A DNA stretch of 64,000 nucleotides from Paramoeba atlantica (taxonomy: Eukaryota > Protista > Discosea). Made by a program: the position numbers and the translations under genes. This document shows positions 1 through 64,000 of this stretch, piece after piece. The notes under the pieces were generated by a model. It did not search any database, was not told where the DNA came from, and saw only the letters and a list, made by a program, of their open reading frames with translations. The stretch covers positions 62,001-126,000 of the forward strand of contig CDRNVI010000069.1 in the NCBI GenBank assembly GCA_977017575.1, read 5' to 3'. The stretch's first letter is position 1. The number at the start of each line of letters is the position of its first letter.

Positions 1-1
1 G

Positions 2-1267
2 CAGCTGCTCCAGCGCCAGCCGCCGGTTCTCCCCCCCGCTCCGCGACGCGTGGCACCGGATCGTGATCCCCGTGGGCCGGTGCCGCAGCCGCACGCAGTT
101 GTGCGCGACGTTCACCCCCTGCCCCCCCGGCCCCCCTCCGTGGGACATGGCCATCTCAATGTCCCTATCCGGGATGGAGATTTGGATCGGGGAGGGCTGG
201 GGGAGCAGCGTGACGGCCGCGGTGGAGGTCTGGAGCTTGGGGGAAGTGGAGGGGGAGGGGGAGGGGATGCGCTGGATGCGGTGGACACCGATCTCGTAGC
301 GGAGGGAGGACCCGGCGACGGGGGAGGCGATGCGGAGACGGTAGGGGGGGCGGGTGTGACGGGAGGCTGCGGTAGTGGCCGGTGAAGAAGAGGAAGAGGA
401 GGAGGAAGAACCACTTGAGGATGAAGGTAGAGGGTTGGAAGGTTCAGGGGTTGGGGTGGTGTCGAGGATGGGCCAGTGTTGGGCGGTGCAGTAGGTTTTG
501 TACATTTCAAAGAGTTCAGCGGCGAAACGCCAGCTTTCCTCCCCCCCGGCCATGCCTTTGACCTCGAGGTTCCAGATCTCGGTGGAGTGGAGGGTTTGTT
601 GGAGAAGGGAGGGGGGGAGGGTTTTGTGGCCTACGGTGAAGGGGCGTGAGGTAAGGTAGTGGGAGATGGAGGGGGTTTCGAGAGAGCGGTGGACGGCGGT
701 GACGAAGGTGTGTTCGAGGTCGGAGAGCTCGGGGAGGAGGCGGGTTTGGATTTCCTCCTCAATGAGGGTTGCCATAGAGGTACTTGAGGTGTCGGTAGAG
801 GAGGCGGCTTCTTGGGCATCGGGGGTAGTATTCGTCGAGGCTTCGAGATCACGTTTTTCTTTTATGGCTTCCGCATGTAGAGAAAGAATCTCGCTGCATT
901 TGTTTAGCATGTCCGCGGCCCCCGGCAGGAGTATGTCTTTTAGTCTCTCTTTGGCTTCGTATGGCCATGGCTCAAACGTGTCACTTTTCGTGGAAGTTTT
1001 TGAGGGATTGACGTGTGATTGGGACTTTGTAGGAAACTCGAATCGAAGTCGATGACCGTCCTCTGCATTTTGTCCCAGCGACGGAGTTCCCAAGAACATG
1101 TAGGTCGCCTGTGCACATGACCAATAAACTTCGTGTATGGTAGGAGATATAACGGAAGGAAAACATGGAAGAGGAATCCCTGTGTTGTTCCGTAGATGGG
1201 TCCAGTCGTGCTTTGTATTTTGCAAGTGAGAGGGAAGGGCATATCGTGCGAGGGAACGAAAGAGCAT
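2..1267 (-). CDS. MRF1: Mitochondrial peptide chain release factor 1 (class I RF, GGQ), 3'-partial
   Basis: I translated the minus frame not in the ORF track. It is open from ATG at 1267 (MLFRSLARYALPS, presequence-like) to the window edge. Motifs: EVKGMAGGEESWRFAAELFEMY, YEIGVHRIQRIP..LQTSTAAVTLLP, SHGGGPGGQGVNVAHNCVRLRHRPTGITIRC. These match the RF1 PCRF and GGQ domains. Confidence 0.92.
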   Translation of the reverse strand, partial: MLFRSLARYALPSHLQNTKHDWTHLRNNTGIPLPCFPSVISPTIHEVYWSCAQATYMFLGTPSLGQNAEDGHRLRFEFPTKSQSHVNPSKTSTKSDTFEPWPYEAKERLKDILLPGAADMLNKCSEILSLHAEAIKEKRDLEASTNTTPDAQEAASSTDTSSTSMATLIEEEIQTRLLPELSDLEHTFVTAVHRSLETPSISHYLTSRPFTVGHKTLPPSLLQQTLHSTEIWNLEVKGMAGGEESWRFAAELFEMYKTYCTAQHWPILDTTPTPEPSNPLPSSSSGSSSSSSSSSPATTAASRHTRPPYRLRIASPVAGSSLRYEIGVHRIQRIPSPSPSTSPKLQTSTAAVTLLPQPSPIQISIPDRDIEMAMSHGGGPGGQGVNVAHNCVRLRHRPTGITIRCHASRSGGENRRLALEQL

Positions 1268-1891
1268 CACGTGAGGTGTACGTCTCAAGAAGCTGGAAGG
1301 AGTAGGATCATAAAGCTATACATACGGTTGATGAGCCGTGCGTGTGCGACAATGTCGTGGAAGGGGATCATGTTGCGTTCGTGCAGGTAGCAACAGGCAT
1401 AGAAGCAACCTTTGATTTAGAAAGAAAGCAGGTCTTATATACCCTTATATACCCTGTATACAATGTACACGTAGTGATCTCAAGTGACAAATAGATGGCG
1501 ATTTTTGTTTTTTGTCTTCATGCCAATTAATTCAAAAACAAGATATCCGGGTGAGATTAGTGAAGCTACAACTGCAGTCCACATTGTAACCATCTCTGTA
1601 AAAAGCTGTTTATCTAAAGTACACAAAAGAACCTTTTCTACTCGATATACACATCAATTACTCAGATTTTTGAACCTGCAATTCAACCTCTTCCTAATTT
1701 TGAAGCTCTCGATAAAGCAACCAACAAAATAGCTGTACATTTCTATGCTGCACAACGTGAGTAACTTCACAGCACAATAAGACCTAAGAACACAAAAAAA
1801 GGAATTTAAAAATCTACAACTCTTACTAAAATATTGAAATATATCACTAATCTACTAGTGCAAGGCTGATACCTAAAAATATCACCCCACA

Positions 1892-2461
1892 TTACTTCTT
1901 TCTTCCGGTAGGCTTTTGTTTTTGAGTATTCGTCTTTGGCTTACGAACGCCTCTCCCTTTTGCGTTCGATGTGGATGACTTTTTGACAGGGCTGCTCTTG
2001 ATAGCTTTCGCTAATATTCTAATCATGCCATTTTTTGTTGAGGTCGGAGTAAGACCACGTCTCTTGCATGCATCACGAAGAGCTGCCACTGGCATATTTT
2101 TCAAATCCTGACTGCGGAAGTTTCCCTCTACAGGAGAGGAAATCTGGGAAACGGATTGTGATGGAAGTCGGGAAGGCTTCGTAGTCCGAATTGCTGTTCT
2201 TTGCTTTTTTTCCTTTGGTAAACTCTTAGAGTCCTTTTTAGACGGTGGACTATTTCTCTTTTTTTGAGAAACCGCCTGTTTTACTTTTTTTGAATCTTCG
2301 CTGGGGAGACTACTTGGTAGCACTTCTTCGTCTTGAGTACTTTCATTCGGTAGCGGGTTAATTTCTGGTGGGCATAAACAGCTGCTCTTAAAAGAGCCAC
2401 AGGAAAAGCATCGACGACTGAGAATATGTTCTTGTTGCCGCTCTAAGAAACTGTGCTTCAT
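1892..2461 (-). CDS. SAP-domain basic protein with N-terminal Cys cluster
   Basis: DLKNMPVAALRDACKRRGLTPTSTKNGMIRILAKAI fits the SAP consensus; CFSCGSFKSSCLC near the N-terminus; Lys/Ser-rich linkers. Confidence 0.7.
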   Translation of the reverse strand: MKHSFLERQQEHILSRRCFSCGSFKSSCLCPPEINPLPNESTQDEEVLPSSLPSEDSKKVKQAVSQKKRNSPPSKKDSKSLPKEKKQRTAIRTTKPSRLPSQSVSQISSPVEGNFRSQDLKNMPVAALRDACKRRGLTPTSTKNGMIRILAKAIKSSPVKKSSTSNAKGRGVRKPKTNTQKQKPTGRKK

Positions 2462-2761
2462 TTTAAGCCGTAAGCGAGTTTTTCGAAGAGTATGGGTAAA
2501 ATAAAACTCCGAAATAAGAATTAAACGAAGAATTGATAAGAACAGTGCTCATGAAATCCTTTTTAAAAAGAAATTATGGCTTCTGTATTAAAAATAACCA
2601 TTTAAACTTCATTACTCTTGAATTGTTTTATTTTTGAAGTCCAGGATTCCCAAACAACGAAAGTTTTCCCACGATAGTTGTCATAATTCTTACATGGTAC
2701 ACAGACAATATGAAATCATGCTGAATAAGGAAAACGTCCCCCAATGTCCATCATTCCACTC

Positions 2762-4255
2762 TTAAAAAAAGTCAAAATCACCAATAAGTACGGTGGCAAC
2801 AAAAAACCACACATACCAGTGGTTCCGGTAAGAGTTCGCTATGCGCTCATGAAATAAATATCTCTGATGCTCGCTGCAATAGTTGTAGAGATAAAAATCA
2901 ACAGGAATGCAAAGTTCTCGCTTATCTTTGTCAATACGATACGAAGAACCGGGCGCTGTCAAACGAACGGTATGGCCTTTCAAGTAGGCCCGAAAAAGCC
3001 ATGCGGTGCGCAGAAACGCATCGCAACAAGATTGAAGCTGACTGGGGGTAATGTAATAATTCTTTTCCGTTTGTTTTTGTCCAGTTACTGAAACACCCGC
3101 AGCCGCAGGTAGAGCACTTGGCTCTACCCGTAGAGACGCGTCATGTTCATTAAAATGAAACCCGGAAAGGGTGCATCGAAAGCGCACCGCTTCCACTGCC
3201 TCATGGAGACGTTCCTGTTCCTCCTGAACCGTGACCTGCAGATGCATCAGAGGGGAAGCCTCTGTGCGTAAAAAGTGCAACACCTCATAGGGCGTCGCGG
3301 TGTCTAGAAAACGAACCTCCGCTCGGGCCCAATCAATCGTATAGGGCAATGTTCTAGCAATTGCCCCCAGATTTCGGGTTGAGCGTTTTGTTTTTTGAGT
3401 TTCAGAACTCAAAGGTTTGCTCTTTTCCTCCTCTGTGGGAGTCCTTGATAAAATAGGGCTCTTGTTTGTTGTTTCCTGCGTGGGCTCTTGCAACGCCCAG
3501 GCCGTGTATTGCCCTCTTGTAAAATTACGGTAGTCCGAGGTCTCTTCCTGGTGATCGTTCACGAGGGTTCGTTTCGCCACGTTTGGCAGCTCTTGCAGCA
3601 CCCCCTGCCGTACGGGATCAGGGACCACCGAAAGGGACAAGTGGGAGAATGCGGGGACTTTTTCAAACAGCGCACGAGAGGCAAGAAGTCGCGCAGAGAA
3701 CCCCGCAAAGTCAGCCGATTTATCCCATGTTACACGTTTCCATTTCATTTGGTTGCGCAGGGGCTGGGAGCCGTAATATTGGGTTAGGCCATCGTCGGCG
3801 TCCTCAGGAGAAGGTGGTACAGTTTCCGTCGTTTTCGCAGTGCTTCTTTGTAAATTCGCGCTTTGAGAATCCGTAGGGGTGCTAATTTCTGTGACTGAGG
3901 CACATCCTGGTGCATTCGTTGCATTCTGCCCGTTTGTGATTGGTTTCGTTTTGTCACCGCTTTCTGTTGTGCCCACAGAAAGGGGCGATGTAGGGGGAGA
4001 TGTATTTTTAAACGAAGTGCATGCCCACTGCCATGCGGTCTTTGTGTAGTGAACAAATCCCTTTTCATCTTTTTGACGTTCATGAAGGACATGATTCATG
4101 ATTTCCCTTTGGGTTTTCATCCAAATTAGAACATCACTGGGACGAGTCGTATTTTGAAGAGGTAACGCCACACACCCCATGACAGTAGCGCGACGCATCA
4201 TCAGTGTAATATTCAACAAAAATAATTTTTGAAGAAGAGAATTTTTCTTTTGCAA
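2762..4255 (-). CDS. Hypothetical protein (497 aa; start may be MMRRATVMG)
   Basis: Long intronless ORF co-oriented with the gene cluster; no family recognised. Confidence 0.7.
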   Translation of the reverse strand: MQKKNSLLQKLFLLNITLMMRRATVMGCVALPLQNTTRPSDVLIWMKTQREIMNHVLHERQKDEKGFVHYTKTAWQWACTSFKNTSPPTSPLSVGTTESGDKTKPITNGQNATNAPGCASVTEISTPTDSQSANLQRSTAKTTETVPPSPEDADDGLTQYYGSQPLRNQMKWKRVTWDKSADFAGFSARLLASRALFEKVPAFSHLSLSVVPDPVRQGVLQELPNVAKRTLVNDHQEETSDYRNFTRGQYTAWALQEPTQETTNKSPILSRTPTEEEKSKPLSSETQKTKRSTRNLGAIARTLPYTIDWARAEVRFLDTATPYEVLHFLRTEASPLMHLQVTVQEEQERLHEAVEAVRFRCTLSGFHFNEHDASLRVEPSALPAAAGVSVTGQKQTEKNYYITPSQLQSCCDAFLRTAWLFRAYLKGHTVRLTAPGSSYRIDKDKRELCIPVDFYLYNYCSEHQRYLFHERIANSYRNHWYVWFFVATVLIGDFDFF

Positions 4256-4889
4256 AAAGAGGGAGGAACGTTTCTTTGAATATCCGAAAGATCACTTATT
4301 AAAATCTTCATAATTTTTTTTTCGCACTGATTTGCTATGAAGTACATTGCTATGTAGGAATATTGTAGGAAAATTCATGCAGCTCCGCTTTGAGTTAAGA
4401 AACTTGAGTTAAGAAAAAATGCTAACGATGTTTGAAGAAAGAGGAAATGTGAAATTTCACTTGGGGGGATGCGGGTGTGCATCACCGAACCCGCGCTTTG
4501 CATTTGAGACCGAACGAGATCTATTTTAGTCCGAAAAAATGGGTTGAACGTGCATAACGTACTACATGTACGTTATGCATCGTGCTCATACCTTGCGTGG
4601 AACATTTTCTACACAATGTCCTCAAAACAGCAATGTAACCTTGGCTCGAGAGTGACATTTTTTTAGAGTTCGTAAAGAGTCTTCTAATTTTTCTTTCCCA
4701 AACATACAGACAGAAAGGATGATTTCAAAGGTGTCTCAACAGAACAACGAATGAAGGAGCGAGAAAATTTCATGCAAGAATCCGTCGAAACACTGCAAAA
4801 TTGCCGAGCTTGAATTGTCACCTTGGAGATGAAGGTCGTACATCGCTCTTAGAATCACTGGTTTACCCTGTTGATGTTCTCAACACGTC

Positions 4890-5270
4890 TTGCTGAAGAA
4901 GTGGGAAATGAACTTTACTGTCTTAAACTCTTCTTGTTCCGTTCAAGAGAAGCATGATGCCTTGCAAACTTTGGGTCCGAAACTCATAGAAGAAGCTCAG
5001 CTTGCACTGAATTGTCCGGAAAGGAATGCTTTTTTTTGGCGGCGTCACGCGATTCTTGGCGGCGTCACGCGATGGGATACGAACAAATGTGACTCCATAA
5101 AGTACGTTATACGAAAGTTGCCAACGTTGACTAGATTAGTGGAGCACCACTGCACGAAAGAAAAGACACCCTGTAAGTCAATTCAGGATATTAAGAACGG
5201 AGATGCCTTAAGCAAACTGCAGCAGGAAAAAAAAGAGCAGGGTTCGCGGAAACTTTTAAACCTTAAATAA
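4890..5270 (+). mobile_element. hAT-like transposase remnant (family B)
   Basis: DALQTLGPKLIE..LGGVTRWDTNKCDSIKYVIRKLPTL aligns with DALSLYGPQVIE..LGGVTRWCHDKFSSISFFSTQLPTV of the 874-aa ORF; internal ~20-bp tandem duplication at about 5036-5075. Confidence 0.75.
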
Positions 5271-5275
5271 TTTTT

Positions 5276-6172
5276 TAGGCTCTTCGTTAATATTATTGTA
5301 TTATAGTTATAACATATTATTGTTATTACTAAGTAACGCGGTGGTTGTTTTCAACTTAGAAGTCACTCATGCTGCGCGCTTCGCGTTGAAAACTACCACC
5401 GCGTATAACGAATAGCCTAAAAAAGAAAATTTGGTCTAGAAAGCTGAAGAAAACGGAAACATTATAGCCAAAAATAGCCGATTTTCGAGTAAAAATGGGG
5501 TGATTTTTGGGTATTTTTGCTCTCAGAGCACTAAATCCGATATTTGCGTGCGGGAACTCACCCGTAGGCAGGAATAAAAGCCTACCAAACGTATTGGGTA
5601 GAGAATACGACTCCAACCACACCATTCTTTCGACCAAAAAAGGCCCATTGGGGTTCGAAAAATACTTTTTCACCTTTTTTAGTCAAAAATGAGCCGTTTT
5701 AAGGGGCGCACCACGGCTCGAGAATTGATGCCTTGCGAAAACAACTACGGAGAAAGCTAGTGTAGGTCCCAAAATATCAAAATGCAATAGGGGAAACGAT
5801 TTTGGAAAAATATTTTTTTTGTTAGTTTTTTCGCCAACTTGAAATTTTTTTCCGAAAAAATCCGAACTTGGCGGACCCGTCCTGCGCATACGAGGGGGGG
5901 TCACCCCCGGGTAGGGGGGTGGAAAATGCGCGCCAAAACCCCGGCTACCCCTTCTGCGGGTTTGTTTCGAAAAATATTTTTTTCAAAAAATTTCGTGCGG
6001 TATGCCCCCCTCTAGATCCCCCATTTTTTTCATTTTTCAATTTTGGACCACCGGAGCCCCCTTTTATAAATTTTTCTTCTAATATATTACTGTGTTCCTC
6101 TTTATATTTTCACTGTTTTTGTTCACTTTTTTTCAATAATCGAGGGTAGAGCGGTAGTTTTACAACCACCGC
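5276..6172 (+). mobile_element. Hairpin-ended non-autonomous repeat, family X (copy X1)
   Basis: Starts with the TAGGCTCTTCGTTAA..GCGGTGGTTGTTTTCAAC / GTTGAAAACTACCACCGC..GCCTA hairpin (here with a ~45-bp AT-rich insert) and ends GAGGGTAGAGCGGTAGTTTTACAACCACCGC; body matches 31528-32380 and 59577-60451. Confidence 0.9.
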
Positions 6173-6250
6173 AATGTACTTTATAGTAACTCTATATTTT
6201 TTAAACGGTGGTTGTAACTTCTTCTTCGTTAAACGCGGACTGTTGAAATA

Positions 6251-6583
6251 CTCCCCCTCTCATTAATAATTATAATTATAATCTATAAACCTTTTTAGTT
6301 TATAATTATAATTATAGTTTATAATTATTAATGAGATTCGATAAGTGATTTTTTCTTATTATGGAGCTCAAATTCTTGATTTTCGAGACACTTCGTTCTT
6401 AGAAGCACTTCGAAGCAATTTTTAGTGCAAAGTATGTGGTACAGGTGTCTTTCTAGATAAAAAATGAAGAATTTGAGGTTTATAATAATAAAAGTGAGAC
6501 TCAGAATTATAATCTCATTAAATTTCTATAAACAATCCCTTTAAAGATTTTTAGAGGTTTATAATTATTAATGAGAGGGGGAG
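6251..6583. mobile_element. Stowaway-like MITE
   Basis: 25-bp TIR CTCCCCCTCTCATTAATAATTATAA with TA on both flanks; AT-rich non-coding interior. Confidence 0.85.
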
Positions 6584-6589
6584 TACGTT

Positions 6590-6980
6590 TTAGGAGAGGA
6601 TTTTGGAAAAATAATATTTTTGGTCACCCCAAAAATTTCGGAAATTTTGACCTTGTCGGACCCCTCCTGCGCGTACCAGGGAGGGGTACCCCCAGGTGGG
6701 GGGGTGGAAAATTATCGCCGCGGCATACTCTACCACTTCCCTGCGCTCGATTTTGGAAAGCAAAAAATTCGAAAAGAAATTCTTGACGTATGCCCCCCCC
6801 CCCCATGGACTCCCCCCCCTAGACCCTCCATTTTTTACAATTTTTCAGTTTTGGACCACCGGAGCCCCTTTTATAATTTTTTTTTCTATTATATTACTGT
6901 GTTCCTCTTTATATTTTCACTGTTTTTGTTCACTTTTTTCTCAATAATCGAGGGTAGAGCGGTAGTTATACAACCACCGC
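6590..6980 (+). mobile_element. Family X, 3' half (copy X2)
   Basis: Matches the right half of X1 and ends GAGCGGTAGTTATACAACCACCGC. Confidence 0.85.
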
Positions 6981-7139
6981 AACTTTATTTTACTTGCTAT
7001 TTATCCTTGTCACTTTATAAGGAGGCGGACGACTCTTTAGCACATTTACATTTTGAGCGTACACATCCTATGTACATGCATAATCTTGTATTTACTGTCT
7101 TATTCATCTTTCTACTTTCCCTTTCCTATGGATAAACTC

Positions 7140-7925
7140 ACCAGAGGAAAGTTCTGCAAGAAAATTTTGTTGAAATGAAGAGCACAGAAGGAAACAAGCA
7201 AGTAGCAGAGTGTAAGTTGTGTCCTGAAGGTGGACGTAAACATTTTTTGATCGCCAAAGGTCTGCAGACCGACTCTATGGCTCCAGAAAAACACCTGCTA
7301 AAACATGATAAGACTTACGACGTCTGGTCTAGGGAACAACAGGAAAAGCGCCGCCGTGAAAACCCAACAATTAATATATCACCACAGGCTGCTTCACCAG
7401 AACATCATGAAGATTATAAACATCATGATGATTACTATCTGGAAATCAGTGTAGGATCCCAAGCTCAGCTCTTTAGCATCCGCTAAATCGAAATAAAATC
7501 ATGCGAGGTTTATGCCCCACTCCACCTCGAAGAGAAAAGATGAATGAACTGATTATAGAGTACGCGGGGCAAGCGCGAACAAATACATGAAATGAATTCG
7601 AGTTCAAATTTTCAGATGTGTGCGCATGAATGGATACTTCAACGATCCATCATTGTACAATATGTGCCGTGACCCTAGTGTGCAAAGGTACATCAATGTG
7701 TTGGACTAACTATATTAAGCCAATGTCCTCCATTGATGACCCCTCCTTCAAAGTTTGCTTGAACAAGTTTTGGTGGAACTTTGTCCCGAGCGAATTTTTG
7801 CTACACACCTAGAGTCAGATGCCGGAGCAGGAATCAAGGGCTTGATCATGACTGCAACGGAAAACGGAATCGCCTACACCGTTTGCTTCGTTCATTCATT
7901 ACAAAGCGAAGAAAAGGGGATCGGT
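7140..7925 (+). mobile_element. hAT transposase pseudogene (family A)
   Basis: BED-like finger ECKLCPEG..EKHLLKH, then ESDAGAGIKG and VCFVHSLQ (second Asp, CxxH); stops and frameshifts; homologous to 23354-23641 and 26330-30602. Confidence 0.8.
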
Positions 7926-7956
7926 ACGGTCTTATTTTAGAACGACTTATGTATTA

Positions 7957-8410
7957 CTTCCCCCCTATTTAGTGCTGAGTGAAATTCGGCAAAATTCAAC
8001 ACTAAATAGGGGATACAGCTTTGTGAACGCTGTGGGGCATTTGTATAAAGGCCTGTAGGGGGGCAGCTTGTAAAGGGGGATACAGCTATGAAGGCTAGGT
8101 CTGACAAGCAAAGTATAAAGTAGAAACAAACAAGCGAAGAATGAATACAACCCCGCTCATTAACAATGGGACCAACGTTTATAGAGCTACGAGTCTTGCT
8201 TTTTGTTGATTGCAAGTATCACCCTGTATGAATAAAGTAAATTAAGGTAGAAATCGGTCAGCAATCACAAATAACAAGCAAAGATAAGAAAAAAACGCTT
8301 TTGGAAAAATAGAATTAAGCGCCGCTTCGCGGCGCCTATATGCACTGAACCCAAAATTCAACACTAAATAGGGGGGGGGTTGAGCACTCAATAGTAAATA
8401 GGGGGGGCAG
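7957..8410. mobile_element. MITE (CT[T/G]CCCCCCTATTTA termini, TA flanks)
   Basis: TA|CTTCCCCCCTATTTA ... TAAATAGGGGGGGGCAG|TA; internal GCGCCGCTTCGCGGCGC hairpin at about 8318-8336. Confidence 0.75.
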
Positions 8411-8553
8411 TAAGACTAAGTTCAGGGATTTGTCTATTACATCCCAGAAGCTTACTTCGATGGTTGTATTAGAAAATCTTTGTCTAAATAGGATAAAAAT
8501 ATCTTCTTAATAAGATTGGCTGTTAATAGGCCTTTATAATCACCAAAGAGCTC

Positions 8554-9411
8554 CTAGTGAAGCAGGTGTATTTTAGTGCGACTACAGAACTCTTGGTCAG
8601 TGAAACAGTGGCGCAATGCAGGACTGTGTGTTGAGAGATCTATCATTCCGCTAAGATCTCTATTTCCATCCAAAGTCAACCAAATCACCGTTCCGGGAAG
8701 CCTTTTAAAATCGACTTCGCCTTCGAAGAAATTGTTCTTAAGATAAATGCGTCTCAAATTGCTTTTGATATCCCCGAACTGAGGGGTTCCAGAGAGTTCA
8801 TTGTGGGAAACATCGAGAAACCTCAAAGACGCGGGTAATAAACCGAAATTCAATTCTCCCGTAAAACAGTTGTCGTCGACTGAAATAACCTGCATGAAAA
8901 CTGGAAGATTCTTTATTGATCCAGTAAATTTATTGCTCGAAAGCCGCAGTGTCTCGAGCTTTGGGGGAAACAGTTCAAACTCTACTAATCCACAAAGCTC
9001 ATGACGACTAAGGTCCAATATAAGGACGGACTTTGGAAGATGTTCCCAGAAAAAGGTCCCTTGCAGATTGCATCCTTTCCAATCAATTGCCCCTACTTCT
9101 CCCTCTTCATTGCACCACACACCATGCCACTCGCACGCAGGGGTGTTCGTGTTCCAAGTGGGGTTCAAATTCTTTATTCCTCGAACAAAGAGGTCCAATT
9201 TATATTCCTGAGGTAATTCAGTGCCTTGTATCTTCCCTAGGCGAGTACTCGGAACATCGGCTGTGCATATACCCGAGCATTGTGTATGCAACGTCCAAAA
9301 TATGACACTAGTCATATTAAAATTTAGAAAAAGAAACCTGACTAAAGTCTTGATCCAAATGCGTTTCGAGATATATTTCTTAGAAATGGGGGAACTAATT
9401 CTGGGGGACAA
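8554..9411 (-). CDS. Small LRR protein, plant-specific-type 24-aa repeats with LRRNT_2-like cap
   Basis: RLGKIQGTELPQEYKL..W..TPACEWHGVWC followed by LxxLxLxxNxFxGxLxxxxLP repeats. Confidence 0.9.
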   Translation of the reverse strand: MSPRISSPISKKYISKRIWIKTLVRFLFLNFNMTSVIFWTLHTQCSGICTADVPSTRLGKIQGTELPQEYKLDLFVRGIKNLNPTWNTNTPACEWHGVWCNEEGEVGAIDWKGCNLQGTFFWEHLPKSVLILDLSRHELCGLVEFELFPPKLETLRLSSNKFTGSIKNLPVFMQVISVDDNCFTGELNFGLLPASLRFLDVSHNELSGTPQFGDIKSNLRRIYLKNNFFEGEVDFKRLPGTVIWLTLDGNRDLSGMIDLSTHSPALRHCFTDQEFCSRTKIHLLH

Positions 9412-9474
9412 TCAAATTTGTGAAACTCAGTCAACGTTGTCAAATTATAAAAAATGCTGTATTCCCCCGTTAAG

Positions 9475-9896
9475 AAGAAGAAGAAGGTTCGGATGGCTCT
9501 GCAGCGCCAACTGTTAGGGTAGAGTCCCAGGTCACCGACCTTCATTGTCTTGCTACCCCATTCCCAGGCGGCACTCGACCCCTTGCGGCCCGAGAACGGC
9601 TACCCAACCGTAGCTACCAGGACGGGTGTCCGCTCCGTTGCATCGTGTAGGTTGTGTCTCAGGCCTCCTTTGCGCAATCAGCTCGCAATTTAGCGGCTGC
9701 GCTGGAGCCTGGTTCAGCTCGACGGTTCCGGGTCGGTCCTCCAGGGGAGCGGGGTTGGGTGTGGGCATTGAAGGCACTCCTGATCGCTTTCCCTTTGTAG
9801 TGAGGCCGCCAGGTTGCGAGTTTTGCCGATAGCGGGAATCGAACCAACAACCTGCAGGTTGTAAGGCCCACCGTCTGCCAACTATGCCCGAACCAC
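9475..9896 (-). mobile_element. tRNA-derived SINE-like retroposon
   Basis: tRNA-like head, GC-rich structured body, (CTT)n tail, and a perfect 13-bp direct repeat TTCCCCCGTTAAG at 9462-9474 and 9897-9909. Confidence 0.8.
9835..9889 (-). promoter_or_regulatory. Pol III internal promoter (box A / box B) in the tRNA-like head
   Basis: Minus strand GGGCATAGTTGG (box A-like, 9878-9889) and GGTTCGATTCC (canonical box B, 9835-9845). Confidence 0.65.
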
Positions 9897-9900
9897 TTCC

Positions 9901-9946
9901 CCCGTTAAGCGCACTTCGTCTTTTCGTAAAAAGCGCGCTTAACGGG
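9901..9946. repeat. 12-bp perfect inverted repeat
   Basis: CCCGTTAAGCGC ... GCGCTTAACGGG; the left arm overlaps the SINE target site. Confidence 0.8.
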
Positions 9947-10151
9947 AGGGGTCTGAATCACTAGAGATACGAAGGCTATGCAGCGGAAAAACGTCGATGG
10001 CGACACTTCCGGGAAAGTCTGGAAATTTTGTTTCTTGCTTTAGAAACATCCCAGAACAGTTGCAAAACTTTAATAACAGAAAAGAAGGATTTTGTTTAAA
10101 AAGCGGCACTTTCCTCAATATTTTTCTTTATCCCCCTATTTACTATTATTA

Positions 10152-10315
10152 CCGTGTCCCCTTATTTAGTGTTTAAATTTTAGCTTCGCAGATATACAGT
10201 AACTCTGTTGTAGGTGCCGCGAGGCGGCGTCGAAAAATTGTACGCCTCTATTTTATCTCCTCTACTTAGTGATAATTTTTGCTCAATTCCACTAGACACT
10301 AAATAGGGGAGACGG
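10152..10315. mobile_element. pogo-like MITE (CCGT termini, TA flanks)
   Basis: TA|CCGTGTCCCCTTATTTAGTGT ... ACACTAAATAGGG..AGACGG|TA; internal GCCGCGAGGCGGC hairpin. Confidence 0.75.
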
Positions 10316-10397
10316 TAATATTTCCGCGGACTGTACACTTTTAATTGACGAGACATGTGCTGGGTAGCATTAGCTCTTGATAACCCTAAAATGAGAC

Positions 10398-11189
10398 TTA
10401 TTCCGGCACTCTCTTCCACCCGCGGTCGAGTTCAGAATACTCAAAACAGTTGGATAGTTTAGTTTTCCATGCATTAGGTTCCAATCTTATAATTTCAAGA
10501 CTTTGGGGAGGATTCCTCAAATCCGCAACGCCCGAAAATTTATTTTGACCCATCTCCAAAAACCAAAGTCCTTCGTGTAGAAAAGAGAAATCAACCTCAC
10601 CACTCAGCTCATTACGGCTAATATCAATTTGCACAAGAGAGCGTGGCAGAGCGCTCAAATTCACTGTCCCCGTAAATCGATTTGAACCAAGCAGCAAGGA
10701 AACCATTCCGTGGGGTAAGTGGGTCAAAACCAGAGGACCCATAAATGAATTCCGTCGCACCTCCAATTCCTTTAGCGTTGCCGGTAGCGCGTCAAGTTCA
10801 AGTCTTCCCGACACATAATTGCTGTAGCCGTCGAACACAGCAAGGCCGAGAGGCAGCAATGAGGTGTCAAGAGTTCCAGTAATCGCATTAGTCGAGAAAC
10901 GCATCTGCACTGTGTTTACAGGCAAATATTCCCACTTCAAAAAACCCTGCAATAAACATGGATTAGAACTGCGATTGGAATACAAGGTATCCCAATGAAT
11001 ACTTAGAGTTTTTAGGTCTCGTTCACAGCTCACGCCTTCCCATTGACATCCAGGTGTGGACGACGTCCATGATTCGTGTGGATTCTCGATACCGGAGATC
11101 AAACGTGTAAGTTGAATTTCTAATGGTAACACTGAACGGCAGATTTTACCTCTATGAACGAGATCTGTCATAAAAGATATTTTGTGCAT
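10398..11189 (-). CDS. Small plant-specific-type LRR protein
   Basis: HRGKICRSVLP..W..STPGCQWEGVSC plus about 6 24-aa LRRs. Confidence 0.9.
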   Translation of the reverse strand: MHKISFMTDLVHRGKICRSVLPLEIQLTRLISGIENPHESWTSSTPGCQWEGVSCERDLKTLSIHWDTLYSNRSSNPCLLQGFLKWEYLPVNTVQMRFSTNAITGTLDTSLLPLGLAVFDGYSNYVSGRLELDALPATLKELEVRRNSFMGPLVLTHLPHGMVSLLLGSNRFTGTVNLSALPRSLVQIDISRNELSGEVDFSFLHEGLWFLEMGQNKFSGVADLRNPPQSLEIIRLEPNAWKTKLSNCFEYSELDRGWKRVPE

Positions 11190-11479
11190 AAAGATGCGTA
11201 ATTTAGCATAATATTAGATAGCAATTAAACGCCTGTGTAGTTTACTGTGTCTTCCTGGCAGAGTAACTGGGTATAAAGATTTCTTCTTTAGAGGGTTGAA
11301 ACATCCCCATCCGCACCCAGTGCATCTTCAACAACAAAGACTTAACGAAAATTGGAAGATCCAGAAGGAACACGTTCGGGGAGACACTCCGGGAGAGAGA
11401 TGATTTTTTTTCAGCCAATTTTTATGAGAGCTTCACAATGCGCGTTTTTTGCTGAATGCGTCGGTCTGAAACTCTATAC

Positions 11480-11573
11480 CGAAAGCGTTTCTATCCTATA
11501 CTATAAGACCGAGGCTAAAATTACGCAAAAATTGCTAATTTTAGACCCCCCCAGCATCTGATTTGCACCCCTG
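11480..11573. mobile_element. Solo Tc1-like terminal repeat
   Basis: TTTTAGACCCCCCCAGCATCTGATTTGCACCCCTG|TA resembles the TIR of 27119-28677. Confidence 0.7.
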
Positions 11574-11619
11574 TATATTTTAGAGAAGAATTCCCATTTT
11601 GTCACTTTTTCGCCTTTCA

Positions 11620-11757
11620 ATCTTACAGACTTCTTAAGGCGTGAGTCAAAACTTAAGACCTATTGTAAACTTAAGACTTGCTGTCGAGACTTACTGTTCT
11701 CACATTTTGAGAAAAACAAGACTACTTTTTGCGTACACATCGGATGAGTGAAGGCCA
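11620..11757. repeat. Dispersed repeat shared with about 30770-30886
   Basis: CGCCTTTCAATCTTA..GGCGTGAGTCAAAACTTAA..CACATTTTGAGA..GCGTACA.ATCGGATGAGTGAAGGC occurs at both loci. Confidence 0.7.
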
Positions 11758-11879
11758 CAGGCAGGTAATCCAACAATTCTGATTACAAATGAGCGTAATA
11801 CTCACACTTCTTTAGATATCCACGTAAAGGAGAAAAGGGGACAAACTGAGCTAACTATATATGAAAAGCGCGAATATGA

Positions 11880-12920
11880 AAAGCGCGAAATCTGTCTATC
11901 GACTCTCTCGGTAAAAAGAATCCGAGAAAAATACGGAATATCGCGAAGCGGAGTATATGAAATCCGTAGCCACGGTATCAGCTACTTTCAGAAACTCATT
12001 GATCGTTCCATGGGGAACAACCACAGGAATCGTGCTTTCAACGTCCGAGGAGGCGACTACAATGATCCCGAAGCAGTCCACTACAATAAGTCTGAGGCAA
12101 TGGAACGGGTACACGGCTCGTGCGTTCAAGCCTCCTCGTTATGGTGCCCCCTCACCAGAAATAGAGTCATCGACATGATCCGACAAAATACGGGATTGAC
12201 TTCAATAAGTGCTTTGGAAGATACCTGTGCGAAGTTCAGACGGTACTATGGTTGGGTTTGGCGGCGGTGGGGCAGAATACAGTGCTTAGCTCCCGCTGAT
12301 GTGAACTTCCGAATTTCTCGTTGGACTGAAAAGCTCTACGTTCAAAACACTGTTCGTTGCTGTTCGTTCCTGTTTCGCTCTTTTCGGGGATGAAACCGCC
12401 ATGTTCGTCAATGGAGAGGTGCAAGGGTACACACTTGCTCCGATAGGGTGCCCGCAACCTAAAGTAGTGGACACAAATCCAAAGGAAACTGTAACGGCAT
12501 TTCTTGCCGGCGTCTATGATTTCGGGGCCGACGAAGTTTACCCGCTCCACCTTACATTTTTTGAACAGCATCATGATTCACATGCTTCCGCTGATAAGTT
12601 TCTCTGCGGAGATGAAGATTAAATACGCCACAGTGCCATAACAGCAACCAATGACGAATGAATACAGACTCCATTTGGTAAACAATCTCTGTGACTTGCT
12701 TTTTTTAGTTCCTGCCGAGAACACGCTCACACGTAAAAATATCGCAAAAACGTGGCGACCATGCGTTCCCGGTACTCTATCTTATCGTCCTGCCCTCACT
12801 GAAGAGACTCAAGATGAGCAAATAATTGACACCCAAGATTGTTTAGGGCAACTAATGCTTCATGCAGACAATGACCGAAGGGACATAAACGCAGAGGGGT
12901 GGGGTCAGTCCGTAGCGTAA
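11880..12920 (+). mobile_element. pogo/Tc5-family transposase pseudogene
   Basis: HTH-like LSVKRIREKYGISRSGVYEIRS; CENP-B-like CPLTRNRVIDMIRQ..KFRRYYGW; after a frameshift LFGDETAMF..TLAPIG..KETVTAFLAG (first catalytic Asp region). Confidence 0.6.
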
Positions 12921-13289
12921 GCTGATACTTTCGAATTGTAAATTTGGGAAGGACTGTCATTTTATCTTGTGCTAAGTTTACGCCTTTTTTTTCCGTGAGC
13001 TCTTAACGCTTGTCTTGTTTTTCCCCGTCGTGAATGTAATTTCTTTCTTTCCATCCTTAGTTTATTTGTGTGAAACTTTATATGAGTAGGAAACCAAAGC
13101 CTTTTGGGCTCAATTTTTATGTTAGAACACCTATGATTTAACTGAATGGAACCGTTATAGCTACATGGAATATAAGCTGAATGTGAGCATGCATGATTTG
13201 TTTCTTGTTGTTAATTGTTTATTCCTAATTATAGTGTACATCAATAATGTACAGTGGTTTCAAGATGTCTCTTCCCATCATATGAGCAC

Positions 13290-13435
13290 TAGGGGGTCCC
13301 TATGAAAAAAAGGTACCAAAGCGCTTCACTAGGCGAACGAGATCTCTCGTTTGCAACAAAAATGAGCAAAAACGGACAAAAAAACTCAAAATTGAGGGAA
13401 GTTCAATTGAAACCACTGTATATCCTCCATGTGCC
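13290..13435. repeat. End fragment of the Tc1-like family seen at 43670-44999
   Basis: GGGGGTCCCTA.GAAAAAAAGG..AAAGC..CTAGG..CGAGATCTCTC..ATGAGCAAAAAC is the reverse complement of about 43715-43810. Confidence 0.55.
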
Positions 13436-13746
13436 CCTTCACCCCTATGAACAAGTGCCCCTTCACCCCTCCTTGACGCCCTCCTCTCCTGCCCTCTTCC
13501 TCTACCATCCTCGCCCGCCCTCCTGGCCATGTATTTTACAGTTTAATTTTTTTTGTCGTGTTATGAGTAAACACGGCGCGGCGAAGCGGCGCCAATTTTT
13601 TTTCATACCTTTTCATCACCCCCCCCCCCCCCCTCCCCCCTTTTTTTATTATTATGGACAAAATCCGAAAAAGTGTCCATAATAAAGTGGGGTTCACAGT
13701 ATGTTATCGTGTAGGGGAGACAAACTCAACCGTTACCTTGCTCAGT

Positions 13747-14554
13747 TTATTTTTTTCCGAGGCGAACATTCGTTTTTTCCACTTGGACGTCCAGTATGTC
13801 AATATCCGGGCCAATCTCACCACAGAGGTCTTCGTTGCTGTGTATCCAGAACTGTCGCATTCCTTTAGGAAGGCTGTCAAACCTTGCTACGCCAGAGAAG
13901 CCATTCTTAGAGACATCGAATACTTGAAGATATGGTGGCAAATTCTGTAACTGAAGAGTTCCGGTAAATTTATTCCCAGATAAGTCTAATTTTAACATGT
14001 AACGCGGAAGGTAAGAAAAGTCTACCCCACCGGAAAGAATGTTCCGAGACACAAAGAGCTCTTTCAGATTGTCCGGCAGATGGGTCAGATCCACACCTTC
14101 TTCAAACTGATTGTGCTGCAGGCGCAGGAAAGCGAGAGTCTTCGGTAAATGCCGTAGATCTAACCCACCATTCAAAAGGTTGTTTTCTGCATTTGAAGTG
14201 CATAAGATGGAATGGCAAGCTAGCAAGATCCAAAGTTCCGGTAAGCCGATTCCCCATCACATTGCAATACTGCACCGTGTGGGGTAGACTGTTCCAGTGC
14301 AACTCTCCACCAAGGCACGTCCCACTACTAGGCCAGTAAATCCGAACAACTTCTCCGTGTTCATTACAATAAATGTTTTTCCAAGTGCACGCCGATACGC
14401 GCTTAACACGCCCGAAGAAAGGTCTTTTAGTCGTACGCCACGAGGCATGCTTTACGGTTATGTTTGAAATAAAATGCTCAAGCATATCTTCTTGGGACAG
14501 CAACATTGAGGACACCTTCCCACGACGATCAGAGCCATCATCCATACCGTGCAA
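13747..14554 (-). pseudogene. LRR family gene with a +1 frameshift
   Basis: Two overlapping ORFs (14102-14554, 13747-14226) join if one A is removed at about 14193 (TTC AAA TGC -> TTC AAT GCA, FNAENNLLNG); could be a homopolymer sequencing error. Confidence 0.8.
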
Positions 14555-14779
14555 GCTTTTCTATTCGCTTTTAAAAAAGGTAATTTTAGCCCTATGTCAC
14601 ATTCTGTGCCCCCAAAAACAGAAAACTTTGGCAAAACACTTTTCTATGGGACATAAGAGGACTGAAACTAGAGATTTACGATCCCGGCCGATCCCACCGG
14701 TCCTGGTTGAATTTACGTGGAAGAAAAGACTTGGTGAAAACGCGAGGTCTAGAAATTCGGCGAAAGAAATAGCGACTGT

Positions 14780-15000
14780 TGTTTTACGGAAACTCATTCA
14801 ATTGGTAAAAATCAAAAACAATGTTCATATGAAGGTAGGAGAAACTAAAGGCCCCCTAAGTCTCCTGATCTCAACCCCATCGAAAATATTTGGGGACAAA
14901 TTGAATCACACAAAAATACTAAATGTCCCAAAAATAGGGGGGAATTTGCGTGATGCAATACATTCAGGGATTGAATTGTTGAAAATATTTTGTTGAAGGA
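14780..15000 (+). mobile_element. Tc1-like transposase C-terminal remnant
   Basis: Encodes PKSPDLNPIENIWGQIE. Confidence 0.75.
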
Positions 15001-15127
15001 CTTTCCCCCCCTCTAAAAGCCCGTACAGTTCTGTTTAACAAGTAAATTACTACTTAACAAGCAAGGTTGATACGAGCAAAGTTGTACATACGATCATTGT
15101 CGTTTTAGTATCGTTCTCCATTTTTTT

Positions 15128-15226
15128 TAGGCTCTTCGTTAAACGCGGCAGTAGTTCTCAAGGCGAAGCGCGCAGCAGTGGTGTCATCTAAGTTGAAAAC
15201 AACCACTACTTTCAACGAAGAGCCTA
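15128..15226. mobile_element. Isolated family X terminal hairpin (X3)
   Basis: TAGGCTCTTCGTTAAACGCGG...CAACGAAGAGCCTA. Confidence 0.85.
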
Positions 15227-15474
15227 AAAAAGAATAAAAAGTGGTAGAAAAAAGGTCAAAGTAGTAAAAAATACAGTATCTTAAGAAGCTACTCAAGCGC
15301 CGATCCCGCCCGATCCCGCCTGATAAGTGACAGTGTCCTCCAGGTTTCAGCCCTCTAAATCTCCCAAATGCAACAAAAATGAGTAAAAGCGAATAAAAAA
15401 GCTTTGCTAAATTTAAAATTTTCTAAGTAGAAGATTAGTACATCGAATAAAGTGCGCAGTGCGTAATATTTGTT

Positions 15475-16443
15475 TTACGGTTTCTGTGGACCTCTGAAAT
15501 CAAATCTAGGTAATTTATACCGTGTAGAAGGATTTTTTCGCCTCTCTCCGTCTTTGATCATTACTATATTCGTTCCTGAAGTGTCAATTCTTGTAATCGG
15601 TGAAGTTTTCCTTAGTGATTCCGGTAGTTCGAGATACGTAACTTCTCCAATAAGATTTAAGTTGTTGCTCACCCATAAATATTCTAAGCACTGCGGAAGC
15701 ATGTCAAAAGACACCAAACCTGAAAAGCAGTTATGGTCCAAAAACAGGCGTTCTAGTAACTGAGGCAAGTGCGTTAAATTTAAGGGACCATTTAACTCAT
15801 TGTCAGATAACTTAAGATAAACCATGTTCAATGGCAAATCCGTGAGACTTATGCCTCCAGAAAAAGTATTTTCAGCAATGGATAAGCGTTCCAATTCTTT
15901 GGGCAAACAGCTGAGGTTTATGTCTCCTACAAATTGATTATCATCAAGAATCACCTTTCGCGAATTCACGGGGAGATCCTGCAACTCAACTTTTCCCCTT
16001 AGACAGTTAGAATCCGTATCTAGCTGTATCAGAAGGGGTGGTAACGTGAGAAGTGGTAGCCCACCTGTAAGTCTATTGAGTCTCACGTTTAGGAACTTTA
16101 AAGAACGAGGGAGCATTTCCCAATTAAGAGCCCCTGAAAAACTTTGTGAAGGCATGTGTATGCCAGTGACACGTTTTTCCAGATCGCAGTGTACCCCTTT
16201 CCACTGACACACGGGCGTGAGTGTATTCCAATCGGGCGGTACAACATCGAGTTCTTTGATGAGCTGCATCAGCTCATATTCCGGTGGTAGATTAGCTCCC
16301 CGAACCTTGCTCGGTAGTCTGCGCATCGCAGTGGCGTTGGTGTCGTCGGCAGCGCGGAACACAAAGGCTTCTATGATGTGCATCATAAGTTCACACGGAT
16401 TATTTAAATATTTTGACAGGAGACGAAAAAGAAAAAAATACAC
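15475..16443 (-). CDS. Small plant-specific-type LRR protein
   Basis: LPSKVRGANLPPEYEL..W..TPVCQWKGVHC plus about 7 LRRs. Confidence 0.92.
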   Translation of the reverse strand: MYFFLFRLLSKYLNNPCELMMHIIEAFVFRAADDTNATAMRRLPSKVRGANLPPEYELMQLIKELDVVPPDWNTLTPVCQWKGVHCDLEKRVTGIHMPSQSFSGALNWEMLPRSLKFLNVRLNRLTGGLPLLTLPPLLIQLDTDSNCLRGKVELQDLPVNSRKVILDDNQFVGDINLSCLPKELERLSIAENTFSGGISLTDLPLNMVYLKLSDNELNGPLNLTHLPQLLERLFLDHNCFSGLVSFDMLPQCLEYLWVSNNLNLIGEVTYLELPESLRKTSPITRIDTSGTNIVMIKDGERRKNPSTRYKLPRFDFRGPQKP

Positions 16444-16646
16444 TGCTTTGTAGTGCTTATGCTAATTCAACGTACTAAATGCCGTAAATCCTACACTGCG
16501 GTGTATTTACGCTCCACCACAACCATGAAGAAAACACTATAGAAAACTACGATTGCAAGAAATGTTTGTTTCTTTTCTCTGAGTCTCTATAACCCATTGA
16601 TACGTGTTGCCCCCCCTCTCCTCCTCTCCCCGAAAAAACAAGAACC

Positions 16647-17987
16647 CTACCCCCTCTTCGTCGGTACCTCTTCCGACAAACCACCACTCTCCTCCCCACC
16701 CCCTCCTTGCGGTACCGCAAACACCCTATAGGGTTTATAAAAATCCCGAAACGGGAACGGGGTAGCAAAGGCACCCACTCTTTTCCCGTTATTGTTATTA
16801 TCGCTGTGTTGTGCGCTCTCCGGGTTCCCGCTGTCCCCTCCCCCCGTGCCCCCTGGCTCCCGGAGCACCACCTCCGTGACGTGCATCATGACACGGGGGT
16901 GGCACAACAGGGGGACACGGAACACACTGTGGAGCATCCGGTCCAGGTGGGGGGGTAGGGCCCCCTTGTAGGGGTGGGTGCGTATCTCCACACACAGCAC
17001 CTCCCGGGGAAACGTGAAGGAGAGGGAGGGGGAGGTGGGAGAGGAGAAGTAACCATCCCCGAAGTGAGGAGAGTAAGGGGACGCCGGAGAGGTCGTGTTT
17101 CCTTCTGTGTTAGGAGAACAAGAGGACTCCGAAGAGATCTTGTCTCTTTTTGTATTAGGAGAACAAGAGGACTCCGGAGAGGTCTTGTTTCCTTCTGTAT
17201 TAGGAGAATAAGAGGACTCCAGAGAGGCCTCGTTTTGATGAGGAGAAGAAGAGGACTCCGGAGAGGTATTAATTTTATTATTACTGTTGTTGTAGTAATA
17301 ATTTTCATTGTGATAAAGATAAACATTGTGATTGTACTGTACATTCTGGTTGTCATTGTTGTTTTTGTGTTGTATGTAGGTGAGAGGTGTTCCCTCGCCC
17401 ATGCTATGGGCTCGCACAAGGGAGAGCCCTGCGGGGCTGAATATTTGTTGCCACGAGCGAAGAGTGTCGTGGAAACGGGGAAGGTATGGAAGAAGGGCAT
17501 GGAGGGTAAGTCGGGGTGGGGGTGAGGAAATAGGTGAGAAATGTTGAAAGTTTGCATCGGAAACCAAACGGGGGAAGGCAGACGGGTCGCTGCTTTTCAG
17601 ATCCATACTGGAGGATGGGGTCACGGTGCAGGAGATGACGCCACTGAGCGAGTAAGGGATTTCATAATCCACGTGGGCCAGCAGAGCGGTACCTTGTGTG
17701 GGAGACCGACGTGAGAGCTCTTGTTCGATAAAGTGTACCATTGAGGGACGTAACGGAGGGTAGACGCTATGATGACGGTTACATAGAATGGGTTTTACGA
17801 AAGCCCAGTGAGGGGGATCCCAGGAAAGGGTACGATAACACTGTGAGCAGCTCAGAAAAGGAATTAAAGTGGAAGGAGGTAGAACTGTGTGGGCGACACG
17901 GAGACGTTTCATTTGTTCTACGCAAAGCTGTGTTTTTGTCTCGGATTGCTTTTTGAGAACATCTTGAAGGGCACGTGGAGGTTTCAT
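16647..17987 (-). CDS. Hypothetical protein with Asn-rich tract and 15-aa Ser/Pro repeats
   Basis: 446-aa ORF; SPESSCSPNTEGNKT-like unit about 4 times (45-bp repeat, about 17080-17265). Confidence 0.65.
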   Translation of the reverse strand: MKPPRALQDVLKKQSETKTQLCVEQMKRLRVAHTVLPPSTLIPFLSCSQCYRTLSWDPPHWAFVKPILCNRHHSVYPPLRPSMVHFIEQELSRRSPTQGTALLAHVDYEIPYSLSGVISCTVTPSSSMDLKSSDPSAFPRLVSDANFQHFSPISSPPPRLTLHALLPYLPRFHDTLRSWQQIFSPAGLSLVRAHSMGEGTPLTYIQHKNNNDNQNVQYNHNVYLYHNENYYYNNSNNKINTSPESSSSPHQNEASLESSYSPNTEGNKTSPESSCSPNTKRDKISSESSCSPNTEGNTTSPASPYSPHFGDGYFSSPTSPSLSFTFPREVLCVEIRTHPYKGALPPHLDRMLHSVFRVPLLCHPRVMMHVTEVVLREPGGTGGGDSGNPESAQHSDNNNNGKRVGAFATPFPFRDFYKPYRVFAVPQGGGGEESGGLSEEVPTKRG

Positions 17988-18299
17988 TCGTGAGTTTGTA
18001 AGTATAGTTTAAGATATAAATATTTATTGCAGGGTTTGCACAAACTATTAAACTATCAATATACAATGAAGTACTATATACACTGCCGACTAATATTACT
18101 GTGCCCCGGCACTTATAGTGCCGCGGGGTACCCCCCCACTTATAGTGCCGTTTCGAAAAAAAATGTCCGAGAAAAAATGACCAAATTTTTTGACCAAAAA
18201 GTAGAGCAAATACGGTGTAAATTTCTAATATATTCGTGTATGGAAATAATTGAAACTTTATTATTAGTTCCCTTCATCAGTTGGACACTATGAAGATTT

Positions 18300-18560
18300 A
18301 GATGGCAGCGGATGACACTGGGTGGCAATTTCGTAATGGTTTACCCAAACTAAAATTTGTGGAACGGTTTGCGCACATCTGAAAAAAAGTAAGGATGTAA
18401 TCGAGAGAATCATTTTCTGCAACTTCCGTGCTTACATCGCCTCCAACAAATACTAAATGCAGAGTCACGAACTTTGCCACCCTCGTGATGGTGAGGACAT
18501 TTCTCTTCGGTCACGCGCCATGCTTCCAAAATCTTCAAAAGTTTTTCGTATGTCATCATC
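18300..18560 (-). mobile_element. Possible degenerate pogo-like transposase fragment
   Basis: Weak motifs (SRGWQS; LTFFQMCANRSTNFSLGKPL) next to a MITE-type terminus CCCCCCCACTTATAGTGCCG at about 18133. Confidence 0.3.
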
Positions 18561-18739
18561 ATGCTTCCAGTTTAGGAACTGTATTATTAAAAGCTGTATT
18601 ATTAGGAACTGTAGTATTAAAAGCAACGGTGCTTCTTTTTTTCAATCACGCATCAATCGCGGCCTCAAAGGAAGAAAGCGCCAGAGAAGCTTTAACAAAG
18701 AGAGAAAGGCAATTTTAAGAAAAGTGCACCTTAAATACA

Positions 18740-21700
18740 TAGCTGTCATTCGACGTCGAAAATTGCAATTCGACGTCTTCGAATGTCTTTCGACGTCGAA
18801 AAAATGGGTCTTTCGACGTCGAACGAAGGAAAAAAAATGGGGGATTCTTGTGTTTATGTGCAGCACTTGAAAAAATGTTTCGATCGACGGATTCTTTTCA
18901 CTACAGTAATTTGCTATGGTATTCGGACGAATAGATGACTACCAGAGAATAAGAAAGTAGCAACGTATGGTTGTCGTCAGGTTGTTCGTCAGACCGCTAG
19001 GAAGTTCTAACCGTGTTAAATGCGTCACCTTTTATTTGAAACATGTTCAAATACGTAATTAATGAAGTTTAATAAAAAGATACGGAAAATTATGACTGTA
19101 CTAGTCATTATCATAGTATAAGCTTATGACGTTTACTGTTGCCGTATAGCTAAGCACAAAATATCTCGCGTTGCAATAATACAAGAAAAATTTAAGTGTG
19201 AGGAAAAAATTTAGCCTTAATGGTCCTGAAGTATGAGACAAAACATGGAAAAAACCCCAGAAAATATCAGTTTCCGAACAATACATGAAACATCCATACA
19301 TAAATAATTATACAGTAATACAATATAACAATATTATAATGGGTTATGAATTTATGACGTATCAGAAAAAAAGCAGACTCGCATCAGGAGCCATTAAGTA
19401 ATTCGGAAGCTTGAAAGAAGTTACACCGAATCCCCATTTCCCGCTGATCCTAACTGTTCCAAATTGTCAAGATACCCGAGTTTGTCGTAGTTCCCCCGTA
19501 ACAGCATAGAGTTTTGTACTGTTTGAGTGCCCATGGATGATTGACGGGAGTTGTACTTGGTGTTCATAACCGACATCCAAGAATCACATTTCGTCACTAA
19601 AGGGGGTACCCATAAATAATGTATCGCCGCTTGATGTATACCTGGGTATTTGTAGACTCCAACTGTTTGCCACCAATGCAATTCGCACTTGTGCACTCGC
19701 GAATCCCATTCGTAGTCGACGCAATTCACATATTCATTCCATTCATTTTCCGTAATTTGAAAAATGGGAGAACCGCCTCGAAAAAGGTCGTTAGCACGAC
19801 TGAAATGAATTGGTTCGAGACCGGCTTTCCGGGCGCGTAGTGCAATGAAATCCGGTGCAAACCACATGACGTCTTCCCAATATTTCATATTGTGATGAAC
19901 TGAAAGTCGATTTATGTGATGCTTGAGGGCACATTCAAAAGCTTCACTGCAGCTTCCCACCCGACTAGCCTTCCGTAATCTTTCTAAAGTTGGCCAAACT
20001 CCCGTTGCTAAAGGCGTACCGTCTAAATCCGAAAATTTTTGTAACGCTTTCTGGATAGGAGCTAGTTCTTCGAGAAAATATTTTGCGGAAGTCGCCAGGT
20101 TATCTACCCCTTCCCGAGCAATAAGATCCGCACACTTACGTACAGACTGACAAACTCGGGGGTTTTCCAGTTCTTGCTTCAGGAACGCGACAACAGTAGG
20201 TAACTGAGTAGAAAAGAAGGAAATGCTGCTGAACTTATCATGGCACCAGCGAGTAACTCCCCCTAACTTAGGAGCCGTAATGCCGTGTACATCCTTTGCT
20301 CTACGAACAGCTTCAATTACTTGAGGTCCATACAATGAAAGTGCGTCACGACAGCGAGGAATATTTTCATGCTGAGCGTTCAGTTCCGCCAAAATTATAT
20401 CAGCTTCATCGGGCGCATATTGTTTCAAAATTTGTACGCTGCTGCGAAGCTGACACACCAGCTCTGTCTGATATTCATCGTCCAGTTTATTGCTAGACAG
20501 CCCCCCATACCATTGAGTGAAAAATTGTTCCGCTTTGTTAGTTTCTTCGTCGAAAGATCCAAGAAGAACGTCTAGGGCCACACCACGATACCGCCCCTTC
20601 TTCGTACAGATCTTGTCATGTCCATAAAATGTTTGTCTGAAGAGCTTTTTAAGTTCAAAAAGGGGTGTTTCCTGAAAGGGTTTCATCGCATCCATCGCGA
20701 GGTTATTGAGAAAATGACCAAAGCAAGATAGTAAGGAGACGTGTGGCATCATGTCCACGGCCCGGTTTCCGAAGTTTATCCAGTCCGACTCCCCAATTCT
20801 TTGAACGCGATCATATATTCTTTTTAATTCTCCTTCTGCCTCATCACGGGCCACGTGGTTAACGGCACAGCCATCCACCATTAAAAACCTCATTTTTCGT
20901 ACCAGCGTAATGCCGAGAATAGAATTCAATGTATTAACCAAACTCTCAGCTGTTTCTTTGCCGTTGAATGCCTTCCGCTTCGGATGATACATGGGTGGTA
21001 ATAGATATTGCTCATCTGAAACATACACCACCCCTACTAATACGTGCTCGTTGAGCACGGAATCAACCCCAGCATCCACAGCTACCCCGAAGAAAGGATG
21101 AATATCGATTTTTGAAATCATTTTTTCCCATATTTCGTTGGCCAAGTCCTTCTCCCAATCACGCATGACCCTGTGATTGTTGCCGAGTGCATTGAGAATT
21201 TCTTCAGTATTTGCTCGCTTGGGGCGTAATTCTTCATAGTTACGAAGTAAAGCGTGTGCAGCTTTGCATGACAAGTTCGTCTTTGCCACAAGACAGGGAA
21301 CGCAGCGACGAACAAAAACATTTACACTCATTGAATTGTCGTTCGGGGTCAGTGAAAAAAGTTCCGGTTCGTTTGCGATTCTCTGTCCCTCGCGCACTAA
21401 ACAAGTGTGATTGATATGGTGATAGTAATGGTTGTTATGGAGCGAATGACTCCACCACGGACAGTCGCGACACTTTATGTGAGTCCGCTGGCCCAAGGTA
21501 TTCACGAGATGGGGCCGAGGATATTTCTCGGCGTATTCGCGACACTCTTTGTTTTTCTTCTCCAAATCTTTCGTTCTACCAGGCGGGGTATCCATTCCCA
21601 AGCAGCGTTCACGAAAGAATTTTGTCGAAATACGGGGAAACCGCATTGGGTCCTGTACAAGCTGTTTTCGAACTACTTGCCTTACAGAGCTTGCCTGTTG

Positions 21701-22225
21701 TGATGGAGAGGACGACATTTCCTCTTCAAGCCTCGCGGTACACTCTCGTCGTACTGAGACAGGAACATAACTCCCTGACGGAACGTTATCGGAAATTTCA
21801 AATCTGCTCTGGGTAGGACCATCTGCTGCTTCCGTGGAAGCATCTCGCTGCATGGCAGTTCTATTCTTCTTCGCCGAATTGGTTCTCTTGGCACGAACCG
21901 AAGTAACTGAAGGAGTAGTAGATGAAACAAATTCGGAAGAATTTGCTTCAGCTAAAGTTGGCACGATTGCATCTGATGAAAGAGCTGGGGGAGAAGGTAT
22001 GCGGATAGGAATCATGCGCCCTCTTCCTCGAACAGAGGTGTGCATTGTGAAAAAAGAAGTAAATTAACACAAAAAAGTAGAAGACTGGTTGCAAATACAT
22101 TTTTTAAACATTTTATAAACATATATTCTGTTGAAAAAAATTCTTTCAGAAACCACACAAGCACTCAAAATGTTTCGACCTTTCGACCGTCGAACGACGT
22201 CGAATTCGACGTCGAATGACAGCTA
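18740..22225 (-). mobile_element. Full-length hAT-like DNA transposon (family B)
   Basis: Perfect 21-bp TIR TAGCTGTCATTCGACGTCGAA at both ends; repeated subterminal TCGACGTCGA palindromes; one long transposase ORF. No exact 8-bp TSD. Confidence 0.9.
19421..22045 (-). CDS. hAT-like transposase (874 aa, intact)
   Basis: BED-like CRDC..H..H; FGVAVDAG; FLMVDGCAVN; CFGH; GGVTRW; C-terminal dimerisation block WWQ..YPGIHQAAIHYLWVPPLVTKCDSWMS. Confidence 0.88.
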   Translation of the reverse strand: MHTSVRGRGRMIPIRIPSPPALSSDAIVPTLAEANSSEFVSSTTPSVTSVRAKRTNSAKKNRTAMQRDASTEAADGPTQSRFEISDNVPSGSYVPVSVRRECTARLEEEMSSSPSQQASSVRQVVRKQLVQDPMRFPRISTKFFRERCLGMDTPPGRTKDLEKKNKECREYAEKYPRPHLVNTLGQRTHIKCRDCPWWSHSLHNNHYYHHINHTCLVREGQRIANEPELFSLTPNDNSMSVNVFVRRCVPCLVAKTNLSCKAAHALLRNYEELRPKRANTEEILNALGNNHRVMRDWEKDLANEIWEKMISKIDIHPFFGVAVDAGVDSVLNEHVLVGVVYVSDEQYLLPPMYHPKRKAFNGKETAESLVNTLNSILGITLVRKMRFLMVDGCAVNHVARDEAEGELKRIYDRVQRIGESDWINFGNRAVDMMPHVSLLSCFGHFLNNLAMDAMKPFQETPLFELKKLFRQTFYGHDKICTKKGRYRGVALDVLLGSFDEETNKAEQFFTQWYGGLSSNKLDDEYQTELVCQLRSSVQILKQYAPDEADIILAELNAQHENIPRCRDALSLYGPQVIEAVRRAKDVHGITAPKLGGVTRWCHDKFSSISFFSTQLPTVVAFLKQELENPRVCQSVRKCADLIAREGVDNLATSAKYFLEELAPIQKALQKFSDLDGTPLATGVWPTLERLRKASRVGSCSEAFECALKHHINRLSVHHNMKYWEDVMWFAPDFIALRARKAGLEPIHFSRANDLFRGGSPIFQITENEWNEYVNCVDYEWDSRVHKCELHWWQTVGVYKYPGIHQAAIHYLWVPPLVTKCDSWMSVMNTKYNSRQSSMGTQTVQNSMLLRGNYDKLGYLDNLEQLGSAGNGDSV

Positions 22226-22535
22226 TTTAAAATAGCTCCAAAAAATTAATGGTAAGCGTGCAGTGACGAAGGTATTCGTCTTTTTCGTTATGGAAACATG
22301 CGGAATACAGCTCGCCATTTCGAAATTTGTTGACGAATTAATATTTCACAAATCTATATTTTTGGGTATCCTTATATCACATTTTTTTACGACCACTATA
22401 CCCCATACCCATCAGTGGAGTAGAAACATTTACCGCTCTTAGGCACTCAAAACTACATGATAGAAAGAATTGCGCCGCGAAGCGGCGCGCTCTTTTTTGG
22501 GGGGAAGAAAATTTTCACCCTCGACCTGAAACATA

Positions 22536-22599
22536 CTACCCCCCCCACTTATAGTGCCGTTTGGTCGAAAACTGCGGCACTATAAGTGGGGGGGCACAG
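22536..22599. mobile_element. 64-bp palindromic mini-MITE
   Basis: TA|CTACCCCCCCCACTTATAGTGCCG-loop-CGGCACTATAAGTGGGGGGGCACAG|TA. Confidence 0.7.
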
Positions 22600-23353
22600 T
22601 ATTGAGTTTTAATTATTAGCGAAGCTCTGCAACTTTTAATTAAAAAATCAATAATATTTGTGCCAATAATTTTTGTAGAAATTTGTGCATATCGACAAAC
22701 AATAGAAGTTGTTGGTAGAGGGGCGGAAAAACCCAAAATTAGGTCAAAAGGGTTTTTTTGCTCCCAAAAAGATTCAAGAATTTTTACGGGGAAGAAAGTT
22801 GCTTATCACCAAAAAATTATTATCCTTCGGAATTACAAGTGTCCCTAGGTATAACCCGGACGGTGGTTTGCATCTCTCTAATCTTGTCAAATGCGTTGCG
22901 AAGGGCAGGTTATTAAGTGGTCATTAAATGATGGGATGCGGGTGTGATCTCGTATGATCTCACGACCAGGTGTTGACATAAAGCCAATCTCGATCATCCT
23001 GCGTCAAATCTTCTCATAAAATTTGAATTTTTGTGTAAAATCTATAGCACTCTTCTCTAAAACGTGGTTGCCAAGATCAGACCTCATGAGAAATTCAAAA
23101 ATTGACAAAAAAGATAAAAAAAATGTTTCTCGCCAAAAATTGACAACTTTTAATTAAAAAAACAATAATTTTTGTGGCATGAATTTTAGCGATAATAATT
23201 TTTGGCTTGGGTGTAATTACTATAAACGTTTTTCAAAAACTATAAAAAACTATTTTTCTCTGTATTTCAAGGCGCTTTTAAGCCCTTGGACGCGCCCTAT
23301 TTACATGAAAATGTATTTTAATCCCTTTTTTCTTCATTTTAGAACCGAAAGAG

Positions 23354-23641
23354 ATGCCCGAAACGAAACTGACGAGGAGAAATTTCTGTAAAGACTATTT
23401 TAATGAAGTACCGCGCACGGGAGGACAGAAACCAGTGGTGGAATGCAACCTGTGTGAGGAGGGAAGTAAGAAGCGGATTTTGGTTCCAAGAGGACTATCG
23501 ACAGATTATCGTTCCGCAGAGAAGCACTTAGTGAAACACGACAAAAAATATGGGGTACGAGGACACTTCCGTGAGTACTCATCGAAACGCCCACGTGTCA
23601 AAACGAAAATCATCGAAACGAAAGAAACTCATCGAAGGTGA
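23354..23641 (+). mobile_element. hAT family A, N-terminal BED-finger fragment
   Basis: VECNLCEEG..EKHLVKHDKKY, homologous to 7175-7486. Confidence 0.75.
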
Positions 23642-23669
23642 TTTTAATTACTTTTAGCACAAACAAATT

Positions 23670-24135
23670 CAATCCTGCGGAAGTGGCAGACATAGGTTCT
23701 CAGTGTGCGACCCGCGCGCTGGAGCGCACGGGTCGCCAAAAAATATAGTTATGTCCCAGGGCTACGCTCACAGTTGGGCCTCGATCGCAAACGGGAGCTT
23801 TTGCCTCCAGAAGTGAGCTTCGCTCACAGTTGGGCCTTGCCTCCAGACACGTAAACTAGGTGTCGCAGTATAGGAAAACAACTTTACAATCCTGCGCAAG
23901 TGGCAGACATAGGTTCTCAGTGCGCGACCCGCGCGCTCCAGCGCGCGGGTCGCCAAAAGATATAATTATGTCTCAGGGCTACGCTCACAGTTGGGCCTTG
24001 CTCGCAAACGGGGGATTTTGCTTCCAGAAGTGGGCTACGCTCACAGTTGGGCCTTGCTCGCAGACGGGGGCCTTGCTCGCATACTTGGGCTTCGCTCATA
24101 GTGGAGCCTTTCCTCCAGACACGTAAACTAGGTGT
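23670..24135. repeat. 217-bp tandem duplication with a GC hairpin and internal sub-repeats
   Basis: CAATCCTGCG.AAGTGGCAGACATAGG.. occurs twice; hairpins at 23707-23736 and 23924-23953; repeated CGCTCACAGTTGGGCC. Confidence 0.9.
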
Positions 24136-24494
24136 GGCTGACTTCTTATTTTCATGATCTCGACTTTCTTTTCCCAAAGTAATTAAAGTCACCTTCGATG
24201 AGAAGATTGACGTTTCGATGAGTCACACTGTGACACGTAGGCACTTCAATGAGAAATCATCGAAGTGTTGCAAAAACTCACGGAAGTGCCCGGGGGGCCA
24301 AAATATGATACCTGGTGTGCTGAACAAAACGAAAAGCGTCGACGTGCAAAACCGACGTTAAACATCTCGTCACAAGCGTCCAAACCTCAGGACCATAAGG
24401 ATATTGCGGTGGTTGTATAACTACCGCTCTACCCTCGATTATTGAAAAAAAGTGAGCAAAAACAGTGAAAATATAAGAGGAACACAGTAATATA

Positions 24495-24889
24495 CCGGTG
24501 AAACGGTTATTAAGGATAAAAGTAATTAAGGCGGAACGAATTTAAAAATTAATTATTGCCTTAATTAATGTTGCCTTAATTAAAGTGGCGCTGATAAAAG
24601 CCGAAAACAGTTCTTATTAAAATATTCTCGTTCGTAGCATAAATATCACATTTCTGCTAAAAGTGTTCAATTTCTGATCATTTGTCATGTTTTTCGAAAT
24701 GTTTTGGACGAGCTTTACGGTCTTCAACCAGTTCAACGTGTGAGAGAAAAGCTAAAAAGAAAGGAGAAGTCTGAGACGGAATCATGAAGTTAATTTTTCC
24801 CAATTTTTCACCCAAAATGACAAAAAATTAATTATTGCCTTAATTAAAGCTGCCTTAAATTTAATTACCCTTAATTGAATTTTCTACGG
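24495..24889. mobile_element. AT-rich MITE nested in X4
   Basis: TA|CCGGTGAAAC...TTTTCTACGG|TA with imperfect TIRs rich in AATTAAGG; removing it restores the X consensus. Confidence 0.75.
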
Positions 24890-25239
24890 TAATAAAGAAA
24901 AAAAAAATATAAAAGGGGGCTCCGGTGGTCCAAACTTGGAAAAAAAAATGAAAAAAATGGGGGGTCCATAGGGGGGGTCTAGGGGCGGGCATACCGCACA
25001 AATTTCTTTTTGAAAAAAATATTTTTCGAAAAAAACCCTCAGAAGCGGTAGCCGGGGTCTTGGCGCGCATTTTCCACCCCCCTACCCGGGGGCGACCCCC
25101 CCCGCGTATCCGCAGGACGCATCCGCCAAGTTCGGATTTTTTCGGATGTTTTTTTCGAAAAAAATATCAATTTGGCGAAACAAATGGCAAAAAAAATATT
25201 TTTCCAAAATTGTTTCACCTTCGAAACATTAAATCGCTT

Positions 25240-25575
25240 TTTAATTAAAACGAGCATGTTCCCAATATGCCCGAACTTAAGCGTGACACCGTTGAAAGTA
25301 ACTCCAACATAGGCAATACAAGTATGCATGACCCTCTCCTCGTCCATGCCTTCGCACCTAATTTGATCCACTACAGAGGTTGGAAGTCCTTCAACTACTT
25401 GTGGAGTCAAGCACAGTGGGAAGTACTGTGCACCAAGAGGCACAACTACTTGCTTACAGGATACGCAAGGTTCTGTGTCGCTGCCGTCTATGCGATACGC
25501 ACAAACAAGACAACGCTTTGGTGCAACAAGTGAGACGTTGCGCAAAACCTTACATCTCATTTCCTTAGTGGGCAC
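25240..25575 (-). CDS. Cys-rich cargo ORF fragment inside family X
   Basis: MPTKEMRCKV..RCLVCAY..PCVSCKQ (two CxxC); sequence absent from the other X copies; the reading frame runs out into X. Confidence 0.45.
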
Positions 25576-27118
25576 ATTTCCTTAGTGGCAGGCTCGGGCA
25601 TCGTGCTAAAAAATGCGTTTAAAGACTTCTTAAATAGTACTGCTTTAAGAAATATAAATATTGATTGAAGTATGATTGAGGAAATTTGTAAAACAACTGA
25701 TTTAAATCCATGAACAAAAGCATAAATTTTGCAAAATAGTGGCAGACAGTGGCAGATGGTGGCGGACAAAACCATACACTTCTGCAGTACATCCATGGAT
25801 GCTTTTTTTAAAATCGATTCTTTTTTGAAATTTTTAAAATCGCTTCATCTATTGTATTTTTATAGTTTGGGACCTACACTACCTTTCTACGCCATTGTTT
25901 TCGACAGATATCCCTTCTTCAAGCCGTGGTATGCCCGCGTAAATGACCCATTTTTGACTCAAAAAGGTGAAAAAATATTTTTCGGACCCCAAGGGGCCTT
26001 TTTGTGTCGAAAGAATGGTGTGGTTGGAGTCGCATTCTCTGCCGAATACGTTTGTCAGGCTTTCATTCATGACTACGAGTGATTTCCCACACGCAAATAT
26101 CGGATTTAGTGCTCTGAGAGCAAAAATACCGAAAAATGACCCCATTTTTACCGAAAATCGGCTAGTTTTGATAATGATCTTTCCGTTTTCTTCAGCTTTC
26201 CACGCCAAATTTTCTTTTTTAGGTTCTTCGTTAAACGCGGTGGTAGTTTTCAACGCGAAGTGCGCAGCACTAGTGACTTATAAGTTGAAAACAACCACCG
26301 CGTTTAACGAAGAGCCTAAATATTAGTTTGGAAAGCAGAGTTCGGAATTTCAACCGCAGCTCTCGAACATCCGTTGTTTTTTAACAGAAGTGTACGAGGT
26401 ATGTGTCCCACTCCACCTCGAAGGGAAAAATTAAACGAACTGACCATTGAGTATGCAAAGCAAACTAGAGTAAAGATGTGCGTTGACCTTGGTTTAAAAT
26501 TTTCGGATGTGAGTTTATGTTTAGACACAGCCACTTTTCACCATAGTACGACCTGCGCCGTTACAATGATCAACAATGGTGTTTCTATGTATTGGACCGT
26601 CAAACCCATGCCCGCAAGTGATGCATCTGCCTTTCAACTTCTATTAAAACATACCCCTCCTGGGCAAATGGGTAATTACCCACGTGGTGGTAAACGCGGA
26701 TAATTTACCCGGGTCATTGACCCATTTACCCGCATTCACCCAGATTTACCAACCAACCATACGATCCCGTACTAGAATAAAGCTCGATGACTGTGCCAAC
26801 TTTGCTGAGCAAGTTGTCGCTACAGAAACAGTATCTCAATCCATAGAAGGAAAAATCCGTCTTTCATTCGGTTTCCCCCCTTTCCTATCCCCTAAACCAA
26901 ACAATCTTTCTTTATTTTTTTTATTTTTTTTCTTGACCTGGCGGGCTTATCCCCGCTTCATACAGTACTAATACTATACTGTATAGTAATCACTGTACTA
27001 AAGTCAAATACAACTACTGCGTAAAATCCACATAATGTTAAGTCAGTTATGTTCTGTATCTGACAATGATTCAAGCTCACTATCATTTTCCAGCGAATCA
27101 GCATCACCTTGAGTCATA

Positions 27119-28677
27119 CAGGGGGGTAAATCAGATGCTGCGGGGGGTCTAAAAATTGCAAAACCTTTCCAATTTTGGAAAATGATAGCGTATTCGAGAG
27201 CTCTCGAAGAGTTCTATGTTTTAGAAAAGGCAGCTTCCCGGGGTATAGGGGGGTGTTCAACTGACAAGAAGCCCAAAAACGTCAAAACACAAAAATTGTG
27301 AGAAAGGTTTTAGACGACTAATAATTACAACTTTCTCCTTTTTTTTCTACTACTATGTCGAAACGCCGCTGCATGCTGTTTAAAGTGTTAATGAGCATGT
27401 CATGACCATCTGTTTTAATGTAATCAACCGCTCTTTCAATAGAAAACAAGAGTTCAGTCCTATTTTCTGGATTTGTACCATTTTTAATAAAGGCATCCAT
27501 AATTTCCTAAATGTTTTCAATGGGGTTAAGATCTGGGGATTTTGGGGGAAAGTCCAAAACAACGACTTCGTTTTCTTTAAAGGTTCTAAAACTGCCATTG
27601 TGGCAAGGAGCATTATCCATAGCAACCCGGGACCCGCTATGACGCTTTAAGAAACTTAAAAAAACCCCTCTTTTTGTCATCGCGCATTTAAAAACATCTG
27701 AAGTGATGGTAATTTTCCCATTACTGTCCCTGTTTGGAAAAACATGATAAAAAATTCCATAAATAAAGCTTATACCCATCCAAACGTTCACTCCATCCCC
27801 CCCAAACCACTTTTGCGAAGCTTTTAGAGGTGGTTTCGGGGGGTCACTTGCTCTGCAAATGTAAGAACGGCTTTCGCGCCCAAGTTGACAAGTAAACTTT
27901 TTTTCGTCACACCAAATAATGTGACGAAGCTGTGCGACAGACCACTTCTGCATTTTCAATGCAAAGGTTAGTCGCTTGGCCTTATGAGATTCAGTTAAAA
28001 AAAGGCCTTTCGAAAAAGAACGTTGGATTATCCCGGCGTCCTTCAAAAAATTTACTACAGTTGGCCTGCTGCAGGTGAAACCTCGTTTCCTGACCTCTCG
28101 AAGTATAAAATTCCAGGAGGGACAACCGCGTGTGCTTGACGTGTTGGCCGTGTCAATAATCTCGTGGCACGCATCAAGAAGCCCGGGTGTCGCCACAGTG
28201 CGTTCGCGAGGGGGTGTGGAACGTTCAACGTCCCCGGTTTCCTCAAAGCGTTTCACCCACAACTTGACAGTGCTGTGGTGGACGCCTTCTCTTCGGCAAG
28301 TGGCACTATAGGAATTTGTATTCTCGTAATCTTTTACAAGAAGCATCCTATGTGAATATTTGGTGTGCCCAGGGGAGGAGTACGCCCTATCGGAGAGAGA
28401 TCCTTTGTTCTGCATAGAACGGGATCGCTTTCGCGGCATAAAACTGAGACGAAATGGAGAAAAAACGAAAAAATGAGCAAATTTGGGAAAAACTGCAAAT
28501 TTTAGAGGGGCAAAAAAACTTAAAAAAAATGCCATAAACAAAATTGCTTTCTTTTGGGGTGAAAATAGCGCAAAAACATAGAACTCTGCGAGAGCTCTCG
28601 AATGCGCTATCATTTTCCAAAATTTGAAGGGTTTTGCAATTTTTAGACCCCCCCGCAGCATCTGATTTACCCCCCTG
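27119..28677 (-). mobile_element. Full-length Tc1-like element, DD32E
   Basis: About 100-bp TIRs starting CAGGGGGGTAAATCAGATGCTGCGGGGGGTCTAAAAATTGCAAAACC; TA on both flanks. Confidence 0.95.
27318..28439 (-). pseudogene. Tc1-like transposase with one nonsense codon
   Basis: MPRKRSR.. HTH region, WCDEKKF, MDNAPCH, PPKSPDLNPIENI; TAG at 27507-27509 where Trp is expected; the frame continues to ..KGESCNY*. Confidence 0.9.
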
Positions 28678-31109
28678 TATATCCTAGCTTGTCACAATTT
28701 CCTCGCACGAATATCTGGTGCGATACAACATCGGGAGCAAGGGAGGCCTGGCGTGAGCTATACATATATCCAAGCACGTATATCCAAGCACGGAAAGACA
28801 GGAGTCGCACCTGTTGACCAGGGGTGGCGTCCAAACGTAGTGTACGGCAGCTTCGTAAATCGCTGGGAACATTTCACATCCAGGACAACACCACCATTCG
28901 TACTCGTTGCTGAACTTAGACGGATCCCAACTGAAATCGAGGCATGCTAAGTATTTTTCCCACTCATCGGATGAAATACGAAAGATCGGCAGCTCGGCCG
29001 ACGGACCGTCCGCATTTTTGTCAAAAACATTATTTGCTCGAGCTACCGAGATGGGGAGAAGACCACAAGGACGAGCGAACTGAACGATCCATCCGGGACG
29101 GAACCAGAGAACATCGTTCCAAAAGCGGATATTATGATTTTTTTGTAGACGAGTCTTGTGATAAAGAAGTGCTTCTCGCATTCGCGAGGGCGCTTCGTCA
29201 CTTTCGCTATGTTCGAACAAGAGCTGCAGCGCAGTTCCGACCTGAGTGAGACGTTTTTAAATCGGCAATGAGATTGAAATGTGCAACCCTCTGTCGTGCA
29301 CACAAAGTGTACTTTTTGGTTAAGGGGGTCTATAAGAACATCCGCGTGTTCGTGCGGACAGTTTGGCGGGCAGCGAGCCAAATTAAAGTGCCCAGACAAA
29401 GACTTCACCGTCATCTTGTGCCGCTCGTTTCGCTTTGATCGCTTTGGGTCCGGGGTCACTATCTCATCCTCAGAGCTTGATTCAGATGAAGCGATCGGTT
29501 CGGGCGTACTGACTGTCGATGATCTTCGCTTGGGCATGTAATAAATAGACGATAAAAGTGCAACGCTATCAGCAAAGTAAATGATATTATGATTGAAGGA
29601 AAAAGAATCTGAGATTTTTCCGATAGGTATACAAAAATAAAACATTTAAAATCATTTAAGGTACAACTTTTCAGTTCCTGTCATCGAGCGGGTAAACGTG
29701 GGTAAAGCGGGTAAATGGGTAATTTACCCGGGTAATTACCCATTTACCCGGCAGGGGTATGTTAAAAGAGGTTGTAGAGGAGCTTTACGCCGATCGAATT
29801 TTTGTGGCGCACGAGGCTTCAGACGCAGGAGCTGGAATCAAAAAGGGTTTAATAATAACCGCTGAAGAGAGTGGAATAGCTTACACTGTTTGCATGGTCC
29901 ACTCGCTTCAACTTTGCATGGGGCACACAATGCGGATGGAAAATACTGATGAGATTTTAGGCCTCGGAAAAAATTACGAAAAGTGACGGGTACCTTGTCC
30001 GACACGTTGGTGGTCGACCTTTGACTCGGTCGAACATGCTCTGGGTGATTCTGATTGGGAAGCGTTTACGACAAAAGCTCGAATGTTTTCGTGGCTTGAG
30101 TCGCTTCTCATTTATCCATTGTTGGCAGATTCATGGAAAGAAACGAATGTACGCTCCCCACGGCAATGCGAATTTGGATGCAGCTGATAAATGACGTATC
30201 TCAGCCACATGGGATGGTCTTAGCAGATCGCCTTGTGCGAATTTTGCGACACGAACATCTTTTTGCTGCATCACTGTCACCATGCATTGACTGGAACGGA
30301 CGGTCTTGCATCGTAGGACTCGGCCAGTGTGCTCGCAATTGGCGATAAAGTTGTCAAAACCCCCCAATAAAGAAGCGTCCGAGCCGGGAGTGCGTCAAGA
30401 TTTGAATCTGTGGTTTAGTGGACGTGTGCAGGAGTTTTTTAACATGAACGAAGGTTTCTCTATTGAAAAAGAAAGTAAAATGTTTAAGTTTTGGTCGGAC
30501 TTATCATTTAAAGGCAAATTTTTACATTTGCCTAGGGCGGCACAGAAGCTGACTTCCTTTGTTGCTTCTGAGGCAATTTGTGAGAGATTGTTAGTTCCGT
30601 AGAATTTATAAACCCCGCGTCATGAAAAGTGACGCCCACTTTTTTTCGTACATTTGTCCGTTTGAGCTGATTTTTGTGGCATTTTGCACATCTCACCATA
30701 GGAACTTTGCGCGCTTATTAGCGGGCCTCAACAGAGAACACCGACTATTTATAATTTTTTCACATTTCCGCCTTTCAATCTTATACACTTCTTAAAGGCG
30801 TGAGTCAAAACTTAAAACCGTATTGTCGATCACATTTTGAGATAAACAAGACCACGCTTTGCGTACATATCGGATGAGTGAAGGCTTATCCGAAGGAGTC
30901 TGTTCGTCCACTGCCCCTTATACCATAGACCGGACGACCCTTAGTCCATAGACCAGACGCAAGTATAATTTAAAATATACAATGTATTGTATGAAATAGA
31001 TTTTCGCAATTTCCAATTGGATTCGTATAGTACAGGATGACGTACATCAATGAAGCACATTATATCTCTATGCACATACACCTAGAAACATGCACATTCG
31101 CATGTACCT

Positions 31110-32500
31110 AGAAAGAAATACGAGTCTCATTCCCAGAAACACCGAATGCAGTAAAGTCTAACGGGAAGAATTTCATTCCGCGTGTTGCTGCGAGACTATC
31201 TTAGACCTTGTGCTTCGTAGCCTCTTCCCGGAAAAGGGTATTTCCAGGCGCTTTACTCTCCATCTCTACGTAAGAAGGAGCTAGTGGGTTGATTACATCC
31301 ACCGTAACAAGCTAATGTCATATTTGGAATAATAGATCCGGGCCTTTTCCTTCTTCAAAGTGAAGCTCCATAACGTCGGGGTTAAAACCATACTGTCGCA
31401 AAATTTTTGCAAAGCATGATTTTACTAGGGCGTGTCTCGATGCTCCCGTCTTGCCACTCACTCGATTGCTATCGAGAGCATGTACTGGAAAGTGGTCATT
31501 GGGATGCAGTTCCCCGCATACACATAATAGGCTCTTCGTTAAACGCGGTGGTTGTTTTCAACTTCGAAGTCACTCATGCTGCGCTCTTCGCCTTGAAAAC
31601 TACCACCGCGTTTAACGAAGAGCCTAAAAAAGAAAATCCGGCCTGGAAAGCTGAGGAAAACACAAGGATTATAGCGAAAATTAGCCGATTTTCGGGCAAA
31701 AATGGGGTGATTTTTGCGTATTTTTGCTCTCAGAGCACTAAATCCGATATTTGCGTGTGAGAAATCACTCGTAGGCGTGAATGAGGAACTACTACGTTCT
31801 ACTGAACGTATTGGATAGAGAATGCGACTCCAACCACATCATTCTTTTGACATAAAAAGACCCTTTTAGGTCCGAAAATTACTTTTCCGCACTTTTTGGT
31901 CAAAAATGGCCATTTTGGGAGGCGTGCAACGGCTAGAGGAGGTATCTGGCGAAAACGACAGTGTAGAAGGCTAGTGTAGGTCCCAAACTCTCAAAATACG
32001 ATAGGGAAAACGATTTTGGAAAAATATTTTTTTTACGATTTTTTTCGCCCAATTGAATTTTTTTCAATTTTTTTCTTCGAAAAAATCCGAACTTGGCGGA
32101 CCTGTCCTGCGGATACGCGGGGGGGGGTCACCCTCGGGTAGGGGGGTGGAAAATGCGCGCCAAGACCCCGTGTACCGCTTCTGAGTTTTTTTTTTCGAAA
32201 AATATTTTTAGCAAAAATAATTGCTCGACCATGACCCCCCCCTAGACCCCCCATTTTTTTCAACTTTTTTTTCCAGTTTTGGACCACCGGGGCCCCCTAT
32301 TAGATTTTTTTCTTCTATTATATTACTGTGTTCATCTTTATATTTTCATTGTTCAATAATCGAGGGTAGAGCGGTAGTTATGTTTATGCATACAATGTGA
32401 CATTGTATGCTTGGGGATGACATTGGGCTTAGCAGATCACGCATGCGGAGGGCAGCCTGTCACTCTGAGTCGCGTAGGTACAATTCGGGGCGATTGGGGA
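31110..32500 (-). mobile_element. CRE-like (RLE) non-LTR retrotransposon 3' remnant, interrupted by X5
   Basis: Manual translation: (QCV)CGE..HAL..SRHALVK..LRQYGFNP..E..GKGPDLL..VTVDVINPLAPSYV..E..K..FFPLDFTAFG..GNET. This is a knuckle plus RH plus PD-D endonuclease, with stops. Confidence 0.75.
31528..32380 (+). mobile_element. Family X copy X5
   Basis: Intact left hairpin; right end truncated after GCGGTAGTTA. Confidence 0.9.
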
Positions 32501-32504
32501 TCGC

Positions 32505-33590
32505 TTACATCCAATACTTCGAATATTTATTGGAGAGCTGTGCGAAGAGTGCCTTGTGCTTGTGGCTTAGGGATGTTTGAGATTCGAATTTATTTGAAAA
32601 CTGTACTCTTCCGCCAAATTGAGACGCAAAGTGAGGCATTTGTTTTCCAAAATCGACTCCTAAACCGTATTTTGAGTTTGGGACCTCAGTTACTGTGACC
32701 CCCCCTTTAATATGCACACGTTTTTGGGGTTTGTGCATATTAAGGGGGGGGGTAAGAGGGGGAAGAACCAGCCCCTCCGGGAAAAAAATTGCGCCGCTTC
32801 GCGGCGCCTTTATTTCCTGTGCGTTTTTCGAACTTGATTGATTGATTGATTTTAAGGGCATGTATCCCATAGGGACGTACCCTCCCGGAGATAGCTCACA
32901 AGATATCTTCTTGTGCATTCTCTAAAGATAGGTACAAAAGATTCTCTATGTAGCCAGGCACAAAGGCATCCATGGAATATAATTTGAGAAAACTTTCAGG
33001 TGGCAGAATACTAAAAAAATTGGAATAATAAGTGTATTTTGGAATAATAAAAAAATTAGTGCCCGGCTATCTCCGGGAGGGTACGTCCCTATGGGATACA
33101 TGCCCTTAAAATCAATCAATCAATCAAGTTCGAAAAACGCACAGGAAATAAAGGCGCCGCGAAGCGGCGCAATTTTTTTCCCGGAGGGGCTGGTTCTTCC
33201 CCCTCTTACCCCCCCCCCCCCCCCCTTAATATGCACAAACCCCAAAAAAGTGTGCATATTAAAGGGGGGGGTCACAGTACAATTTTTGTATTCGAAGTCT
33301 GTATATTAGATTCGTCTAGAAACTTCGGAAAATCAGTTCTCTTTATCCTCCCTTCAAGCTCTGCATTATCAGACAGTGTTAATTCCTTTAATTTAGAAGG
33401 TAGACAATCTAGGTGTAACAAACCTTCAAAGCTATTTTTATGGAGCGCCAAGATTGTTAGGGTGGATGGGAGGCAACGCAGATTGGGAGTTCCGGTAAAA
33501 GCATTGCATCCTAGTGCAAGAACCCGAAGTATGGGAGGCAGGTGGCTTAACTGAATGTTCCCCGAGAGTCTATTGTACGATATTTCGTTT
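32505..33590 (-). pseudogene. LRR gene 3' part, 5'-truncated and split by a MITE
   Basis: ISYNRLSGNIQLSHLPP.. three LRRs; removing 32693-33277 plus one TA restores TKIV-TEVPNSKYG..YWM*. Confidence 0.8.
32693..33277. mobile_element. 585-bp foldback MITE with about 200-bp TIRs
   Basis: TA|CTGTGACCCCCCCTTTAATATGCAC ... GTGCATATTAAAGGGGGGGGTCACAG|TA; arms near-perfect to GGGAGATAGC. Confidence 0.93.
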
Positions 33591-33599
33591 ATCATGCGC

Positions 33600-34700
33600 T
33601 CTTTGGCGCAGAGATAATCCTCTTAATGCGACGGCCGATATCATCGGCACATAATCCGCCCACAACGGATGTCGCCAAAGGGGGTTCGACACGGACTCGG
33701 TCGGTAGAGGGGGTCCAGGCAACTCGCCCTCTCTTTACGCAGCCGGAGGGGCGTACTGCAACCGACTCGGTCCCAGTCGGTAGAGGTGGTCCAGGCAACT
33801 CACCACCTCTTTACGCAGCCGGAGGGGCGCACTGCAACCGACCGCTGCCTCGCGATAATGCGAGGCAGAGTCACGCCCAGTGGTCCTCAAGGGAGGCCAC
33901 CATGGCGCATAGCTCCCGGGAAGAGACAGGCGCGAGAAGAAGAAAGCCGGGGAGGGAAGAAAACTCACTCAAGGAGTGAGCCGGGGAGGGGTGAAAAGTC
34001 GGAAGTACGTCCCCTACTTCCACGACAAAGAGGGACAGTCCCTGCTAGCCGTCAGCCGGAGACGGGCTTTTAAAAGGAAAATGTATGCCCGTTTCCGGGA
34101 AAAGAAAGGAAGGGCTAGCAAAATGTACCAACAAGGTACAGAAACTGTATCTAGATCTAGTTGACACGATCACTGGACGCATTGCCAAACCCAATTCTCC
34201 AGCTGAACAGCATGAGGGACGAGGCACCCGGCCCCGCCTAGCTAAACGAAAATATACCACATCTCTCAACAACACTCTCCCCTCCGACTCCACCGAACAG
34301 GAAACCATTATACCACGACAGAGGCATCTCAGCCAAGCAATATCGGAAAATGAATTCCAGGCTGCGTACATGAAAACAGACGCAAGGACGAGGGCACGAT
34401 GGGTTTCTCAATCAGGGCCGGAAACTGGGCTTTTGTAACACCGTCCAAGAGCAGAGGCTACGCTTTTACCCACACGGAGTTTCGGACTCTGACACGCTGG
34501 TGGCTCGGGATGAATATCTTGCCGGAGGATCAACCTTGCCCAGCTGACGGCTGCACCCTTCCCTTACTTAAAAATGGAGAGCACGCTTTGCTCTGTAAGA
34601 ATGGACACGGTATAATCTCACGACATAATGCCGTAGCGCAACAATTTACGTCCTTTTGCAGCAAAGCTTTCCTTCAACCACAGAGAGAGCTGCTATGACG
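33600..34700 (+). mobile_element. Internally deleted CRE-like retroelement (structured 5' region plus zinc-knuckle fragment)
   Basis: ARWVSQSG..FRTLTRWWLG..CPADGC..GEHALLCKNGHGIISRHNAV; the 5' region shares AGTGGTCCTCAAGGGAGGCCACC with 62250-62560. Confidence 0.75.
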
Positions 34701-35282
34701 TTACGTTAGAACCTCCGCAACGTCGCTTAATGGACACTATGCAATCTTAGTTAGCGTCAGTTCGTGTCAGTCAGAACGCGATCGGAACTATGCGTACGTT
34801 TTCGTGGCATGCCGGAGCAAGTTCGCGCGTATCAAGACTGGCAAGGTCAGGGTGCCCAGTTGACATCGGATGATAGGACTTAGCGATACCAGCCTCCCGA
34901 GCTAGGCCCAGCGATAGGAAATGGGGGGCCGCGGGTAAAAGTTCGCAAAACTTTGGGGAAAACACACCTATTTCTGTTGCATAGCGAGGCGGAAAGGTAA
35001 AAAAGTAGAGGAAAAATATTTATCTCTGCAAAATATGGATAACATTACAGAAAATTGCAAGTTTCAAAAACAGTTTTTTTGTCAACACTGAAAAAAAGGA
35101 TTAAAGGGTGGGAAACGTATTCTTAGGTGCTACGTAACTCTACGGGGGCTCTCAAATGCGATGTTACCACTCCCTGTATGATAAAGGAAAAAATATAAAA
35201 GTAAGCTCCGATGGTCCAAAAAACTACATTTTTTTTTCAAAAATCCACTCCAAAAATTTCTGTCAGTGCCAGTCAGAGCCAA

Positions 35283-35585
35283 CTAAAATAGAAGTAAGGA
35301 AAGATCGATACCACCTGAAAGCACGTTCCTGGAAAGCCTTAGCTCTCTCATACTTGCTGGAAGAGGAGAAAGGTCGACACTCCCCTCAAGCATGTTGCCT
35401 TTTAAATATAGATCACGCATTCCATGAGATAGAAGGTTTAATTCTAACCCACCGGTAAATCTGTTGCTCAATAGACACAGATCTCCAATCTTCTGCGGCA
35501 ACGTAGTGAGTAAAACCCATCCTGAAAAGCATTTTACTTCTATTTGAAACCGATCCTGATATCCTCTTTCACGTCCATTCGCCAT
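35283..35585 (-). pseudogene. LRR gene fragment
   Basis: LLSNRFTGGLEL..LKGNMLEGSVDL..LSRNVLSGGIDLSLL; degenerate cap; possibly the 5' part of the 32505-33590 gene. Confidence 0.7.
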
Positions 35586-35651
35586 ACGTAGTGGGCAAAA
35601 ACAAAGGCCACCTCCTAAACCACATTATCGACCCTTTTACCCGGTACTGTC

Positions 35652-38528
35652 CTAGCCTTCGGCCAAGACACCCAGCGATTCCTGCCACGACCTACTCCTC
35701 AACATCGCCTTAAGATAGCGCGACAAGAAAAAACCACAATGAGAGAACGTGTAGTACGGCGTCACACGTGGGAACAAAACCAGAGAATCACGAGGGCCTG
35801 ATTTTTTTACTTTCTTCTTTTCCTCCTCCTCCCCTTCCCAATGTGAACCCGAGGGCGGTTTCCAGGGTGCACCGTAGCGCTGGTGCGTGCGGAGAGGTCC
35901 AAACAAGCTCCCGGAGCGAAGTCGAAATATCAAGACCCGCTGGAGTCGAAGCGCGACCTCCCACTGCCCCCGGTGAAGCGCCAAACAGGCACACTCCTCC
36001 AGGAGCAGCGGGGAGAAATAAGTGGGAGAAATTTCAAAGTGAAATTCTTTTACGGAAGAAGTAGGACCCATAGGCCCCGTACTGAAAGTAAAATGTTGCG
36101 AAAGCAACAGGAGCGCATTCTCCCAGTCTCCCCTTTGTAAGGTTCGTGTAAGGAACATATCGGGAAGATAGTGAAGAATCGTAGGGAGAAAAGAATTTGA
36201 ATTTTCTTGTAAAAGAAAATCCAAGTTCTTTTTGTTTTGGTCCTCGTGAGGGTTTGGTAGGTTCGAAGTCATGTTTGAAGAGAAACGTTGATGCTTCTCT
36301 TTTTTGTGGAACTCGTGAGAGGTTGTCGTGTGGGGCTTACCGCGTAAAGAGGGATAGGTGCGTGCGTAGATTTGAAAAGCACGGTGCCATAGCAGAGGCT
36401 GGGGGGAGAGGAGTAACGCGATCCATAGCACAGCGCGAAGATGCAGGGAAAGGGATTTTTTGTTTTCGACTAGAATGGATCCGTAGTTGCGCCAGAGCGT
36501 GAGAGTGGCACTCCAATGGCCACGCGCGCAAAGATGGAGAAAAGTGAGAGCTACGTAGGATTTTGTGCAATGGAACGTCGCTTTACACAGATTTCTGTGA
36601 GATTCTTCCCGATTCTTTGTTCTGAAAAATAGGTTTCTACGCCCCCGATGCAAAGAAGATTCAGAAGAAGTACTTTTCTTTTCGCTCTTATTTGGGTGAT
36701 TGACCTGTCGTGCGTTGGGTACACCATGGGAAAGATGAAGCAAATATTTTGTTGCAACGCTCAAAAGTGAGCCGGAAGAATCTTCGGTTTGATCTCTCAC
36801 ATCTGGCTTTTCGAGTGGTGTATTGCTTTCGTCATCCGGATCGGTGAGATATTCACCATCTGTGATTTGAACTTCAAGATTCAAAGAATCAGTAGAAGAA
36901 GTGTGTTTCGTATTTGAATCTTTTTTATTTTCTTTCCTATAAGCCATGAAGATAATCATACAGAGAGCGGGAACCAGATAACGGCTGCCTTTTCTTGTGC
37001 ACGTAGCTAAAAGATGATTTAAAGAGAGTCTAACCTTCTTCTCATCCGGAACTTGTAACAGTAAGTGAATAAAACTGTGGAGCAAAGTGCTGGACGCCTT
37101 CGTCCTCAAAAAAATAGATTGCAGACGCCAAATCAAACCAAGGCTTGTTCTCGTTTCTGATTTCACTCCTTGGGAGACCTTTGTAGCGTTCTCCAGAGAG
37201 GATTGCCAAGAAACTGAATGAATTCGCGACAAAGCATTGAGAACTGTGATCCACATATTGTGTGACTTTACTAAAAGATTGCTATGTTGCGTTGTGCAGA
37301 ATTTTCCCCTATCGTTGCCTGCCGAAGCTACGCGTACTATAGAAAAATAAAACAACAACAACTCAGAGAAGCGAACGGACCAGGCATGACACATGTCTCC
37401 ACATGAAAGAGGATGCTGATTGAGGGTAATAAAAGAGGCATTCGAGAAAACCCAGTCACACAGGAAGGATAGCAGCATGATCTCTCTGGAGCTGTTCGCA
37501 GTGCCTTTCAACGCCAATGTTGAAGAGTGCTGAAAAAAAGTTATAGCAGTGGGAAAACTTGGGAAATGTACCATCATCCACTGTAGAGCAGCTTCCCAAA
37601 CACTCTTCGAAGGTGATGTTAGTGTTGTAGTGCTATGGTTAAAAATACACTTGTTCGTCTTTACTTTATAATTTGAGTTCAATTGCGCGTCCCCTTTTCT
37701 TGAATCAAAAAGAGTGCTCCATACGTTATGCAAAAAAGACCTTCGAAAACATGCCACTTCACATACTAGAAGACGGTGGCAGTTTTGTGCAATTTTGCTA
37801 ATGGATCCTGAGTACCTTAAGTTAACGCCTTTCGAATTGCGTTTCCTCAGACCGAAGAGAGCTTCGGAATCTGCATGTTGCAGGCAAAGCACTAAGGCCT
37901 CAAAATTGTTGAAATTACACAGTTGTCCTTGACGGGTACGGCGTAGAAGAATCTCAAAACATGTTTTCCACATGGGAGCATGTTCTGATGAAGAACGTAA
38001 GACGCGACCCTCCGCGTCTTCTCCTTCTCGCTCAAATATCCTCAAATATTCGCCATTAAGAAAATCAGTTTTATCGCTTTTGATTTTGTTAACTGTTTTC
38101 TCGAGAGACGAGATCCCGAATTCGTTGTAAAAACTTGGAGAGACCATTTTCTCCAACCTTTCATGTACGAGCATGTACTTTTCGTATGTGTTCGGAATCC
38201 CTTCATGTAAAATCCATACGCTTCGGGTTCCTGTGCTGCGTGTTGCAAGGCGTATCCTTTGACTGCATTCCCGCCCAGCAATTGTTGAATAAATTCTTCC
38301 AACTCCATATTTTGCAAATGAGTTGGAAAGGTTCCAATCATTTGTTTTTATATCGTGCTCAATTAATCTTTTCAAGATAACGTTGCTAATGTCTAACAAT
38401 GAAGAACAAGGGGCTCTGTCGCGAAGAGGCTCTTCGGTTGCGCGAAGTGCATTGTTGATGTCGTCAAGCAGAAGCTGAAAATACCCAGTATACTTGTCGA
38501 TGTTTTGAAAGACGCGAAACAGAGCCAT
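35652..38528 (-). CDS. Large helical-repeat (PPR-like) hypothetical protein
   Basis: 958-aa ORF; repeated W..AL.L helices (GHWSATLTLW, LWHRAFQIY, GDWENALLLL, GQWEVALRLQ, RSWQESLGVL). Confidence 0.55.
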   Translation of the reverse strand: MALFRVFQNIDKYTGYFQLLLDDINNALRATEEPLRDRAPCSSLLDISNVILKRLIEHDIKTNDWNLSNSFAKYGVGRIYSTIAGRECSQRIRLATRSTGTRSVWILHEGIPNTYEKYMLVHERLEKMVSPSFYNEFGISSLEKTVNKIKSDKTDFLNGEYLRIFEREGEDAEGRVLRSSSEHAPMWKTCFEILLRRTRQGQLCNFNNFEALVLCLQHADSEALFGLRKRNSKGVNLRYSGSISKIAQNCHRLLVCEVACFRRSFLHNVWSTLFDSRKGDAQLNSNYKVKTNKCIFNHSTTTLTSPSKSVWEAALQWMMVHFPSFPTAITFFQHSSTLALKGTANSSREIMLLSFLCDWVFSNASFITLNQHPLSCGDMCHAWSVRFSELLLFYFSIVRVASAGNDRGKFCTTQHSNLLVKSHNMWITVLNALSRIHSVSWQSSLENATKVSQGVKSETRTSLGLIWRLQSIFLRTKASSTLLHSFIHLLLQVPDEKKVRLSLNHLLATCTRKGSRYLVPALCMIIFMAYRKENKKDSNTKHTSSTDSLNLEVQITDGEYLTDPDDESNTPLEKPDVRDQTEDSSGSLLSVATKYLLHLSHGVPNARQVNHPNKSEKKSTSSESSLHRGRRNLFFRTKNREESHRNLCKATFHCTKSYVALTFLHLCARGHWSATLTLWRNYGSILVENKKSLSLHLRAVLWIALLLSPQPLLWHRAFQIYARTYPSLRGKPHTTTSHEFHKKEKHQRFSSNMTSNLPNPHEDQNKKNLDFLLQENSNSFLPTILHYLPDMFLTRTLQRGDWENALLLLSQHFTFSTGPMGPTSSVKEFHFEISPTYFSPLLLEECACLALHRGQWEVALRLQRVLIFRLRSGSLFGPLRTHQRYGAPWKPPSGSHWEGEEEEKKKVKKSGPRDSLVLFPRVTPYYTFSHCGFFLSRYLKAMLRSRSWQESLGVLAEG

Positions 38529-38816
38529 TCATGTATCATCTTATGTTACACTCCATTCTGTAGCTTTCTTTGAACCTCTCCACATTTTTCAAAGAGTGTT
38601 TTCAAACAAATTAAGAAAAACATTTTGTTTCGCATTAAAAGTTATTTACACACAGACCTCTTTCATCGACATATTTGCCGTAATCCCAGCTCCATTCCCT
38701 TTTTCACCCATAAACCATGTACCATCTCTGTACTATATATCATTTCCACCCACCCCATCTCATCGCTCTTCTCGCCCCTTCATTCATCCCTCTCCCCTTT
38801 TTCCTCTCTTTTTACC

Positions 38817-40562
38817 TCACACGCTCTTCCCCCACCCCACCTCACCCTCTTTTTCCCCGACCCCCTGTCTTTCCTCCCTGTCCTTCCCCCTCCCCTCCCA
38901 GAGCTCTCTCAGCCGCTCCCGTGTCTCCCGGAGGTACGCCACCCCCTCCGGTACCCCACTGACGAAACACCCTGGGGTGGTTCGTCGGTTCCACCGGAAC
39001 AAGTCCCGGGAGGCCTGGGAGGCGCTTTCCCTACGCCGGCCCTGTTCCTCCTCGGTAACGAGTCCCGTTGGGAGAGGGGAACCAAAGGTCCAGAGCCACT
39101 CCCCGGGGGTAAAGCATGGGAAAGAAGAATAAGAAGATAAAGAAGAAGAAGAAGAAACAGACGAATCTGTTCCGCTACTCCTTTGTAATGGTGGATTACC
39201 CATAACAAAGGGAGCAGAAGAAGCAGAAACCGACGAATCGGTTCCACTCCTCTCTCGCAGTGATGGATTACCCATACCAGAGGGAGCAGGAGAAGTCGAA
39301 ACCGACGAATCGGTTCCGCTACTCCTTTGCACGGCTGGGTTACCCACACTGGGGGGTGGAGACTCCCGGGTCGTACACGGGAGCATGGCCCCCCGGTACG
39401 CGCTGCGGTACTCCACCCGTAGGGGCGTCCCGGGGGGGATGGCCCGGGTAGCGAGGAGACGGAGGTAGCGGCGGGTGTGGGGAGGGGGTTTGATTTTATT
39501 ATGGATGTCCCGGTGAGGGGAGTGGTGGATTCGAGTGTCCCGGTTAGGGATGTCTATGGGGGTGTCTGTTTTAGGGGCTATATCCCTTTGTTTGTCATAT
39601 TTGTGGATGTTCGTTTGTTTATCCTTTTTATGGGTATTCCCTTTGAGTTGGACGTACACCAGTTGGACGTTTTGTGTTTTTTCACCTCCTGGGGGGAGGA
39701 GAGGTTGAAAAGGGGAGTGGAAGGGGGTTAAGGGGTTGCGGGGTAACCGAGGGGTAGTCGAGAGGAAGGGGCATAGAGCCACGTGGGAGGGTTGGAGGCT
39801 GGAGGGCAAGGTAAAAGTCGTGGGGGGAGAAGAACCGAGGTTAGGTTGGGGTAAATGAAAGACAAATTGACGTGCGTAGGCGTGGGCGTGGAAAAGAAGA
39901 GAGGAGTTCCACTTCAACGGAAGAGAAGCGGAAGCACATCCGCGCAGAAAAGATGGAGATGTGAACCATACAGGTTGATGCATAGCAAAACACTCTGACC
40001 ATAGCATATTCATGATGTCGTTGTTCCGGCAAGCTAGATAAAGATAGCGATCTTGGTCCACCTTTTCGAGCAAAATGGTTTCCAACGCCTGTCGTGCTTC
40101 TGTTTCGCCTAAAATGCGACCAACTGGCCCAAAGTACTCCTTTTGCGAGAGCTTTGCGTCAAATAGTGGTAGACCCTTACTTTGAATTGGAGTAAAAGCA
40201 TTTTTCCTGGAAACTGATGGTACAACTAATAGGGTACTCCATGTAGAACGCCACATCGACTTGCTATACATACTGAATGCGGTCAACAATAGTACCTCAC
40301 GGCTGTATGCGATTTCGGTGTTTTGTACAAGAGGCAGACTGACGGAATTTAGCATACTTTTAACTTTGTCGGGGATAACTGGAGAGCGAAGCACGTAAGG
40401 CACTGTAACAACGAAAGGACACAAAGAATCTGTAGAAGATTGATTAAGACGTACCTGCCTCTTATGGAATGGAATATTAAGCAACACCTCACCTCTACAA
40501 AATGACCGTCTGGATGTGAATCGCGTTCCTCTAATTTTGATACTTTGTAGTCCAAGAGACAT
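38817..40562 (-). CDS. Divergent SET-domain protein with low-complexity insert and repeat tail
   Basis: RGTRFTSRRSFCRGEVLLNIP (SET-N), FVFHLPQPN and LLATRAIPPGTPLRVEY (SET-C); 23-aa SSGTDSSVS repeats about 3 times. Start at MSLGL (40562) is preferred over the ORF-track start at 40847. Confidence 0.6.
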   Translation of the reverse strand: MSLGLQSIKIRGTRFTSRRSFCRGEVLLNIPFHKRQVRLNQSSTDSLCPFVVTVPYVLRSPVIPDKVKSMLNSVSLPLVQNTEIAYSREVLLLTAFSMYSKSMWRSTWSTLLVVPSVSRKNAFTPIQSKGLPLFDAKLSQKEYFGPVGRILGETEARQALETILLEKVDQDRYLYLACRNNDIMNMLWSECFAMHQPVWFTSPSFLRGCASASLPLKWNSSLLFHAHAYARQFVFHLPQPNLGSSPPTTFTLPSSLQPSHVALCPFLSTTPRLPRNPLTPFHSPFQPLLPPGGEKTQNVQLVYVQLKGNTHKKDKQTNIHKYDKQRDIAPKTDTPIDIPNRDTRIHHSPHRDIHNKIKPPPHTRRYLRLLATRAIPPGTPLRVEYRSAYRGAMLPCTTRESPPPSVGNPAVQRSSGTDSSVSTSPAPSGMGNPSLRERSGTDSSVSASSAPFVMGNPPLQRSSGTDSSVSSSSSLSSYSSFPCFTPGEWLWTFGSPLPTGLVTEEEQGRRRESASQASRDLFRWNRRTTPGCFVSGVPEGVAYLRETRERLRELWEGRGKDREERQGVGEKEGEVGWGKSV

Positions 40563-40974
40563 ATAAAAAAGATGGTCCGAAGTACCACGCTTTGGATAAG
40601 GTTTAGGAAAGCTAATTGTCACATGTAACGACTGACCTACATTATTGAGAATGAATCGCTTATGTACAAGCTTGTATTTCCGGAAGATTAGAATACAAAA
40701 ACTCCCCCCTCCTTTAATATGCACAAAATTGTGCATAGAGCAGGTTCGTAAAGTGAAGCCCACGGGGGCAAATTTGCTTTTTTTTGTGATTTTGAGGTAC
40801 GCGCTCGTATACAAGTAAATAAGAAGGTTGAAACCTATGAAAGACAAAACCTGGAAAAACCCGCATGTTCCTCATTGACGTGGCGAAGAAAAGTACTTTG
40901 TCAAAATTAGTGAAGAACACACTTGGTCTCCATCGTGCGCTGCAAAATATTTTTTGCGCTACAAAAAATGAAAA

Positions 40975-41300
40975 TTTTGAAAAAAATATTTTTCGAAATA
41001 ACCCACCAGAAGGGGTAGCCGAGGTCTTGGCGCACATTTTTCACCCCCGTACTCGGGGATGACCCCCCCTGGTATCAACAGCACGGGGCCATCAAGTTCG
41101 GTTTCTTCTGAGTAAAAAATTGAAAACAAAGTCAACTTGGCGAAGAAGATGGCTTAAAAAATAGTTTTTCAAAATTGCTTAACCTATTGTATTTTGAGAG
41201 TTTGGGAACTGTACTAGCTTTCGACGCCGTTGTTTTCATAAGATACCCTTTCTTGAAGCCGTGACACGCCTCCCGAAATGACGCCCCAAAAATATAGGTG
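40975..41300 (-). mobile_element. Family X internal remnant (X6)
   Basis: CAGAAGGGGTAGCCG.GGTCTTGGCGC.CATTTT..CCTATTGTATTTTGA. Confidence 0.75.
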
Positions 41301-41392
41301 TCGTGGCAAAACCTGGCAAAACCCGGCAAAGCTTAACACGTTTCAACCCTCTAACTATCTCTTTATATAATAATAATAAAAAAGAAATTTAT

Positions 41393-42976
41393 CATTGTAA
41401 GTTCAGTATGATGAGAAATTCAAAACAAATTGGAAACAAATTTGAGAAATGGAAGAGTACATGTGTTTCTTTTCCATTATATACTCAATACATGATGTAG
41501 TGGAACTTAGCGTAAGCGAATCCGACAGTGACTAATAGATCCTGTGCATCTACAATGTAGATAAAAAGAAACAGAAGTATAAATACAGGGGCTACTAAAG
41601 GCGAGGTGAGTCTCCAATTTGTAAAAATGAAAACAAGCAACTGTGTATATTTTTAAGCCCAAAACTAGCAATTGTATGTAAAACAGGTCGCAAACATGAA
41701 ACAATAAAAAATTGTCCAATTTTGAAAATACAGTTCTCCCTATTCAGTATATAGCAGGGCCCGCGGAAACTTTTTAAAAGCTAAAAAAAGTTTTTCAGAT
41801 CATCGAAAGCGCTTTAAAAACGCTTTTCGAGCTCTTTTTAGCTTTCGAGAGCACCTTTACCCTGCGGACACACCTACAGGCGAAAACTTCGTCAGGAGGG
41901 GGGTCTAAAATTCGTAAAAATTGTCCAATTTCGGAAATACAGCTCCTCCTATTCAGTGTTTACACTGTTTAGTAGACTGTAGTACAAGTTTTAGACTCCC
42001 CAAGTCCGACTTCAAAACCCTTCTCTACGTATTTCTGTGTAAATCATGGTTTGACGGTCAGGCCGTTAAACAGAAGTTTGTTTCGTGTCCGCATATCACG
42101 TAATCGGAGCCAATTGTGTTTGGTGTTTGTTGGGAGGCTACCGAGGCCACTATCTTTACGTAAAAGAAAACTTTTTTAACACTTTTTACATTCCAGAGTT
42201 TTCCAACACAACGTTGGGTGGAGGAGGAAACGGAATTATACTTGTAAATTGATTACGTGACAAATTGATCGAATCGATGCTAGAAGAAATCCCTTGGACG
42301 TCGGCAATCCCTTCAAATTGGTTATCATGCAACCATAATGTTGATAGCTGAGGTGGAAGAGAGTCAAATTGCAAAGTTCCGGAAAACCAGTTTTCTCGGA
42401 AAGAGAAAAAATGAGCACTGGACGGAAGCGTGGTGAGGTCTAACGTACCCGAAAGATGATTGGCTGCCAATATCAGCGTTCTTAAGGTTTGCGGCAAGGT
42501 ACTTGTCAGCACGTTTCCCACTAACTTGTTAAAAGAAAAGGACAGATATACGAGGCAAGGTGGAAGCTGATCAATTCCATGAGCAGTACAAATCTTATTA
42601 TGAGAAAGCATTATCTTGGATAGAGTACGAGGGACATATTGCAAATTAATAGAGCCAGAAAGGTTTTCTTTTTCCCATGAAAGGTCTTGAACTGTTTCAT
42701 TGACACATTCGATGCCTTTCCAAGAACAGGCATCTGTTTCAACAGTCCATGAGGCGTCGCATCCTGATAGGTTGGCAATCATTCGCGCAAGGTGAAAAGC
42801 GGGCGGAAGTACTGCACCGCGTACCCTTCCTGCTCGGGTAGAGAGCGCTGGACTTTCATCCCTCTGAAAGGATAGCTGCATGCGATAAAAAACAACTGAT
42901 TTAGTAAAACTAGGTTCTTTAAAACTAGGTTTTATTGAAAGAATTGTGTTCTACTAAAACGGTGTCAACATGATGA
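41393..42976. repeat. 1.58-kb segmental duplication, copy 1 (partner 50923-52491)
   Basis: Near-identical sequence from CATTGTAAGTTCAG to AAAACGGTGTCAACA, including an LRR gene. Confidence 0.97.
42186..42881 (-). CDS. Small plant-specific-type LRR protein (duplicate A)
   Basis: RAGRVRGAVLP..W..DACSWKGIEC plus about 5 LRRs. Confidence 0.9.
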   Translation of the reverse strand: MQLSFQRDESPALSTRAGRVRGAVLPPAFHLARMIANLSGCDASWTVETDACSWKGIECVNETVQDLSWEKENLSGSINLQYVPRTLSKIMLSHNKICTAHGIDQLPPCLVYLSFSFNKLVGNVLTSTLPQTLRTLILAANHLSGTLDLTTLPSSAHFFSFRENWFSGTLQFDSLPPQLSTLWLHDNQFEGIADVQGISSSIDSINLSRNQFTSIIPFPPPPNVVLENSGM

Positions 42977-43499
42977 AATTTACGGCGTATACCGTGTCCC
43001 GTACATACCGGGACCGTATATACCCCTTGACTTTGCACGACGAATAATCGTCGATGTCCCGACAAGAACGGTTTTATGCAAAGTGAAGGGGTGGGCATTG
43101 TCGTGAAATAACACTAAAAAGTTGAAAAATCCGTAAAAAACACTAACAAAACCCGATAACTGGAGGCATTAATGGCGGACTCCTATGAGGTTAGCTACCA
43201 AGTAAGGGCCGTATGACTAATAACATCCCTTTATGAGAGATAAATATAATGTAAATCGTATTACTCCACTGCACGAGTAACCCTCGATGTCCCTACTGTG
43301 TTAGTTAAAACCTACATAACGAACTAGAACCTGTATAACGAACTAACTGATTTCCGATAGGGGAAAATAGGGCATCTTTGGAATGGAGTTGGAAAGATTG
43401 TACTATCCCATCTTCACAAGAGAAATTTAAACGGAAGCAAGATAATGACGAAAAAAATCTTTCAACCTCGAAACGTTTTAGCATACCACCTTTGGTATG

Positions 43500-43655
43500 C
43501 TGCGCAGAAGGGGTAGCCGGGTCTTGACCCGCATTTTCCACTCTTACCAGGGGGAGACCCCCCCTGGTATCTGCAGGACGGGTCCGCCACGGTCGGATTT
43601 TTTCAGAAAACACTTTCATTCCACCTATTGTATTTTGATAGCCTGGGACTCTACT
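43500..43655 (-). mobile_element. Family X internal remnant (X7)
   Basis: GAAGGGGTAGCCGGGTCTTG..CCGCCACGGTCGGATTTTT..CCTATTGTATTTTGA. Confidence 0.7.
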
Positions 43656-43669
43656 ACAGTAGTGTAGTA

Positions 43670-44999
43670 CAGGGGTGAACAGAAATCTTGCCCCCCTCTC
43701 GAAAATATGATTTTTTTTATCTGTTTTTGCTCATCTTTGCAGCATTGGAGAGATCTCGCTTTCCTAGCGAAAGGCTTTGCCGCCTTTTTTTCGTAGGGAC
43801 CCCCTGGTGCTCATACGGCGACCCGAAAATCGACCAAAAACAAGATTTTGGAAAACTCAGATTTTGAAAATTACATGGGAAAATGCGTTTAAAGTGAACC
43901 AATATTCGCAAGTTTACAGTTTTTCAAAAAAGAAAATCCTTTTTTTCTCATACTCTAAACTTTTCTTAACTTGTACATGCTTACTTCTTACAAATGAACG
44001 CATGCACGGAATTGCTTCGAATTTACTAAAACTTTAAACAATGGATAACCCCGTTACACTTCAAACTTCCGGTGCATACCTCTGCTTATGCTTGTATTCG
44101 GTATCCTTCTTTTCCAGCCTCCGACCTGGAACAACACTGTCCCGCTTCAGATGCTTTTTGGCCATGGAGTTAGCGCACTCCATAGTGCTCGTGTGCACAC
44201 CTTCAGTTGTAATCCACTGTCTTTTGTAGCTAACACTTTCGCTTTTTTTACCAGAAATGAGAAAAGTGCGAATATTGGTTCAGTTTCACCGAAAATGCAG
44301 AAAATGCCGATCAGTAAGAACTAATACGTGATTTAAACTTTATAGATTAGTACCCAGAATGTCCGCCGTCATTTTCTAATACTATTCGGAGTCTTTTGGG
44401 AACTGAGTTAATTGTATTCATTACTTTTTGCTTTTCTGGAGATCTTTTTATGGCATTGAACGCCTTTTTTATGGCCTCTATGAGTGTTTCGTGGTTGTGT
44501 GCCTTAAATTTGTTCAACACAATGTTGTTCATTTGACCCCAAACGTTTTCTACGGGGTTAAGGTAGGGGGAATTTGGGGGCTAGTCCAACATTTGAATAT
44601 TCTCGTTGGTCAATTTAGATTTTACCATATTACTATCCCCCCCTATCGTAGCGTTGCCTGGTTTCGGGAAAAAGTAACGCTAATGAGGGGGGGTACCGAG
44701 GCAACGCTAGGATAGGGGGGATAGTATGTGTATTGGCGGTGTCCATTTGTACCACTACATCGTGTACATGACCCGTAAGGTACTCTAAGAAACCGTTTGA
44801 TTTATAAAAAGATTGAAGAATCACTTCCCCAGTGACCTTATGTGCATTCTCGTATGTGCACCCGTCGTTGGGCTCAAAAACGTGTAAAAATAGCCCATGA
44901 TCAATACTTGTACCTATCCAAGCCATTACCCCCTTCCCCCCATACCACCTCCGATTTCTTCGGCGTGGTTTTCTTGGGCTAGATTTCTGTTCACCCCTG
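43670..44999 (-). mobile_element. Non-autonomous Tc1-like element (DD32E, 5'-deleted transposase)
   Basis: TA|CAGGGGTGAACAGAAATCT TIR at both ends; WYGGKGVMAWIG..QMDTANTH..LD*PPNSPYLNPVENVWG..DGGHSGY*. Confidence 0.88.
44633..44724. mobile_element. 92-bp mini-MITE nested in the Tc1 transposase
   Basis: TA|CTATCCCCCCTATC.TAGCGTTGCCT...AGGCAACGCTAGGATAGGGGGGATAG|TA; removal restores the frame. Confidence 0.88.
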
Positions 45000-45157
45000 T
45001 ACAACCTACCTATGTGGTAGTGTAGCCTTCTGCAACATTATTGTCAGAAGATACATCTTTTTGGGAGCCGTGGCATGCCTCCCAAAATGACCCAATTTTG
45101 ACCAAAATATGCGAAAAATCAATTTTTCCCCAAAGGGGTCTTTCTGTGTTGGAAAAT

Positions 45158-45392
45158 CGAGTTGGCCATTATTTTGGCTCAAAACCCAGTTGGCTACCCT
45201 CTGAAAGTGTGACCAGCTGGCCATCCCACGAAAAAATGGCCAGCTGGCCACCTCCTGAAAAAGTGGCCATCTGGCTATCACCTGAAAAAGTCGCCAGCAG
45301 ACCACCTCGTGAAAAAATGGCCAGCTAGCAACTCTCTGAAAAAGTGGCCAGCTGGCTACCTCGTGGGAAAGTGGCGAGCTGGCCACTTTTTT
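45158..45392. repeat. 27-bp tandem array with palindromic core
   Basis: About 9 units of GAAAAAGTGGCCAGCTGGCCACCTCCT-like sequence; CAGCTGG registers at 45214, 45241 and 45349. Confidence 0.9.
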
Positions 45393-45598
45393 AAGATGTT
45401 GCGATTGATCTTACTGGACAAAAACAACCTAAATTAAGCAATTGGTTTCTCGAAAAAAACAACACCTTTTGCTTCACACTTCTTGTTTACACATTTTATC
45501 AAAAACATTTAATTTTTGTTTGCACAAACAACGTTTAGTGAAGCCAGTTTCTTTGACTGTAATTTTTCTTTGACTGTACATTCTTGAATCAATTGTTT

Positions 45599-46171
45599 CT
45601 ATGTTTTGATAATTTTAGTCTCTTTCGTGAATAGTGCTAATGATTTTGGAAGTTGTGCCATCTGTACGACTCCATAGAGAGAGGTATTGAAGCCCAGATG
45701 TAGAAAGCGCAAGTTCGGAGGAAGATTAGAAAGATCAACTTCACCTGTAAAAACGTTTCCCTGAAGATCAATAACTAACATAGAAGTCGGGAGCACCGTA
45801 AAATCTAAACCACCGCTCATTTTATTTCCTGGAGCGTTCAGAAACGTCATCCCCCGAGGAAGCAATTTAAAGTCCAATGGGCCATGTAAACTATTGTAGA
45901 ACACGTGAAGAACCAGCAGCGTACACGGTGCAGAAGCCCACTGTAACTTTCCTGATAGGTTTTCAGAACCCCAGCATATATCTGTCACTTTCTCCTTGTC
46001 ATTGCATGTTACGCCATGCCAGTGGCAAGCAGGTACATCGGATTTCCATGTAGAGTGAGGAGGCTCTATGTCCTTGACAAATCTCTCAAGCTCGTACTCT
46101 TGTGGAAGACCTGCGTGACGTACTTTTGAGGTCCGAGCTTCGGAGCGATCATCTTGTAGTGCGCCGTGCAT
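45599..46171 (-). CDS. Small plant-specific-type LRR protein
   Basis: RTSKVRHAGLPQEYEL..PACHWHGVTC plus about 4 LRRs. Confidence 0.9.
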   Translation of the reverse strand: MHGALQDDRSEARTSKVRHAGLPQEYELERFVKDIEPPHSTWKSDVPACHWHGVTCNDKEKVTDICWGSENLSGKLQWASAPCTLLVLHVFYNSLHGPLDFKLLPRGMTFLNAPGNKMSGGLDFTVLPTSMLVIDLQGNVFTGEVDLSNLPPNLRFLHLGFNTSLYGVVQMAQLPKSLALFTKETKIIKT

Positions 46172-46441
46172 AGCTATTCAAGCAATATCTTGAAAGACCA
46201 CAAAAAAAGAAAATTCGATGTTCGAAACGTTATAGCAGAAAATGACAGGTATCTATTGTCGCCTTACATTTTATAATTTTCTTTTTACGACAAGACAAAA
46301 AATTGCTCAAGAAATCTGAGAGCATTATCTGGTTAGAGCGTTCTCAAAACGGGTTTGCGCCAAGTGATCTACAGCTCGTTCGAGAGCACGGAGGTTCGAG
46401 CTTTTAGGAACACTGGTTCGAAAATTTACGTCAGAATTCCA

Positions 46442-47980
46442 TCAGTATCTGCAGCCAATGTCGCTGAAAACAACGTCATTGGGATGGTTTTCGTACACGA
46501 GAGCCATGGCAGGAAATGAGGCAGTGGTACTATCAAATGAAAGAGCATTAAAATTGTCAGTCTCCAAGGGTTGGCCATTACCTACTGCTGCAGCATTGAA
46601 CTTCTCTCGTGGCCCACTGCAGTTGGAACCCGTGAAAACTTGGTTCGTCCTCCACCCCTCATTTCGTTCAGACTCATACGATTGATAGATGTTTTGCATC
46701 GGTAATGAGTAATTCTCACCTGAACGAGAATACAATGTCAACGCTTTTCCGGATGCACAGCTCGTTATAATTTGACCTTCCCCTATACAGCAAAGTCGTT
46801 TGTTGGCAATCTGATTGCCGCTGATAACGTGGGTGCCATGAAGAGGCACTTGTGTGCTCCATAACCGTTGTTTCGTAGCCCAGCAATATTCGGAAAGAAT
46901 CCCATTGCATTCTTGAACGTAGAAGGAATGAGAGTTTGTTGCGGACCGACATGCACTACGCACTTTACAAGACGAAGAGGAAAACAAAAGTCCACTGTTG
47001 TAAGAGCGTCGCAAAAAGGAGTGCGTTGAGCTACCGATATCCCAGTGATCTACATTCGAAGTGTTGCGAACATCAAAACTGTACAGTTTGAGATCGTCAT
47101 GAAGAATGAAAATGTGGTTGCGATCGGCATAGAAGCAATTCCGAGAGTTTTCTGTAGGGTTCATGGACGTATCTAAAAATTCGTTTCGAGTGGATACCGC
47201 GTCAATCCCAAACTGTGGGGCACAGTGACTTGACCATATGGCCTTTGGAGTTCCTTTCGGAGATGTATGTATGGGAGGATTGGAGAAGTTTAAGAGCGGT
47301 GCCTGGGCCTTTTCAGTGTGGGGTAGTACATATTTTGGACTCTCAGTCGCTTGACATCGTATATCCCATAAAACAATGGAGCCTCCGCACGATACAGCAG
47401 TAACACAATGCGGTGATACCCATGTAAAATCGACGAACGCTTCCATAGAAGTTGATGCTTCACGAGAGTCTGCTGTCGTCACATTTTCCGAGTCAACGTC
47501 CACGACGCACAATCGATATGAATTATGAAGCGCAACTTTTCCCCAGGCGTTCGGAAGATTACACCAAAGTGCATTGCTTATGGATTCACCATTATTCAAC
47601 CGATTATTTCTTTTATGTATAAAAATTTCTACGCTGCTCACACACTCTTTTCTTTTCCAAATATGATATCGTGTATCGCAAAAATGCGTAGAGAGCAAAA
47701 TAAGGCCATCTGGATCCCAACGAACAACAGACGAAAAATCCGAAGAGCTGTCTGAGCCATCCAAAGCAGCGACTGTTTGTGGTTCTATTTTTGAAGCCAA
47801 TTTTGGTGTATTCAATCTAACACCGTAAGACGCGAAACTGAATTGACGCAGTTTAAAACGCTCCATAGTTCGCAGAGTAAAAAGAAATGGGTCCTTTGAT
47901 GCCCAAATCGGTGCATATATTTGCATTGCAAGGACAGTTTTCCCATTGTTAGCTGAACATGAATAGTTAGCTTCTCTCAT
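46442..47980 (-). CDS. WD40/beta-propeller-like protein
   Basis: VRWDPDGLILLS..YHIWK; VDFTWVSP..VSCGGSIVLWDIR; LYSFDVR. Confidence 0.55.
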   Translation of the reverse strand: MREANYSCSANNGKTVLAMQIYAPIWASKDPFLFTLRTMERFKLRQFSFASYGVRLNTPKLASKIEPQTVAALDGSDSSSDFSSVVRWDPDGLILLSTHFCDTRYHIWKRKECVSSVEIFIHKRNNRLNNGESISNALWCNLPNAWGKVALHNSYRLCVVDVDSENVTTADSREASTSMEAFVDFTWVSPHCVTAVSCGGSIVLWDIRCQATESPKYVLPHTEKAQAPLLNFSNPPIHTSPKGTPKAIWSSHCAPQFGIDAVSTRNEFLDTSMNPTENSRNCFYADRNHIFILHDDLKLYSFDVRNTSNVDHWDIGSSTHSFLRRSYNSGLLFSSSSCKVRSACRSATNSHSFYVQECNGILSEYCWATKQRLWSTQVPLHGTHVISGNQIANKRLCCIGEGQIITSCASGKALTLYSRSGENYSLPMQNIYQSYESERNEGWRTNQVFTGSNCSGPREKFNAAAVGNGQPLETDNFNALSFDSTTASFPAMALVYENHPNDVVFSDIGCRY

Positions 47981-48423
47981 TATCCAATGCTTTCGTCTTC
48001 ATGAATGAGACAAACTCCGCGAAAAACGTTTTGAAATTGGAATATGCCTTTTCCTTTCAAACTTAAAAGGTTATTAAACTTCGCATGATGAATACTGGAA
48101 AACACACCAGCGCTGAAGCAGAGAAATCGCAGATTGTTTTAAGCTAATTTTGCTTTTGATGGCTTTGATGCGAACTGCCCTTGAATAATTCATGGCACGA
48201 TGACAAGCTAGAGGTAAAAAAGGTTGCTATAGATAGAGTAAATAAAATTGCGAAAATACTAAAATAATTTTAACCACTGCGCAGCACCGTTTTGCGTTTT
48301 AGTCTTGGGCGATAAATATTTTCTTGCCTTCCGGAAGCTATGAAATGAAGGAAAATCTATTTGTAATTTACCGTATCTAGTTTAGCATACACCAAGGTGA
48401 TGTAGACCAACTATTTTAACATA

Positions 48424-48837
48424 AATCAGTAGACTAAAATTGCTAATTGTATCAAACCGCATCAAACTGGGGCGTGCATCATAATCATCATTCAGAGATA
48501 GCACAGTAACGTACGTATTCATTTTATCATACACCAACATGCATGACGCAAAACAAAATTTTAACCAGTACATCTGGAGTAAATATTTACATGAATCAGT
48601 AGACTAAAATTGCTAATTGTATCAAACCGCATCAAACTGGGGCGTGCATCATAATTGTCATTCAGAGATAGCACAGTAACGTACGTATTCATTTTATCAT
48701 ACACCAACATGCATGACGCAAAACAAAATTTTAGCCAGCACATCTGGAATAAATATTTACATGAATCAGTAGACTAAAATTGCTAATTGTATCAAACCAC
48801 ATCAAACTGGGGCGTGCAGTATAATCATCATTCAGAG
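48424..48837. repeat. 170-bp tandem repeat (about 2.5 units)
   Basis: AATCAGTAGACTAAAATTGCTAATTGTATCAAACC at about 48424, 48594 and 48764. Confidence 0.92.
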
Positions 48838-48847
48838 AGGCAATATA

Positions 48848-49320
48848 CAGGGGCTTGTTACATATGTACAAACCTTATGTAGCAATAAACAGGGGTGAAA
48901 ATCCGATGCTGGGGGGGTCTAAAATTTGCAATTTTTGCATAATTTTGGAAAATAATAGCGCATTTGAGAGCTCTAGCAGAGATCCATGTTTTGGCGTTAT
49001 TATCATGCTAAAAGAAAGCAAATTTGAAAAGGGCATTTTTTTTAAAAGTGTTTTACCCCCCTAAAATTTTGCTGCGTTTTCAATTTTCGCAGTTTTTTCC
49101 GTGCTTTTTTTCTTTTCTGCTCACTATTATGCCGCAAAAGCGATCTCGCCCTAAGCAAAACAGGCTTATTTATGGAGTTTTTTATCACGTTTTTTCCAAC
49201 AGGGACAGAAATGAGAAAGCTACGATTACTTCACATGTTTTTAAAGCAGCTATGAAAAAAAGGGGAGGTTTCTTAAGTTACTTGAATCGTCATAGCGATA
49301 CTAGAGTTGCTATAAAAAAA
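48848..49320 (+). mobile_element. Deleted derivative of the DD32E Tc1 family
   Basis: CAGGGG..GGGGGTCTAAAATTTGCAA terminus; MPQKRSR joined directly to LIYGVFYHVFSNRD..KRGGFLSYLNRHSDTRVA, matching the 27.5-kb transposase. Confidence 0.8.
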
Positions 49321-49788
49321 AGTGGCAAAATAAATTTGACACCGCTCCGCGGCGCCCGGTCGGATTTGTCCATAATAAAGGGGGGGATACCCCCTGTCCA
49401 TAGTAAAGGGGGGGCACAGTACATATTTTCCGTTAAATCCATATTTTCCGTTACATTACAGTAAAAGTCATAATTCTATGAATCACTAAAAATGAGAATT
49501 GGGCTGTCAACGTGCAACTAGGAAAAATGAGAATGCGGCCCTAAATGATCATGTCCACGTGGAACTCCAGTTGAACACCGAAAGTGAGAATTGATAAAAA
49601 GAAGAGACAAAAAAAGAGAAGACGAAAAACTTCTATACTGCTTCTGTACTTCCTCTTTGTAACTGCTTGTCAAATGCCTTTCCGACCACGGAGCTCAACA
49701 TATTCAGCTGCGCCAAAAGTAGAAGAGTAGTTGACGAGTAGTGTGTCTAAAAAATGTTCGAAAAATACGACACGTGCCGATATACCAT

Positions 49789-50925
49789 TTATGTTAAGGT
49801 TAGCAGGCGTATTTCCCGCTTTGCGGTTTGACACCCTTTTTTGACCCAAGCATTGTGGAGTACCCATGGAACACAGACGATTCCGTACCGAGGAATTACA
49901 CCTGGGGCAAGGGGTTTGGGAAGGTATGATACTGGAACACGAGGGTAGTACACCCCGTTTTGGTCCCACGTGTTGAAGCCATGCTGTTGACTTAGTTGTA
50001 GCATCGTTTTCGACACGATACATTCCGTGCTCTCGTTGGCGTTGACGATTGATGCAGAAATTCTTTTCATGTCAGGTACCTTATCTAACGAAAATCCCTT
50101 TTCTTGAGTGACCGCGGCCGTATTGCACAGTACATCTTTGTTGATCGCATGAGTTACGCTACATTTAGGAGATATCGGTACCAACTGTGTAGACTGAGAA
50201 TCAGTCAAGTCCCTTGAAGAAACCTTTGTTTTTACTTGATCTCGTTGATGGGATAACAATCCACTCGTTAAAATTGTCTCCGGCCGTAAATACGAGATAG
50301 CATGCTCCAGCAAGGGCCCCTCCTCCGATTCTCTCTCCCTTACTTCCTCCTCAGAGAGAGCCGTAAATGGTTTCACGTCGGAGGCAGATCTCGTCACGGG
50401 CCGCGTGGACGAGTGCAGCGCAGGCGGCATCGGGTGCATCCCCAGCGTAGCCTCCAACGCCGAGAGCAAACTCACAGAAGGACGCCGCCCGGCGGTGATC
50501 CCAAACAGCTGATCTTGGGCCCAAGTACGCATCCGGTTTCGTAGTTGCTCGCGTTGCCCTGGGGTCAGTGTCGAGTGTTTTCTACTACTCCCCTTCTCCT
50601 CCACAGTCGCAAGCGCACGCTGGAGCTTCGCAAAGGAGCGGTACCCACGGCACATGGCAGCGCGCATGGTGAAGTAGCGCAGCTTTTGAACGTTTCGGTG
50701 GAACAATAGACTTTCGGTGTGGCGACAAAGATCATCGTGTAGCGCGTGCTGTTGATCTTTGGCGAGCCACTGCCACCTGTCTCGGGTTCCATATTTCTTC
50801 TCCAACAATTCCATGCCTCCGACCGGATGCGGGTATCCCACTCGTCGAATTTCCCAGCAGGGGTAGCGGTACGGGGTGTCCACCACCGCACGAAATGTTG
50901 CGCGTAGAATACGCCCGTTTAGCAT
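49789..50925 (-). CDS. Hypothetical protein (378 aa, presequence-like start)
   Basis: Intronless ORF MLNGRILRATFR..; no family recognised. Confidence 0.7.
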   Translation of the reverse strand: MLNGRILRATFRAVVDTPYRYPCWEIRRVGYPHPVGGMELLEKKYGTRDRWQWLAKDQQHALHDDLCRHTESLLFHRNVQKLRYFTMRAAMCRGYRSFAKLQRALATVEEKGSSRKHSTLTPGQREQLRNRMRTWAQDQLFGITAGRRPSVSLLSALEATLGMHPMPPALHSSTRPVTRSASDVKPFTALSEEEVRERESEEGPLLEHAISYLRPETILTSGLLSHQRDQVKTKVSSRDLTDSQSTQLVPISPKCSVTHAINKDVLCNTAAVTQEKGFSLDKVPDMKRISASIVNANESTECIVSKTMLQLSQQHGFNTWDQNGVYYPRVPVSYLPKPLAPGVIPRYGIVCVPWVLHNAWVKKGCQTAKREIRLLTLT

Positions 50926-52491
50926 TGTAAGTTCAGTATGATGAGAAATTCAAAACAAATTGGAAACAAATTTGAGAAATGGAAGAGTACATGTGTTTCT
51001 TTTCCATTATATACTCAATACATGATGTAGTGGAACTTAGCGTAAGCGAATTCGACAATGAGTAATAGATCCTGTGCATCTACAATGTAGATAAAAAGAA
51101 ACAGAAGTATAAATACAGGGGCTACTAAAGGCGAGGTGGGTCTCCAATTTGTAAAAATGAAAACAAGCAACTGTGCATATTTTTAAGCCCAAAACTAGCA
51201 ATTGTATGTAAAACAGGTCGCAAACATGAAACAATAAAAAATTGTCCAATTTTGAAAATACAGTTCCCCCTATTCAGTATATAGCAGGGCCCGCGGAAAC
51301 TTTTTAAAAGCTAAAAAAAGTTTTTCAGATCATCGAAAGCGCTTTAAAAACGCTTTTCGAGCTCTTTTTAGCTTTCGAGAGCACCTTTACCCTGCGGACA
51401 CACCTACAGGCGAAAACTTCGTCAGGAGGGGGGTCTAAAATTCGTAAAAATTGTCCAATTTCGGAAATACAGCTCCTCCTATTCAGTGTTTACACTGTTT
51501 AGTAGACTGTAGCACAAGTTTTAGACCTCCCAAGTCCTACTTCAAAACCCTTCTCTACGTATTTCTGTGTAAATCATGGTTTGACGGTCAGGCCGTTAAA
51601 CAGAAGTTTGTTTCGTGTCCGCATATCACGTAATCGGAGCCAATTGTGTTTGGTGTTTGTTGGGAGGCTACCGAGGCCACTATCTTTACGTAAAAGAAAA
51701 CTTTTTTAACACTTTTTACATTCCAGAGTTTTCCAACACAACGTTGGGTGGAGGAGGAAACGGAATTATACTTGTAAATTGATTACGTGACAAATTGATC
51801 GAATCGATGCTAGAAGAAATCCCTTGGACGTCGGCAATCCCTTCAAATTGGTTATCATGCAACCATAATGTTGATAGCTGAGGTGGAAGAGAGTCAAATT
51901 GCAAAGTTCCGGAAAACCAGTTTTCTCGGAAAGAGAAAAAATGAGCACTGGACGGAAGCGTGGTGAGGTCTAACGTACCCGAAAGATGATTGGCTGCCAA
52001 TATCAGCGTTCTTAAGGCTTGCGGCAAGGTACTTGTCAGCACGTTTCCCACTAACTTGTTAAAAGAAAAGGACAGAGATACGAGGCAAGGTGGAAGCTGA
52101 TCAATTCCATGAGCAGTACAAATCTTATTATGAGAAAGCATTATCTTGGATAGAGTACGAGGGACATATTGCAAATTAATAGAGCCAGAAAGGTTTTCTT
52201 TTTCCCATGAAAGGTGTCGAACTGTTTCATTGACACATTTGATGCCTTTCCAAGAACAGGCATCTGTTTCAACAGTCCATGAGGCGTCGCATCCTGACAA
52301 GTTGGCAATCATTCGCGCAAGGTGAAAAGCGGGCGGAAGTACTGCACCGCGTACCCTTCCTGCTCGGGTAGAGAGCGCTGGACTTTCATCCCTCTGAAAG
52401 GATAGCTGCATGCGCAAAAGAACAATTGATTTCGTAGAACTAGGTTTTATTGAAAGAATTGTGTTCTACTAAAACGGTGTCAACACGATGA
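50923..52491. repeat. 1.57-kb segmental duplication, copy 2
   Basis: Partner of 41393-42976. Confidence 0.97.
51716..52417 (-). CDS. Small plant-specific-type LRR protein (duplicate B)
   Basis: Differs from 42186-42881 at five residues. Confidence 0.9.
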   Translation of the reverse strand: MRMQLSFQRDESPALSTRAGRVRGAVLPPAFHLARMIANLSGCDASWTVETDACSWKGIKCVNETVRHLSWEKENLSGSINLQYVPRTLSKIMLSHNKICTAHGIDQLPPCLVSLSFSFNKLVGNVLTSTLPQALRTLILAANHLSGTLDLTTLPSSAHFFSFRENWFSGTLQFDSLPPQLSTLWLHDNQFEGIADVQGISSSIDSINLSRNQFTSIIPFPPPPNVVLENSGM

Positions 52492-52620
52492 TCCAAAAAT
52501 CATCTTTCATCATAGAACAAACGAAAACATCTCACAGGGGGTGCTACTTGTACAAGAACAAGAGAAGACGCGATACAATGAAACGCATGATTTCCTCGCT
52601 CCCTTCCCTCGTCGGATGTT

Positions 52621-53547
52621 TCACGCTTCTCCTGCCTCGGACAGCGACAACCCCCCCGGGGGGTGCTGCACGCCCCATTCCACGTACTCGCGATGCCGGG
52701 TGCCTCGGAACCCATCCAAGGCGTTGTCCGAGACATCCACCTGGGCGGTACGCGGGAGTGAGGTGAAATCCACGACCCCCACAAAGGCATTGCGCTGCAA
52801 GTGAAGCACCGAGAGGGTCGCGGGGAGTGCCGTGAGGTCCAGTGGCCCCCGCAGCGCGTTGTCCTGTAAGCGAAGGGAGAGGAACTGCGGGGGGAGACGG
52901 GTGAGGGAGATCTCACCGGAGAGGGCGTTGTCATAGGCCCATAAGATCGCGAGCCGAGGGGGGAGATGGGTAAGATGGATTTTTCCGGTAAATTTGTTCT
53001 CCCCAAGGTGGAGTACTTTTAAGGAGAGGGGAAGAGATGTGAGGGAAAGTTTCCCGGAAAGGGTATTGCGAGTGACGGAAAATTCATGTAGAGTTGGGGG
53101 AAGAGAGTTCCACTCAATCTCTCCATCAAAATTACAGTAGGACGCGTAGAAAGTAAGCAGTCTTTGAGGAAGTTCAGGAGTATGAATTCGGCCCGAAAAA
53201 TGTCGTGGACTCGCGGGCTGTCCACCAATTCGAAGCGTACGTACGGTCATTGGAAGGGCATCCCAGTTGAGCTCACCGAGGGGATCGGAATATGGTGTCC
53301 AGTTAATTCCCAAAACATTGGCCTCATCATCGCAGACAACTCCGCCCCACTCACACACGGGCGTGCTATCATTCCAACTCCAATGAGGGGAGGATAGAAG
53401 CCGAACAAAACGTTGCATCTCAATTTGAGGACCTACGTGCGTACGGTGAATCTTTCCCAGACGATGCCGTTTGACTGGGTTTGGCTCATCAAGGGCAAAA
53501 AAGACGAGCATGTGGAAGGAAATCAATAAAATAAAAAGCAAAACCAA
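52621..53547 (-). CDS. Small plant-specific-type LRR protein with hydrophobic N-terminus
   Basis: MVLLFILLISFHMLVFFA (signal-like), RLGKIHR..TPVCEWGGVVC plus about 7 LRRs. Confidence 0.92.
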   Translation of the reverse strand: MVLLFILLISFHMLVFFALDEPNPVKRHRLGKIHRTHVGPQIEMQRFVRLLSSPHWSWNDSTPVCEWGGVVCDDEANVLGINWTPYSDPLGELNWDALPMTVRTLRIGGQPASPRHFSGRIHTPELPQRLLTFYASYCNFDGEIEWNSLPPTLHEFSVTRNTLSGKLSLTSLPLSLKVLHLGENKFTGKIHLTHLPPRLAILWAYDNALSGEISLTRLPPQFLSLRLQDNALRGPLDLTALPATLSVLHLQRNAFVGVVDFTSLPRTAQVDVSDNALDGFRGTRHREYVEWGVQHPPGGLSLSEAGEA

Positions 53548-54017
53548 AAATGTAGATCACAATGTTTAATACACACACCTTTTACTTCCTTTCCATGAGT
53601 GTTAATTTACCTGTACGCTCTCCTACTTACGGTTACAAGTTACAATTTTCGGATTATAAGCTATACTCCGAACTTACTTGTTTGCAAATTATAAATAAAC
53701 TATGGGAGTGAGAGGGATAGGTATCTTTTAAAAAGATTTAGCAAAGTTTAAAATTAGGGGTACGTATCCACTACGTTGATTTGTCAACAAAGTGGTTGCC
53801 ACTTGGGCAGTCGCTCAGCATCATTGCTCTCATCATCAAGTGAATCTAAAGTCCGGCTCCCGTAGTGTTTTCGTAAGCCCCAGATTACGTACAAAGTAGT
53901 ACGATGTGCGTTCCCTGAACGCCTTGAAATTATTCAATCCAAAAGCGGTATAGACCAAAAAAAGATAGATGTGCACATAAACAACCGCGTTCTGCATTGT
54001 ATTACGAAAGATGACTA

Positions 54018-54686
54018 CTAAGAAACAATTGCTACTCCACGAATAAGCTGAGGAATTTCTTTTTGTCTCGTCCACACTTTGTTTCCGAACAAATCGATAA
54101 CAGAGATATCGGGGGAAAGAACAGGAAAACTTACTTCTCCGGAAAATTGATTACGTGCAAGATGAAGGGTTCGAAGTGACTCAGGTAGAGAAACGAACGA
54201 AAGTCCACCGCTTAGATTATTGCAGGAGATGCTAAGAACTCGCAAGCGCTGGGGCAGTTGCGCCAGGTCAAGACCACCTTCAAAGCGGTTACAGCCTGCG
54301 TAAAATTCCTCGAGATTACCGGGCAAATCGTTTGTACATATTGGCCCTGAAAAGCGGAAAGTCTCAAAATTGTATTTTCGGATGTCCAACAAAAGGAGGG
54401 TTGGTGGTAGATGCTTCCATTCCAACTCACCACCCGATGTGCTTCCCCTCCATACAATTTTGTTCACTGTTTGTTTATCACTTTCACAATAGACTCCTGC
54501 CCAATGAATGACTTCGTTGTCAGATCGCCAGCTTTCATGTGGATTTTTTACTTTCTGTGTAAATCTTGACAATTCGTATTCAACAGGAAACGCGCTACTG
54601 CGAACTTTACCCAGGCGAACACTAGGATCTGAATCGCAACAATTGATAGAGGCTAGGGTTAGACGTGAGAAATGCTTATCGTGCAT
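54018..54686 (-). CDS. Small plant-specific-type LRR protein
   Basis: DPSVRLGKVRSSAFPVEYEL..HWAGVYC plus about 4 LRRs. Confidence 0.9.
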   Translation of the reverse strand: MHDKHFSRLTLASINCCDSDPSVRLGKVRSSAFPVEYELSRFTQKVKNPHESWRSDNEVIHWAGVYCESDKQTVNKIVWRGSTSGGELEWKHLPPTLLLLDIRKYNFETFRFSGPICTNDLPGNLEEFYAGCNRFEGGLDLAQLPQRLRVLSISCNNLSGGLSFVSLPESLRTLHLARNQFSGEVSFPVLSPDISVIDLFGNKVWTRQKEIPQLIRGVAIVS

Positions 54687-55138
54687 AGTATGGTGATAAA
54701 TCTTCTTAGTAAAACAAAACTATCTACTTGCCAATCTTCTTTCCTATGCACAACTTGAACAAACCAGATTTTCGGCTTTGCATGCCCCCAGTGTGCTAAT
54801 TTACAGTTTTTAAATCTGATACGATTGCACAATTGTGCTAAACCGGAGATCACTTTGCTAAATAGTGCTACTTCATGTCATTAGTTAAATTAGACACTGT
54901 ACTCCATGTCATGCGTAATTGCTCGTTTCGCATTTCGACAACGATAATAAAGTTATCACGAAATCTACAGGCCGTCTCTGTACATCAAACTAATCTTTAT
55001 ACATCTCCTCTACAATCGTTTTATACACTCTACACGATTTCTGGAGTTGGGCTTTCGTCTACCGAAAAAACCACAATCCTAAAAATCCCTTCTCACCGGG
55101 GTAAAAACTAAAACCAACCCCTTCGGTCTATCCTCCCC

Positions 55139-56368
55139 TCACCCCCCTCCCGCCCCCGCTTCCCCCGACTCGGAGCACCGCAGCCTCGCCTCTGTCCGTA
55201 TCGGACGAAAGCTTTGCCGGGTCTCCTCCACCGCCGGGGACCCTTTCTGTCCGGCAAATACAAACGCCTGGCGCTGGTAGAGCGTCCCCGTGACCCCAAC
55301 ACTCGCCAGTGCGGTCTCCAGAAAGGAGCCCAGGCGGATGAGGTTGAACCCGTACCCCGGGACCGCGCTCCCACTCACCGCGAGGGCCACGGCGGTGCCC
55401 CGGGGGAGGGCCTGGAGGGTGGACCCCAGGGCGTGGCCGTACCACCAGTGCCACAGCAGGTTTCGCCCCGTGGGGTAGAACCCGCTGTGGAGCACAGCCC
55501 ACCCCCTGCCCGCCTGTGCGGGGACAGCAGCGCAGCAGCCGGGCGTGCGGACCGCTGGGGTCGGCTGCGGCGTGCGCTCCTCTGTGATCAGAGGGGTACC
55601 CGCGGGGGGGTCTTGCCCCGGGCTGTGCGTGGGGGGAACGTCGTGGGGAAGGGGCTGTAGGGCCACCAGGAGGATTCCGGGGCCTGCCGCACAGTCCCGT
55701 TCCAGTATGTGGGTGGTGGGGTACGGGGGGGAGGGGTCGTCTTGGGTTGCGGGTAGGTTGTCCTGGGTTGTGGGAACCTCGGGGGCGTGCTCGATAAAAC
55801 CGGTGGAGGGGGTGATTTGAATACGACCGTAGCAACCCGCAGCTCCGGCGCATGAGACAAGGGAAACGGTGAGTTCTGGCGGAGGGAGGGAAACGTCGCT
55901 TGGACGTGGATCACGGAGAATGGACAGGAGATTGGGGCAACACTGTTGAAAAAAGCTTGGAAAGCATTGGTACATTTTTGTGAGATAGCAGCCCTCCCTT
56001 TTATTGCATGTGTTCCAACAAACAAGGTCAATTTGTCTCCAATAAGAGATTGCGGCGCGAACAAAGGCGAAAAACCCAAAGCATAGGCAATTGGACGCAA
56101 TACCTAGGATACCCAGCACCATGAGAGCACGGACAGCGTTCCCCAAGGAAAATCGTAGAAGACAGAAGCACAAGGTAAGGCTCATCAGCAGAGTGCATAG
56201 TATGAGACGATCAATCCAGCGTGTAGTCAAGGCACGCATGTCCATTGCCCAAGTATTCTGTTCGGACCTATGAAATGCATCACGAATGTAGGCTTCAAGA
56301 CTTTCCACGGCGCCGGAAAGTGTTTCAAATTCTAGAGCTCCTGGAAGGGTGATACCATACCGACTCAT
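55139..56368 (-). CDS. Membrane protein with a C-terminal ILEI/PANDER-like domain
   Basis: Two hydrophobic helices near the N-terminus; GRG..LQALPRGTAVALAV..GVTGTLYQRQAFVFAGQKG..VEE resembles the ILEI (FAM3/GG-type) consensus. Confidence 0.55.
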   Translation of the reverse strand: MSRYGITLPGALEFETLSGAVESLEAYIRDAFHRSEQNTWAMDMRALTTRWIDRLILCTLLMSLTLCFCLLRFSLGNAVRALMVLGILGIASNCLCFGFFAFVRAAISYWRQIDLVCWNTCNKREGCYLTKMYQCFPSFFQQCCPNLLSILRDPRPSDVSLPPPELTVSLVSCAGAAGCYGRIQITPSTGFIEHAPEVPTTQDNLPATQDDPSPPYPTTHILERDCAAGPGILLVALQPLPHDVPPTHSPGQDPPAGTPLITEERTPQPTPAVRTPGCCAAVPAQAGRGWAVLHSGFYPTGRNLLWHWWYGHALGSTLQALPRGTAVALAVSGSAVPGYGFNLIRLGSFLETALASVGVTGTLYQRQAFVFAGQKGSPAVEETRQSFRPIRTEARLRCSESGEAGAGGG

Positions 56369-56949
56369 GACTAGGGTGTAGAAAATACGGGAGTTTGTAC
56401 TCCTATTTTAGATGGGAAATCCAAATCTTTGAAATGTAAGACACCTCTCATACATGTAGGGGTCACAAAAAACGTGGGGGAGCCTAAATTTAGAACCTGG
56501 GAGTTTTTGACCTTTGTAAAAAAGGTCTTGAGAGTGTCATGCGAGCTTTTTGACTGATTCTTTTCGCGTAATGCGTGATTCTGAAGAGAACTGCGAAAAA
56601 CTCGTCAAAATGCGTTGTTTTTAGTTTCAGAATAGTTGGAAATGGATATTTTTTGAGAAATACAATGTTAAGTGATACGATGTTACTTGATGACCTTTCG
56701 ACTAAAAATACTCTTTTCATCAGTAAGCCGCCTGTAGATTTTCGGTGTCAGAGGGAGGAAATCTCATGTCCTTAAAGTTCAAGCTTAGTCCACGAGTGCA
56801 CAGTTTGAAAACACGAGTGCAAAAGAAGTGAAAAGAAAACGACTTTTCAGAGTCGAAAACATGGCTTTCCTGATATTTTATCCGCTTTGAGGCATTTCTG
56901 CTAAGATTCTCTACAGTTTTACATAGGAAAAGGAATACTCAGTAGTAGA

Positions 56950-57245
56950 AGGGACCCATGCGTGGCGTTGTTAGTGGGAAGCAATTTGCGAAGCCATAGG
57001 GGGTGGTATGGCGAGGACCCGCGTGCGCGGGCCTGAGCCACACGCGGCATTGTTAGTAGGATGCAAGTTGCGAAGCCCGAGGGGGTGGTATGGCGAGGAC
57101 CCGCGTGCGCGGGCCTGAGCCACACGCGGCATTGTTAGTAGGATGCAATTTGCGAAGCCCGAGGGGGTGGTATGGCGAGGGCCTGCGCGAGCGGGTCTGT
57201 GCCATACGCGGCGTTGTTAGTGGGAAACAATCTGCGAAGCCCGAA
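56950..57245. repeat. 82-bp GC-rich tandem repeat (about 3.5 units)
   Basis: TGTTAG registers at 56969, 57051, 57133 and 57215. Confidence 0.92.
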
Positions 57246-57538
57246 GTACGCGCACTAAAACATCTGCTTTTTGCCTGATGAAAGCAAATTTCTGGAAAAC
57301 AAAAGTGTGGGCGGAGGGAAAGGCGGAAAACAAAAGCGTGTGCGGAGGGAAAAGTAACCTGAGCGTGAAGAAAAATCTGAAAAAAAGCGTCAAAAAGCGG
57401 AAGAATATTAGGAAAAATGTTTTTTGAAGCTGTGTGAGCATCTCGCCTCCCTCAAAAGATGAAAAGCCAAGGAGCCGAAACCTGTGTATAGTATTATGGA
57501 AGAAATTCCGTAGGTACTCGGAATTAGTATGTAAGATA

Positions 57539-57667
57539 CAGGGGCGAAATTAATTTGTGTCAACAAAAGTTGTGTTGATTTCTGGGATTAACATGACTTT
57601 TGTTGACACAACTTTTGCTGCCTCGACGTTTGTTGACATAACTTGTTGTTGACATAACCCCCCCCTG
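57539..57667. mobile_element. 129-bp Tc1-type MITE
   Basis: TA|CAGGGG...CCCCTG|TA with repeated TGTTGACA / TGTCAACA motifs. Confidence 0.65.
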
Positions 57668-57833
57668 TAATGTCGTCATCATAAAAGTACGAATTTGCCC
57701 GAATTAGCGCTTCGTTTGCCGCATGTGCTTCGATTGATGAAATGTATTGAGCAGGGTTCGTCGGTGGCTTTGCTCCTAAACATAATGTATTGTGATTTTT
57801 TCTAAGAAGTACTGCTCCACAGCCTAAATTTAA

Positions 57834-57894
57834 TTACGCCCAAACTTAATTAAGCTCAAAATCGGCCTTTGGGATTAATTAAGTTTGGGCGTAA
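57834..57894. repeat. 20-bp perfect inverted repeat
   Basis: TTACGCCCAAACTTAATTAA ... TTAATTAAGTTTGGGCGTAA. Confidence 0.8.
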
Positions 57895-58732
57895 CTAATT
57901 TTAGACCGGTAACATTACTTCTTAACCTTATTAAAAAAAATTAACTATACACCCCTTAAAGGATAGCAGTCCCTCCCTTAATTTTCGTACAGGTGGAGTT
58001 GAGAGCTCATCTTTTTTTAAGAATGTGCAGAACAAAAAAGTAGAGCGTTGCCCGCTATTTTTAGCTCAGTTTAGTTCACATAAAACCAAACGCCGGGCTG
58101 AGATCAAAAAAAATATTACATGGATTTTTGACAATTTTTTCGTGAAAGAAAATCTAAAGTGCATCGAAACCGTCAATTTAGTAGCCTGTGTGATCCCCTA
58201 TATTCTCTATTACCAGACGCATACGCTTTAAATAATTCTTACACATGTTTTCTACAGAATCTATATTTTCGTAATTTTTCACTTATTTTCACACACTTTT
58301 TTTGTCAATTTTAAAATTTTTTGCCACTTTGCTGATGGAAAGTAACTTATTGCTCTCCACAAATTTTTTTACACGAATATCATAAGCAATAGGTCCATAG
58401 TGAAGGTTCCGAGGCCGAGAGAAATGTATTGTCATGAGTTAAAAAGATGAATATCCGGCATGAACTTATTTTTTAGGAAAAAGTATGGTGTTTCGTCGAC
58501 ATGACGATTTTTGACCAGTATTTTTAATCTCATTTTTTTCTCTTGAGCTTTTTTTACGCTGATTCCTTCGGCAAACATACGACAAATTTCGAGATCTATC
58601 GAATGCCGAAGGAATTAGGTCAAAAGCTCGAACGACGAAAAAATGAAGGGGGGGGATTGTTATCCTTTAAGAGGTGTATCTCCGAGCAGAGCGAGTACCG
58701 CGAGTACGGTACGCGCGTACGAGTCCCCACTC

Positions 58733-59363
58733 GCACATTGATAATGCATAGTTACTGCACATTGATAATGCATCACGTGCCGCACATTGATAATGCATAT
58801 AGCACGTTGATGATGCATATAGCACATTGATGATGCATATAGCACATTGATAGTGCATACTAAGCGGCACATTGATATTGCATAGTTACTGCACATTGAT
58901 AATGCATATAGCACATTGATAATGCATATAGCACATTGATAATGCATATAGCACATTGATAATGCATACAGCGCATTGATAATGCATTATTTGGAAATTA
59001 AAGGTGTTTTCAAGAAATAGTGAACACTCGTCTCTGCTCCCGGTGAGGCCCCGGAGTTGCGAGAGGCCCCCATACCCCACAACTACCACCTTCCCCCCCC
59101 TATTTAGCGGGGGTCGCGCGAGCGAAGTCGAAAGGCTGTGTGATATTAGTGTAACGCGCATAAGTACATGCCCGTGTATATAAAGGACGCACATTTATGG
59201 ACAGGAATCGGATGTCTTTGTCACTCTTATCAATGTGCTATATGCATTATTAATGTGCTATACGCATTATCAATGTGCTATATGCATTATCAATGTGCTA
59301 TATGCATTATCAATGTGCTATATGCATTATCAATGTGCCGCTTAGTATGCATTATCAATGTGC
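58733..59363. mobile_element. Foldback-like element with 20-bp tandem arrays in inverted arms
   Basis: (GCACATTGATAATGCATATA)n at 58733-58985 and its reverse complement at 59228-59363; both arms carry the variant CTAAGCGGCACATTGAT. Confidence 0.8.
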
Positions 59364-59576
59364 GGGCGCCGTCTCGTTCCTTAGCTTATCTACCTTTAAG
59401 GTCCATGTACGCCTGTCTTTTCCCATGTACAATAATTCAGACACGTCCGAGTGAATTTCTTGGGCACACCTCTCGGACAAAGATGGTTTCTTGCTTTCGT
59501 CGTTTGTCCTTCACAATGATGCTGTAGTTAATGGGGTTGGGAACCCTTTTGGAGCATACACGTGCATCCGATAATT

Positions 59577-60451
59577 TAGGCTCTTCGTTAAACGCGGTGG
59601 TTGTTTTCAACTTAGAAGTCACTCATGCTGCGCGCTTCGCGTTGAAAACTACCAACGCGTTTAACGAAGAGCCTAAATAAGAAAATTTGGCCGGGAAAGC
59701 CGAAGAAAACGGAAAGATCATTGCCAAAAATAGCCGATTTTCGGGTAAAAATCGGGTGATTTCTGCGTATTTTCGCTCTCAGAGCACTAAATCCGACATT
59801 TTCGTGTGGGAAATCACTCGCAAGCATAAATGGAAGCCTACCAAACGTATTGGGTAGAGAATGCGACTCGAACCATACCATTCTTTCGACACAAAAAGAC
59901 CCCTTGGGGTCCGAAAAATACTTTTTCACCTTTTTCGGTCAAAAATGGGTCATTTTGGGGGGCACACCACGGCTCGAAGAAGAGATATCTGGAGAAAACA
60001 ACTGTGGAGAAAGCTAGTATAGGTCCCCACCTCTCAAAATACAATAGGGGAAACGATTTTGGAAAAATATCTTTTTTGCAATTTTTTTCGCCAAGTTGAA
60101 TTTTTTTCAAGGAAAAATTTCCGAAAAAGTCCGAACTTGGCGGACCCGTCCTGCGGATGCGCGGGGGGGGGGTCGCCCCCGGGTAGGGGGGTGGAAAATA
60201 CGCGCCAAGACCCCGGCTACCCCTTCTGCAGTTTTTTTTCGAAAAATAATTTTTTCAAAAAAAAATCGTGCGATATGCCCCCCCCTAGACCCCCCATTTT
60301 TTTCAATTCTTTTTTCAGTTTTGGACCACCGGAGCCCCCTTTTATATTTTTTTCTTCTATTATATTACTGTGTTCCTCTTTACATTTTCAATGTTTTTGT
60401 TCACTTTTTTTTCAATAATCGAGGGTAGAGCGATAGTTATACAACCACCGC
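59577..60451 (+). mobile_element. Family X copy X9 (reference full-length copy)
   Basis: Complete left hairpin (35-bp arms) and right end GAGCGATAGTTATACAACCACCGC. Confidence 0.92.
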
Positions 60452-61079
60452 AATAAGTTCTAACATGGACAATTTACAAAAGGCCTATTTTTAATGCCGT
60501 GGTAGCCTTTTATCAAGACATACGTTTCGGGATTGTAGCTTACGAGCAGAGGGAACGCAAAATTCTGAAATGCCTTTTTTCGTGATTTGTTTGGTATGAG
60601 AGCCAACGGATTGCTGATGCTTGTAATGATAGTGACTAGGCGCTTCAGTTCGACTTCTCACTCCGATGGATGGAGCCAACAATATGCGCATTGAGCGAAG
60701 CTCCCCGAAGTCAAGATAGTTCTGCGAGTCAAAGTAACTGTAAGTTCTCAATCAATTCATGTTTAAATAAAAAAACACTTGTCAACTAACATGAAGGCAT
60801 GCTTGTGCGACGCTATACACGTGTATATTATTTTTGCGTCAATCAGATTATTACGTTCGTCGCCCGAAGCAAGGAGGAAACTTATCACACTATACAAACA
60901 TCAACAGAAAGCTTCAATCGGTTTACCCAAGCATACAAGAGCACATCGATTATCAGACCCTTCACCTATGGTGGAAAAAGCGCAAAGGACTCGATAATGA
61001 TTCTTTGACTCCGCAGAAAACTTCGAATCAACGTCCAAGCATGCTTGCTTATTACGAGGCTTTGATCCGAAGACACTTA

Positions 61080-61388
61080 CTATCCCCCCCTATTTAATAG
61101 GGCTACGTGCGACCCCCCCTTTAATAGGGCCACTTGTCTGGAAGGCCAAAACAGATTTCAGGTAAAGTTAAAAAGTTTGTCGAATCCGCCGCGAAGGGGC
61201 GGATTTTCGTGTCTACCCCAGCAACAAAAAGTGTATCAAAAGGGAGGAGGACCTTGTTTAACGACGATAAAAAAAGGCGCCGCGAGGCGGCGCCGACTTC
61301 TTTTCTTTCACATTATTTTCCATGTACCCCCCCTTTAAAAGGGCATTTTGCCCAAAATCGGAGTCCTATTAAATAGGGGGGGGGATAG
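61080..61388. mobile_element. MITE (CTATCCCCCCCTATTTAATAGG TIR, TA flanks)
   Basis: 22-bp TIR; internal GGCGCCGCGAGGCGGCGCC hairpin at about 61276-61294. Confidence 0.88.
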
Positions 61389-61490
61389 TAAATGAATTAA
61401 TTTTCTTTGGATCATAATCCGCGAATCAGCAATGCACGCCTCAGGCGATATTGATTATATGACAAAACTTATCAACAAGCTTCCACGGCG

Positions 61491-62243
61491 AAAAGGGCCC
61501 AGAAGTGCGCATTTTTGTCATAAAATATTTTTTCCGCTGTTTTTTACAAAGGACGAAAAGTGATCATTTTTCGAGCGAAATAGAGTGCTTTATACGTATT
61601 CGCCGCACCATGATACATGCGTAGCGATAAATTTAGTAGATTATCATCAGCTTTTCCTATTCTTCTAAGCGGGGCGGTAATAATCGTGTACGTCGACTCC
61701 GGGCCGATGGTTCACAGTGGGTTAATGTGGTGGTGAAGACCAATCGCTATCATAAGGCTGAGGAAATCTTTGCAAGCTCTCTCGCTGATCGTCGTGCAGT
61801 GACCACTAATCCCGAAGTGCTGGACTTGGCAGTAAGCCCTAGGACCGTTGATGGACCGTTGATGGATGGCGAGGAAGTGCTGCGTTAGGTGATCGTTTGC
61901 GTCACGGAGTCGTGAATCATCGATGTCATTGGATAGATCCAGAGACAGGAGTCCATACGCAGACAGTTGAGTGCATGAATGGACACCTTAAAAAGCAAGT
62001 ACGCACTCGCGGCACAGGCACGCTTGGACGTGAAGACAACGCCCGCAACGCTCGCTTAAAGTTTAGTGGTGAGGTTGTGAACGGGAAATTAAAACGAGGG
62101 GAGCACTGCGGGCATCCTCTACGTAGACTCTTGCTGGGCGTGCAAATGAACTGTAGACATGTACAGGTTAGTTTAGAGTGAAATGTTTTATAAAATGGTG
62201 AAGTTTAAAAAAGTGTGAAAAATGCGCACTTCTGGGCCCTTTT
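61491..62243 (+). mobile_element. Merlin (IS1595/ISXO2-like) transposon, internally deleted
   Basis: 26-bp perfect TIR AAAAGGGCCCAGAAGTGCGCATTTTT; GWRG..RHGVVNHRCHWIDPETGVHTQTVECMNGHLK motif. Confidence 0.85.
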
Positions 62244-62249
62244 AACCGC

Positions 62250-62560
62250 TTCCACTCCTTCACCCCTTCCTGACTCACTCCCTGGAGCGAGTGTGCTTCC
62301 ATCTCTCGGCCTCTCTTCCTCCCGTTCCTGCCTTTCCGAGGAGGCAATGCGTCACGGTGGCCTCCCTTGAGGACCACTAGACGTGTCCTCCGCCGACGAG
62401 ACTCTCGGCTCTCTGCACCTGGCGGTCACCCAGCTCTCTGCACCTTGGCCCTGTCGCAGCTCTCTGCACCCGGATTGCCCCCGAAACTGTAATATGGGGA
62501 TTACGCATCCGGCTCTCTGCGCCTGCACGAGATATGCTTCTTTGCATTTGTTTTTGTGTA
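62250..62560 (-). mobile_element. Second copy of the CRE-like element 5' region
   Basis: The reverse complement contains AGTGGTCCTCAAGGGAGGCCACC..CGCA and ACTC..GGAGTGAG..GGGGTGAA, as at 33880-34000; GCTCTCTGC repeats. Confidence 0.7.
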
Positions 62561-64000
62561 GGAATGGCATGGAATGGTACCGTTTTCCCCCCTTTTGCTA
62601 AATAGAATTCAGACGGCTGTGGCGCTTATCTCCTTCGCTGAGCATGGGTTGGCTTACCAAGGTCAATAAGTAAAAAGGATATCGGTTGGAGATAAACGAA
62701 GTGCGACGCTTGCCACCTCCGTGGCATTAAGTGGAGATATAAATTTATTACCTCCCTAGGTAATCTGGAATGGTAATGAGATCCACAAAAGTTCTTGTGT
62801 TAAGAACACAGTTCAGTAATAAACACAGAACCATTACATACAAGTGTAAGTACCGGGGCACTCAAGCACTGCAACTGTACTTCTCAACGATATTAAAGCA
62901 CTGTCATGAAACAAGCATCAAGGACTTGAACCTTTCCATGAGCACATCAATATGTCTTCTCGTAGTTGAATAGAAACTCGAAATCCGGTAATTTCTGAGT
63001 GCAACTCCGAAGGCTTTAAGTGTAGTACCCCTTTCATTGGTGAAGTCCAATGATCGGAAAAAAGGCGCGCTCTCAACCGGGTCATGTGTCTAATGGAAAC
63101 GAATGAAGAGTTAGTCAGACCATCCCTTTCGGATACGAAAATGCATATACATGTACATACATGAGATTCAAAAAACAACAATATCAAAGAATACTTTGTA
63201 TTGCATTCAAAGGTAGGTACGGATTCTGTGACATGTTATTTCCGACCATAGGCCTACACGAGAGAGTAAAAAAAGAGAGTAAAAAAATGGAAAATGATGA
63301 GAATTGAAAAAAATTGGACTGTGCATTGAAGATTTAGTTCAAATATCAAAATTGACGCGTATTAAATCCGTAATATTCCATAATAAATATGGAATAAGTT
63401 GTACGGAAATGTCTATTTTGCTTCGATTTTAGGGGCCGTATTTCTTGATTTGAATCTTCTTGCTTAATGCTTCGTTAATGCTTATAAAATAGGTTAAAAA
63501 ACACTTTATTTGCACTCAATGTTCCTTTGTTCTGTCAATGGGTTATGGTACAATCGAACGTTGTAAAAGAAAAAAGGGTAACCGGCACTATAAATGTAGG
63601 TTAAAATCCATTTTTTTCTGATGATTTTTTTCCGCTCGAAAAAACTTTTACGTGACTTTTTAAAATGTTTCCACTCATACTCATGACGTTCCAACTTATA
63701 TTTCAATGCTTGGAATACTCAATGGACCGCCCAGGATATGCTACATTGGTCTACTACATTGGTCTACTTGGTATTGGTGACCTGTAAAAAGGATAAGGTG
63801 CGCTCCCAGACACTCCCATCCAGTTTGAACCCTCTTGGAAGCCACCACGGCTACCCCCTTCGCGTTGAGAACTGTTTCCGCGTTTAATGAAGAGACTAAA
63901 AAGGAAAAAATTGCGAAACGATCCAGAATAATCCAACTTTTGGTACAAATACCCGATTCTCCCCATATTTCGTATTCTCCCCATATTTCGGACGTTTTTT

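Follow-up and report, generated by a model that had tools for sequence, protein, structure and literature searches.

What kind of sequence is the 422-nt insert at 9475-9896 (minus strand) of the window, i.e. the whole analysed stretch of 64,000 nucleotides, and by which route did it arrive there? The insert is bounded by an exact 13-nt direct repeat, CTTAACGGGGGAA, with the upstream copy at 9897-9909 and the downstream copy at 9462-9474 (both, like all parts of the insert mentioned below, read on the minus strand), just as the initial annotation had proposed in marking a 13-bp target-site duplication (TSD) around 422 nt. That annotation took the insert for a tRNA-derived SINE with a structured body and a (CTT)n tail, and as a whole the observation is real in part. 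We consider it very probable that a short non-coding retroposon, namely one copy of a tRNA-related SINE, occupies 9475-9896 and was inserted via target-primed reverse transcription.

Read from its 5' end the insert comprises: a tRNA-related head (9822-9896; assigned by motif reading and by the Rfam score of a typical copy), a GC-rich body that is devoid of TTTT runs (9529-9821), a 3' terminal module (9487-9528) composed of GGGACTCTACCCTAAC.G, a hairpin and TCCG..., and, adjoining this module, the tail that had been claimed, which reads (CTT)4 (9475-9486). The G+C content of the element is 59.7% and the longest ATG-initiated frame within its 422 nt spans about 71 codons, which marks it as short and non-coding. 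The neighbouring ORFs (10398-11189 and 8554-9411) represent tandem paralogous LRR genes, both encoded on the minus strand, the strand that holds nearly all long ORFs of the window. The SINE sits in the spacer between them, in the same orientation as the genes, approximately 490 nt past the upstream stop codon; the downstream gene has its first ATG approximately 150 nt further on.

The insert belongs to a dispersed repeat family. Comparison with the 45.7-Mb assembly yielded 210 candidates at first look; scoring of 40 of them gave identities of 92-100%. A 27-nt head pattern was matched 154 times and a 27-nt tail pattern taken from the 3' module 107 times, with no matches for the reversed control patterns, and the summed word depth over the insert, a rough measure obtained from the contigs of three DNA runs, was some 35-200 times that of its flanks. 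The copies start within 3 bases of the position of the upstream repeat and finish in the tail (query 13-16 to 438); the 13-nt repeat of the window is placed exactly at these begin and end points and is thus more than a chance repeat. Many matches reside in tandem arrays that multiply one insertion or fragment (C40:961-999 kb and contigs C61, C71, C10, C12 and C105), and the number of independent insertions is therefore lower than the match counts, perhaps 50-100; about 15 distinct flanks were found among 30 loci. The genome-wide check that had been suggested for the insert thus shows a multi-copy, interspersed family whose independent copies have their own TSDs. The head-only arrays on C61, C71 and C105 were considered as a separate family and rejected, as they consist of ordinary copies or fragments. 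The arrays listed above (and L090) are long, and their units are assembled from pieces of transposable elements; that on C105 has a period of approximately 3.96 kb and at least 20 units, in which SINE bases 12-146 are interrupted by a second repeat family (see below) in reversed orientation.

Relative to the family majority, typical copies carry 6-15 differences over the 422 positions; the window copy has 25 and its twin on contig C34 has 26. Some of the changes in the window copy disrupt base pairs: a G-to-T change creates a mismatch in the T stem, and two others affect the terminal hairpin in its outer ACGG/CCGT stem. Given 25 differences in 422 positions, these mismatches included, the window copy is unlikely to have been a source of other copies. 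Several of its diagnostic bases recur in the 5' half of the copy at L088 (contig C82), which implies that subfamilies exist, among them a minor one, and judged by its bases the window copy looks like an older member or a member of such a minor subfamily. Taken alone the window is ordinary: it holds one decayed copy in an LRR spacer.

The marks of retroposition are found across the family. An exact flanking repeat of 7-14 nt accompanies 12 of the 16 independent insertions; of 240 mismatched flank pairs, 3 have a repeat that is at least 7 nt long. The TSDs vary in sequence and length between copies, the number of CTT units in the tails ranges from 3 to more than 10, and several 5' junctions bear 2-10 extra bases. 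When flanks were read by eye, five out of 14 duplications began with CTT or TTC, which fits the earlier idea of a micro-homology between the tail and CTT in the target. Some copies are truncated at the 5' end, like those at L085 (query 231-438) and L089 (query 174-420); the latter has 81% identity, which indicates that the family includes old members. An unusual junction was observed at L085, where the 5'-truncated SINE is flanked by an inverted duplication of the target of approximately 75 nt (3760-3836 and 4060-4140); it possibly reflects twin priming or an inversion.

The target itself could be recognized. The insertion site falls within the last few bases of a hairpin of 65 nt (9899-9963), itself the terminus of a different dispersed repeat family for which a first look gave at least 78 genomic places. 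The upstream copy of the duplication corresponds to these last bases, which are present once and uninterrupted in the paralogues: four of them (L033-L036) run through ...GCGCTTAAACGGGGGGGACAG without an insert and act as paralogous empty sites. In these paralogues (around 1501-1570) a GC hairpin and a T9 run precede the 65-nt hairpin, and the window keeps only the last 65 nt. The only near-identical copy of the SINE is that at C34:125630-126077, where the flanks are 98.75% identical over 3.4 kb and the site is also filled; this twin represents the same locus, either as a haplotig or as a recent duplication. The search for an empty allele, which had also been suggested, yielded no orthologous one in the contigs of three DNA runs from one study; DNA contigs of runs X1 and X2 span both junctions, and none of the joints skips the insert.

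The head of the element contains a box A-like sequence, GGCATAGTTGG (9878-9888), an anticodon-like arm (9854-9871) in which a 5-bp stem, GTGGG/CCTGC, closes an 8-nt loop, CCTTACAA (9859-9866), a perfect box B, GGTTCGATTCC (9835-9845), and a 3' acceptor-like strand, TATCGGCA, whose 5' partner is unpaired. The degenerate tRNA that had been read here therefore holds with respect to its motifs, i.e. the box B, the box A-like sequence, the 8-nt loop and the unpaired acceptor; the head of the window copy was called a tRNA by neither ARAGORN nor Rfam. A typical copy (L004:1513-1571) scored 22.3 bits with the Rfam tRNA model (E 0.033 with 4227 families), which does not reach the gathering score of 29. 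In this alignment the anticodon arm and the T arm are paired and the 3' acceptor strand is aligned as well. ARAGORN reported no tRNA anywhere in the window, and its calls at thresholds of 75-85% were inconsistent. Among the 24 distinct tRNAs that were compared, an incomplete set, the tRNA-Glu(CTC) of this genome is nearest to the T arm and the 3' acceptor strand. By sequence, then, the head of the typical copies is related to tRNA.

This relation bears on the first alternative to be weighed, which we consider improbable: that the family consists of short retroposons like RIME, NARTc, SIDER or SIRE, i.e. LINEs or VIPERs with an internal deletion that are transcribed by RNA polymerase II, and that the likeness to tRNA is accidental. 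Every short retroposon that has been described for the group is of this kind (PMC12278014), the head scores below the Rfam gathering score, and the genome holds a second family in which the 3' module of the SINE occurs without a tRNA head. Accidental likeness nevertheless has to account for a tRNA model that aligns the anticodon arm, the T arm and the 3' acceptor strand with an E-value of 0.033 after correction for 4227 families, and for a perfect box B at a tRNA-like spacing from the box A-like sequence. Moreover, all copies that were read end in (CTT)n instead of poly(A), and no LINE was found that matches the 5' part of the SINE.

The second family is non-autonomous as well: it is approximately 325 nt long, contains an internal run of T9-10 and gave 486 first-look places, with copies at L083:8486-8810 and L084:3716-4035 and arrays on contigs C65 and C11. 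The SINE ends in the form ...CCCTAACGG-hairpin-TCCGTGT-(CTT)n, and some copies of the second family end in ...CCCTARCGG, a hairpin, TCCGTGT and (CTT)n, which is the same module; in other copies the hairpin is deleted. The two families differ in one stem pair, G-C versus A-T, with both of its bases exchanged. The 3' terminal module (9487-9528) probably serves the reverse transcriptase as its recognition site.

The LINEs of this genome that we read have 3' ends of a similar form. In one family (L071-L076; oriented 2907-3156) the 3' UTR contains a GCAA-tetraloop hairpin followed by (CAT)n, and in another (L085:2990-3063) such a hairpin is followed by (AGGAT)3; on the basis of these two families a hairpin plus a family-specific repeat appears to be the usual form of LINE end in this genome. 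The copies at L071-L076 are 99.8% identical, so that this LINE family must be very young. The initial annotation had asked for a LINE with the same 3' end as the SINE. No such partner was present in the approximately 300 kb of loci examined; an nhmmer profile of the 3' end found none when run against 13 LINE loci and the remaining loci, scanning the LINE loci for microsatellites revealed no LINE ending in (CTT)n, and comparison of the tail and second-family places with the best 150 of approximately 1850 reverse-transcriptase candidates recovered no LINE with the module nearby. An exclusion pattern for ...TCCGTGT(CTT)n gave three matches, of which one (C21:168176) overlaps a match of the SINE type, one (on C12) is an old truncated SINE and the third is located on C166. 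A candidate LINE end near C30:605445 was rejected because it is a 5'-truncated SINE.

The body was the part for which the initial annotation had claimed most structure: a folded stretch of approximately 250 nt with a closing helix and two hairpins. Both hairpins are indeed present within the body with the sequences given for them, the GCAA-tetraloop hairpin at 9574-9594 and the GCTAC/GTAGC hairpin at 9599-9614. The strands of the closing helix, CCTGGCGGC and GCCGCCTGG, are complementary at eight of nine positions and leave a T-T mismatch. The folding energy of the whole element was compared with that of dinucleotide shuffles and gave z-scores of -0.41 (minus strand) and -1.02 (plus strand); for its parts the values were -0.89 (the two hairpins), -0.88 (3' module) and +0.12 (head). 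Neither the element nor its parts fold better than the shuffles, and we have dropped the designation structured body, which as far as energy tells describes a property of GC-rich sequence. The body is conserved over its full length in an alignment of 26 distinct copies. The Rfam check that had been proposed for the body returned no matching family: at the gathering score there was no match in the whole window, and at E-values up to 10 the insert showed chance-level matches to miRNAs and snoRNAs only.

These results weigh on a second alternative, in which the copies would be members of a functional structured ncRNA gene family (a tRNA-like part plus the body) that owes its dispersal to segmental duplication instead of retroposition. 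The good conservation of the body across copies and the many copies in tandem arrays (C40, C61, C71, C105, C10, C12) speak for it, but the arrays show the element as fragments interrupted by other repeats, the independent copies differ in their flanks, are accompanied by duplications of their own, vary in their tails and are in part truncated at the 5' end, and neither the shuffle-level folding nor the Rfam searches point to a structured RNA; we consider this alternative very improbable. Hardly credible at all is an origin as a MITE, a non-autonomous DNA transposon that would depend on one of the genome's hAT or Tc1-like transposases: a Tc1-like transposase ORF does occur in the window (27507-28661, minus strand; 384 aa with Tc1-type HTH and DDE_3 transposase domains), but no terminal inverted repeats were seen when both copy ends were read by eye, one end consists of a microsatellite tail whose length varies, the duplications measure 7-14 nt where a fixed length would be expected, and truncation is restricted to the 5' end.

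We thus return to the tRNA-related SINE, a reading supported by the interspersed copies with their own TSDs, the varying tails, the 5' truncation, the uninterrupted paralogous targets and the tRNA-related head. The proposed course of events is as follows. A source copy would be transcribed from the A and B boxes of the tRNA-like head, probably by RNA polymerase III, and would present no internal T4 terminator to this polymerase. A TTTT run is absent from the whole element and a T6 run (9449-9454) lies 8 nt past the downstream duplication, which would be compatible with read-out by RNA polymerase III and proves nothing. The single candidate RNA run contained no contig that covers the stretch. 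The RNA may then be recognised by a reverse transcriptase, presumably one encoded by a LINE, via the 3' hairpin module and the (CUU)n tail, and give rise to a DNA copy at a nicked target through target-primed reverse transcription, where the tail would sometimes anneal to CTT or TTC in the target. In the case of the window the insertion hit the last bases of the 65-nt hairpin, and 13 nt of target were duplicated.

Elements of this general design are well known: tRNA-derived SINEs with a LINE-type 3' stem-loop and a short tandem tail include UnaSINE1 of eel, which is paired with UnaL2, and the SINEs of salmonids and tortoises that go with RSg-1 or CR1-type LINEs. With SINEs of the UnaSINE1 type the present family has in common: A and B boxes in a head related to tRNA, a unique body, a 3' hairpin adjoining a tandem tail, variable TSDs, 5' truncation, and several non-autonomous families able to use one 3' module. 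It differs in its 8-nt anticodon-like loop, its unpaired acceptor stem, its (CTT)n tail and its host, a protist with a spliced leader of the kinetoplastid type.

The placement of the host relies in part on other repeats. Several elements in the examined loci (L018, L026, L077), and one on the minus strand of the window near 34147, begin with ...ATAAAGATACAGTTTCTGTACCTTGTTG and have different 5' cut-offs. This sequence agrees at 17 of 19 bases with the 3' part of what we take to be the canonical kinetoplastid spliced leader. A pattern for the canonical kinetoplastid spliced leader had no matches in the genome. The spliced-leader relics, the one-strand gene arrays and a tight tRNA cluster together support a kinetoplastid-type protist. 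With respect to tRNA genes we also observed a compact cluster of nine on contig C53 (L056), and identical genes (Lys-TTT, Thr-TGT, Lys-CTT and others) that recur at a spacing of tens of kb on contigs C137-C185 (L040-L069).

Within this broad group of organisms, the short elements that have been named for trypanosomatids and Bodo saltans are RIME, NARTc, SIDER and SIRE, and the larger ones belong to the INGI, CRE, VIPER and TATE clades, with Merlin as an addition in Bodo (PMC12278014; PMC4728078; PMC8101967; PMC2323293). Like RIME, NARTc and SIDER (derived from ingi/L1Tc) and SIRE (related to VIPER), the SINE described here is short, non-coding, dispersed and reliant on an autonomous element, and those elements are often found in intergenic or UTR regions of polycistronic units. 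They are deletion derivatives of LINEs or VIPER that have a common 5' signature, 77-79 nt long in those derived from ingi/L1Tc, and a poly(A) end (PMC12278014; PMC2323293), whereas the present family combines a (CTT)n tail with a tRNA-like head. The SINE1-3 elements of Entamoeba are likewise protist SINEs with a few hundred copies, clustered with LINEs, with TSDs and putative promoter elements for RNA polymerase III (PMC2875222), and they resemble the present family in their protist host, the scale of their copy number, their TSDs and these putative promoter elements; they are not described as tRNA-headed (PMC2875222), differ at the 3' end and belong to an unrelated lineage. For the Diplonema genome only rRNA-fragment repeats are mentioned as SINE-like (PMC10161547). 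The initial annotation had stated that tRNA-headed SINEs are not described in kinetoplastids, and the papers searched, which come from outside the subscription journals, agree with this: we found no report of such an element, and the short retroposons that are named are all derived from LINEs or VIPER.

The insert represents a well-known kind of element in a lineage where none appears to have been described. It is conceivable, though we would put this forward only tentatively, that it represents the first tRNA-headed SINE family of the RNA polymerase III type to be reported in a kinetoplastid-type protist, with a tag of 3' hairpin and (CTT)n that it has in common with a head-less family. The mobile elements of trypanosomatids comprise, according to the literature, four retrotransposon clades and their deletion derivatives (PMC12278014; PMC4728078; PMC8101967; PMC2323293), and the repertoire of this group would be extended by one class of mobile elements if a relative has a young SINE with a promoter of the RNA polymerase III type. 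If SINE-like elements in this genome also begin with the spliced leader, one LINE machinery would copy both RNA polymerase III transcripts and trans-spliced RNA polymerase II transcripts. The family would supply presence/absence markers for strains and would offer a natural test of how LINE enzymes choose their templates via 3' tags. Pyrimidine-rich tails would, if all this is true, be strewn through the spacers of the polycistronic arrays, where they could serve as trans-splicing signals.

Follow-up and report, generated by a model that had tools for sequence, protein, structure and literature searches.

A probable deep hAT transposon lineage with an Asp-Asp-Asp catalytic triad and 6-bp target-site duplications

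Introduction

The closest described system to the element analysed here is Hermes, the hAT superfamily transposase of Musca domestica (PDB 2BW3, 4D1Q, 6DWW and 8EDG). To our knowledge, hAT transposases are regarded as strictly DDE. That Asp can take the third place in an RNase H-like transposase is shown by the DDD-type cut-and-paste transposases of piggyBac and mariner; these superfamilies are unrelated to hAT, have other folds around the core and carry TTAA and TA target-site duplications (TSDs). In a published survey, an ‘active’ hAT copy was required to have all of D180, D248, R318, W319 and E572 (PMC6027215). TSD length is known to vary, with hAT5, hAT6 and hAT7 of Repbase being hAT groups with 5-, 6- and 7-bp TSDs, as given in passages of PMC12730594 that cite Kapitonov and Jurka 2007. 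Both hAT5 and hAT6 fall inside an animal hAT lineage that includes Blackjack (PMC12730594). For kinetoplastids, a 2021 paper described Merlin as the first DNA transposon, earlier reports having been of retrotransposons only (PMC8101967).

Here we analyse an element within a 64-kb stretch of DNA (the window). We consider it very probable that the element is an autonomous cut-and-paste hAT transposon of a deep lineage in which a D324-D391-D821 (Asp-Asp-Asp) triad replaces Asp-Asp-Glu. Set against the literature, the Asp triad appears to be what is new in hAT: a literature search for an Asp (DDD) variant in this superfamily, which also addressed the refutation named in the initial annotation that such a variant belongs to a described subgroup, found no report. 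hAT groups with 6-bp TSDs (hAT6) were already known.

Results

Element structure and recent mobility

The initial annotation had reported perfect 21-bp terminal inverted repeats (TIRs), which are present at 18740-18760 and 22205-22225. Comparison of 27 element ends across the genome showed that the true terminus has an additional leading CA, extending the TIR to 23 bp (CATAGCTGTCATTCGACGTCGAA; Table 1); the element’s ends begin CATAGCTG. hAT elements are recognised by short TIRs of 10-25 bp with an initial CA or TA (consensus YARNG) and by short subterminal repeats. The TIR here starts CATAG, fitting four of the five YARNG positions, and it is accompanied by subterminal TTCGACGTCGAA repeats. 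Exact TTCGACGTCGAA occurs four times in the 64 kb, always within the element ends, against 0.12 expected by chance, and these repeats are likely binding sites for the transposase. The 874-aa ORF, annotated as uninterrupted, is intact.

Table 1 Features of the element, in window coordinates
Feature	Position	Strand	Basis or remark
Whole element, 3,490 bp	18738..22227	(-), transposase minus strand	TIR census and alignment of five full copies
TIR CATAGCTGTCATTCGACGTCGAA, element’s 3' end in transposase orientation	18738..18760	.	
TIR, element’s 5' end in transposase orientation	22205..22227	.	
Left TSD, TAAATA	18732..18737	.	6-bp length inferred from 13 exact TSDs elsewhere
Right TSD, decayed: TAAAATA	22228..22234	.	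One additional A
Transposase ORF, 874 aa and stop	19421..22045	(-)	
Subterminal palindrome TTCGACGTCGAA	18749..18826	.	Three exact copies and degenerate ones
Opposite end, TTCGACGTCGAA	22168..22216	.	One copy and degenerate relatives
D324 codon (GAT), first catalytic Asp	21074..21076	(-)	Hermes D180; in model strand 319-328
D391 codon (GAT), second catalytic Asp	20873..20875	(-)	Hermes D248 by motif vDGxxvN; end of strand 385-391
C441-F-G-H444	20714..20725	(-)	hAT CxxH motif
T598-R599-W600	20246..20254	(-)	Hermes T317-R318-W319 (Trp of hairpin formation)
D821 codon (GAT), predicted third catalytic carboxylate	19583..19585	(-)	Hermes E572; in helix 818-830

It had also been noted that the flanks give no 8-bp TSD. 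We confirmed this and read them as a decayed 6-bp duplication, the sister copies having exact 6-bp TSDs. A TSD census, which had been proposed as a check, found exact 6-bp duplications around 13 elements of five families in the genome, each TSD different, and no 8-bp ones; all 13 elements end in CATA(C/G). Among the sister copies, L002 and L003 show no difference over 3,489 bp, and L004 differs at 1 site. Since the identical copies lie on different contigs, at different sites and each with its own 6-bp TSD, the family has moved recently.

The window copy itself is an older insertion than the identical sisters: it has 12-14 differences, its duplication is imperfect and one of its terminal bases is mutated. 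At 22227 it carries T in place of the G of all four sister copies in the alignment, which turns CA into AA on the element strand; because of this mutated terminus the copy is probably hard to excise. It may still supply transposase, judging from an intact ORF that encodes 2 amino acid changes relative to the master copy. The initial suggestion of a distinct, possibly active hAT-related lineage thus holds for the lineage, on the strength of its fold, motifs, fixed Asp and recent movement, and needs qualifying for the window copy, which is probably a poor substrate.

A domesticated or catalytically dead gene, copied by duplication rather than transposition, would leave repeated loci with shared surroundings, and loci C39 and C40 do have identical flanks, which marks some copies as segmental duplicates or haplotigs. 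However, at least seven copies of the family occupy different sites, with their own exact 6-bp TSDs abutting intact TIRs, identical copies lie on different contigs, and there are internally deleted and truncated derivatives, a picture typical of an active transposon. The C40 deletion copy has an exact 6-bp TSD (TGTATC). We give the dead-gene explanation only the slimmest of chances. Beyond this genome, our metagenome scan yielded a single locus, L073; its termini are CATACCTT, it lacks a TSD, and its contig may be a chimeric assembly. An IMG/VR viral scan with alignment A1 returned no relative and hence nothing pointing to a giant-virus vector.

Sequence and fold place the transposase in hAT

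The transposase opens with a disordered stretch (residues 1-129). A putative BED-like finger of the CxxC...H type (C192, C195) comes next, then a DNA-binding region made of helices, and then an RNase H-like core divided by an all-helical insertion domain. With the finger taken as BED-type, this matches the domain order of Hermes, in which DNA-binding helices, a split RNase H-like core and the C-terminal hAT region follow such a finger. Conservation covers the finger’s C192xxC195 and the several His after it, and the motif aligns with the N-terminal CRKC of Hermes (E 0.063 for that stretch); the region is modelled as a hairpin and helix with pLDDT 80-90, and Pfam zf-BED does not match it.

A profile built from 24 lineage members matched the Hermes transposase (8edg_A) with E 2.8e-13 in HMMER, pairing D324 with D180, TRW with T317-R318-W319 and D821 with E572; the SERxFS block aligns as well. 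The block ‘PPvVtsCDSvlS’ aligns without a gap to Hermes ‘IPASSAASERTFS’, placing D821 on E572, as the initial annotation had claimed when it proposed Asp for Glu. HMMER misaligned the stretch that holds D248 and CxxH, and their correspondence comes from the motif alone. When the PDB sequences were searched with a profile of the element’s own genome alone, nothing was returned, and the Hermes match came only after distant relatives had been added. The Pfam dimerisation domain Dimer_Tnp_hAT (PF05699) was found in 16 of 24 lineage members and 7 of 10 paralogues (best E 3.8e-8); the window protein itself is weak for this domain (E 0.027, below the cut-off), with matches elsewhere in the genome exceeding it.

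Structure prediction and fold comparison with Hermes, along the lines of the check that had been suggested, agreed with the sequence evidence. The AF2 model (mean pLDDT 78, rising beyond 90 in much of the core) retrieved Hermes in all of the top 10 Foldseek matches (E 2.6e-8). With VIA, model residues 290-860 matched Hermes 143-609 with Z 22.8 and an rmsd of 3.3 Å over 395 residues, well ahead of ISCth4 (10.5) and integrase cores (about 10). In the model, D821 lies on a helix placed after the insertion domain; residues 393-399, directly past D391, are of low model confidence. By alignment and secondary-structure topology, the three Asp are placed at the DDE positions of this predicted Hermes-like fold. 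We assign the transposase to hAT because of the profile match to Hermes, the Pfam dimerisation domain in 16 of 24 members and the fold match. P element was rejected at a Foldseek E of about 1e-2 against 2.6e-8 for Hermes, and P element, Kolobok, MULE and Transib were all rejected by the presence of the hAT C-terminal domain.

Besides the third carboxylate, the differences from Hermes lie in spacing, termini and TSD. The first two Asp are 67 aa apart, against 68 in Hermes. The window transposase then gains 33 aa between D2 and CxxH and 105 aa between CxxH and TRW, and is 32 aa shorter from W to the third carboxylate. C441 and W600 are 159 aa apart, against 54 in Hermes (C265 to W319), and CxxH-to-W spacing is 126-178 aa lineage-wide. 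An enlarged insertion domain had been proposed; the CxxH-to-TRW interval is indeed enlarged, but the net gain of the domain is smaller, about 73 aa after the 32-aa shortening. The TSD is 8 bp in Hermes and 6 bp here, the termini here are CATAG/CATAC, and identity is 10-13%.

Might the lineage be a separate superfamily-level group that shares the fold alone with hAT, given that its triad, TSD, termini and insertion size all differ? Identity to Hermes is low, as just given, the DDD triad comes with a 6-bp TSD, and the Pfam hAT catalytic-domain models DUF659, DUF4371, DUF4413 and ZBED1-like gave no match at E up to 1. Against this, the hAT signatures other than Glu and the 8-bp TSD are present (a putative BED-like finger, CxxH, TRW and CA terminus), the C-terminal dimerisation domain exceeds the Pfam cut-off in several members, the sequence profile itself matches Hermes, and groups whose TSDs measure 5, 6 and 7 bp already count as hAT (PMC12730594). 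A separate superfamily seems to us improbable, and we retain hAT membership.

The host genome also has a canonical hAT family (family A, for example L072:1252-3024:-), with window fragments at 23354-30590 and 7157-7904. Its motif order (D...D...CxxH...TRW) and C-terminal Pfam domain are those of the lineage described here; unlike that lineage, it keeps Glu in ASEAxCERLFS and has a CxxH-W spacing of about 38 aa. As annotated, family A keeps CER, the fragment at 30330-30590 (+) reading VASEAICERL. In hhalign, the C-terminal block alone linked the DDD lineage to family A, with a probability of 40%. Word-index protein searches returned proteins of the same genome and none from elsewhere for the paralogue alignment, and no match for family A.

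Asp is fixed at the third catalytic position

Of the D-D-E triad by which hAT transposases are recognised, the lineage has the two Asp and lacks the Glu. Every one of the 32 relatives in which the third position is covered carries Asp there, never Glu; a Papus ankaliazontas transcript is among them, as are metagenome proteins with identities of only 15-24%. Among the relatives listed (150 of 206 matches) or aligned from a search of 1.84 billion representatives, Glu was found at this position in none. A paralogue had likewise been annotated with Asp, and its fragment near 28792-28827 (-) reads VWTPPLVNRCDSCLS. Conservation extends to the other motif residues: D324 (32/32), D391 (31/32), C441 (35/35), H444 (34/34), R599 (38/38) and W600 (36/38). 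In member P0120 the second Asp is replaced by G and the Trp by C, so some lineage members are inactive.

An ordinary DDE transposase, in which a Glu elsewhere is the third carboxylate and D821 merely a structural neighbour, would have its best candidate in E768 of an E-W motif, a column that is acidic in 89% of members. That column is E in only 78%, however; its Hermes counterpart is E523, which is not catalytic, and E768 lies ahead of the final helix of the RNase H fold. We sought an alternative conserved Glu column across the lineage alignment and found none, leaving the Asp reading to survive the refutation that the initial annotation had named, a different Glu in the active site. D821, by contrast, is Asp in 32 of 32, sits in a block gap-free with E572 and lies on the helix closing the RNase H fold. 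An ordinary DDE active site is accordingly very unlikely.

The Asp is fixed over very deep divergence, with tree branches of more than 1 change per site. Over the same alignment, D and E replace each other readily at other acidic columns (20 D and 9 E at column 419; 4 D and 28 E at column 768). This fixation amid exchange in neighbouring columns points to selection for Asp itself at the third catalytic position.

Discussion

The Asp triad bears on how hAT copies are counted: a rule of the published type (PMC6027215) would call the whole lineage dead. The combination of Asp, a stagger of 6 bp and an insertion domain of altered size offers a natural system for studying what sets the target stagger of the hAT transpososome, and with this element kinetoplastid-related protists gain a DNA transposon that moved recently. 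Compared by published description, hAT6 shares the 6-bp TSD and a hAT-type transposase; hAT5 and hAT6 group with animal families, unlike this lineage, which comes from kinetoplastid-related protists and metagenome contigs. We tentatively raise the possibility, with more doubt than confidence, that the DDD/6-bp lineage is an ancient sister to all described hAT, confined to kinetoplastid-related and other little-sampled protists, and that the Glu-to-Asp change and the additional CxxH-TRW helical subdomain jointly reset active-site spacing and hence gave the 6-bp stagger. If it is such an ancient sister branch, an active intronless single-ORF element would be a candidate native DNA-transposon tool for kinetoplastid relatives.

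By analogy with hAT, the transposase would use its putative BED-like finger and its DNA-binding helices to bind the subterminal TTCGACGTCGAA repeats, and would cleave at the CA termini, with a nick followed by a hairpin on flanking DNA. W600 would stabilise the flipped base during the hairpin step, and the 3'-OH ends would be joined to target phosphates 6 bp apart rather than 8. Read-through of the minus-strand gene array around it is the probable route by which the intronless ORF is expressed, in a host that would transcribe long one-strand units; we infer this from gene orientation. All 13 window ORFs of at least 250 aa are on the minus strand.

A hAT element with 6-bp target-site duplications

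The DDD-type element is real and is a member of the hAT superfamily. As the initial annotation had described, an uninterrupted ORF of 874 aa lies between inverted repeats that are perfect over 21 bp. A search of the whole 45.7-Mb assembly returned 27 occurrences of the 21-mer end, and because CA directly precedes it (5') at 23 of these 27 ends, we take the true terminus to be the 23-mer CATAGCTGTCATTCGACGTCGAA, giving an element of 3,490 bp. Four copies of the palindrome TTCGACGTCGAA are present in the 64-kb window (0.12 expected by chance), all inside the element's subterminal 90 bp; in hAT elements, subterminal repeats of this kind are the usual transposase binding sites.

Every full copy other than the window copy has an exact 6-bp direct repeat directly outside CA...TG. 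These target-site duplications (TSDs) read ACACAT, AAACTT, AAGAAT, GATCGA and TGTATC in the element's own family and GCCTTT and GGGGGT in its 95% subfamily. Four paralogous families, with ends CATACCCC, CATACCCT, CATACCTT and CATAGTCT, likewise have 6-bp TSDs (AAAATA, GTGATC, TAGAAT, TATTTA, TAATAT and GACAGA, plus one 5/6 match). None of the copies checked in these families has an 8-bp duplication. As the initial annotation reported, the window flanks lack one too; they read TAAATA (left) and TAAAATA (right). This imperfect repeat, together with a T at outermost base 22227 where all sister copies have G, marks the window copy as an older insertion with one end damaged, which accounts for the initial failure to see a clean TSD. 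A short TSD is not new by itself, since 5-, 6- and 7-bp TSD hAT groups are already known, and hAT5 and hAT6 have been placed within an animal hAT lineage that includes Blackjack (PMC12730594).

Features of the DDD-type element and other features in the window
Feature	Position	Strand	Details
DDD-type hAT element	18738-22227		
Inverted repeats	18736-18760 / 22205-22229		
Transposase ORF	19421-22045	-	
Family A fragments	23354-23551, 24301-24411, 26320-26643, 29759-30590	+	Canonical DDE hAT, ...SEAICERL
Diverged family A relative	7157-7904	+	52-67% aa identity
Second DDD-type hAT family, fragment	28679-29172	-	43% aa identity to residues 706-858
Tc1/mariner-type transposase ORF	27507-28661	-	384 aa; Pfam HTH_Tnp_Tc3_2, HTH_23, partial DDE_3
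DDD transposase-like stretch	4956-5186	+	Weak tblastn match to residues 567-636 (TRW region), 31%/81 aa, E 5e-5
CAGTTTCTGTACCTTGTTG	34129-34147	-	19-mer
ORF	15475-16443	-	LRR N-terminal domain

Aspartate at the Hermes E572 position is a lineage trait

Alone, the window protein gave a sub-threshold Pfam match to the hAT C-terminal dimerisation region; across the family the match became solid, with 7 of 10 paralogues from this genome and 16 of 24 members of the lineage showing it (best E 3.8e-8). A word-index protein search found no relatives outside this genome. Since the claim hinges on the residue that relatives carry at one position, we ran an exhaustive profile search, which returned 206 matches at E up to 1e-3. 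Enlarged with 20 distant full-length relatives (15-24% identical), the lineage profile matched the Hermes transposase at E 2.8e-13, placing D324 on Hermes D180 and T598-R599-W600 on T317-R318-W319. The block lPpvVtsCDSvlS fell gap-free on Hermes IPASSAASERTFS, and so D821 on E572, reproducing the alignment proposed initially. HMMER misaligned the intervening D391/CxxH stretch against extra helices; the pairing of D391 (mvDGcaVN) with Hermes D248 (vtDrGaNv), and of C441xxH444 with C265xxH268, is by motif only.

In a 42-row lineage alignment, the third carboxylate position is D in all 32 covering rows and E in none. The other proposed catalytic residues are as constant or nearly so (D324 32/32, D391 31/32), as are C441 (35/35), H444 (34/34), R599 (38/38) and W600 (36/38). 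No column of this alignment holds a conserved Glu, and D and E interchange freely in other acidic columns (20 D and 9 E at column 419; 4 D and 28 E at column 768), which argues that selection keeps Asp itself. The divergent paralogue in the window also has Asp here, in VWTPPLVNRCDSCLS, whereas family A, the canonical hAT of the same genome, keeps Glu (ASEAxCERLFS), in the window fragments too; both observations bear out the initial annotation. In family A, CxxH and W are about 38 aa apart. We found no description of a hAT with a third-position Asp in the literature, Repbase lying outside that search; one survey used E572 as its criterion for an active hAT (PMC6027215).

Spacing further separates the window protein from Hermes. 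The first two Asp residues are 67 aa apart (68 in Hermes), the second Asp and C 50 aa (17) and C and W 159 aa (54; 126-178 across the lineage), about three times the usual distance as first noted. With 221 aa from W to the third carboxylate (253 in Hermes), the net enlargement from CxxH to that carboxylate is about 73 aa.

Predicted structure and mechanism

An AlphaFold2 model from the 42-sequence alignment (mean pLDDT 78, pTM 0.65) has residues 1-129 disordered and much of the core above pLDDT 90. The best ten Foldseek matches in the PDB were all Hermes (E 2.6e-8), followed by P element transposase (E about 1e-2). VIA-align superposed model residues 290-860 on Hermes 143-609 (Z 22.8, rmsd 3.3 Å, 395 residues), ahead of ISCth4 transposase (10.5) and retroviral integrase cores (about 10; model residues 311-318 to 853-865). 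In the model, D324 lies within strand 319-328, D391 ends strand 385-391 and D821 sits on helix 818-830, after the helical insertion domain. RNase H-like transposases have their three carboxylates at positions like these and, judged from predicted secondary structure, the three Asp occupy the standard places. The 105 additional residues from CxxH to TRW are modelled as confident helices (pLDDT mostly 81-96).

We infer hAT-style cut-and-paste, in which the three Asp would form a two-metal active site, W600 would assist a flanking-DNA hairpin and strand transfer would have a 6-bp stagger. Read-through of the minus-strand gene array probably expresses the transposase.

The family moved recently

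Five full copies, whose transposases share 99-100% identity, are present in the genome, alongside several copies that are truncated or carry internal deletions and dozens of paralogues (36-58% identity). Full-length alignment showed 0 differences over 3,489 bp between two copies (L002 and L003), 1 differing site in L004, 10-11 in L005 and 12-14 in the window copy, 8 of them private. The family has thus moved recently. Two substitutions, S39F and M184L, set the window protein apart from that of the master copy. The window copy is probably a source of transposase but, with its terminal base mutated, probably a poor substrate. Of 12 window-versus-master differences, 7 lie in the 683-bp non-coding tail (element nt 2808-3490; about 1.0%) and 4 in the 2,625-bp ORF (0.15%), 2 of these synonymous. 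Two 95%-subfamily copies (C39:500629-504085 and C40:345301-348757) have identical flanks and the same TSD, and therefore represent a segmental duplication or two haplotigs rather than two insertions.

Other transposon remains lie in the window. Other insertions split the family A fragments, which fits a nested transposon cluster. The second DDD-type fragment adjoins the Tc1-like ORF, which is apparently truncated in its catalytic domain, and the stretch with TRW-region similarity probably represents an old remnant of the DDD lineage.

Distribution and host

Cluster look-ups placed the distant relatives on short Logan, JGI or ENA contigs, except for a transcript of the prokinetoplastid Papus ankaliazontas (P0107, EukProt), which has the CDS motif. 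No relatives were found in IMG/VR. A quick maximum-likelihood tree with family A as root unites the five own-genome families in one clade (SH-aLRT 97), whose nearest neighbours are two environmental groups (joint support 100). Papus clusters with a JGI metagenome protein (support 100), and several further deep branches exceed 1 change per site. A metagenomic element of the Papus clade (20% aa identity; L073:1638-4342, JGI contig Ga0169931_10047381) carries CATACCTT at each end, with CCGGTACCGT repeats in subterminal positions. Its flanks, CGGCAC and AATGTA, differ and so form no TSD, which may reflect assembly across copies. A 2021 paper described Merlin as the first kinetoplastid DNA transposon (PMC8101967).

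The 19-mer CAGTTTCTGTACCTTGTTG is similar to the 3' end of the spliced-leader exon of kinetoplastids and occurs at about 910 sites in the assembly (458 forward, 452 reverse; control 0). These sites are scattered over contigs at irregular spacing and may represent a retroelement family with a spliced-leader fragment or dispersed spliced-leader genes. All 13 window ORFs of at least 250 aa are minus-strand, an arrangement like that of a kinetoplastid polycistronic unit, and most lack a Pfam match. From the abundance of CAGTTTCTGTACCTTGTTG and the one-strand ORFs, the host looks kinetoplastid-like.
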